Below are positions 1 through 32,000 of a stretch of DNA of 32,000 nt, one piece after another (positions within the stretch are counted from its first letter, which is position 1; each line of letters starts with the position of its first letter). The notes under the pieces are model-generated. The model did not search any database. It was not told the origin of the DNA and worked only from the letters and a program-made list of their open reading frames with translations. The DNA lies in assembly GCF_017876815.1 (NCBI RefSeq), contig NZ_JAGIOS010000001.1:2040001-2072000 (forward strand). The letters are read 5' to 3'. This DNA comes from Sinorhizobium meliloti. GTDB taxonomy: Bacteria > Pseudomonadota > Alphaproteobacteria > Rhizobiales > Rhizobiaceae. The position numbers and the translations under genes were made by a program.

Positions 1-1
1 G

Positions 2-289
2 GACCCCGCGCGGTTCTGGCGGCTTACCGTCCGGGAAATCACCGTCATCCTTGAGGGCTGCGCTAATCGCCTGAAACGCCAGCATAACGAGCGGGCGTGG
101 CTGGCTTGGCATATCGAGGCGCTCGCCCGCCAGACCCGACTCCCGAAACTGAAAACGCTTCTCCACGGCGCGCCCGCCGGCAAGCGCCGCATGTCGCCCG
201 AGGAAATCGAGGCGGTGGCGCGCACGTGGCTCGCCTCAAGGCAGAGGAAAAATCATGACATCAGCGGTCATCGGCGCCCTCCGGGTTAA
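2..289 (+). CDS. Phage tail assembly (chaperone-like) protein, C-terminal part; 5' end outside window
   Basis: Frame is open from the window edge (DPARFWRLTVREITVILEGCANRLKRQHNERAWLAWHIEAL...) to TAA at 287-289. It lies directly upstream of, and overlaps, the tape measure gene. The FWRLT.RE motif recalls the DUF2376 / RcGTA g10.1-type family, judged from memory only. Confidence 0.5.
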   Translation, partial: DPARFWRLTVREITVILEGCANRLKRQHNERAWLAWHIEALARQTRLPKLKTLLHGAPAGKRRMSPEEIEAVARTWLASRQRKNHDISGHRRPPG

Positions 290-2189
290 CCTCGGACTCG
301 ATAGCGCCGCCTTTCAGGATGGATTGAAAAAGGCGCAGTCCGGGCTGTCGCGCTTCGGCTCGATGGCAAAGACTGGGCTCATAGCTGGCGCCGCAGCAGC
401 CGCCGCCGGCTTGGCCGCTTTCGGCGTCTCGGTAAAGGGCGCGATCGACGCCGCCGACGACATGTCGAAAATGGCTCAGAAGATCGGCATTCCGATTGAG
501 GAGCTATCGCGGCTGAAATATGTCGCCGATCTGTCGGGCGTCTCAATGCAGACGCTTGCCACCGGGGTCCGCAAACTCTCCGTCAATATGACCGACGCGC
601 TGGCCAAGCCCACCAGCGAGGTGGCGGCGGCCTTCCAGAAGCTCGGTATTGAATTGACCAACGCTGATGGCTCGATGCGGTCGTCGCAAGATGTCCTCGT
701 CCAGCTGTCCGACAAATTCGCGGCCATGCCGGATGGCGCGGAAAAAACCGCGCTGGCGATGAAGCTCCTCGGTAAATCCGGCGCCGAAATGATTCCGCTG
801 CTGAATGGCGGCTCGGCGGCCTTGAGCCAGATGATGGCCGAGGCCGATTCCTTCGGGCAGGTTTTCTCGAAGGAAATGGGCGCAAATGCCGAGGCCTTCA
901 ATGACAATATTTCGCGGCTGACCGGCGTCATCGGCAATCTCGCCGCGCGGGTGGCGACCCAACTCCTGCCGCATATGGTCGCCTTCTCCGAATGGCTCGT
1001 CCAGAACGCCCCGGCAATCGCCAACTTCGCCGTCAAGATGGTGGAATTCGGCGCGGGCGTCGCTGAACTCGGGATGGCAATCGGAAAGCTCGGGCAGGAC
1101 ATTACTGCGCTGGTGACGGGCGCGTGGGCGGAATTCGAGGCGGCTTGGAACCGCATCATCGAGAAGCGCAATCAGCTTGTCGCCGCGATGCAGTCGTTCG
1201 GGCAGGAGGTCATTGCGGCCTTCATGGCGCTGCCCGCGCGCATGGCGGAAGTCGGCGGGCAGATCATTGATGGGCTCTGGAATGCCATCAAAGCACGGTG
1301 GGAGGTGGTCAAGGCCGGCCTCGCCGCGTTCGGGCACGAAATCGTCGCCGCCTTCAAAGCGATCCCCGGCCAAATGGCCGCGATCGGCACAGATATTATT
1401 GATGGCCTCTATAGCGGCATTCAGCAAAGGTGGAACGCCGTCAAAGGCGGCCTTTCCTCGATCGGCCATGGCGTCATCAATTTCATCAAAAACCCGCTCC
1501 AGACGCACTCGCCGTCGCGCGTCATGCATGAAATCGGCGGCTACGTCATTCAGGGCCTCGCCAATGGCATCATGGCCAACCAGCCTTTGGCATTGAGCGC
1601 CGCGCAAGAATCCGCCGGGGCGATCACAGGCGCCTTCAATGGCGTGCAGCAGATCGGCGGCACGATTTCCGGGATGCTTACCAGCGCGTTCCAGGGCCTT
1701 ATAGACGGCTCCAAAAAGGTCAAGGACGTTCTGAAAGACCTTCTCGGCCAGCTGGCGCAAATGCTGGTGAACCAAGCGTTCCAAACGCTGTTCGGCGGCG
1801 GCGGTGGTGGGAGCGATCCATGGGCCGGCCTCCGCTCCGTACGCGGCGGCGGTGGTGGTGGAATCTTTGGCTTGATCGGCAGTCTGTTCGGCTTTGCCAA
1901 TGGCGGCTCGTTCAAAGTCGGCGGGGCCGGCGGCGCCGATAGCCAGATTGTCGCCTTCCGCGCCTCGCCGAATGAGCGCGTCAGCGTCACCAAGCCGGGG
2001 CAGGAGACGCGGCACGGTGCCCCGGTCGCGGTCCAGGTCGGCGTGACTGTCGATGATGACGGCAGAATTCGCGCCTATGTGACCGACATGGGCTCCAAGG
2101 CGGCGCAGACGGGCGCGGCAATGGCCGTGCGGCAAGTCAAGTCCAGCATGCCGCACCTGATCGCCAACGCGCAATCGCGGTCAATGTGA
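255..2189 (+). CDS. Phage tail tape measure protein (644 aa)
   Basis: ATG at 255 follows GAGGAAAAATC. The protein is long, Ala/Gly-rich and predicted helical, with internal 44-aa repeats and two poly-Gly runs (GGGGGGS, GGGGGG). It sits between the tail chaperone and the tail-tip genes. Confidence 0.85.
   Translation: MTSAVIGALRVNLGLDSAAFQDGLKKAQSGLSRFGSMAKTGLIAGAAAAAAGLAAFGVSVKGAIDAADDMSKMAQKIGIPIEELSRLKYVADLSGVSMQTLATGVRKLSVNMTDALAKPTSEVAAAFQKLGIELTNADGSMRSSQDVLVQLSDKFAAMPDGAEKTALAMKLLGKSGAEMIPLLNGGSAALSQMMAEADSFGQVFSKEMGANAEAFNDNISRLTGVIGNLAARVATQLLPHMVAFSEWLVQNAPAIANFAVKMVEFGAGVAELGMAIGKLGQDITALVTGAWAEFEAAWNRIIEKRNQLVAAMQSFGQEVIAAFMALPARMAEVGGQIIDGLWNAIKARWEVVKAGLAAFGHEIVAAFKAIPGQMAAIGTDIIDGLYSGIQQRWNAVKGGLSSIGHGVINFIKNPLQTHSPSRVMHEIGGYVIQGLANGIMANQPLALSAAQESAGAITGAFNGVQQIGGTISGMLTSAFQGLIDGSKKVKDVLKDLLGQLAQMLVNQAFQTLFGGGGGGSDPWAGLRSVRGGGGGGIFGLIGSLFGFANGGSFKVGGAGGADSQIVAFRASPNERVSVTKPGQETRHGAPVAVQVGVTVDDDGRIRAYVTDMGSKAAQTGAAMAVRQVKSSMPHLIANAQSRSM
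1197..1460 (+). repeat. Two tandem 132-nt (44-aa) in-frame repeats inside the tape measure gene
   Basis: FGQEVIAAFMALPARMAEVGGQIIDGLWNAIKARWEVVKAGLAA versus FGHEIVAAFKAIPGQMAAIGTDIIDGLYSGIQQRWNAVKGGLSS. By hand alignment 23 of 44 residues are identical. Weaker partial copies flank both sides. Confidence 0.7.
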
Positions 2190-2872
2190 TCATGACGCTA
2201 CGTTGGCCGCTCGATATCTTGCCGCCGCGCGAGATTGTCGCCGATATCGCCCCGCGATCCATGGCCGCCCCGGCCGCCGTGTCCGGGGTCCAGCAAGTCG
2301 TCGCGTCCGACGCTGGCCTCTGGAAAGTCGCCTTCGGCGGCATCCCGGTTGTCAATGGCAATGCGGTGCTGACGTGGCGGGCGATCGCGGCCACGCTTGA
2401 GGGCCGTATCCAGCCGATCCTCGTCCCGCTTTCGCACTGGTATCAGCCGGAGCCGCCCAATGCCGAGGCGCTCGGTCTCTGGAACCCGGTGGCGCATTCC
2501 GACAATACCCGCTTTACCGATGGCACCGGCTATCAGGGCTCGGTCAATGACGTGCGCCTTCTCTCGGCCGTCGCATCGCGCGCGGTCTCGGCGACGTTCA
2601 ATGTCGTTGCGGCCGGCGCCAAGATGCAGCCCGGCCAAATCTTCTCCCTCGGCGAGCGGCTTTATCGGCTGCGCACCGTCACTTGGACATCGGCCACAGT
2701 CGCGGCGGTGACATTCCGGCCGCCGGCCCGCGAGGCCGCCGCAGCCAGCCAGCGGGTGGAGCTTGATGATCCAGTGTGCCGGATGCGCCTTGCCTCCGAT
2801 GCCGAAATGGACCTGCCGCTGGATTATGGCCGCTGGTCCTTCCCCACCGTCAATTTCATCGAGGATGTTTGA
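2186..2872 (+). CDS. Phage tail-tip protein (distal-tail-protein position, RcGTA g12-like placement)
   Basis: GTG at 2186 overlaps the TMP stop (ATGTGA); an alternative ATG lies at 2192. The assignment rests on its position right after the tape measure. No motif was recognised by eye. Confidence 0.55.
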   Translation: MIMTLRWPLDILPPREIVADIAPRSMAAPAAVSGVQQVVASDAGLWKVAFGGIPVVNGNAVLTWRAIAATLEGRIQPILVPLSHWYQPEPPNAEALGLWNPVAHSDNTRFTDGTGYQGSVNDVRLLSAVASRAVSATFNVVAAGAKMQPGQIFSLGERLYRLRTVTWTSATVAAVTFRPPAREAAAASQRVELDDPVCRMRLASDAEMDLPLDYGRWSFPTVNFIEDV

Positions 2873-3465
2873 TGTCGTCGTTTTTCAGTGCCGACCAGAT
2901 CGAGGCAATGAGCGGCGCCGTTGTGCGCTGCGACTTGCTGGTCGAGATGGCGTTCCGATCGGAAACTATTCGCGTCTGGAATGGCAATACCGAGCTTATG
3001 GCCGGCGGCAGGAAATGGCTCCCGATGTATGGCTATGGCATCGTGGACGGCCTTTCCATGCCAACGTCGGCCGTCTCCGAATCCATCACGCTACAGCTGA
3101 ACGGCCTGCCAAATCAGGCGGCCGATTTCCTGAAAGTCGCGATTGATGAAACGCCCGAGGTCGATCAGCAGACCGTCACCGTTTTCATCCAGCTATTCAA
3201 CGAGGATTGGCAACCGTTCGGGGTCCCGGCGCCGATCTGGTGGGGCTACATGCAGCCGCCCCGCATTTCCCGGACCCAAGTCCGCGACCTTGAAGGCGCG
3301 GTTCAGACAATCACGCTGACGGCCGAGAATGCTTTCTTCGGTCGATCGCGCCCGCCCTTCGGCCGCTACACGGATCGCGACCAGCAGAACCGCTCGCCTG
3401 GCGACCGCTTTTTCCAGTTCACGGCCAGCCTCGTCTACAAATCATTCCGCTACCCGGATTACTGA
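2872..3465 (+). CDS. Phage tail-tip / hub protein (RcGTA g13-like placement)
   Basis: ATG at 2872 overlaps the upstream stop (TGATG). It is 197 aa, starting MSSFFSADQIEAMSGAVVRCDLLVEMAF. The upstream extension of the track ORF (2776) lies inside the previous gene. The assignment is positional. Confidence 0.55.
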   Translation: MSSFFSADQIEAMSGAVVRCDLLVEMAFRSETIRVWNGNTELMAGGRKWLPMYGYGIVDGLSMPTSAVSESITLQLNGLPNQAADFLKVAIDETPEVDQQTVTVFIQLFNEDWQPFGVPAPIWWGYMQPPRISRTQVRDLEGAVQTITLTAENAFFGRSRPPFGRYTDRDQQNRSPGDRFFQFTASLVYKSFRYPDY

Positions 3466-3863
3466 TGACGGTTGATGAATTCATCACGGCCGAGCTTTCC
3501 CGGCCGTTTTCATGGGGCAAGAGCGATTGCGCCGCCATGGCCGATCGCTGGGTGCAGGCCGTCGCCGGCTTTTCCCCTATGGACCTTTTCGGCCGCCGCC
3601 ACCGCGACGAGGCCGAGGCTCTGGAATGGCTGCGCGAGCCCGGCAGCATTGCCGTGGCCGTCAATCGCGTGATGCGCGCCGCTGGCTTCAAGAAAACCGC
3701 CGAGCCAAGGATTGGCGACGTGGGGCTCGTCTTCCATGAGGGCCGGCTTTGCGTGGCGATCCTCGCGGGGTCGGTATGGATTTGCCGCGATGAGTCCGGC
3801 CTGATCGGCGTCGCACCGGCCGCGCTTTGGAAGGCGTGGAGGATCGAATGCCTGCGGCGGTAG
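3465..3863 (+). CDS. Small tail-associated NlpC/P60-like (lambda gpK / RcGTA g14-like) protein
   Basis: ATG overlaps the upstream stop (TGATG). It is 132 aa with PFSWGKSDCAAMADRW, resembling the catalytic-Cys motif of phage cell-wall peptidases. It sits immediately before the host-specificity gene. Confidence 0.55.
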   Translation: MTVDEFITAELSRPFSWGKSDCAAMADRWVQAVAGFSPMDLFGRRHRDEAEALEWLREPGSIAVAVNRVMRAAGFKKTAEPRIGDVGLVFHEGRLCVAILAGSVWICRDESGLIGVAPAALWKAWRIECLRR

Positions 3864-6271
3864 TGGGCATCATTGGGGCGATCGGCGCCGCCGTATCCGG
3901 GATCGCCTCCACCGTCGCCGGATTGTTCGGGGCGATCGGCTCCACCGCGATCGGCACCGCCTTGCTGAAACTCGGCCTGTCCATCGGCCTGTCCTATCTG
4001 GTCAGCGCGTTCAACAGGCCGAAGCAACCCAAGCCCGAGGACGTGCAGCAATCGTTCCGGCAGGCGACGGCGCCGAGGGTCCGCCATTACGGCCGGGCGA
4101 AAGCCTCCGGGACATGGGTCTTTGCCGAGGCCAAGGGCGGGCATTTCTACAAGGTCCTCGCGATCGGGCAGGGGGAAATTGATGCGATTGAGGAATACTG
4201 GATTGATGATAAGCAGGTCACGCCCGATGCCGTGACCGGCAAGACCGGGACGAATGTTCGGCTCCGCGCGCGCCTCGGCAAAACCACCGAGACCTATTAC
4301 GACGAGCTTGCCGCCGTCTTCCCGGATAGCTGGACGGCCGAGCATCGCGGCGACGGCGTGGCGTCGGTTTTCGTGACGCAATACGCGGTCGAGCAAAAAA
4401 ACTACCTGCGCAATTTCCCGAACGGCATCAACACCACCGTCCGCCTCGTCTTCCGGGGCGCCAAGGTCAAAAATCCGATTACCGGCGCGACCGCATGGAG
4501 CGACAACGCCGCTGCGGTGATCCGGGATTACATGACGCATCAGGATGGCATGCGCCTCCCGGAGAAATTCGTCGCCACCGCCAAGGCCCACGCGGGCTGG
4601 CGCACGGCTTTTACGCGGGCGGCGGAAACGGTCCCGCTCAAGGGCGGATTGTCCGAGCCGCGCTATCGCCTTTGGGGCTCCTACCAGATGGACGAGCGGC
4701 CGGCCGACGTGCTGAGCCGCATGCTGGCCGCCTGCGATGGCCGGTTGGTGCCGACTGCTGACGGCGGGCTGACGCTGGATATCGGAACGTGGGCCGAGCC
4801 GGCGGTGGTCCTCGATAACGACTCAATCACCGGCTTTTCCGAGCTTGGCCGTGGCCGCGATATCCTGACGACCGCAAACACCGTCCGCGCCACGTTTCTT
4901 GATCCGTCGCAGGATTATCAGGCGGCCGACGCCGATCCGTGGGTCGATGCCGAGGACGTATCCCTTCGGGGCGAGATCGAGCAGGACATTCAGCTGAATA
5001 TGGCGCCAAGCCACAGCCAAGCGCGGCGGCTGATGAAATTGGCGGCGTGGCGGGCGAATCCCGCATGGATTGCCACCTTCCAATGTAACCTGCGCGGCCT
5101 CGCCGCCTTCGGCGAACGCTTCGTCCGGATCGATTATCCGTTGCTCGGCATCAACTCCGTTTTCGAAGTGGACGATTTCCGCTTTGTCATCGATGAGGGC
5201 GGGCTTCTGGTCGGCGTGACCATTCAGGTGCACTCGATGCCGGCCACCGCCTATTCATGGGACCCGGATCAGGAACAGGGCGACGCGCCGGTATCTGAGA
5301 ATTCCGAGACCGACGACGAAATCCCGGTGCCCGACCCGCCGACAGTGACCTTCGTCGGCATGGCCGCCGAGCTTTCCTTTGAGCCGTCGCCGTCGCCGAT
5401 CCTCAATATTGAGGCGCGCTGGAAGCGGACAAACCAGAGCACGTGGACGGAGTCCGGCGTGCTGGCCAATGCCGCGTCCACCTTCACGACCCCGGCGCTA
5501 ACAGAGAACGTCGAATATGAATTCCAGCTTCGCTATGTGACCGAGCGCGGCTTGGAGGGCAATTGGTCGGTGAGTGCGCTCGGCACGCCAAGCGGCGATC
5601 CGGCGGCGCTCGACTCCTTCACAGCGGTCGGCGGGTTGGGCCGCGCCACGCTCAATTTCGATACCGCGACCGTGGACGGCAATCTCAACACCATTGCCAT
5701 CTACCGCGTGCCATTCGGCCAAGCGCTGAACAAGACGACGCATTTCCTTACCCGGATTTCGGCCGCTCCGAACGATACGATATCGCTGACCGATGGCGAC
5801 GCGACACCCGTCAATCTGCTCACCAATCCGGGATTTTCGAGCGACGTGGGCTGGACGACGACCGCCGGGTGGGCAATCGCCAACGGCAAGGCATCGCACG
5901 CGCTCGGCGTCTATGGCGGCATTTCTCAGGCGGTCACGCTGGCGGCGGGCACTGTCTATCGCATCGCATATACCATCCTCGATTACGACGCCGGGGCGCT
6001 CCAAACGCGCCTGACCGGCGGCACCCCCGTTGATGGCGAGTGGATTTGGGGCAATGAGCGGAAATTGCTCAAGCTGACCGCCGCCAGCGGAAACACCACG
6101 TTCCAGGTGGACGCATCGACCGACTTCGGCGGCTCGATCGATGACGCCGTGATCTTCGCGGAAACCGGCACATGCGCGCCGCAGGGCGTGTGGAATTACT
6201 ACGCGATCCCCGAAAACGCGGCGCTGGTCGAGGGGCCGGCATCCGGCCCGGTGACCGCAACAATCATCTGA
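3848..6271 (+). CDS. Host-specificity / central tail fibre protein (gpJ-like, Phage-tail_3-type), 807 aa
   Basis: ATG at 3848 follows GGAGGATCGA. The N-terminus has a Gly-zipper hydrophobic segment. VLAIGQGEIDAIEEYWIDDKQV is typical of J-like tail proteins. The C-terminal domain begins NLLTNPGFSSDVGW. Confidence 0.8.
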   Translation: MPAAVVGIIGAIGAAVSGIASTVAGLFGAIGSTAIGTALLKLGLSIGLSYLVSAFNRPKQPKPEDVQQSFRQATAPRVRHYGRAKASGTWVFAEAKGGHFYKVLAIGQGEIDAIEEYWIDDKQVTPDAVTGKTGTNVRLRARLGKTTETYYDELAAVFPDSWTAEHRGDGVASVFVTQYAVEQKNYLRNFPNGINTTVRLVFRGAKVKNPITGATAWSDNAAAVIRDYMTHQDGMRLPEKFVATAKAHAGWRTAFTRAAETVPLKGGLSEPRYRLWGSYQMDERPADVLSRMLAACDGRLVPTADGGLTLDIGTWAEPAVVLDNDSITGFSELGRGRDILTTANTVRATFLDPSQDYQAADADPWVDAEDVSLRGEIEQDIQLNMAPSHSQARRLMKLAAWRANPAWIATFQCNLRGLAAFGERFVRIDYPLLGINSVFEVDDFRFVIDEGGLLVGVTIQVHSMPATAYSWDPDQEQGDAPVSENSETDDEIPVPDPPTVTFVGMAAELSFEPSPSPILNIEARWKRTNQSTWTESGVLANAASTFTTPALTENVEYEFQLRYVTERGLEGNWSVSALGTPSGDPAALDSFTAVGGLGRATLNFDTATVDGNLNTIAIYRVPFGQALNKTTHFLTRISAAPNDTISLTDGDATPVNLLTNPGFSSDVGWTTTAGWAIANGKASHALGVYGGISQAVTLAAGTVYRIAYTILDYDAGALQTRLTGGTPVDGEWIWGNERKLLKLTAASGNTTFQVDASTDFGGSIDDAVIFAETGTCAPQGVWNYYAIPENAALVEGPASGPVTATII

Positions 6272-6286
6272 TAAGGGAGAAATCGA

Positions 6287-6496
6287 ATGGCTACGGCAAA
6301 CGAAATCTGGCGCGATTTCAATGTGGACGGCGTTCCGTCTTCCGGTCCCTATGATCCCGAAAAATCGCAAATCCGGCAGTGGGGCATGGAGCGGGTGGGG
6401 TCCACCGCCGTCTCCACGATCGTCAAGCTGACGCAGGCGCAATACAATGCGCTCGGCACCAAGGACGCCAACACGCTCTACATCATCGTCGGTTAG
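6287..6496 (+). CDS. Small tail-fibre-associated protein (69 aa)
   Basis: RBS is AAGGGAGAAATCGA-ATG. The C-terminal LTQAQYNALGTKDANTLYIIVG resembles a motif common in phage fibre proteins. Confidence 0.5.
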   Translation: MATANEIWRDFNVDGVPSSGPYDPEKSQIRQWGMERVGSTAVSTIVKLTQAQYNALGTKDANTLYIIVG

Positions 6497-6505
6497 GCCC
6501 ACTCC

Positions 6506-7312
6506 ATGTATGTCGGAACCGGCAAGGTCGCCGCCCTCCACGTGGGCAGCGATCTGATCAGCCGCGCCTATCTTGGCGATGAGATTGTTTATCCGCCGGG
6601 CTCCTATCCGCTCGGGTCCCTCTCGACCTTGGCATGGTGGCGCGCCGATGATGCCTCGTCGCTGACGCTTGTCGGCGGCAAGGTTTCGCAATGGCGCGAT
6701 GTGATCGCCGGCCATGCCATGGCGCAAGGCACTGATGCTCGCCGGCCGGTCTATTCGGCTACCAGTTTTGCCGCATCGCCAGGCGTCACGTTCTCATCCT
6801 CCGGGCAAACCTATCTATCGATGAGCACCTCGCCGTGGCCGGTCGAGGGCGATGAAGGCGCGGTGTTGATCGTCTGCGATCAGCTTTCGCCCGCCAGCGC
6901 GACCGTGCCGAAGACTCTCTTTTCCTATGGCAACACCGCTTTCACGCAACGCAAGGTCCAGCGCCTTGTCGTAGCGGGCGTCAATCGCGCGGCGGCGGAT
7001 ATCGGCAACACCTTTTCGACTTATCCGATCTATGAGGGCACACAGAACTTTTCCGGCATCCATGCCGTCACCGCCTTTTTCGGCGATGTGAATACGACCG
7101 TGGCGATCGAGGACGAGTTTGCCGGCGTCAACACGCTGGCTTTGCGCACCGAGGCCGGGCGGACCCGGATCGGCGCCGATGCCTTGGCGGCGCCCACCCA
7201 ATATTGCGACTGCATTATTCGAGATGTGGTCATCGTCGATACCACCACCATGAAGCCCGGCGAGTTTGACCGCTTCATCAATTGGGCGAGCGGCAGGAGG
7301 AATCCGGTGTGA
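6506..7312 (+). CDS. Tail fibre-like protein (268 aa)
   Basis: The N-terminal motif AALHVGSDLISRAYLGDEIVY is shared with the N-terminus of the next gene. RBS is weak. The gene end overlaps the next start (GTGA). Confidence 0.55.
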   Translation: MYVGTGKVAALHVGSDLISRAYLGDEIVYPPGSYPLGSLSTLAWWRADDASSLTLVGGKVSQWRDVIAGHAMAQGTDARRPVYSATSFAASPGVTFSSSGQTYLSMSTSPWPVEGDEGAVLIVCDQLSPASATVPKTLFSYGNTAFTQRKVQRLVVAGVNRAAADIGNTFSTYPIYEGTQNFSGIHAVTAFFGDVNTTVAIEDEFAGVNTLALRTEAGRTRIGADALAAPTQYCDCIIRDVVIVDTTTMKPGEFDRFINWASGRRNPV

Positions 7313-9528
7313 TCAACCTTGGCAGCGCTGAGATCGCCGATCTCCGGGTCGGCGCCAGTCAGGTCGCCCGCGTCTATCTCGGCGAAGACATTATCTGGCA
7401 ACCGAACTTCGACTCGCTGCCTGCCGCGATCTACTTCTCGGCCGCCGGCAATGATGATACCGGCGCCGGGACGCAGGCCAGCCCTTTTAAGACGCTCAAG
7501 ATGGCAAACGCCGTCGCGAGGGCCGGCAAGACGCTCTATTTCCGGGGCCGCGACACCTTCACCGGAACGCTGCTTGCTCGGCCCGGCTGCGTCTACAATT
7601 CCTATGGCACCGGTAAAGCCACGATCAGCTCGGGCAATTCCGAGGCGGTCCTGCTGGACAATGCGGATTTCGCCGAGGTCCGCCGGCTGATCGCGCAAGG
7701 CTCAGGCACGACCGTCAACGGCACGCACGGCATCCGGGCAATCAATAGCCACGCCGAGGCCATTCAGGTCGATGACGTGGTGATCGATAGTTGCGAGGTG
7801 CGCGGCTATGGCCGCAACGGCATTTTCGCGACGGTCGCCAATTATCCGTCCGGGCTTACCGGACTCCAGATCACCACCAATATCGTTGAGGATTGCACCC
7901 AAAACGACGAGCGCGGTCATACCGGCGGCATCATCGTCGCGGCCGAGGAGGCGGACTTTTGGGGGCTGGCGACCTATCCCGCATCGCACCGGGATGTCGT
8001 CGTCAGCGGCAATACCGTCCGCCGCTGCAAGGGCAAGCGGGACGCGCCCAATCACGTCGGGTCCGGGATCATCGTCGCGCAGACTGAGGGCGGGCTGGTC
8101 GAGAACAATCTCGCCGAGGACTGCGGCGAAAACTCCACCAACCAAGCCGGCCCGGTCGGCATATGGGCGTGGGATGCGATCGGCGTCGTGATCCGCAAGA
8201 ACACGGTGCTGCGGCAGCGCTCGGCGCGGTCGGATGGCGGCGGCTTTGATCTGGACGGCGGCTGCAAGGATTGCGTCCTCGAATACAATTTCTCGATGGG
8301 ATGCACCGGCCCCGGCATCATCATTTTCTCGTTCGACGATACCGCCTATCCGGCAAACAAGCTCCTCGATTATTCCAACAACGTCGCCCGCTATAATCTG
8401 TCGGTACGCGATGGCCAGACCGTCCGCTCGGAATTCGGAATGTTCATCGGCACCATGCGGCCGGTCGCCTCGGACTTTCAGAACATCCGCGTCTACAACA
8501 ACACCATCGTTGTCGATACGGTTGGTGCGTTCTCGCCGACATGCCTTTCAATCCAGACGTTCGGCGGCGTCGATTTCAGCCATGCGACCGGCGTCATCGC
8601 CAACAATATCTTTCTCCAGAAAGGCGCCGGGCTGCTGTGCGACGTGCGGACGACCGCAATGCAAATCCACGGCAATTGCTTCCACTCCGTCCAGGGCACC
8701 GCGATGCGGGCGTTCGGCTTCGATTGGGAGACCGTCGATCAATGGATTTCGGCCTCGGGCAATAAGGAATTTCTGCACGGCACCCACACCATCTTTGTCG
8801 ATAACCCGCAGCTGGTGAATGATTCCGGGACCAATCCCGAGGATTTCCGGCCGGCCGATGACTCGCCGCTCTATGGCGTCGGAATGGATATCAACGCGGA
8901 GTTCGGCATTGCGCGCCCGACCGAGGATTTCCTCGGCAACGCGCTTCCGGCGACGCAGGTATTCTTTACGCCCGGCGCTATGGAGCCGGCCACGCCGCTG
9001 CCGAATTTGCTGACATCGCCGAATGTCCTAAACACCGGATGGGAGCTTAACGACATCGATTTGATTTCCGGCCTGCCCGGCATGTTCGGCGGCACATCGG
9101 CGCAGAACATAAGGGTGGATGCCGAGGGCGCGGCGGTCGGCCAGCTGCGCACCTTCACGGCCGGGACCGAGAAGATTTTCCGGCGTGGCGGTTTCGTCAA
9201 ACCCGCCGCCGATGTGATCGCGGCCGTGATCGGCAATCGGCGGCCGGACGAGGCGGATTATTGGTGGACATGGTTCGATATCGTCGCGGGCGAACTGGAC
9301 GATGCCGACGCATGGGGTGCCTATCTGGACTCCGTCCCGCGCTTCCGCATGCAAAAGCGGCCGAACGGCTTCTGGCTGATCATGCACGAAATGAAGGTCC
9401 CGAGCACATGGACGCAGGACAAGTTTTGGGCGCAGCCCTCGGCGCCGCATCCGGTGCGGGGCGGCATCAATGACGTTCTCGGCCGGGGGCTGATCCACGA
9501 CGGGTTCTTTGAGTTCCGCGTCGGCTAA
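7309..9528 (+). CDS. Tailspike / polysaccharide depolymerase with right-handed parallel beta-helix (739 aa)
   Basis: GTG at 7309 follows GGAGGAATCCG and overlaps the upstream stop; the track ORF starts at TTG 7282. Repeated beta-helix-like turns are present (GNTVRRC, ENNLAEDCG, RKNTVL, YNNTIV, ANNIFL). The N-terminus is fibre-like (ADLRVGASQVARVYLGEDIIW). The C-terminal domain begins NLLTSPNVLNTGW. Confidence 0.75.
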   Translation: MINLGSAEIADLRVGASQVARVYLGEDIIWQPNFDSLPAAIYFSAAGNDDTGAGTQASPFKTLKMANAVARAGKTLYFRGRDTFTGTLLARPGCVYNSYGTGKATISSGNSEAVLLDNADFAEVRRLIAQGSGTTVNGTHGIRAINSHAEAIQVDDVVIDSCEVRGYGRNGIFATVANYPSGLTGLQITTNIVEDCTQNDERGHTGGIIVAAEEADFWGLATYPASHRDVVVSGNTVRRCKGKRDAPNHVGSGIIVAQTEGGLVENNLAEDCGENSTNQAGPVGIWAWDAIGVVIRKNTVLRQRSARSDGGGFDLDGGCKDCVLEYNFSMGCTGPGIIIFSFDDTAYPANKLLDYSNNVARYNLSVRDGQTVRSEFGMFIGTMRPVASDFQNIRVYNNTIVVDTVGAFSPTCLSIQTFGGVDFSHATGVIANNIFLQKGAGLLCDVRTTAMQIHGNCFHSVQGTAMRAFGFDWETVDQWISASGNKEFLHGTHTIFVDNPQLVNDSGTNPEDFRPADDSPLYGVGMDINAEFGIARPTEDFLGNALPATQVFFTPGAMEPATPLPNLLTSPNVLNTGWELNDIDLISGLPGMFGGTSAQNIRVDAEGAAVGQLRTFTAGTEKIFRRGGFVKPAADVIAAVIGNRRPDEADYWWTWFDIVAGELDDADAWGAYLDSVPRFRMQKRPNGFWLIMHEMKVPSTWTQDKFWAQPSAPHPVRGGINDVLGRGLIHDGFFEFRVG

Positions 9529-9549
9529 ATCCAATCGATCGGAGAAATC

Positions 9550-10401
9550 ATGGCGACCAGCAGCTTCAAAGCGGCGCTGGCGCGGGTGCTCGTCCATGAG
9601 GGCGGGTATGTAAATCATCCGCGCGACCCCGGCGGCGCCACCAATCAGGGCATTATCCAGCGGACATATGATGCCTATCGGCGCAGCAAGAAATTGCAGC
9701 CGCGCTCGGTCCAGAAGCTAACCGCGCCCGAGCGCGACGCGATCTATCGGCGCCAGTATTGGGACGCGATCAAGGGCGACAAGTTGCCGGCGGGCGTCGA
9801 TTATGTCGTGTTCGACGGGGCGGTAAACTGCGGCCCGAAGCAATCCATCAAATGGCTACAGCGGGCGCTCGGCTCGGCCTATCGTGGCCAGATCGACGGC
9901 GTGATCGGGCTGGCCACCTTCGCCGCGCTTGGGGCCGTCGAGGATCACGACGCGCTGATAGATCGGATTTGCGACCGCCGGATGATCTACCTCCGCGCGC
10001 TCGATACATGGCCGGACTTTGCCGGCGGCTGGACCCGGCGCGTTCAGAACGTGCGGGCGATCGGCAAGGCCGAGGCAACCGGGGCCGAGGAAGTCGCCGC
10101 CGTCCATATCGCCGGGGCCGAAACAAAGGCGCCAATCGAGGACGCCCGCAAGGCGCCGTCGCCAGCACCCGCCGATGCGGCGACCGGCGGCGGGATCGGG
10201 GCGGGCGGCATCGCCGGCACGTTGCAAACCCTTCAGGATCAGCTGACGCCGTTCAGTTCGGCCGGCGATTGGATCACCACGACGGTCGCCGTGCTCGCCA
10301 TCGGCGGCGCCATGCTCGCGGCGGGCGGGATCGCATATCGCTATTACGCGAAGCGGCGGGCGGCAAAGCTGGCCGACGCCCTTGATGCGGTGCCGGCATG
10401 A
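9550..10401 (+). CDS. Endolysin: GH108-type muramidase plus peptidoglycan-binding domain, with C-terminal transmembrane anchor
   Basis: RBS is GGAGAAATC-ATG. VHEGGYVNHPRDPGGATNQGI is the hallmark GH108 motif, followed by a PG_binding_3-like region. A Gly/Ala-rich linker then leads to the hydrophobic segment WITTTVAVLAIGGAMLAAGGIAY followed by RYYAKRR. Confidence 0.85.
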   Translation: MATSSFKAALARVLVHEGGYVNHPRDPGGATNQGIIQRTYDAYRRSKKLQPRSVQKLTAPERDAIYRRQYWDAIKGDKLPAGVDYVVFDGAVNCGPKQSIKWLQRALGSAYRGQIDGVIGLATFAALGAVEDHDALIDRICDRRMIYLRALDTWPDFAGGWTRRVQNVRAIGKAEATGAEEVAAVHIAGAETKAPIEDARKAPSPAPADAATGGGIGAGGIAGTLQTLQDQLTPFSSAGDWITTTVAVLAIGGAMLAAGGIAYRYYAKRRAAKLADALDAVPA

Positions 10402-10682
10402 TCGCGCTGCTTACCGGACCCTGGGGGAAATGGATCGGGGTCGCGGCGATCGCCGTCGCGCTGTTCGGCGTCGGCTATTGGAAAGGCCGCGCCGATATCC
10501 GCGCCGATCAGCTGAAAGATACCATCCGCGCAATCGAGAAAAGGGAGCGGATTGATGAACGGATTCAAGGCTTGGACGGCATCGCTCTTTGCAATGAGCT
10601 TCTTGGCGGCGGGGTGCACGACGAATGCCAGCAATTGCGCGGGGTGGAGGAAGATACCCGTCACCCCGGCCGGCGCCGTTAA
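10398..10682 (+). CDS. Putative i-spanin (N-terminal TM plus charged helical region)
   Basis: ATG overlaps the endolysin stop (ATGA). The TM segment is WIGVAAIAVALFGVGYW, followed by RADIRADQLKDTIRAIEKRERIDERI. A lipoprotein ORF starts inside it in another frame. Confidence 0.5.
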   Translation: MIALLTGPWGKWIGVAAIAVALFGVGYWKGRADIRADQLKDTIRAIEKRERIDERIQGLDGIALCNELLGGGVHDECQQLRGVEEDTRHPGRRR

Positions 10683-10770
10683 GCTGGCCAGCGATCCCGA
10701 TCTAGTTCCAACCGGCCAAGGCGTTGCCAGCACCAACGCTTTCGGGCGCGCGCAGAAGTGCTGGAAATAG
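10555..10770 (+). CDS. Putative o-spanin (outer-membrane lipoprotein), overlapping the i-spanin gene
   Basis: GGGAG lies 7 nt before ATG 10555. The signal peptide carries the lipobox FLAAG-C. The mature part is short, with Cys near both ends (CTTNASNC ... AQKCWK). Confidence 0.6.
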   Translation: MNGFKAWTASLFAMSFLAAGCTTNASNCAGWRKIPVTPAGAVKLASDPDLVPTGQGVASTNAFGRAQKCWK

Positions 10771-10779
10771 GAGGCCGCA

Positions 10780-10974
10780 ATGATTGAGGCACTGATTGCC
10801 TTGGCGATCACGATTCTCGTCGTCGGGCTGATCGCCGGGCTGGTAATCTTTCTGATCCGGCGGGCGCCATTCATCCCCGCGCCGTCCGGTCAATGGGCCG
10901 AATATGTCGTGATCGTCATCGCCGTCTTAATTATCCTGTTGCGGGCGCTGCCGCTGTTAGGAGTCAGCGTGTGA
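10780..10974 (+). CDS. Small two-TM membrane protein, holin candidate
   Basis: Strong RBS TAGGAGGCCGCA-ATG. It is 64 aa with two hydrophobic helices separated by RRAPFIPAPSGQ. Confidence 0.5.
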   Translation: MIEALIALAITILVVGLIAGLVIFLIRRAPFIPAPSGQWAEYVVIVIAVLIILLRALPLLGVSV

Positions 10975-11414
10975 TGACCTTCGAAGTCGATACCCGGACG
11001 ATCAATATCAACACGGTGGTTTCGGTCGCCGGGTTCCTCGCGACGTTCGTGTTCATCGGCATCGCATGGGGCGCCTCGCAAGCGGCGCTGTCCGATCTGG
11101 AAGAATGGCGCATTCAGCATGAAGGCGTGCATCGCGATTTACAGGCCAGCGTGCGTTCGCATGATGCCGTGGTGGACTCTCAGATTTCGACCCTCCGCAG
11201 CAACCTCGCCAAGCTGGACCAGATCGAATACCGCATTACAGCGAACGAGAAAGGCATTGAGGCACTCGATACCCGGATAGGCCGGATTACCGAAAGCTAC
11301 AGCAATCAGTTCTCCGATTTCCGCAATCAGCTGTCATCGATATCGACGCAGATCGCGTTGACCAATCAGACCCTCCAGCGGATCGAGGCGGCGACGCCGG
11401 CCGCCCCGCGCTGA
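10974..11414 (+). CDS. Membrane-anchored coiled-coil protein of unknown function (last prophage gene)
   Basis: ATG overlaps the upstream stop (GTGATGA). One N-terminal TM (VVSVAGFLATFVFIGIAW) is followed by a long heptad-like region (LRSNLAKLDQIEYRITANEKGIEALDTRIGRI). Confidence 0.55.
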   Translation: MTFEVDTRTININTVVSVAGFLATFVFIGIAWGASQAALSDLEEWRIQHEGVHRDLQASVRSHDAVVDSQISTLRSNLAKLDQIEYRITANEKGIEALDTRIGRITESYSNQFSDFRNQLSSISTQIALTNQTLQRIEAATPAAPR

Positions 11415-11470
11415 TCATTCCTCCCGGCGCGGGCTAGGCAAACCTAGCCCGGCGGCCCGCGCCCAATCGT

Positions 11471-11507
11471 CCCGCCCTTGGCTTCGCGCCGGGGCGGGCT
11501 TTTTTGT
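11471..11507 (+). terminator. Intrinsic terminator closing the prophage late operon
   Basis: A 7-bp GC stem CCCGCCC (11471-77) / GGGCGGG (11492-98) is followed by CTTTTTTGTTT. It is preceded by a second 8-bp hairpin GGGCTAGG/CCTAGCCC at 11431-11450. Confidence 0.6.
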
Positions 11508-11926
11508 TTCGGCCATAGCGGGCCGCTGACGCGCGTTTCCGATCGCCGGGATAGATTGGGCATGCCAAGGGCGCAAAGCGCGCTGTGCGCCGCGACGGCC
11601 GGGAAAGCGGATCGGGAATTCTGGTATAAGGGCGGGCAGGCTGATTCGATGATGCGGAAAGCAAAGCCCCGGCGGGAAAATCCTCGCCGGGGCACTGCGG
11701 ATAACCACGGGAACAAACGGGGAAAATGATATGGATAACCCTTCCTTAAGCCCTTGATTTCGCATTCATAGAAAATTTACCAAATGTGATGTCATTATGG
11801 CTTATCGACATATGGCACGACCGCCCGCCTCATGATCTTACTCACGACCGTGCGGGAGCTGCGTCGGGCTTATGCGCGCCCGGCGCCGCGACAGCCCGTG
11901 ATCCGGTTTGAAGCGAGCAAGGAAGA

Positions 11927-12592
11927 ATGATGGCAAAGAATCCGAATCTGACGTTGACGGGACACGATCTGGCCGCGCTGCTGTGCAGCCGCGTCTGCCA
12001 CGACATCATCTCGCCGGTCGGCGCCATCAACAACGGTCTCGAACTCCTCGACGAGGGCGGCGCCGATGCGGACGCGATGGACCTGATTCGCACCAGCGCG
12101 CTCAATGCCTCGGTACGGCTGAAATTCGCGCGCCTTGCCTTCGGGGCATCGGGCTCGGTCGGTGCCTCGATCGACACCGGCGAGGCCGAGAAGGCCGCCA
12201 AGGATTTTGCCGCTTCGGAGAAGAAGACCGAGGTCAACTGGAACGGACCGCGCGCGATCATCGCCAAGAACCGCGTCAAGCTGCTCCTGAACCTGTTCCT
12301 GATCGCTTACGGCTCGATCCCGCGTGGCGGCGTCATCGACATCACTCTGGAAAATCCGGAGTTCGACGCGATATTCACCCTCAATGCCAAGGGTCGGATG
12401 ATGCGCGTGCCGCCCAAGCTGGTGGAGCTCATCTCCGGCACGCCGGAGGAGGCGGTCGACGCACATTCGATCCAGCCCTATTACACGGTACTCCTGGCGG
12501 AAGAGGCCGGTATGGCGATCGACGTCGTATCGACCGGCGAAGCGATCGTCTTCACCGCTCGCGTCGTAGCGCCCGAAACGGTGAGCGCCTGA
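11927..12592 (+). CDS. chpT: Histidine phosphotransferase ChpT (CckA to CtrA/CpdR phosphorelay)
   Basis: AAGGAAGA-ATG. LAALLCSRVCHDIISPVGAINNGLELLDEG and ARLAFGASGS match the ChpT family signature around the phospho-His. The gene neighbours ctrA. Confidence 0.85.
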   Translation: MMAKNPNLTLTGHDLAALLCSRVCHDIISPVGAINNGLELLDEGGADADAMDLIRTSALNASVRLKFARLAFGASGSVGASIDTGEAEKAAKDFAASEKKTEVNWNGPRAIIAKNRVKLLLNLFLIAYGSIPRGGVIDITLENPEFDAIFTLNAKGRMMRVPPKLVELISGTPEEAVDAHSIQPYYTVLLAEEAGMAIDVVSTGEAIVFTARVVAPETVSA

Positions 12593-12834
12593 GGCGGGAC
12601 CAAGCGCGGCTTTCGGCAAATCTGGCCGATTTCCATCGTCTCATTGCTCCGGTGACGGGAGGACTCATGCGCCCTCCCGTATGCTTCACGACCGCATCCC
12701 TCCGACCGACCGGAAGCGCCGGCGGTTTTCAGCGCGGCGGGTGATGCCGCGTCACCGCGGTAACTGTTTCTTTGCCAAATCCGTATAGGATTGCTTCATG
12801 GAGATGGTTTCGCGTGTGGCGGAGCGGGAAGGAG

Positions 12835-13203
12835 ATGGACGTGCGGCGCTTGATGATTGCTGACGGATCGGATGTTGTGCGTAAGGTCGGGAAGCGCATC
12901 CTGTCGGGAATGGGATTCCTGGTTTCCGAGGCGCCGAGCAGCCTTGAAGCGCTGGTGCGATGCGAGGCCGAACTGCCGAACATCCTGATCGTCGACGCGG
13001 GCCTGGACGGTGCGCTCGACCTGATCGGCAATATCCGTCGCCTGCCTGAGGGCGCTTCGGTGCGGATCTATTACTGTGTCGTCCAGGCGGATCTCAAGAA
13101 GATGATGGCCGGCAAGCGGGCCGGTGCCGACGATTTCCTGCTGAAACCGTTCGACCGCAAAATCCTGACGAGTGTTTTCGCCGGTCAGTCCATGGCGGCC
13201 TGA
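12835..13203 (+). CDS. Single-domain response regulator (receiver only)
   Basis: Receiver fold signature: MIADGSD ... ILIVDAGLDG (phospho-Asp position) ... FLLKPF (conserved Lys). The start is ambiguous (ATG 12835 or GTG 12841, both after GGAAGGAG). The upstream part of track ORF 12772 looks non-coding. Confidence 0.75.
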   Translation: MDVRRLMIADGSDVVRKVGKRILSGMGFLVSEAPSSLEALVRCEAELPNILIVDAGLDGALDLIGNIRRLPEGASVRIYYCVVQADLKKMMAGKRAGADDFLLKPFDRKILTSVFAGQSMAA

Positions 13204-13295
13204 AACAGAGCCGGTCCTATGGGGCCACGCGGGGCTTACCCAAGCGATCACCTGCCCCATCTTCCGATAGGGCAAGGCTTTCTCTCTTGATTCCT

Positions 13296-13405
13296 CATTC
13301 CTGTGCTCGTCACAGGAATCCAGCCAGGCCGAGTCCCTGGGCTGAAAAGACCCTCCCGCGCCGCAGACGCAGCGCTGCTGGATTCCTGTGACACGCACAG
13401 GAATG
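13296..13405. repeat. 110-bp MITE/RIME-like palindromic element
   Basis: 29-bp terminal inverted repeats: CATTCCTGTGCTCGTCACAGGAATCCAGC (13296-13324) versus the reverse complement of GCTGGATTCCTGTGACACGCACAGGAATG (13377-13405), 27 of 29 matching. Each arm is itself a hairpin (ATTCCTGTG...CACAGGAAT). Flanking TCTCTC/GAGAGA extends the symmetry. Confidence 0.7.
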
Positions 13406-13490
13406 CAGCAGAGAGAAAAAATGTATCCGCCACCAATCGCTGCTATGCGGCGTCACGTACTTGCTGTGACGGGTCAATATGCGTCGGCAA

Positions 13491-13518
13491 CAAAAAACCC
13501 GCCCTGATTAGGCGGGTT
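13491..13518 (-). terminator. Intrinsic terminator of ctrA
   Basis: On the minus strand the stem is CCCGCC/GGCGGG (13498-13503 / 13511-13516) with a 7-nt loop, followed by TTTTTTG. It lies about 60 nt downstream of the ctrA stop. Confidence 0.65.
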
Positions 13519-13577
13519 CGGCTGCGGTTCGGGCGAGGCGGCAGATGCGGGTATGTCGCCTACGGGAATGCCGGAAA

Positions 13578-14279
13578 TCAGGCGGTTTCCAGGTAGTCGC
13601 TGCCTTCCGGCTCGCGCAGCACGTAGCCGCGGCCCCAGACGGTTTCGATGTAGTTGGCGCCGCCGGCGGCATTGGCGAGTTTCTTGCGCAGCTTACAGAT
13701 GAAGACGTCGATGATCTTCAGCTCCGGCTCGTCCATGCCGCCATAAAGGTGGTTCAGGAACATTTCCTTGGTGAGCGTCGTGCCCTTGCGCAGCGAGAGC
13801 AGCTCCAGCATCTGGTATTCCTTGCCCGTCAGATGCACGCGCTGGCCGCCGACTTCCACGGTCTTGGCGTCCAGGTTGACGATCAGCTCGCCCGTCGAGA
13901 TGACCGACTGGGCATGGCCCTTGGAGCGGCGCACGATCGCGTGGATCCGGGCCACCAGCTCGTCCTTGTGGAAAGGCTTGGTCATATAGTCGTCGGCGCC
14001 GAAGCCGAGGCCGCGCACCTTGTCCTCGATACCCGCCATGCCCGAAAGGATGAGAATCGGTGTTTTGACCTTCGACAGACGCAGCGTTCTGAGAACTTCG
14101 TAACCGGACATGTCCGGCAGGTTCAGGTCGAGGAGAATGATGTCGTAGTCGTAAAGCTTGCCGAGATCGACGCCTTCTTCCCCGAGATCTGTGGTGTAGA
14201 CGTTGAAACTTTCGGACTTGAGCATGAGCTCGATGCTCTGAGCCGTCGCGCTGTCGTCTTCGATCAGTAGAACCCGCAT
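13578..14279 (-). CDS. ctrA: Cell-cycle master response regulator CtrA (OmpR family)
   Basis: [36 protein letters not shown]...[19 protein letters not shown]...[15 protein letters not shown] is unmistakably CtrA. I chose the start at MRVLL (14279) rather than the track start at 14318. Confidence 0.95.
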
Positions 14280-14368
14280 AGTCTTCCCCTTTTCCGCCGC
14301 CCAAGGTTGTCGTGGCATCCTTACGCGATACGGATCCAGTCGTTGCCTGATTTGGAGGCTGCCACCAA

Positions 14369-14376
14369 ATGGTTAA
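14369..14376 (-). promoter_or_regulatory. CtrA half-site TTAACCAT upstream of ctrA
   Basis: Plus strand ATGGTTAA is TTAACCAT on the ctrA strand, about 90 nt upstream of the start codon. This is the 8-mer CtrA motif described in Caulobacter. Further (G)TTAA(C) half-sites lie at 14415, 14494, 14571, 14581 and 14625. Confidence 0.45.
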
Positions 14377-14736
14377 CAAATTCTGATTCACTCTGGCAAG
14401 GTGTATCGAAAATGTTAAATATTTTTAGCAGTCTCCTGATTCAAAACGTAAATCTGAAATTGCGCTCCTCATGCGATACATGAGGGAATGCCGTTAACTG
14501 ACTCTTCCGACTCGTAAATGCGCGAAAGTCCACATTTCATGCATCAGCATTTACGGAGCCTTAAATCATCGCACCTATGATTAACGATGCCCGTAAACGA
14601 AAGGTTACCAGCGGTAGGCATTTGTTAAGGCCGCGGTCGATTTTTGTTTCCGGCTCGGTTGGGCCGGCACAACGGGCCGCAGATCACGGGGATTCCGGGC
14701 GAACCGGCTTCTCTAGTGGTCGATTAGAAGGAGTTA

Positions 14737-14786
14737 GAGCGGGATGCGGGCGGAGATCTCCTTCACAGCTTTCCCTTATCCCGCTC
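14737..14786. repeat. Intergenic hairpin repeat, copy 1 (GAGCGGGATGCGGGCGGA ... ATCCCGCTC)
   Basis: An 18-nt block is identical to 20767-20784. Both copies end in ATCCCGCTC, which pairs with the 5' GAGCGGGAT (9-bp stem). Confidence 0.55.
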
Positions 14787-14829
14787 GGGAACAGTAACCG
14801 GGGTCTCGGTATCCACGGGAGTATTGCGT

Positions 14830-15180
14830 ATGAAAGCACGTGAGAGCCTAGTCCGACTGAAGGAATTTCAGGTTCGGGAAAAGCAGCGCCAGCTCAGCCA
14901 GCTTCAAATGATGATGGCCGAGTTCGAGCGCATGACCAAGGATCTGGAAAACCAGATCGTCTTCGAGGAGAAGAAGTCGGGTATTTCCGACCCTTCGCAT
15001 TTCGCCTATCCCACCTTCGCCAAGGCTGCCCGCCAGAGGGCCGATAATCTCCAGGTTTCCATTCGCGAGCTGAAGATGCAGCAGGATGCGGCCGAGCTCG
15101 CGCTCGAGGAGGTGCAGGCGGAATATGCGAGGGCAGCAGCGCTCGAGGAGCGGGATACGGGTGCGCGGCTGCGCGCCTGA
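14830..15180 (+). CDS. FliJ-like coiled-coil protein (116 aa)
   Basis: GGGAG lies 8 nt before ATG 14830; the track start at 14824 is a TTG. The sequence is entirely heptad-like (LVRLKEFQVREKQRQLSQLQMMMAEFERMTKDLENQI). From memory, genes in this position next to ctrA in Rhizobiales are annotated as FliJ-family. Confidence 0.5.
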   Translation: MKARESLVRLKEFQVREKQRQLSQLQMMMAEFERMTKDLENQIVFEEKKSGISDPSHFAYPTFAKAARQRADNLQVSIRELKMQQDAAELALEEVQAEYARAAALEERDTGARLRA

Positions 15181-15225
15181 GAGAGCAACTACGGCACCGC
15201 GTATCTGATGAGACGCGCGGTGCCT

Positions 15226-15313
15226 TACAGCGCCGCGGGTCTTATCAGAAGCACAAAGGGCGCTCTAACTTGTTGAATCGGCGCATTGTGCTTTTCGAAG
15301 ATTGATTCCGATT
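15226..15313. repeat. Intergenic structured repeat, copy A (TACAGCGCCG..GTCTTATCAGA..)
   Basis: By hand alignment 34 of the first 40 nt are identical to 20252-20291. It is preceded by a 9-bp hairpin GGCACCGCG/CGCGGTGCC (15193-15224) just after the fliJ-like stop. Confidence 0.5.
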
Positions 15314-15352
15314 GTCGGGCCGATGCGGCAGGAGAAGGGGTCCCTTGCACTA

Positions 15353-15634
15353 TCAACCCTGGATCACATCCCGCCACTCCGGATGGCGCATGACCTGAGC
15401 GCGCATGAAGGGGCAGAGCGGGATGATCTTCCAGCTGCCCTTTCGGGCCTCTTCGATCGCGTGAAGGGCCAACGCCTGGCCGACGCCCTTGCCGCGCAAC
15501 GCGTCCGGAACGAACGTGTGGTCCACGATTATGAGATGCGGCGACGACCTGGAATAGGTCATCTCACCGGTGTGGCCGTCGAGCGTCGCCGTGTAGCGGC
15601 CTTTTGTATTCGTTTCTTCCTGGGCGATGTCCAT
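15353..15634 (-). CDS. Small GNAT-like acetyltransferase (YjdJ-type, 93 aa)
   Basis: HTFVPDALRGKGVGQALALHAIEEARKGSWKIIPLCPFMRAQVMRHPEW matches the single-domain GNAT-like family (R/Q-x-x-G-x-G/A motif plus C-terminal CPF). Confidence 0.7.
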   Translation of the reverse strand: MDIAQEETNTKGRYTATLDGHTGEMTYSRSSPHLIIVDHTFVPDALRGKGVGQALALHAIEEARKGSWKIIPLCPFMRAQVMRHPEWRDVIQG

Positions 15635-15784
15635 CGGGCGTCCTTCGTTCCCATGCGTTGGTGGCGATACGGCAGCTGCAGCATGATCTGATGGATGGTT
15701 TTATCGTCAAATCGGCTGAAACGAAACCGGCGGCTCAGGAGCACCCAAGCCGCCGGTTCGAATTATGGCCCTGCAGGGGATTGA

Positions 15785-16060
15785 TCAGTGGCGATATTGC
15801 TGGATGCGCGTCGTGCGCAGGCCGGCGAGACCATGGTCATTTATCGAGGATTGCCAGGAGAGGAATTCCTCTACGGTCAGCGTGTAACGCTCACATGCCT
15901 CTTCGAGGCTCAAAAGGCCACCACGCACGGCGGCGACGACTTCAGCCTTCCTGCGGATGACCCAGCGCCGGGTATTGGCCGGCGGCAGGTCCGCGATCGT
16001 CAAGGGGCTGCCATCGGGGCCGATGACATATTTCACGCGTGGACGCATCATTTCGGTCAT
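15785..16060 (-). CDS. sciP: CtrA inhibitor SciP (DUF1153 family)
   Basis: RVKYVIGPDGSPLTIADLPPANTRRWVIRRKAEVVAAVRGGLLSLEEACERYTLTVEEFLSWQ is the SciP signature. Confidence 0.85.
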   Translation of the reverse strand: MTEMMRPRVKYVIGPDGSPLTIADLPPANTRRWVIRRKAEVVAAVRGGLLSLEEACERYTLTVEEFLSWQSSINDHGLAGLRTTRIQQYRH

Positions 16061-16114
16061 GGGACTCTCTACACAAACTCAAGACCATATGGCTGTGACC
16101 TTAGCTTGCCACAT

Positions 16115-16130
16115 TTAATAATTGCCTAAA
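16115..16130 (-). promoter_or_regulatory. Near-consensus CtrA box upstream of sciP
   Basis: TTAA-TAATTGC-CTAAA (16115-16130) compares with the consensus TTAA-N7-TTAAC. GATAACCAT at 16136-16144 has one mismatch to the TTAACCAT half-site. Both lie 55-85 nt upstream of the sciP start. Confidence 0.35.
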
Positions 16131-16468
16131 CCGTTGATAACCATTTGATCATCATTTGAGCGGCCTCGGCCGCGGATGGTTCGCAAGGGTGGCTGTTCGT
16201 GACGGAAGGAAACGGCAGGCCTTCCTAGAATTTCGGGACGCGGGCCATGCAATCACCACATTTCGCTTCGACTGGAATTCGCGACAGCGAGGCGCCGGAT
16301 CAAACGGGCGTCCACGTGTATGCTCCCGGAATAAACGGGGGCGTCACGAAGTTTGCGGGCGGCGCGGCTCATGTCTGCGGCGCGGGGCAGGGGGGGCGCT
16401 TTCAGCCACCGGGCCAGGACCGCTTTAGTCTCCATAGCGGCGGCAACGCCGGCAGCACGGTGACCGGA

Positions 16469-17212
16469 ATGAAGGATTCGAACGAACCGGCCTCGCGGCG
16501 CGAGGCCGAAGCAAACATGCCTTTCGAGATCGACCCCGCATCGGTGCGCACGGAGTACGAGCTCCTGCATCTGATGCGGCGGCTGATCTCCCGCTACGGC
16601 TTCGCGCATTTCATGATCGCGCGTCTGCCTCTCGCCGACGAGCAGCGCTTTTCCGAACGTCTCGTGCTGAGCAATTGGCCCGCGGAGCTGGTGCAGCAGT
16701 ATGATGCCGGCGAGACGTTCCAGACGAGCGAGCTGGTAGAGCGCCTGCGCCAGACGAAGCTGCCCGTCACCGGCGGCCCTGAACTCATGGAGCCCGCGGG
16801 CAAGGGCGCCGGCAAGGCCGCGTTTATCCGCCTCCCGCCCCATGCCGGTATGGGTCACTTCGCGGTGCTGCTGCACACGACCTATGGTGAGCCTTTTGTG
16901 GCAGTGCTCTCCGGCACGCGGGACGAACCGGCCGGCGCGGAGCGAGCGACGCTCTATCTGGCGCTATTGCAGCTTTTCGAATGCCTCGAGCGTACCTTCG
17001 ATGCCGGCAGCGGCGCCCGCGAGAAGCTCTCGAGCCGGGAGGTCGAATGTCTGCGCTGGGCGGCGGCCGGAAAGAGCAGCGACGAGATCGCCATCATTCT
17101 CGGCATATCCGCCTATACGGTGAGCAGCTATTTCAAGAGCGCGACCCGCAAGCTCGACGCCGTCAACCGCATGCAGGCGATCGCCCGGGCGATGCGGATG
17201 AAGCTGATCTGA
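16469..17212 (+). CDS. LuxR-family transcriptional regulator (LuxR solo)
   Basis: The C-terminal HTH LSSREVECLRWAAAGKSSDEIAIILGISAYTVSSYFKSATRKLDAVNRMQAIARAM is classic LuxR/FixJ. The N-terminal domain is autoinducer-binding-like. The start is uncertain (ATG 16469 or 16517). The upstream part of track ORF 16247 looks non-coding. Confidence 0.7.
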   Translation: MKDSNEPASRREAEANMPFEIDPASVRTEYELLHLMRRLISRYGFAHFMIARLPLADEQRFSERLVLSNWPAELVQQYDAGETFQTSELVERLRQTKLPVTGGPELMEPAGKGAGKAAFIRLPPHAGMGHFAVLLHTTYGEPFVAVLSGTRDEPAGAERATLYLALLQLFECLERTFDAGSGAREKLSSREVECLRWAAAGKSSDEIAIILGISAYTVSSYFKSATRKLDAVNRMQAIARAMRMKLI

Positions 17213-17475
17213 CGGGTCGAGTGCTCGGCCGGCGTTCTGCCGTCCACTCTTGCCGTGACGGGCGCAAGTTTCTATATGTCGCGGCACGGAAAAGTCTGAT
17301 GCATGCCGCCCGACACCGAGCAGCGGTTTGGGGATGACGGCATGCACGAAGAAAATACCAGAAGGGCGTAGACCCTACAGAATATGCCGCGCCGCCCTCA
17401 TGTGCCGCCGTGCGGCCTCAAGCGTGAAACAGGGTGCCGGTACAGGAGCCGCGCCCGGATGCCGGATTGGATCCC

Positions 17476-18672
17476 GTGAACAGTCTCGATTTTGACCGCA
17501 AGCCCGAAGATACGCGCGTCGTCGTCGCCATGTCCGGCGGCGTCGACTCTTCCGTCGTGGCGGGGCTTCTCAAACGCGAGGGCTACGACGTTCTCGGCAT
17601 CACGCTGCAGCTTTACGATCATGGCGCGGCGGTGCACAGGGCCGGCTCCTGCTGCGCCGGTCAGGATATCGACGACGCCCGCCGCGTCTGCGAGACGATC
17701 GGCATTCCGCATTATGTCCTCGATTACGAGGCGCGTTTCCGCGAGACGGTGATCAACCCCTTCGCCGAAAGCTATATCGCCGGCGAGACGCCGATCCCGT
17801 GCGTGGCCTGCAACCAGACGGTCAAGTTCGCCGACCTGCTTGCGACCGCCAAGGAGCTCGGCGCCGATGCGCTCGCCACCGGCCATTACATCCGTTCGCG
17901 GCCGAGCCCGAAGCCGCGTTATGCCGGCCAGCGCGCGCTCTACCGGCCGGCCGACGCCGAGCGCGACCAGAGCTATTTCCTCTTTGCGACAACGCAGGAG
18001 CAGATCGACTATCTGCGCTTCCCGCTCGGCGGTCTTCCGAAGAGCGAGACCCGGGCGCTCGCCGAGGAGATGGGCCTTGTCGTCGCCAAGAAGGCCGACA
18101 GCCAGGACATCTGTTTCGTGCCCCAGGGCAAATACAGCGACATCGTCTCGAAGCTGAAGCCGAACGCGGCGCTTGCCGGCGAAATCGTCCATCTCGACGG
18201 TCGCGTACTGGGCGCGCACGAGGGCATCCTGCATTACACGATCGGTCAGCGCCGCGGCATCGGTGTCGCGACCGGCGAGCCGCTCTATGTCGTCTACCTC
18301 GACGCCCGCTCGCGCCGCGTGATCGTCGGCCCGAAGGAGGCGCTGGAGACGCGCCGCGTCTACCTGCGCGACGTCAACTGGCTGGGTGACGAGGAACTGG
18401 AAGCGGCAGCCGGGCAGGGCTTCGAATGCTTTGCCAAGGTGCGCTCCACCCGCCGCCCCGCGCCGGCGGTCCTCAAGAGCGATGCCGAAGGGCTATATGT
18501 CGAGCTCGTCGAAGGCGAGGCGGGTGTCGCGCCCGGCCAAGCCTGCGCGCTCTATTCCGGCACCGGCGAGGATGCGCGCGTCTATGGCGGCGGCTTCATC
18601 CGCAGGTCCGAGCGCGAGCCGGCCGCGGAAGCGGCGCTGAAGGCGCTCTTGCAGGCGCCGGCGGCAGCGTAA
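17476..18672 (+). CDS. mnmA: tRNA 2-thiouridine(34) synthase MnmA
   Basis: [35 protein letters not shown] is the PP-loop, and [24 protein letters not shown] plus the catalytic Cys regions are present. I preferred the start at GTG 17476 (NSLDF...) by family length. GTG 17434 from the track is also possible. Confidence 0.9.
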
Positions 18673-18724
18673 AGCGGGCGATTCCGGCGTGGCGGGAAAA
18701 CATCGCTTTTTCCCGAAGACATTG

Positions 18725-18753
18725 CTTGACACTAGCCGGAACAGCGCCTTATA
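18725..18753 (+). promoter_or_regulatory. Sigma70-type promoter for tRNA-Met
   Basis: CTTGAC (18725-30), 17 nt, CTTATA (18748-53) is close to the rhizobial consensus CTTGAC-N17-CTATAT. It lies about 55 nt upstream of the tRNA. Confidence 0.45.
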
Positions 18754-18806
18754 AGCCGCCCGACCAGCCAAGACGGGCTTCGTTCAGAAGCTTTCACGGC
18801 ACCGGC

Positions 18807-18883
18807 GGCGGAGTAGCTCAGTAGGTTAGAGCAGAGGAATCATAATCCTTGTGTCGGGGGTTCGAATCCCTCCTCCGCTACCA
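18807..18883 (+). tRNA. tRNA-Met (anticodon CAT); tRNA-Ile2 (lysidine) cannot be excluded
   Basis: Hand-folded cloverleaf: acceptor GGCGGAG/CTCCGCT (G1-U72 wobble), D arm GCTC-AGTAGGTTA-GAGC, anticodon loop ATCATAA, T arm GGGGG-TTCGAAT-CCCTC, discriminator A, encoded CCA. Confidence 0.9.
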
Positions 18884-19429
18884 ATCCTTCCCGGTCCATT
18901 CTGGACACATTGGTTACGGTTTATTCCTGAGACATTGGCCGGTGCGATCCTGCATATTGTCGCTGGGCGCGAGCAAGGTTCACCAAAACGGCTTGCCGGA
19001 TCTGCGAGGGAGTGCCGCCCTCCCGTCCACTCGATGAGCTTTCTTATTTTTCGAGCGCGCTCTATCACTCATAGGGCCTCGCTCTCGCTCTTGCGTGAAA
19101 GCTCTGAAGCCGCCACTCCTTTCCTTATTCGCCGTTTTGACCACGAGCCGCCACCAGAGGCCAGTGGAAGCGCCGAGTCTTGTGCACTGAATTCTAACGT
19201 CGTTAAATGAGTTACTGTCAAAGGTCATACTCGAAAGATCATTAGAGTAGATTTCTGCTGGTTACTTGATCAAGACGGTTTTGGCCGTCGGTCGCTCCTG
19301 CGCCGGATCCATTCTCCAAACTTTATGACGAGAACTGTCATCGGCGTTGTCTACCCTTATTTCTCGATCTGGAACTTAATTCTGCTGTAGTGGTTTTCCC
19401 TGGAGGAAAGAACCTAAAGGAGAACTCCA

Positions 19430-19690
19430 ATGGCTGACAGAGGACCAACAGTAGTCAACACAGGGGGCAGCGGCGGTGGGTGGGCCGTTGCGGTAATCGT
19501 GATTCTGCTAGTTGTCGGAGCCTTGTTCCTGTTTGGCGGCGATCTCTTCGACGGCAGCGGCGGTGGTGGAAATACCGACGTCGACGTGAACGTGCCGAAC
19601 GTTGAAGCGCCGCAGGCACCTTCAGGCGGACAGGAAACGCAGGCGCCTTCAGGCGGCGAGGGAACGTCGCCGGGCGGCGCTCAACAGTAG
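19430..19690 (+). CDS. Small Gly-rich membrane protein (86 aa)
   Basis: GGAG lies 7 nt before the ATG. There is one TM (WAVAVIVILLVVGALFLF), then a Gly-rich tail with the repeated QAPSGG(Q/E). Confidence 0.6.
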   Translation: MADRGPTVVNTGGSGGGWAVAVIVILLVVGALFLFGGDLFDGSGGGGNTDVDVNVPNVEAPQAPSGGQETQAPSGGEGTSPGGAQQ

Positions 19691-19904
19691 TCATCAACGT
19701 CGAGCCGTCCCTCGACGGCTTCCGGAACTGGCGAGCGCGCCTGGTGAGGCGTGGTTCATTTCTCCCGAAGCGCTCGCCCTGATGTCCTGCCGCTTGGTCC
19801 GTCCTCCCCGGCTCAAAGACGCGGAAGGGCGGAACTAATCCGCTCCCCTGCCGTTCAGATATGAGTTTAAGCAAACTCTCAAATGAGAGCATGGAGGAGA
19901 AGTC

Positions 19905-20240
19905 ATGAACATCGGCAGGCTTTTCGCGGCCGGGTTGATTTTGGGCGGCGCGGCGGCTGCTGTACCTTCTGCTTCGTCAGCCCAGTCATTCGACCTGTAT
20001 ATCGGTCCGGACGGTCCGCAGCTGCGTGATCGCAGATATGACGATGACGATTACGATTATCGTCCGTCTCGCGGCTGCAGCGAGCGTCAGGCCATCCGTC
20101 GCGCCTATCGGCTTGGAATCCGCGACCCGGATATCCGGTCGGTCACGCGGCGCGAGGTCGCGGTCGACGGTGTCGGCCGGCGCGGCCGGCTTACGACCGT
20201 CTATTTTGCAAATCGGCCGGGATGTCCTCGCATAGGTTGA
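19905..20240 (+). CDS. Small secreted protein (111 aa)
   Basis: GGAGGA lies 6 nt before the ATG. The signal peptide is MNIGRLFAAGLILGGAAAAVPSASSAQS. An acidic DDDDYDY stretch and two Cys are present. Confidence 0.6.
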   Translation: MNIGRLFAAGLILGGAAAAVPSASSAQSFDLYIGPDGPQLRDRRYDDDDYDYRPSRGCSERQAIRRAYRLGIRDPDIRSVTRREVAVDGVGRRGRLTTVYFANRPGCPRIG

Positions 20241-20251
20241 GCCTCGTCTGC

Positions 20252-20354
20252 TACAGCGCCGAGCGTCTTATCAGACGCGCAAAGGTCGCTGTGGCACTTT
20301 GATCTGCTGCATGTTTTTGTCCTTTAATCGGATACGATTAAAGGACACATGCAG
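20252..20354. repeat. Intergenic structured repeat, copy B, with long interrupted hairpin
   Basis: The 5' part is homologous to 15226-15313. The 3' part folds as CTGCATGT-(TTTT bulge)-GTCCTTTAATCG, loop GATA, CGATTAAAGGAC-ACATGCAG (20 bp paired, 20307-20354). Confidence 0.6.
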
Positions 20355-20503
20355 TAGTATAGCCGAACGTTCGCCATCATAGGGCGCCGCGCGTTTCCGG
20401 ACGCACGGCGCCATTTGGCATGCTGCTACAAACGGCAGCGCTCGGGCAAGACTATCTGTATGGACGAGGCGGGCGACGGAACTTCCCGGGGCCGGCCTTG
20501 TTA

Positions 20504-20673
20504 GAGCAATTCCAGGAAAAGTGCGCAGCGGTTTTCCGTCCGGAGTTGCGGCAGAAGGGTGAGCAATTCCAGGAAAAGTGCGCAGCGGTTTTCCGTCCGG
20601 AGTTGCGGCAGAAGGGTGAGCAATTCCAGGAAAGTGCGCAGCGGTTTTCCGTCCGGAATTGCGGCAACGAAAG
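20504..20673. repeat. Tandem array: two perfect 57-bp copies plus one diverged copy of a Rhizobiaceae intergenic repeat
   Basis: GAGCAATTCCAGGAAAAGTGCGCAGCGGTTTTCCGTCCGGAGTTGCGGCAGAAGGGT occurs at 20504-20560 and identically at 20561-20617. The third copy (20618-20673) has a 1-nt deletion and a diverged 3' end. Confidence 0.85.
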
Positions 20674-20766
20674 GTTAGAGTATTGCCGGAGCGGAAATGC
20701 TCTGGATCACGATGTTTTAGGTCTGGTTGACCTAAAAACATGACCGTGATCGATTGCACGAAGTTG

Positions 20767-20814
20767 GAGCGGGATGCGGGCGGAAAACCGCACACACTTT
20801 TCCTCATCCCGCTC
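20767..20814. repeat. Intergenic hairpin repeat, copy 2 (GAGCGGGATGCGGGCGGA ... ATCCCGCTC)
   Basis: It has the same 18-nt core and the same 9-bp closing stem as 14737-14786. Confidence 0.55.
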
Positions 20815-20835
20815 CGGGTCGGTCAGGAGGATCGC

Positions 20836-21069
20836 ATGCCGGCGCCGAAAGAGATGGATTCCGCATTGACCAGTCTTCCCCTGAGAATCGGGGCCTATGT
20901 CCCCGACGATCTCCTGGAGGACTGGTTCGCCCCGGGAACGGGAATGAACCCGCCCTCGGAAAAGGCTTTGACCGAGGCAGCCGCATACGGCCGGCGGTTC
21001 GAGTGCGAATTCAAATATTATCCCGAGCGAAAGGAAGGGGTCTTCTGGAAATGGGTACCAGCCATCTGA
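20836..21069 (+). CDS. Hypothetical small protein (77 aa)
   Basis: Strong RBS AGGAGGATCGC-ATG at 20836. The upstream part of track ORF 20740 runs through repeat sequence. No family was recognised. Confidence 0.5.
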   Translation: MPAPKEMDSALTSLPLRIGAYVPDDLLEDWFAPGTGMNPPSEKALTEAAAYGRRFECEFKYYPERKEGVFWKWVPAI

Positions 21070-21251
21070 ACGAAGGCAATCTGGAGGCGAAGGCCATCAA
21101 TGCCGTTATCGAAGAACTTCAGCGGCAGGCGGCAGAAAACCCTTCGAAGCTTCAGGTCCGCCAGGCGGGAGACAAGCTCGCGGTCCACGGAGAGATCGAC
21201 GTCGATGCTGTGGTGATGGTGGTCGTAGGGTCGATGGCAGGCGGCCCTTGA
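21051..21251 (+). CDS. Hypothetical small protein (66 aa), overlapping the previous ORF by 19 nt
   Basis: ATG at 21051 lies in the frame of track ORF 20754-21251. AAGGAAGGGG sits 10-14 nt upstream. The sequence runs MGTSHLNEGNLEAKAINAVIEELQRQAAENP... Confidence 0.35.
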   Translation: MGTSHLNEGNLEAKAINAVIEELQRQAAENPSKLQVRQAGDKLAVHGEIDVDAVVMVVVGSMAGGP

Positions 21252-21344
21252 GCCGCCTCCGCCTTCCTTCGGCCCTATGCCCTTGAGCCGGTCCGTTTCG
21301 GGTCTGCGCGAGCGCGTGCCATGCGCGCCCGCGAAGGGAGGGCC

Positions 21345-21545
21345 TCAGGAAGGATTGTCCTTGTCGCCCGTGGCGCTCGGCGGATTTTCGTCGATGGTAT
21401 TGATGCCGTCGGCATTGACCTTGGTGTCCTCGATCCTGGTGGAATTGGTCGAGGAGAAGCGGTCGACATAGACGTAGAAAATCGCACTGGCGATTATGAT
21501 GACGGCGGCGCCGATCAGCGCCAGTCGTTCCCAGGTTCTGCTCAT
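21345..21545 (-). CDS. Small single-TM membrane protein (66 aa)
   Basis: On the minus strand GGAGGTGATGTC precedes the ATG. The TM is LALIGAAVIIIASAIFYVYV, followed by a polar tail. Confidence 0.55.
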   Translation of the reverse strand: MSRTWERLALIGAAVIIIASAIFYVYVDRFSSTNSTRIEDTKVNADGINTIDENPPSATGDKDNPS

Positions 21546-21689
21546 GACATCACCTCCGGTCGCTCATGGTCGGAAACCGCAGCCGGCCGCAAAGGTTCCG
21601 GCCCGCGGGAGCCGCCGCCGGACTTGACGCGACGGCGGAACCATTTGTGCCCGTTCGACGTTAGAACCAACGCAGTTGGGAGGCGCAGG

Positions 21690-21878
21690 ATGAGACACGC
21701 GGAAATCGGAAAGCTCGACAAATCCCAGGCCAGGCATGTCTGGGACGTGGCGGAGTATTGCAGGCGGACCGGCATCAACAAGGCCGAGGAACGCCGCCTG
21801 ATCAGGGTTCTCGGGCGATTTGCATCCAGCCACGAGCTTCAGATGAACATCGTGCGTCCTCAGACGCGCATCCGCTGA
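21690..21878 (+). CDS. Hypothetical small protein (62 aa)
   Basis: GGGAGG lies 6 nt before ATG 21690. The sequence is MRHAEIGKLDKSQARHVWDVAEYCRRTGINKAEERRLIRVLGRFASSHELQ. The upstream part of track ORF 21321 is antisense to the previous gene. Confidence 0.5.
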   Translation: MRHAEIGKLDKSQARHVWDVAEYCRRTGINKAEERRLIRVLGRFASSHELQMNIVRPQTRIR

Positions 21879-21952
21879 CATCTCCGCGTCTCCATCGCCA
21901 TTGAATCATTCACTGTTTCGTCGAACAGTGAATGCAGCCGCAGGAGGCGCGC

Positions 21953-22186
21953 GTGTGGGCAACCCTGGCCGGTGCACTTCTTTTCATCAGCGGGCTTCTC
22001 TACATGGCATGGGAGGCGCTCGGACGGCGACGGCTGAGCGAGCCGCCGCAGCCCGCGGAACGCAATCCCAAGCAGACGCTTGAGCCGCGCGGGCAAGGCC
22101 TGCGCTTTCTGAGCCCGTTGCGCAACTGGCTGGGCGTCGCGCTCATGCTGGTCGGCGGAATTCTCCTGCTCTTCGGCATGCGCTGA
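21953..22186 (+). CDS. Small two-TM membrane protein
   Basis: AGGAGG lies 6 nt before the in-frame GTG 21953; ATG 21932 is also possible but lies inside a hairpin. TM helices are WATLAGALLFISGLLYMAW and WLGVALMLVGGILLLF. Confidence 0.5.
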   Translation: MWATLAGALLFISGLLYMAWEALGRRRLSEPPQPAERNPKQTLEPRGQGLRFLSPLRNWLGVALMLVGGILLLFGMR

Positions 22187-22240
22187 AGCGGCGTGCCTTC
22201 ATATTTCCGGCCGAACAAAAGACGGCTGACGGCGCGGCGC

Positions 22241-22819
22241 TCAGGCCGGGCCGATCTCTATCAGGAAAGCTTCCGAAGCGATGTCGGCCGAGAGCGTGAG
22301 CGTGCCCGGCTGGACGAGGACCGCCGCGTCGAGCCCGTGCAGGGTTGCGGAGACGCCTTCGGTCACGAGCGCAACGCTGCCGCGATGACAGAAGAGAACG
22401 AGATCGCGGGCGCTCGTCGTCACCGGTTGCGAGCCCTCGACATGAATCCTGCGCACGCGGTGTTTCAAAGCCTGGCGGCGCGTCATCACATTGAGATCGG
22501 TGACCGGGCCATCCACGAGCGTCGCGGACGTCGGCACGTCGGCGGGGAAGGTGAGGGGGGTATCCGAGGTGGTCAGCAGTTTCGGTTGCCGGCCCTCGAT
22601 CGCAAGCGTCATCCCGCTGCCCTCCAGGATCGATAGGGTGCGGTCGATGCCGGGAAAGATCGAGAAGGCGCCATTGGTGGCGACGGTCGCCATGCTTATG
22701 CGCCAGTCGAAATCGGCAATGGTGGCACGGTCCGGAGAGACGGCGATTTCCACCGTCTCTCCGCCGCCGTTCTTCCACGGCATATGCCTGTACTCGCTCG
22801 AGCGCAGAATTCGCATCAT
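22241..22819 (-). CDS. hutD: HutD-family protein
   Basis: MMRILRSSEYRHMPWKNGGGETVEIAV is the HutD/Ves signature. The start at 22819 lies just after the upstream stop and gives 192 aa. An alternative start at 22834 overlaps the upstream gene. Confidence 0.8.
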   Translation of the reverse strand: MMRILRSSEYRHMPWKNGGGETVEIAVSPDRATIADFDWRISMATVATNGAFSIFPGIDRTLSILEGSGMTLAIEGRQPKLLTTSDTPLTFPADVPTSATLVDGPVTDLNVMTRRQALKHRVRRIHVEGSQPVTTSARDLVLFCHRGSVALVTEGVSATLHGLDAAVLVQPGTLTLSADIASEAFLIEIGPA

Positions 22820-22821
22820 CG

Positions 22822-24147
22822 TCAGCCGAGCCATCCCATCGACGTTCCGACCCAAATGATCGGCGCCGTCACCACTATGCTCAATACGACGCGAATATAC
22901 CAGATCACCAGAAGATCGCGAAAGCTGAGCGGGATCGAGGTCGCCAGCATGCAAGGGACCGAGGCGGACAGGAACAGGACCTGACTGACCGATACCACCG
23001 CGGCCAGGAACTTCACCTCGGGCACGGCTTCCTTGAGCAGGATGGCGGGCAGGAACATCTCGGCGAGCCCTGAGGCGAGCGCCTTTGCCGCCTGCATCGG
23101 TTCGCCGAACTGCGCGAGCCAGGTGAAGGGGTAGAGCGTCAGGCCGAGAATGTCGAAGATCGGCGTGAACTTGGCGGCGAGAAGCCCGATGAGCCCGACG
23201 GCCATGATGCTCGGCAGGATCATCGCCGCCATGCGCAGTCCGTCGAGGAAGCTTTCGCGCAGCAGCGTCGGCAGGCCCTTGGCGATTGCTGCCTGTTCCA
23301 GGCCCGTCTCGACAGCGACGCTCAGGCGGCTGCGGCCCGGGGGCAGCGGCTGGTCCCGATCGCCCTCGTGCGCAAGCCGGGAAAGCGGCCAGATCCGGGC
23401 GGTGATCGCAGAAACGATGAATGTGACGACAAGCGTCGTCCAGAAGTAGAAATTCCAGATATCCATGAGCCCCAGCGTCTTCGCCACGATGATCATGAAC
23501 GTAGCCGACACGGTGGAAAAGCCTGTCGCGATGATCGCCGCTTCGCGCACCGTGTACTTGCCTTCGCGGAACACGCGGTCGGTGATCAGGAGCGCAAGGG
23601 AGTAGCTGCCGACGAAGGAAGCGACGGCGTCGATGGCGGACCAGCCCGGCGTACGCCAGATCGGCCGCATCACGGGCTGGACGAGCACGCCGGTGAATTC
23701 GAGAAGGCCGTAGCCGATCAGGAAGGCGAGTGCCAAAGCGCCGATGGGTACGATCAGCCCGACCGACAGCACCAGCTTGTCGAAGAGGAAGGGCAGCATG
23801 TCGGGGGCGAAGAAGACCTCGGGCCCGATGCCGGCGAGATAAAGGCCGGCAAGGACCAGTCCGAGGACGCGCAGGACCGAAAACACGGCATCGGTCGTCG
23901 TCTTGCGCCAGGTGCCCTTCGCGATGGGGCCGAAGGCGCCGTAAGCCATCAGCAGCAATACGAAGCCGATCGCCACCGGCCGCGCATGGGTCGATATGGC
24001 GGTTGCCGCATGGTCGAGCAGGATCGTCGACTTGCCGTTGATTTCGACCGGCACGAAGAACAGGAATATGCCGATGAGGCTGAAAAGGATGAGCCGCAAT
24101 GCGGCGCCGCCGCGCGAGCCCCCTGCCTCGGTGGTGATGTGCGTCAT
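22822..24147 (-). CDS. YjiH-type (nucleoside-recognition/Gate domain) inner-membrane permease, 441 aa
   Basis: It is polytopic and hydrophobic throughout. The N-terminus LILFSLIGIFLFFVPVEINGKSTILLDHA resembles the YjiH family. The gene is co-operonic with hut genes. Confidence 0.7.
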   Translation of the reverse strand: MTHITTEAGGSRGGAALRLILFSLIGIFLFFVPVEINGKSTILLDHAATAISTHARPVAIGFVLLLMAYGAFGPIAKGTWRKTTTDAVFSVLRVLGLVLAGLYLAGIGPEVFFAPDMLPFLFDKLVLSVGLIVPIGALALAFLIGYGLLEFTGVLVQPVMRPIWRTPGWSAIDAVASFVGSYSLALLITDRVFREGKYTVREAAIIATGFSTVSATFMIIVAKTLGLMDIWNFYFWTTLVVTFIVSAITARIWPLSRLAHEGDRDQPLPPGRSRLSVAVETGLEQAAIAKGLPTLLRESFLDGLRMAAMILPSIMAVGLIGLLAAKFTPIFDILGLTLYPFTWLAQFGEPMQAAKALASGLAEMFLPAILLKEAVPEVKFLAAVVSVSQVLFLSASVPCMLATSIPLSFRDLLVIWYIRVVLSIVVTAPIIWVGTSMGWLG

Positions 24148-24178
24148 GTAGTCTCCTCCCTTCCTTGTTCAGAGCGGG

Positions 24179-25678
24179 TTACAGCTGCCCGTGTGCCGGC
24201 GCGGCTCGCATCAGCCGCCGCATCCGGTCAAAGTCTTCGTTCATCGGACGATCGTCGCGATAGGCGGGGATCGCCGAGCGTATGTGCCCGTAAAGGGCAG
24301 CGGTGCGTTGCGCCTTGCCCTGCGCTTGCGGCTGCAGCTCATAGGCCTGTGCGGCCGCAAGCAGTTCGATCGCCAGTATCCGCTCGAGATTGTCGACGAT
24401 CGAGAGCGCTTTCCAGGCGGCTGGTGTCGCATGGGTGAGCATGTCTTCCTGAAGCGCGGAGGTGATGCCGCCGTCGAGACTTGCGGGTGCCGCGAGCCGC
24501 CGGTTTTCCGCTACGAGCGCGGCAGCCGTGTACTGCGCGATCATGAAACCCGAGGAAACGCCGCTATCTCCGGCGAGGAAGGCAGGGAGACCGCTCACCA
24601 GAGGGTTCACCAGCCGGTCGATGCGGCGCTCGGAAATTGCTGCGACTTCCGCCACTGCGACGGCGAGGCTGTCCATTGCAAGGCCAAGCGCGGCACCGAC
24701 GGCATGGGCCTGCGAATGCACCTCGGGTGCCTCCGGCGAACCGGCAACGGCCGGGTTGTCGGTAACGCTTGCGAGTTCGCGGTCGACGATTTCGGCCACC
24801 TGGCCGAAAGCGTCGCGGGCGGCGCCATGCACCTGCGGTACGGCCCTGAGACTGAGCGGATCCTGGGTGCGGGTGCCGGCCGTACCTGCGAGCATCGGGC
24901 TATCCGCCAGCCAGTCGCGCAGACCCTCGCCGACCGCGCTCAGGCCAGGGGATTGCCGCAGTGCCAAGGGCAACTCGGCAAAGGCATTGGCTTGGCTGCC
25001 GAGGTTTTCGTAAGTCATCGCCGCGGCCGCATCCGCCCAGGCGAAGAGCCTTTCCGTGCGTGCGAGCGCCAGCGCCGCCAGACCGGTGGCGCATGGGGTC
25101 CCGTTGACGAGGCTCAGGCCTTCCTTCGCTTCGAGCCGCAAGGGCGCAAGCCCCAGACGGGCGAGGGCATCGGCGCCGCTCAGTCTTTCCGTCCCCTGCA
25201 TGGCCGAGCCGTGACCGATCAGCACGAGGCCGATCGCGGCGGCATGGGTTAGATATCCGACCGAGCCCCGCGACGGAATGAGAGGGATGATGTCGGCATT
25301 GAGCAGCGCCAGGAGCATTTCGGCCGTCTCGACCCGCACGCCGGAATAGCCGTGGGTGAGGTTGGCTATCTGTGCTGCCATGACGGCCCGGGCTTCCACT
25401 CGACCGAGCGGATCTCCGACGCCGCAAGCGTGGCTCAGGATGATGTTGCGCGAGAGCGCCTGCTGGTTCTCACGGCTGATGATGACATCGCATAGCGCGC
25501 CAACGCCGGTGTTGATGCCATAACCGCGGATGCCGCGCTCCACCAATGCGTCGACGATCCGGCGGGCCTGGGCGATCCGCAGGCGCGCCGGTCCGGACAG
25601 GTCCAGAGAGGCGCCCTCGGCGATCGAAGCGATCTCGCGCCAGGTAAGCGGTCCATCGAGCGAAATCATCTCACCCAT
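24179..25678 (-). CDS. Histidine ammonia-lyase family protein lacking the Ala-Ser-Gly MIO motif
   Basis: The start ATG at 25678 overlaps the hutV stop (ATGGGTGA). HAL-family blocks are present: YGINTGVGAL, LSHACGVG, KEGLSLVNGT, QDPLSLRAVPQVHGA, VTDNPAV, SSGFMIAQYTAAALVAENR, QEDMLTHA. Where HALs read GSVGASGDLAPLAH this protein reads GSVGYLTHAA. Confidence 0.85.
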   Translation of the reverse strand: MGEMISLDGPLTWREIASIAEGASLDLSGPARLRIAQARRIVDALVERGIRGYGINTGVGALCDVIISRENQQALSRNIILSHACGVGDPLGRVEARAVMAAQIANLTHGYSGVRVETAEMLLALLNADIIPLIPSRGSVGYLTHAAAIGLVLIGHGSAMQGTERLSGADALARLGLAPLRLEAKEGLSLVNGTPCATGLAALALARTERLFAWADAAAAMTYENLGSQANAFAELPLALRQSPGLSAVGEGLRDWLADSPMLAGTAGTRTQDPLSLRAVPQVHGAARDAFGQVAEIVDRELASVTDNPAVAGSPEAPEVHSQAHAVGAALGLAMDSLAVAVAEVAAISERRIDRLVNPLVSGLPAFLAGDSGVSSGFMIAQYTAAALVAENRRLAAPASLDGGITSALQEDMLTHATPAAWKALSIVDNLERILAIELLAAAQAYELQPQAQGKAQRTAALYGHIRSAIPAYRDDRPMNEDFDRMRRLMRAAPAHGQL

Positions 25679-26498
25679 GGGTCTGCGGCCTTTCGTGCCG
25701 GCGCTGGACGAACCGGGCAACATAGTCGTTGGCAGGGTTATCGAGAATATCGTTCGGTGTGCCGACCTGAACGACCTGACCATCCCTCAGGATCGCGATC
25801 TCCGACCCGATGCGCAGGGCCTCGTCGAGATCATGGGTGATGAAGACGATGGTCTTTGCAAGATTCCGCTGGAGTTGCAGCAACTGGTCCTGCATGTCGC
25901 CGCGGATCAGTGGGTCAAGGGCACTGAACGCCTCGTCCATCAGGATCACATCCGTGTCGGCAGCGAGCGCTCGTGCAAGGCCGACGCGCTGCTTCATGCC
26001 GCCCGAGAGCTGATGAGGAAATTTCGCGTCGTAGCCGGAGAGGCCCACAGTATCGATCCATTTCATGCCGATTTCGCGGGCATCGTCCTTCGACACGCCG
26101 CGCACGCGCTGGCCGTAGACGACATTCTGGAGCACGGTCCGACGCGGCATCAGGGCAAAGCTCTGGAAGACCATGCTGACGCGCCGCATGCGGAAGGCGC
26201 GCAGCGCCTTCGCACCGAGGTCGAGGATATTGTCGCCGTCGAAGAGGACCTCGCCGCTCGTCGGTTCGATCAGCCGGTTGATGTGGCGCACCAGCGTCGA
26301 CTTGCCCGACCCGGAAAGCCCCATGATCACGAAGATCTTTCCGGCGCCGATCTTCAGGCTGACATCGTTGAGGCCCACGGTGCAGCCGGACCTGGACAGG
26401 ATGTCGGCTTTATCGAGCCCGTCCTCGACCATGGTTAGCGCCTTCTTCGCGTCATGCCCGAAGATCTTGTAGACGTTCCGGATCTCTATATCAGCCAT
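25671..26498 (-). CDS. hutV: ABC transporter ATPase, ProV/OpuAA-like without CBS tail (HutV-like)
   Basis: Walker A is GLSGSGKST, the signature is LSGGMKQR, and Walker B is ILMDEAFSALD. The symbol is assigned by analogy to the S. meliloti hutXWV histidine/betaine importer. Confidence 0.8.
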   Translation of the reverse strand: MADIEIRNVYKIFGHDAKKALTMVEDGLDKADILSRSGCTVGLNDVSLKIGAGKIFVIMGLSGSGKSTLVRHINRLIEPTSGEVLFDGDNILDLGAKALRAFRMRRVSMVFQSFALMPRRTVLQNVVYGQRVRGVSKDDAREIGMKWIDTVGLSGYDAKFPHQLSGGMKQRVGLARALAADTDVILMDEAFSALDPLIRGDMQDQLLQLQRNLAKTIVFITHDLDEALRIGSEIAILRDGQVVQVGTPNDILDNPANDYVARFVQRRHERPQTHG

Positions 26499-27348
26499 TG
26501 CGGGCGTCCTCCGTCCGGGGCTTGCCGAAGCCTTGCGTGATGCGGTCGAGCACGACCGCGAGAATGACGATGCCGATGCCGGCCTCGAGGCCCTTGCCGA
26601 CGTCGAGCGTCTGAATGCCGTTCAGCACCTGTTCGCCGAGGCCGCGTGCGCCGATCATCGAGGCGACGACGACCATCGACAGCGCCATCATGATCGTCTG
26701 GTTGAGGCCGGCCATGATCGTCGGCGTCGCAAGGGGCAGTTCGACGCCGAAGAGAATCTGTCCCGGGCTGCCGCCGAACGCCGTCGCAGCTTCGACGACT
26801 TCCGCATCGACCTGGCGGATGCCGAGATCGGTGAGCCGGATCAGCGGCGGGACGGCGTAGATAATGGTCGCGAGAATTGCCGGGACCTTGCCGAGCCCGA
26901 AGAGCATCAGCGCCGGGATGAGATAGACGAAGCTCGGCATGGTCTGCATGACATCGAGCACCGGCAGAGTGATGTTGCGGACGACGCGGCTCTTCGCGAC
27001 GAGAATCCCCATGGGCACGCCGATCACCACCGAGACGATGGTCGCCATCAGCATCAGGGCGAGCGTCTGCATCGTCAGATCCCAGAGTCCGAGGACGCCG
27101 ACGGTAACCAGCAACGCGCCTACGGCCAGCGTCAGCGACCAGCGCCGCGAACTCCGCCAGGCAAGCGCCATGAAGGCGAGAATGACGAGCCACCAGGGCA
27201 GGCCGCGCAGGATCCATTCGATGAACAGAACGGCCTTCAGGATGACGCCGCTGATCGCCTTGAAGACCCAGCCATAATTGGTGACGAGGGCCTGGATGAA
27301 GTCGTTCACCGGCGCGCGGATCGAGAGATTGAGAGAGTCCGGAAACAT
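26491..27348 (-). CDS. hutW: ABC transporter permease, ProW/OpuAB-like (HutW-like)
   Basis: It is a multi-TM protein with an EAA-like loop (EAATAFGGSPGQILFGVELPLA). Its end overlaps the hutV start by 8 nt. Confidence 0.8.
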   Translation of the reverse strand: MFPDSLNLSIRAPVNDFIQALVTNYGWVFKAISGVILKAVLFIEWILRGLPWWLVILAFMALAWRSSRRWSLTLAVGALLVTVGVLGLWDLTMQTLALMLMATIVSVVIGVPMGILVAKSRVVRNITLPVLDVMQTMPSFVYLIPALMLFGLGKVPAILATIIYAVPPLIRLTDLGIRQVDAEVVEAATAFGGSPGQILFGVELPLATPTIMAGLNQTIMMALSMVVVASMIGARGLGEQVLNGIQTLDVGKGLEAGIGIVILAVVLDRITQGFGKPRTEDARNG

Positions 27349-27429
27349 CGGATATCGTTCCTTGTTCAGGTGGGAGGCGGGAAGCCAAGACCCTCCTGGC
27401 CCGGGGAAGCAGCCTTTCGCCTACGATCG

Positions 27430-27457
27430 CAGCGCCCCGCCTGGTGGCGGGGCGCTG
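27430..27457 (-). other. Intercistronic 12-bp perfect GC-rich stem-loop between the binding-protein and permease genes
   Basis: CAGCGCCCCGCC (27430-41), a 4-nt loop, then GGCGGGGCGCTG (27446-57). No T-run follows. Confidence 0.6.
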
Positions 27458-27484
27458 GCGATTGCCGGCCGGAAAGGGCCACCG

Positions 27485-28525
27485 TTACTTGAGACCGGCT
27501 TCGATCTTGCCGCGCGCCTCGTCCGAGACCCACTTGCTCCAGATGTCGCCTTTGGTTTTCAGGAATTCGGCGGCAGCCGCCGTGGCGTCGACCTTGTTGT
27601 CGGCCATATAGGCGAGGCTGGCGTTGACCTCATCGAGCGGGAATGTTGCCTTTTCCAGGATCTCGACGATTTCCGGAGCTTCGGAAGCGAAGGTGCTGTT
27701 CACGCCATAGGCCACGTCGACGGAGGGAAAGGCGCAGCCTTCGTCGCGTTTGCCGTTGGCGCTGCTCAGTTCTTTCCAGCAGGCTTCGTTATAGGCCGGC
27801 TCTTCGAGCTGGATCAGCTTGAATTTCCCCAGGATCGCGGTCGGCGACCAGTAATAGAAGAGGATCGGCTCGCCCTGGAGATAGGCAGAGGTAATCGCCG
27901 CGTCGAGCGCTGTCCCCGTTCCGGGGCGGAAGTTCACATAGGTCTCACCGAGCTTGTAGGCCTCGAGCTTGGCGGTGCTCACGCCCTCGCAGGTCCAGCC
28001 GGAGGGGCAGTTGAGGAAGCGGCCTTTGGATGGCTCTTCCGGATCGGCGAAAATCTCGGCGATCTTCGGATCGGTAAGCTGTGATACGCTTTTCAGATCC
28101 GGCGCCTTGGCTTCGATATTGCGAGCGGGATCGCCGTGGACGACGTAGTCCGGCACGAACCAGCCTTCGCTGGCGCCTACGAAGGTCTTGCCGACTGCAA
28201 TCACCTTCTTTTCTTCCACCGCCTTGTTCCAGACGTCCGAACGGCCGAGCCATTCCTCGGCGAAAATCTGCACGTCGTTGTTGGCGGTTGCCTGTTCGAG
28301 AGTCACGGAATTGCCGGGGATCGAGTCGACCTGGCAGTCGTATCCCTTGGAAAGGATCGTTTTCATGACCTCGGTGATGAAGGCGCCGCTTTCCCAGTCG
28401 ATGCCGGCGAAGGTCACGGTCTTGCCGTCGCCGCAATAGGAAGCATTGGCGCCGCTGGCGGAAGCCGCCAGCATCAGGCCGGCGGCAGCGAAGGTGAGTC
28501 TCATTGTGCTGATCGACATGCGCAT
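27485..28525 (-). CDS. hutX: Periplasmic substrate-binding protein, glycine-betaine/ProX (OpuAC) family (HutX-like)
   Basis: The signal peptide is MRLTFAAAGLMLAASASGANA. The mature part (TFAGIDWESGAFITEVMKTILSKGYDC ...WLGRSDVWNKA...) resembles ProX-type binders with aromatic-box Trp residues. The start may instead be the third codon (28519). Confidence 0.8.
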   Translation of the reverse strand: MRMSISTMRLTFAAAGLMLAASASGANASYCGDGKTVTFAGIDWESGAFITEVMKTILSKGYDCQVDSIPGNSVTLEQATANNDVQIFAEEWLGRSDVWNKAVEEKKVIAVGKTFVGASEGWFVPDYVVHGDPARNIEAKAPDLKSVSQLTDPKIAEIFADPEEPSKGRFLNCPSGWTCEGVSTAKLEAYKLGETYVNFRPGTGTALDAAITSAYLQGEPILFYYWSPTAILGKFKLIQLEEPAYNEACWKELSSANGKRDEGCAFPSVDVAYGVNSTFASEAPEIVEILEKATFPLDEVNASLAYMADNKVDATAAAAEFLKTKGDIWSKWVSDEARGKIEAGLK

Positions 28526-28556
28526 TCCCCTTTTTTAAATTGCGATTCTTCGATTG

Positions 28557-29942
28557 CTATTTGAGCTTGTTCAGAACGCGCGCGAAGGCGCGGTCGATGT
28601 CTTCCTCCCGGTCATGCCGTCCATTGCGGATCTTCCATTCGCCCGCGATCATGACGTCGCGAACCGTATCCCCGCCGAGTGCGAAGAGCCAGCGGTCGAG
28701 GATCTGGTTGCCGCTTGCCGCGGCGATATAGGGATTGGAGCCGTCGAGAACGACGAGGTCGGCCATGGCGCCGACGCGGATGCCCGGCTCTTCCATTCCG
28801 GCCGCTTGTCCGGCCGCTTGGGCGCCGCCCGCAAGCGCCGCATCGAAGATTGACCTGCCGACGGAGGCGCCGGGCGCGGCGAGCCGGTTGCGCCTGCGGT
28901 CGCGCAGGCGCTGGCCGTATTCGAGGAGCCGAAGCTCTTCCGCGACGCTCGTCGCGACATGGCTGTCGGTCCCGACCCCGAAGCGGCCGCCTGCGGCAAC
29001 AAAGTCGACCGCGGGAAAAATTCCGTCGCCGAGATTGGCCTCGGTCGCGGGGCAAAGGCCGGCGACCGCTCCCGAATGGGCGAGCCGTCTCGTCTCGTCG
29101 GGCGTCATGTGCGTCGCGTGGATCGCGCACCAGCGCTCGTCCACCGGCATGTTGTCGAGGAGCCATTCGACCGGGCGCCGGCCGCTCCAGGCCAGGCAAT
29201 CTTCCACTTCGCGGGGTTGCTCGGCGACATGGATGTGGATGGGGCCGGTGAGGGGCGACGATTGCAGGATCTCGCGCATTTCCTCCGGCGTCGCCGCCCG
29301 CAGCGAATGGATGGCATAGCCAAGCCTCGCGCCTGTCGCATTGCAAGCGGGCGAGAGCCGCTCGAGCAGCGCGAGGAAGCGGTCCGGATCATGAAGGAAG
29401 GGGCGCTGCCCCGCGCTCGGCGCAGCTCCGCCGAAATTGGCATGGGCGTAGAAGACCGGCAGATGGGTGAGGCCGATGCCGGTCGTCTGCGCGGCCCTTA
29501 GTATCCGCAGCGACATTTCCGCCGGGTCCGCGTAAGGCGTGCCGTCGAGCTGATGATGAAGGTAGTGGAATTCGACGACACGCCCGAAGCCGCCCTTCAG
29601 CATTTCCACATAGAGCTTGGCGGCGATCGCCTCGAGATCGTCCGGGTCGACCAGACCGACGGTGCGATACATCTCCTCCCGCCAGGTCCAGAAGCTGTCG
29701 TCGCCTGTTCCGGCCACTTCCGCAAGGCCGGCCATCGCACGCTGGAAGGCGTGGGAATGCAGGTTGGCCATCGCCGGCACAATGGGTCCGGATAGATGCT
29801 CGTCGCCCGGCGCCTTCGATTGCCCTGCTTCCACCGCGAGAATGCGTCCCGCCGCGTCGACGGAGATCGCGACGTTCTCGGACCAACCGGTCGGCAGCAG
29901 CGCCTGTTCGGCAAACAGTCGATGGGCGGACGAAGCTGTCAT
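28557..29942 (-). CDS. hutF: Formimidoylglutamate deiminase HutF (amidohydrolase superfamily)
   Basis: The metal-binding motif is NLHSHAFQRAMAGLAE. Also present are HIHVAEQPREVEDC and GTDSHV. The 461-aa length is typical of HutF. Confidence 0.85.
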   Translation of the reverse strand: MTASSAHRLFAEQALLPTGWSENVAISVDAAGRILAVEAGQSKAPGDEHLSGPIVPAMANLHSHAFQRAMAGLAEVAGTGDDSFWTWREEMYRTVGLVDPDDLEAIAAKLYVEMLKGGFGRVVEFHYLHHQLDGTPYADPAEMSLRILRAAQTTGIGLTHLPVFYAHANFGGAAPSAGQRPFLHDPDRFLALLERLSPACNATGARLGYAIHSLRAATPEEMREILQSSPLTGPIHIHVAEQPREVEDCLAWSGRRPVEWLLDNMPVDERWCAIHATHMTPDETRRLAHSGAVAGLCPATEANLGDGIFPAVDFVAAGGRFGVGTDSHVATSVAEELRLLEYGQRLRDRRRNRLAAPGASVGRSIFDAALAGGAQAAGQAAGMEEPGIRVGAMADLVVLDGSNPYIAAASGNQILDRWLFALGGDTVRDVMIAGEWKIRNGRHDREEDIDRAFARVLNKLK

Positions 29943-29949
29943 GAGAGCC

Positions 29950-29976
29950 GTTCCTGTACGTGGTTGTATATGGAAC
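29950..29976. promoter_or_regulatory. Candidate HutC operator in the divergent hutF-hutC intergenic region
   Basis: GTTCC-TGTACGTGGTTGTATAT-GGAAC has 5-bp outer inverted repeats enclosing two TGTA motifs, in an AT-rich spacer. GntR/HutC operators typically contain GT/TA/AC-type half-sites. Confidence 0.25.
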
Positions 29977-30070
29977 TATAGATATTTTGTTGTGGCGCGC
30001 AAGTTGGAAATAAAGGAAAACAATCGCTGATTTGCCGGGCCGGCGGCGCCCGGCCGCAACGGAGCATCGC

Positions 30071-30814
30071 ATGGCGGTATTGGGGCGCAAGAGCGACAGG
30101 GCGGTTTTCGACGACGGGCCGGTACCGCGCTATGAGGCGGTCAAGCAGTTCATCCGCAGCCGCATCGAAAGCGGCGAATGGCCGCCGCACCATCGCGTAC
30201 CGTCCGAAAACGATATCGTCGCCGATCTCGGCGTCAGCCGGATGACCGCCAATCGCGCACTTCGCGAACTGGCGAGCGAGGGTGCGATCACGCGGGTCCA
30301 GGGAGTAGGGTCCTTCGTGGCTGCCCACAAGGGCAGTACGGCCCTTCTCGAGGTGCGCAATATCGCCGACGAGATTCGCGAGCGCGGACACAGGCATACC
30401 TCGCGGATCACGCTGCTTGAGGAGGAGCAGGCAAGCACCGAGGTCGCGGAGGCGCTCGGGCTTGCGGCGAAAGCGCGGGTCTTTCACTCGATCATCGTCC
30501 ACGCGGAGGACGACGTTCCGATCCAGATCGAGGATCGTTTCGTCAATCCCGCAATCTGCCCCAATTACCTGGAACAGGATTTTACGAGCATGACCCCGAA
30601 CGTCTATCTGACGTTGGTGGCGCCGATCACGCGGACGGAGCAGATCGTCGAAGCCGTTCTGCCGAAGCCGTGGGAATGCAAGCTCCTTTCGATCGGGCGC
30701 GGCGAACCGTGCCTGATGATCCGTCGACGGACCTGGTCGGAAGCTGCAAATGTAACGGTCGCGTGGCTCACCTATCCGGGCACGCGCTATCGTCTGGAAG
30801 GTGTTTCGCAGTAA
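30071..30814 (+). CDS. hutC: Histidine utilization repressor HutC (GntR family, UTRA effector domain)
   Basis: GGAG lies 6 nt before ATG 30071. The wHTH is PRYEAVKQFIRSRIESGEWPPHHRVPSENDIVADLGVSRMTANRALRELASEGAITRVQGVGSFVA, followed by a UTRA-like C-terminal domain. Confidence 0.85.
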   Translation: MAVLGRKSDRAVFDDGPVPRYEAVKQFIRSRIESGEWPPHHRVPSENDIVADLGVSRMTANRALRELASEGAITRVQGVGSFVAAHKGSTALLEVRNIADEIRERGHRHTSRITLLEEEQASTEVAEALGLAAKARVFHSIIVHAEDDVPIQIEDRFVNPAICPNYLEQDFTSMTPNVYLTLVAPITRTEQIVEAVLPKPWECKLLSIGRGEPCLMIRRRTWSEAANVTVAWLTYPGTRYRLEGVSQ

Positions 30815-30844
30815 GAACGACACCATCGCAGAGACGGGAAGGAA

Positions 30845-32000
30845 ATGATGGAAGACGAATTGCTGAAGCGCCGCACGCAGCTTGCGAGGCCGGACGTGTC
30901 GATCGAAGAGGCGCAGGCAATCCTGGCCCAACATTACGGCCTTTCCGGCGATCTCACCGAACTCGGCAGCCAGCAGGACCGCAACTACCGCGTCGACACA
31001 AGCGAGGGGCCTTTTGTCCTGAAGATCGCGAGAGCCGAATATGCGCGGGTTGAGATCGAAGCCCAGAATGCCGCGTTGCGGCATGTCGCTACCAGGCCCG
31101 ATGCTCCCAAAGTGCCCGAAGTGGTGTCCGCCCTGAGCGGCGAGGAAATCGTTACCGCAGCCGTTCGCGAGGAAACCTATCAGTTCCGCTTGCTCACCTA
31201 TCTGGACGGCACGCCTCTGACGCGCCGCAGGCACCTGGCCGTGGAAACCGTGGCGGCACTCGGCGATGTTGCAGGCCGGTTGGCGGTCGCACTCAGGGAT
31301 TTCGATCATCCGGGGCTCGAGCGGGAGTTGCAATGGGACCTCAGAAGGGCAGGGCCGGTGGCGCTTCACCTGCTTTCGGCCATGAGCGACGTCGATCTGC
31401 GCAAGCGCATTGCCGAGGCGATGGTCGGCGCCATGCGCAGGGTTCAGCCGCTGATGCCGGACCTGCGCCTGCAGGCGATCCATCAGGACGTCACCGACGA
31501 CAATGTCGTGAGCCGCGCGGACAGGAGCGGGCGCCTCATCCCGGACGGCGTCATCGATTTCGGCGACGTGCTGAAAGGGTGGGTGGTCGCCGATCTTGCC
31601 GTTACCTGCGCATCGCTGCTGCATCATGCGGGCGGTGATCCCTTCCAGATCCTGCCGGCGGTGAAGGCGTTCCATGCCGTCTGCCCTTTGACGGATGCCG
31701 AATTGAAGGCGCTCTGGCCGCTGATCGTCGCGCGTGCCTGCGTTCTCGTGGCAAGCACGGCGCAGCAGCTCGAGGTCGATCCGGAAAATGCCTATGTCGA
31801 AGGCAATGCCGCGCATGAGCGGGAAATCTTCGACGTTGCGGTTTCCGTCCCTCTCGATCTCATGGAGCATGCGATCGGAGAGGCTGTGGAGCGGTCGCCG
31901 CAGCTTTCTCCGCCCGGGATGGGCCGCCGGCTGCTGCCCGAGCTCGACCCTTCGGAAATCGGCATCGTCGATCTCTCCTCGCTCGGCCCGCACCTTCCTG
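30845..32000 (+). CDS. Aminoglycoside-phosphotransferase (APH/hydroxylysine-kinase-like) domain protein; 3' end outside window
   Basis: My own translation from GGAAGGAA-ATGATG gives MMEDELLKRRTQLARPDVSIEEAQAILAQHYGLSGDLTELGSQQDRNYRV... The catalytic loop is IHQDVTDDNVV. The frame stays open to the window end. It is absent from the ORF track because no stop is reached. Confidence 0.7.
   Translation, partial: MMEDELLKRRTQLARPDVSIEEAQAILAQHYGLSGDLTELGSQQDRNYRVDTSEGPFVLKIARAEYARVEIEAQNAALRHVATRPDAPKVPEVVSALSGEEIVTAAVREETYQFRLLTYLDGTPLTRRRHLAVETVAALGDVAGRLAVALRDFDHPGLERELQWDLRRAGPVALHLLSAMSDVDLRKRIAEAMVGAMRRVQPLMPDLRLQAIHQDVTDDNVVSRADRSGRLIPDGVIDFGDVLKGWVVADLAVTCASLLHHAGGDPFQILPAVKAFHAVCPLTDAELKALWPLIVARACVLVASTAQQLEVDPENAYVEGNAAHEREIFDVAVSVPLDLMEHAIGEAVERSPQLSPPGMGRRLLPELDPSEIGIVDLSSLGPHLP

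What the first reader, a model, noticed from the sequence alone, without database searches (positions are those of the whole stretch)
24179..25678. HAL paralogue with the MIO-forming Ala-Ser-Gly tripeptide cleanly deleted: candidate trimethylammonia-lyase for hercynine or ergothioneine
The 499-aa protein aligns by eye along its whole length with histidine ammonia-lyases. At the invariant GSVG-ASG-DLAPLAH block it reads GSVG-YLTHAA (codons at about 25267-25235, minus strand), three residues shorter. The missing residues are exactly the ASG that cyclises into the MIO electrophile. MIO is required to eliminate ammonia, but not to eliminate a trimethylammonium group. To my knowledge the characterised ergothionases are HAL-family enzymes that work without MIO. 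The gene is translationally coupled (ATGGGTGA) to a ProU/betaine-type ABC importer rather than an amino-acid-type one, which fits a betaine substrate such as hercynine (histidine betaine) or ergothioneine. I do not know of a described pathway of this kind in rhizobia.
Basis: partly seen in the sequence, partly recalled or inferred. Interest (0 to 1): 0.72.

Follow-up and report, generated by a model that had tools for sequence, protein, structure and literature searches.

The report
MIO-less histidase paralogue; probable hercynine lyase
This Sinorhizobium meliloti gene, annotated as histidine ammonia-lyase, belongs to a widespread, conserved family that has lost the enzyme's built-in cofactor. 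It most likely splits trimethylamine off histidine betaine (hercynine) to feed the ordinary histidine-degradation pathway, but nobody has tested this.

Summary
The 499-aa protein at 24179-25678 (-) is S. meliloti SMc00669/"hutH2". It has a full HAL fold, but reads GSVG-YLTHAAA where HALs read GSVG-ASG-DLAPLAH.

It is not a decaying gene. The GS[VL]GYL motif defines a pure clade found in at least 120 species, including the Pseudomonas fluorescens group, where its position matches the published hutH1.

- **Kept:** the catalytic base Tyr53 and the residues that bind the carboxylate and imidazole.
- **Changed:** only the residues around the amine. ASG is deleted, Asp145 becomes Tyr, Tyr280 becomes Leu and Phe329 becomes Ala/Pro.
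- **Parallel with ergothionase:** the Tyr280-to-Leu change also occurs in T. denticola ergothionase, which lost MIO by a different lesion. The loss is therefore convergent.
- **Against ergothioneine:** the ergothionase thiolate-binding Lys384 is absent and the imidazole pocket is HAL-like. This favours hercynine.
- **Context:** the gene usually sits directly after an ABC importer and among hut genes.

Best reading (about 0.55): a cytoplasmic hercynine trimethylammonia-lyase that feeds urocanate into the Hut pathway.

Caveats: no assay exists, HutXWV is published as a histidine transporter, and 30% of assessable loci carry an amino-acid-type importer instead. A hercynine lyase was already described in Shewanella (2025), but in a different lineage.

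The parts
24179..25678 (-). MIO-less HAL-family paralogue (S. meliloti SMc00669 'hutH2'), 499 aa, no signal peptide. Proposed hercynine trimethylammonia-lyase.
   Evidence: PF00221 matches at full length and the HAL equivalog models score below cut-off. AF2 model with pLDDT 84.6; best PDB fold matches are HALs at TM 0.88.
25235..25267 (-). Codons for residues 138-148, GSVG-YLTHAAA. This is the site where HALs carry GSVG-ASG-DLAPLAH: a 3-residue deletion plus Asp145->Tyr.
25671..25678 (-). ATGGGTGA: the start codon of the lyase overlaps the stop codon of hutV (translational coupling).
   Evidence: read directly from the sequence.
25671..26498 (-). hutV, a ProV-type ABC ATPase.
   Evidence: TIGR01186 proV at 345 bits, above its cut-off.
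26491..27348 (-). hutW, a ProW/ChoW-type permease. It overlaps hutV by 8 nt.
27485..28525 (-). hutX, an OpuAC-family periplasmic binding protein. It keeps the three Trp residues that align with the cage of E. coli ProX (W92, W177, W226).
   Evidence: the three Trp are invariant in 34 orthologues.
28557..29942 (-). hutF, formimidoylglutamate deiminase, the first gene of the operon.
   Evidence: TIGR02022 at 740 bits against a cut-off of 413.
30032..30814 (+). hutC, the GntR/UTRA histidine-utilisation repressor, transcribed divergently. In a 99%-identical genome the annotated start lies roughly 40-50 nt downstream of this ORF start.
22822..24147 (-). YjiH-family (Gate domain) membrane protein, 31 nt after the lyase stop. 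The start annotated in a related genome is about 48 nt further in.
   Evidence: None of the 119 other loci held a match.
22241..22819 (-). hutD (PF05962). Its ATG lies 2 nt after the yjiH-family stop and it is the last gene of the operon.

Best explanation
The gene encodes a cytoplasmic, MIO-independent lyase of the HAL fold. It takes N-alpha-trimethyl-L-histidine (hercynine, also called histidine betaine), which the co-translated HutXWV ABC system imports, and eliminates trimethylamine to give trans-urocanate.

**Proposed mechanism (inferred).** Tyr53 abstracts the beta-proton. Gln272, Arg278 and Asn192 hold the carboxylate. His83, Met379 and Glu411 hold an unmodified imidazole ring. The quaternary ammonium leaves without any electrophilic cofactor. 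It sits in a pocket made roomier and more hydrophobic by deletion of Ala-Ser-Gly and by Tyr280->Leu and Phe329->Ala.

**Proposed physiology (inferred).** Urocanate then enters the normal Hut pathway (HutU, HutI, HutF, HutG) and relieves HutC repression. The module would therefore be a feeder branch of histidine utilisation.

**Shown here:** the sequence features, their conservation, the phylogeny and the gene context.

**Inferred:** the substrate, the product and the regulation.
For: 1. **Loss of MIO with a kept catalytic core.** ASG is deleted. Across 112 clade members the counts are Tyr53 112/112, His83 110/112, Gln272 111/112, Arg278 112/112, Met379 111/112, Glu411 112/112 and Asn192 98/112.

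2. **Coordinated remodelling of the amine site only.** HAL Tyr280 is Leu in 104/112 clade members but Tyr in 111/111 MIO-bearing HALs. HAL Phe329 is Pro or Ala in 97/112 clade members but Phe in 110/111 HALs.

3. **Convergence with a proven trimethylammonia-lyase.** T. denticola ergothionase (6s7j) lost MIO by a different lesion. It reads SSIG-E-G-D, one residue shorter than HAL with the Asp kept. It nevertheless shows the same Tyr280->Leu change (QDPLSFR).

4. **Published precedent.** MIO-less HAL homologues cleave ergothioneine, histidine betaine or N-pi-methyl histidine betaine, and Swoo_3913 does not deaminate histidine. Trimethylamine is a good enough leaving group to make MIO unnecessary (bioRxiv 10.1101/2025.08.13.670108; 10.64898/2026.04.22.720169).

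5. **Hercynine rather than ergothioneine.** The Lys384 position of the ergothionase is Tyr383 here, and the HAL-type Met379 is kept.

6. **A conserved clade.** A neighbour-joining tree built without the MIO columns gives a pure clade of 105 sequences. The clade occurs in at least 120 species. Mean column identity among 36 relatives is 74%.

7. **Context.**
- 80 of 100 assessable loci have an ABC ATPase gene directly upstream on the same strand.
- 78 of 119 loci have other hut genes within the 8-kb locus.
- 22 loci have a canonical GSVGASGDLAPL HAL just downstream, which implies the two paralogues do different jobs.

8. **The binding proteins point to an N-alpha-substituted ligand.** HutX keeps the three Trp residues that align with ProX W65, W140 and W188; that these form the quaternary-ammonium cage is from my own knowledge of the ProX structure. 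The alternative PAAT-type binding protein is closest to the opine-binding OccJ/NocT (E = 1e-62), far closer than to HisJ/LAO (about 1e-30).

Against: - No biochemical or genetic test with hercynine exists for any member of this clade.
[quoted passage not shown] The affinity details are my recollection only. Hercynine was, as far as I know, never tested.
- 30 of 100 assessable loci use a polar-amino-acid-type importer, and about 20 have no adjacent importer. In several MAGs the gene lies between tsaD-folB and unrelated genes.
- The clade is only 27% identical to the one structurally characterised trimethylammonia-lyase. Residue-level inference therefore rests on alignment, not on a complex structure.
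- The AF2 monomer model has low confidence in exactly the two active-site loops, residues 53-65 and 401-414.
- New conserved residues (Tyr142, His145, Gln323) have no assigned role. They could point to chemistry other than simple E1cB/E2 loss of trimethylamine.
Confidence: 0.55

Rival explanations
1. It is a lyase for a different N-alpha-substituted histidine or imidazole compound: N-alpha-methyl- or N-alpha,N-alpha-dimethyl-histidine, histopine-type opines, N-acetylhistidine, or imidazole-lactate acting as a dehydratase substrate. The product would still be urocanate.
For: - The imidazole and carboxylate sites and the base are kept while the amine site is rebuilt.
- The PAAT-type partner binding protein resembles the opine binders OccJ/NocT, which accept N-alpha-substituted amino acids.
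- The newly conserved His145, Gln323 and Tyr142 could protonate a poorer leaving group.
- The hut context is equally compatible.
Against: - Secondary or tertiary amines, amides and hydroxide are much poorer leaving groups than trimethylamine. This is why MIO exists (established chemistry, restated).
- Swoo_3913 did not act on carnosine or imidazole-lactate.
- The residues matching the ProX Trp cage are invariant in HutX, which fits a quaternary ammonium.
- The Tyr280->Leu change is shared with a genuine trimethylammonium enzyme.
Confidence: 0.18
2. It is a non-catalytic HAL-derived protein. It could be a histidine- or urocanate-binding regulator, a chaperone of the importer or of HutC signalling, or a structural partner of the canonical HutH tetramer.
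For: - Loss of the cofactor is the classic mark of a pseudo-enzyme.
- P. fluorescens hutH1 has no phenotype on histidine.
- The gene is tightly coupled to transporters that are reported to carry histidine.
- Many loci place it directly beside the canonical HAL.
Against: - The catalytic base Tyr53 and Glu411 are invariant in 112/112 sequences, and the whole substrate-binding set is retained.
- The amine-site changes are the same directional ones seen in an active trimethylammonia-lyase.
- Binding-only proteins usually relax such constraints.
- The clade also occurs without a canonical HAL nearby.
Confidence: 0.12
3. It is an ergothionase: it cleaves ergothioneine to thiourocanate and trimethylamine.
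For: - It is a MIO-less HAL-family protein, like the known ergothionases.
- It has a betaine-type importer.
- It shares the Tyr280->Leu change with 6s7j.
Against: - The essential thiolate-binding Lys384 of T. denticola ergothionase aligns with Tyr383 here, a position that is Tyr in 110/112 clade members and in 76/111 ordinary HALs.
- HAL Met382 is kept where the ergothionase has Gly.
- The neighbours include HutU/HutI/HutG in many loci, and none of the neighbour families I annotated was a recognisable thiourocanate-pathway gene.
- Identity to 6s7j is only 27%.
Confidence: 0.07
4. It is a genuine histidine ammonia-lyase that works without MIO, or with an alternative electrophile.
For: - It is annotated as histidine ammonia-lyase in all sources.
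- It sits in a hut operon next to a published histidine transporter.
Against: - MIO is described as essential for all characterised aromatic amino-acid ammonia-lyases.
- Tyr280 and Phe329 are also gone. My own knowledge, not checked here, is that Phe329 is needed for MIO formation.
- The HAL equivalog HMM scores fall below cut-off.
- By position the P. fluorescens counterpart is hutH1, which is dispensable for growth on histidine.
- MIO-less Swoo_3913 does not deaminate histidine.
Confidence: 0.03

Closest known systems
Canonical histidine ammonia-lyase HutH (P. putida HAL, PDB 1b8f; TIGR01225)
   Same: - Same fold: TM 0.88 and 36% identity.
- Same length class.
- Same Tyr53, His83, Asn195, Gln277, Arg283, Met382 and Glu414 equivalents.
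- Same hut-operon neighbourhood.
   Different: - Ala-Ser-Gly is deleted, so no MIO can form.
- Asp145->Tyr, Tyr280->Leu and Phe329->Ala.
- Scores below the curated HAL cut-offs.
- Forms a separate pure clade.
Ergothionase of Treponema denticola (PDB 6s7j) and its lineage, including the periplasmic S. oneidensis SO_3057
   Same: - HAL fold without MIO.
- Catalytic Tyr, plus carboxylate- and imidazole-binding residues.
- The HAL Tyr280 position is Leu in both.
- Expected chemistry is elimination of trimethylamine.
   Different: - Only 27% identity.
- MIO was lost by a different lesion: E-G with Asp kept and one residue shorter, against a 3-residue deletion with Asp->Tyr.
- Lys384 is absent here (Tyr383).
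- Asn195 and Met382 are HAL-like here but Ser and Gly in the ergothionase.
- The context here is urocanate-pathway genes.
Histidine betaine trimethylammonia-lyase Swoo_3913 of Shewanella woodyi (bioRxiv 10.1101/2025.08.13.670108)
   Same: The proposed reaction is identical: hercynine gives urocanate plus trimethylamine. It too is a MIO-less HAL homologue without the thiolate-binding Lys.
   Different: - Swoo_3913 is periplasmic, Mg2+-dependent and paired with a urocanate reductase for anaerobic respiration. It is 26% identical to P. putida HAL and structurally closest to 6s7j.
- The present protein is cytoplasmic, follows an ABC importer, feeds aerobic Hut catabolism and is much closer to HutH.
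- I could not obtain the Swoo_3913 sequence for a direct alignment.
P. fluorescens SBW25 HutH1 and the hutTu-hutXWV-hutH1 insertion; S. meliloti HutXWV-HutH2 (Boncompagni et al. 2000)
   Same: - In the P. fluorescens group, hutU-NCS1-hutXWV-[MIO-less]-[canonical HAL]-hutI-hutG matches the published order (PMC8871633).
- The window itself is the S. meliloti hutXWV-hutH2 locus.
   Different: - These genes are described only as a second, dispensable or 'putative' histidase and a histidine/betaine transporter.
- No paper in the searchable library notes the missing MIO or proposes hercynine.
- I did not read the SBW25 hutH1 sequence itself. The match is by gene position in related strains.

Membership tests
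Histidine ammonia-lyase (HutH, EC 4.3.1.3) | Aromatic-lyase fold (PF00221) over the full length | tested here: met
   Pfam E = 4e-149 over residues 11-467. Foldseek TM 0.88 to 1b8f and 7tqr.
Histidine ammonia-lyase (HutH, EC 4.3.1.3) | Ala-Ser-Gly (or Ser/Thr/Cys-Ser-Gly) triad that cyclises to MIO | tested here: not met
   A 3-residue gap lies exactly at ASG in the HMMER and MAFFT alignments. The triad is absent throughout the clade.
Histidine ammonia-lyase (HutH, EC 4.3.1.3) | MIO-site residues Tyr280 and Phe329 | tested here: not met
   Leu275 and Ala326 here. MIO-bearing HALs have Tyr in 111/111 and Phe in 110/111.
Histidine ammonia-lyase (HutH, EC 4.3.1.3) | Score above the curated NCBIfam cut-offs | tested here: not met
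   NF006871 scores 478.7 against 524. TIGR01225 scores 467.7 against 539.15.
Histidine ammonia-lyase (HutH, EC 4.3.1.3) | Deaminates L-histidine and is needed for growth on histidine | not testable with these tools
   Indirect evidence only. [quoted passage not shown]
MIO-independent trimethylammonia-lyases of the HAL fold (ergothionase / histidine-betaine lyase) | HAL fold lacking the MIO triad | tested here: met
MIO-independent trimethylammonia-lyases of the HAL fold (ergothionase / histidine-betaine lyase) | Retained catalytic Tyr base plus carboxylate (Gln/Arg) and imidazole (His/Glu) ligands | tested here: met
   Tyr53, Gln272, Arg278, His83 and Glu411 are invariant or nearly so in 112 clade members.
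MIO-independent trimethylammonia-lyases of the HAL fold (ergothionase / histidine-betaine lyase) | Common descent with the characterised enzymes (6s7j lineage) | tested here: not met
   27% identity to 6s7j against 36% to HAL. The MIO lesion is different. The clade is separate and next to the HALs. This is functional analogy, not lineage membership.
MIO-independent trimethylammonia-lyases of the HAL fold (ergothionase / histidine-betaine lyase) | Releases trimethylamine from an N-alpha-trimethyl-histidine derivative | not testable with these tools
   Needs an enzyme assay.
Ergothionase specifically | Lys (T. denticola Lys384) that binds the ergothioneine thiolate and is essential for activity | tested here: not met
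   It aligns with Tyr383 (AQYTA against IQKTF). The requirement is stated.
Hut (histidine utilisation) regulon module | Physical linkage with hutC, hutF, hutD, hutU, hutI and hutG | tested here: met
   The window operon is hutF-hutXWV-lyase-yjiH-hutD, divergent from hutC. 78 of 119 related loci carry other hut genes.
Hut (histidine utilisation) regulon module | HutC operator and urocanate-dependent induction | tested here: inconclusive
   Only a 2-mismatch match to a TGTATATACA-type palindrome, at 29965-29974, no better than chance. Published transcriptomics group SMc00669-00674 with amino-acid uptake genes that are upregulated when nitrogen is scarce.

The most novel reading that the evidence does not exclude
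The 'second histidase' of soil and rhizosphere Proteobacteria is a lineage that evolved from HutH independently of the ergothionases. It includes S. meliloti HutH2, the gene at the P. fluorescens hutH1 position, and homologues in Paraburkholderia, Pantoea, Erwinia, Halomonas and Paenibacillus. Its members would be cofactor-free hercynine lyases.

Together with its dedicated importer (HutXWV or an OccJ/NocT-like PAAT system), it would form a widespread, unrecognised feeder branch. This branch would channel fungal and actinobacterial histidine betaine into the Hut pathway and release trimethylamine in soil.

This reading would also explain two old puzzles. One is why HutXWV behaves as a 'histidine transporter that also takes betaines'. 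The other is why hutH1 has no phenotype on histidine.
Probability: 0.5. Interest if true: 0.72.

Novelty: new variant of a known kind. Interest (0 to 1): 0.62.

Why it matters
- **Annotation.** Many genes across well-studied model bacteria are annotated 'histidine ammonia-lyase' although they cannot form the cofactor that reaction needs.
- **A missing pathway step.** If they are hercynine lyases, they would define an aerobic, cytoplasmic route for degrading histidine betaine. Fungi, cyanobacteria and ergothioneine-producing bacteria accumulate this compound. The route would link it to a new soil and rhizosphere source of trimethylamine.
- **Old puzzles.** The reading offers a rationale for the odd histidine-plus-betaine specificity reported for HutXWV and for the silent hutH1 of Pseudomonas.
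- **Enzyme evolution.** It would be a clean case of convergence. Two HAL lineages discarded MIO by different lesions but made the same Tyr->Leu change.
- **Testability.** The claim can be tested directly with commercial hercynine, a UV assay and existing mutants.

Tried and rejected
1. **Decaying pseudogene.** Rejected. The motif and the catalytic residues are conserved across more than 200 sequences.

2. **Membership of the ergothionase lineage.** Rejected on identity, tree position and type of lesion. Two divergent MIO-less representatives (P0279, P0305) were tested as possible bridges to 6s7j. Both are closer to HALs.

3. **Betaine-type importer as a universal signature.** Rejected. 30 of 100 assessable loci carry a PAAT-type importer.

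4. **Literature.** None assigns a function to this clade. Boncompagni 2000 (PMC94542) is not held. The one PA5093 paper I read calls it hutG, which is no help.

5. **HutC operator search.** No better than chance.

6. **Promoter and terminator scan of the operon.** Nothing above background.

7. **Neighbour clustering by all-against-all BLAST.** Shadow ORFs in GC-rich DNA contaminated it. I replaced it with tblastn against reference proteins.

8. **Loci without hut or ABC neighbours.** These MAG gammaproteobacteria place the gene after tsaD-folB, which is uninformative.

9. **Swoo_3913, SO_3057 and SO_3299 sequences.** I could not obtain them, so comparison with the proven hercynine lyase is indirect.

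10. **The AF2 monomer model.** It is too uncertain in the two active-site loops to analyse the pocket.
Full report
**Where the window comes from.** An 8.7-kb stretch of the window (22200-30900) is 99% identical to Sinorhizobium meliloti. The matching record is labelled 'pSymB', but it is 3.72 Mb and carries ctrA and mnmA, so it is probably the chromosome.

All genes below lie on the minus strand except hutC:
- hutC, 30032-30814 (+), transcribed divergently
- hutF, 28557-29942
- hutX, 27485-28525
- hutW, 26491-27348
- hutV, 25671-26498
- the HAL-like gene, 24179-25678
- a YjiH-family membrane protein, 22822-24147
- hutD, 22241-22819

These assignments rest. The intergenic distances are 31, 136, -8, -8, 31 and 2 nt, which indicates a single operon. 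Published transcriptomics refers to SMc00669-SMc00674 as an operon for histidine and proline uptake, citing Boncompagni et al. [quoted passage not shown] I identify that locus with this window from its gene content and my own recollection of the locus tags and the hutH2 name.

**Check of the observation.** The 499-aa product is a full-length PF00221 protein (E = 4e-149). Residues 138-148 read GSVGYLTHAAA. Alignment to P. putida HAL shows a clean 3-residue gap at Ala142-Ser143-Gly144, and Asp145 is replaced by Tyr. The ATGGGTGA overlap with the hutV stop codon is present. NCBI's HAL models score below their curated cut-offs: 478.7 against 524, and 467.7 against 539.15.

**Is it a decaying gene? 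No.**
- 118 of the 120 nearest 90%-identity clusters (70-99% identical, Rhizobiaceae and relatives) read GSVGYL.
- 120 of 120 Burkholderia and Paraburkholderia relatives read GSVGYL[ST]H.
119 of the 120 hits were real HAL-like genes, 45-81% identical to the query. The hits came from Pseudomonas, Paraburkholderia, Rhizobiaceae, Pantoea, Erwinia, Serratia, Halomonas, Paracoccus, Polaromonas, Paenibacillus, Brevibacillus and others.
- Among representatives clustered at 50% identity, the MIO-less 'GS[VL]GYL' proteins are the closest relatives. Ordinary ASG/SSG HALs follow at about 40-46% identity.
- A neighbour-joining tree built with the MIO-region columns removed places 105 GYL sequences in one clade with no MIO-bearing member inside. 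This fits a single ancient loss within the HutH radiation.

**Active-site anatomy (residue roles).**
- Kept in 112 clade members: Tyr53, the beta-proton base (112/112); His83 (110); Asn192, equivalent to HAL Asn195 (98); Gln272, equivalent to Gln277 (111); Arg278, equivalent to Arg283 (112); Met379, equivalent to Met382 (111); and Glu411, equivalent to Glu414 (112).
- Changed together: ASG is deleted. Asp145 becomes Tyr142 (106/112). HAL Tyr280 becomes Leu (104/112, against Tyr in 111/111 MIO HALs). HAL Phe329 becomes Pro or Ala (97/112, against Phe in 110/111). The Pro of LAPLAH becomes His145 (95/112).
- In short, everything that recognises an imidazole-propionate skeleton and removes the beta-proton is retained. 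Everything that surrounds MIO and the amine is rebuilt.

**Structure.** The AF2 model (pLDDT 84.6, pTM 0.89) is a HAL fold. The best PDB matches are HALs (7tqr, 1b8f; TM 0.88; 34-36% identity). T. denticola ergothionase 6s7j ranks 20th at 27% identity.

**Comparison with proven MIO-less enzymes.** Two preprints establish that HAL homologues without ASG are trimethylammonia-lyases:
- ergothionases (T. denticola; S. oneidensis SO_3057)
- a histidine-betaine lyase (S. woodyi Swoo_3913, which does not deaminate histidine)
- an N-pi-methyl-histidine-betaine lyase (SO_3299)

A Lys (T. denticola Lys384) is essential for ergothioneine and is replaced by Asn or Gln in the sulfur-free enzymes.

I recovered the 6s7j sequence through a side route. 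It aligned to an ergothionase-like periplasmic protein on pSymA of S. meliloti RMO17. The alignment shows three things:
1. 6s7j reads SSIG-E-G-DITTLSH. It is one residue shorter than HAL and keeps the Asp. The query is three residues shorter and has Asp->Tyr. The two lineages therefore lost MIO independently.
2. Both nevertheless carry Leu at the HAL Tyr280 position (QDPLSFR against QDPLSLR). This is convergent.
3. Lys384 of the ergothionase aligns with HAL Val386 and with Tyr383 of the query. That residue is also common in true HALs (76/111). HAL Met382 is kept here, whereas the ergothionase has Gly.

The imidazole pocket is thus HAL-like. This favours an unmodified imidazole ring (hercynine) over the 2-thione ring of ergothioneine.

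**Genomic context across 119 related loci.**
- 100 loci have enough upstream sequence to assess. In 80 of them an ABC ATPase gene lies directly upstream on the same strand. 50 of these are ProV/HutV-type (with HutW and HutX) and 30 are HisP-type with HisQ/M-like permeases (Paraburkholderia examples).
- 78 of 119 loci contain other hut genes within the 8-kb locus.
- 22 loci carry a canonical GSVGASGDLAPL HAL immediately downstream.
- In the P. fluorescens group the order is hutU, an NCS1 permease, hutX, hutW, hutV, the MIO-less gene, the canonical HAL, hutI, hutG. [quoted passage not shown]
- Some Rhizobium loci place the gene inside the core operon, as hutF, MIO-less gene, hutI, canonical HAL, hutG, hutU.

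A cytoplasmic enzyme co-translated with an importer and embedded among urocanate-consuming enzymes points to urocanate as the product of an imported histidine derivative.

**What the binding proteins say.**
- HutX is OpuAC-family. It keeps Trp92, Trp177 and Trp226, which align with Trp65, Trp140 and Trp188 of E. coli ProX. From my own knowledge these three form the ProX quaternary-ammonium cage. All three are invariant in 34 orthologues.
- The alternative PAAT-type binding protein is far closer to the Agrobacterium opine binders OccJ and NocT (E about 1e-62). From my own knowledge these accept N-alpha-substituted basic amino acids. It is much more distant from LAO/HisJ (about 1e-30).
- Both partner types therefore fit an N-alpha-substituted histidine. 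This remains an inference. HutXWV is published as a histidine transporter that also takes betaines and proline (title seen). That is what one might expect if its cognate ligand were histidine betaine, but hercynine has not been tested as far as I could find.

**Verdict.** The most likely function is a cytoplasmic, cofactor-free hercynine trimethylammonia-lyase that feeds urocanate to the Hut pathway (confidence about 0.55). The rivals are:
- a lyase for another N-alpha-substituted histidine or imidazole compound (0.18)
- a non-catalytic, regulatory HAL-derived protein (0.12)
- an ergothionase (0.07)
- a MIO-free true histidase (0.03)

**Novelty.** The reaction type is already known from Shewanella (2025 preprint). 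This clade, however, is a separate and much larger lineage with different cellular logic: import followed by aerobic catabolism, rather than periplasmic anaerobic respiration. It also shows a convergent route to MIO loss. I found no paper in the searchable library that notes the missing MIO in hutH2 or hutH1, or that proposes hercynine. I rate it a new variant of a known kind. The interest is moderately high because the prediction is sharp, widely applicable and easy to test.

Noticed in passing
L125 5893-7533 (S. meliloti RMO17 pSymA, NZ_CP009145.1): A third HAL-family paralogue occurs in some S. meliloti strains. It is 546 aa with an apparent N-terminal signal peptide and is MIO-less (GSVG-Q-ADMTLLSH). 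Its best PDB match is T. denticola ergothionase (E = 1e-88). The Lys384 position is Ala, so it resembles the periplasmic Shewanella-type trimethylammonia-lyases rather than an ergothionase. LysR-type regulators flank it.
   Followed up: partly
L077 1649-2506 and equivalent PAAT binding-protein genes in Paraburkholderia, Pantoea and Erwinia loci: The binding protein of the HisJQMP-like importer that precedes the MIO-less lyase is much closer to the opine-binding OccJ/NocT (E about 1e-62) than to HisJ/LAO (about 1e-30). This suggests a ligand with a substituted alpha-amino group.
   Followed up: partly
window 22822-24147 (-): A YjiH-family (Gate/nucleoside-recognition domain) membrane protein sits between the lyase and hutD. 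tblastn found no counterpart in any of the 119 related loci. In Ensifer loci hutD follows the lyase directly. It looks like a lineage-specific insertion of unknown role, possibly a transporter.
   Followed up: partly
window 27431-27456: A perfect GC-rich hairpin (AGCGCCCCGCC-ACCA-GGCGGGGCGCT on the coding strand) lies in the 136-nt hutX-hutW spacer. It could stabilise the upstream mRNA or attenuate transcription, raising binding-protein output relative to the membrane components.
   Followed up: no
window 20504-20666: A 57-bp tandem repeat of 2.9 copies, 98% matching, lies in a region with no convincing gene. It resembles a dispersed intergenic repeat element.
   Followed up: no
window 18807-18883 (+): A tRNA-Met (CAT) gene, the only Rfam or ARAGORN hit in the window. 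It lies just downstream of mnmA.
   Followed up: no
protein P0013 (metaclust source): This 513-aa sequence is 93% identical to the query. It reads GSVGYSGDLAPLTH and has many 1-3-residue insertions and a divergent C-terminus. It looks like an error-laden or chimeric database entry, not a natural intermediate.
   Followed up: no
L007, L025, L042, L074, L087, L092, L107 (MAG gammaproteobacteria): In this subgroup the MIO-less gene (about 61-63% identical to the query) has no hut or transporter neighbours. It follows tsaD and folB and precedes an SDR and a Methyltransf_28 gene. Its role in this context is unclear.
   Followed up: partly
L001 (CP090106.1): The record is titled 'plasmid pSymB', but it is 3.72 Mb and carries ctrA, mnmA and the hutXWV locus. 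It is probably a mislabelled chromosome.
   Followed up: no
L002 5651-7000: A retron-type reverse transcriptase gene (NF038233, NF042941) lies about 2 kb from the lyase in B. cenocepacia. It is unrelated to the finding.
   Followed up: no
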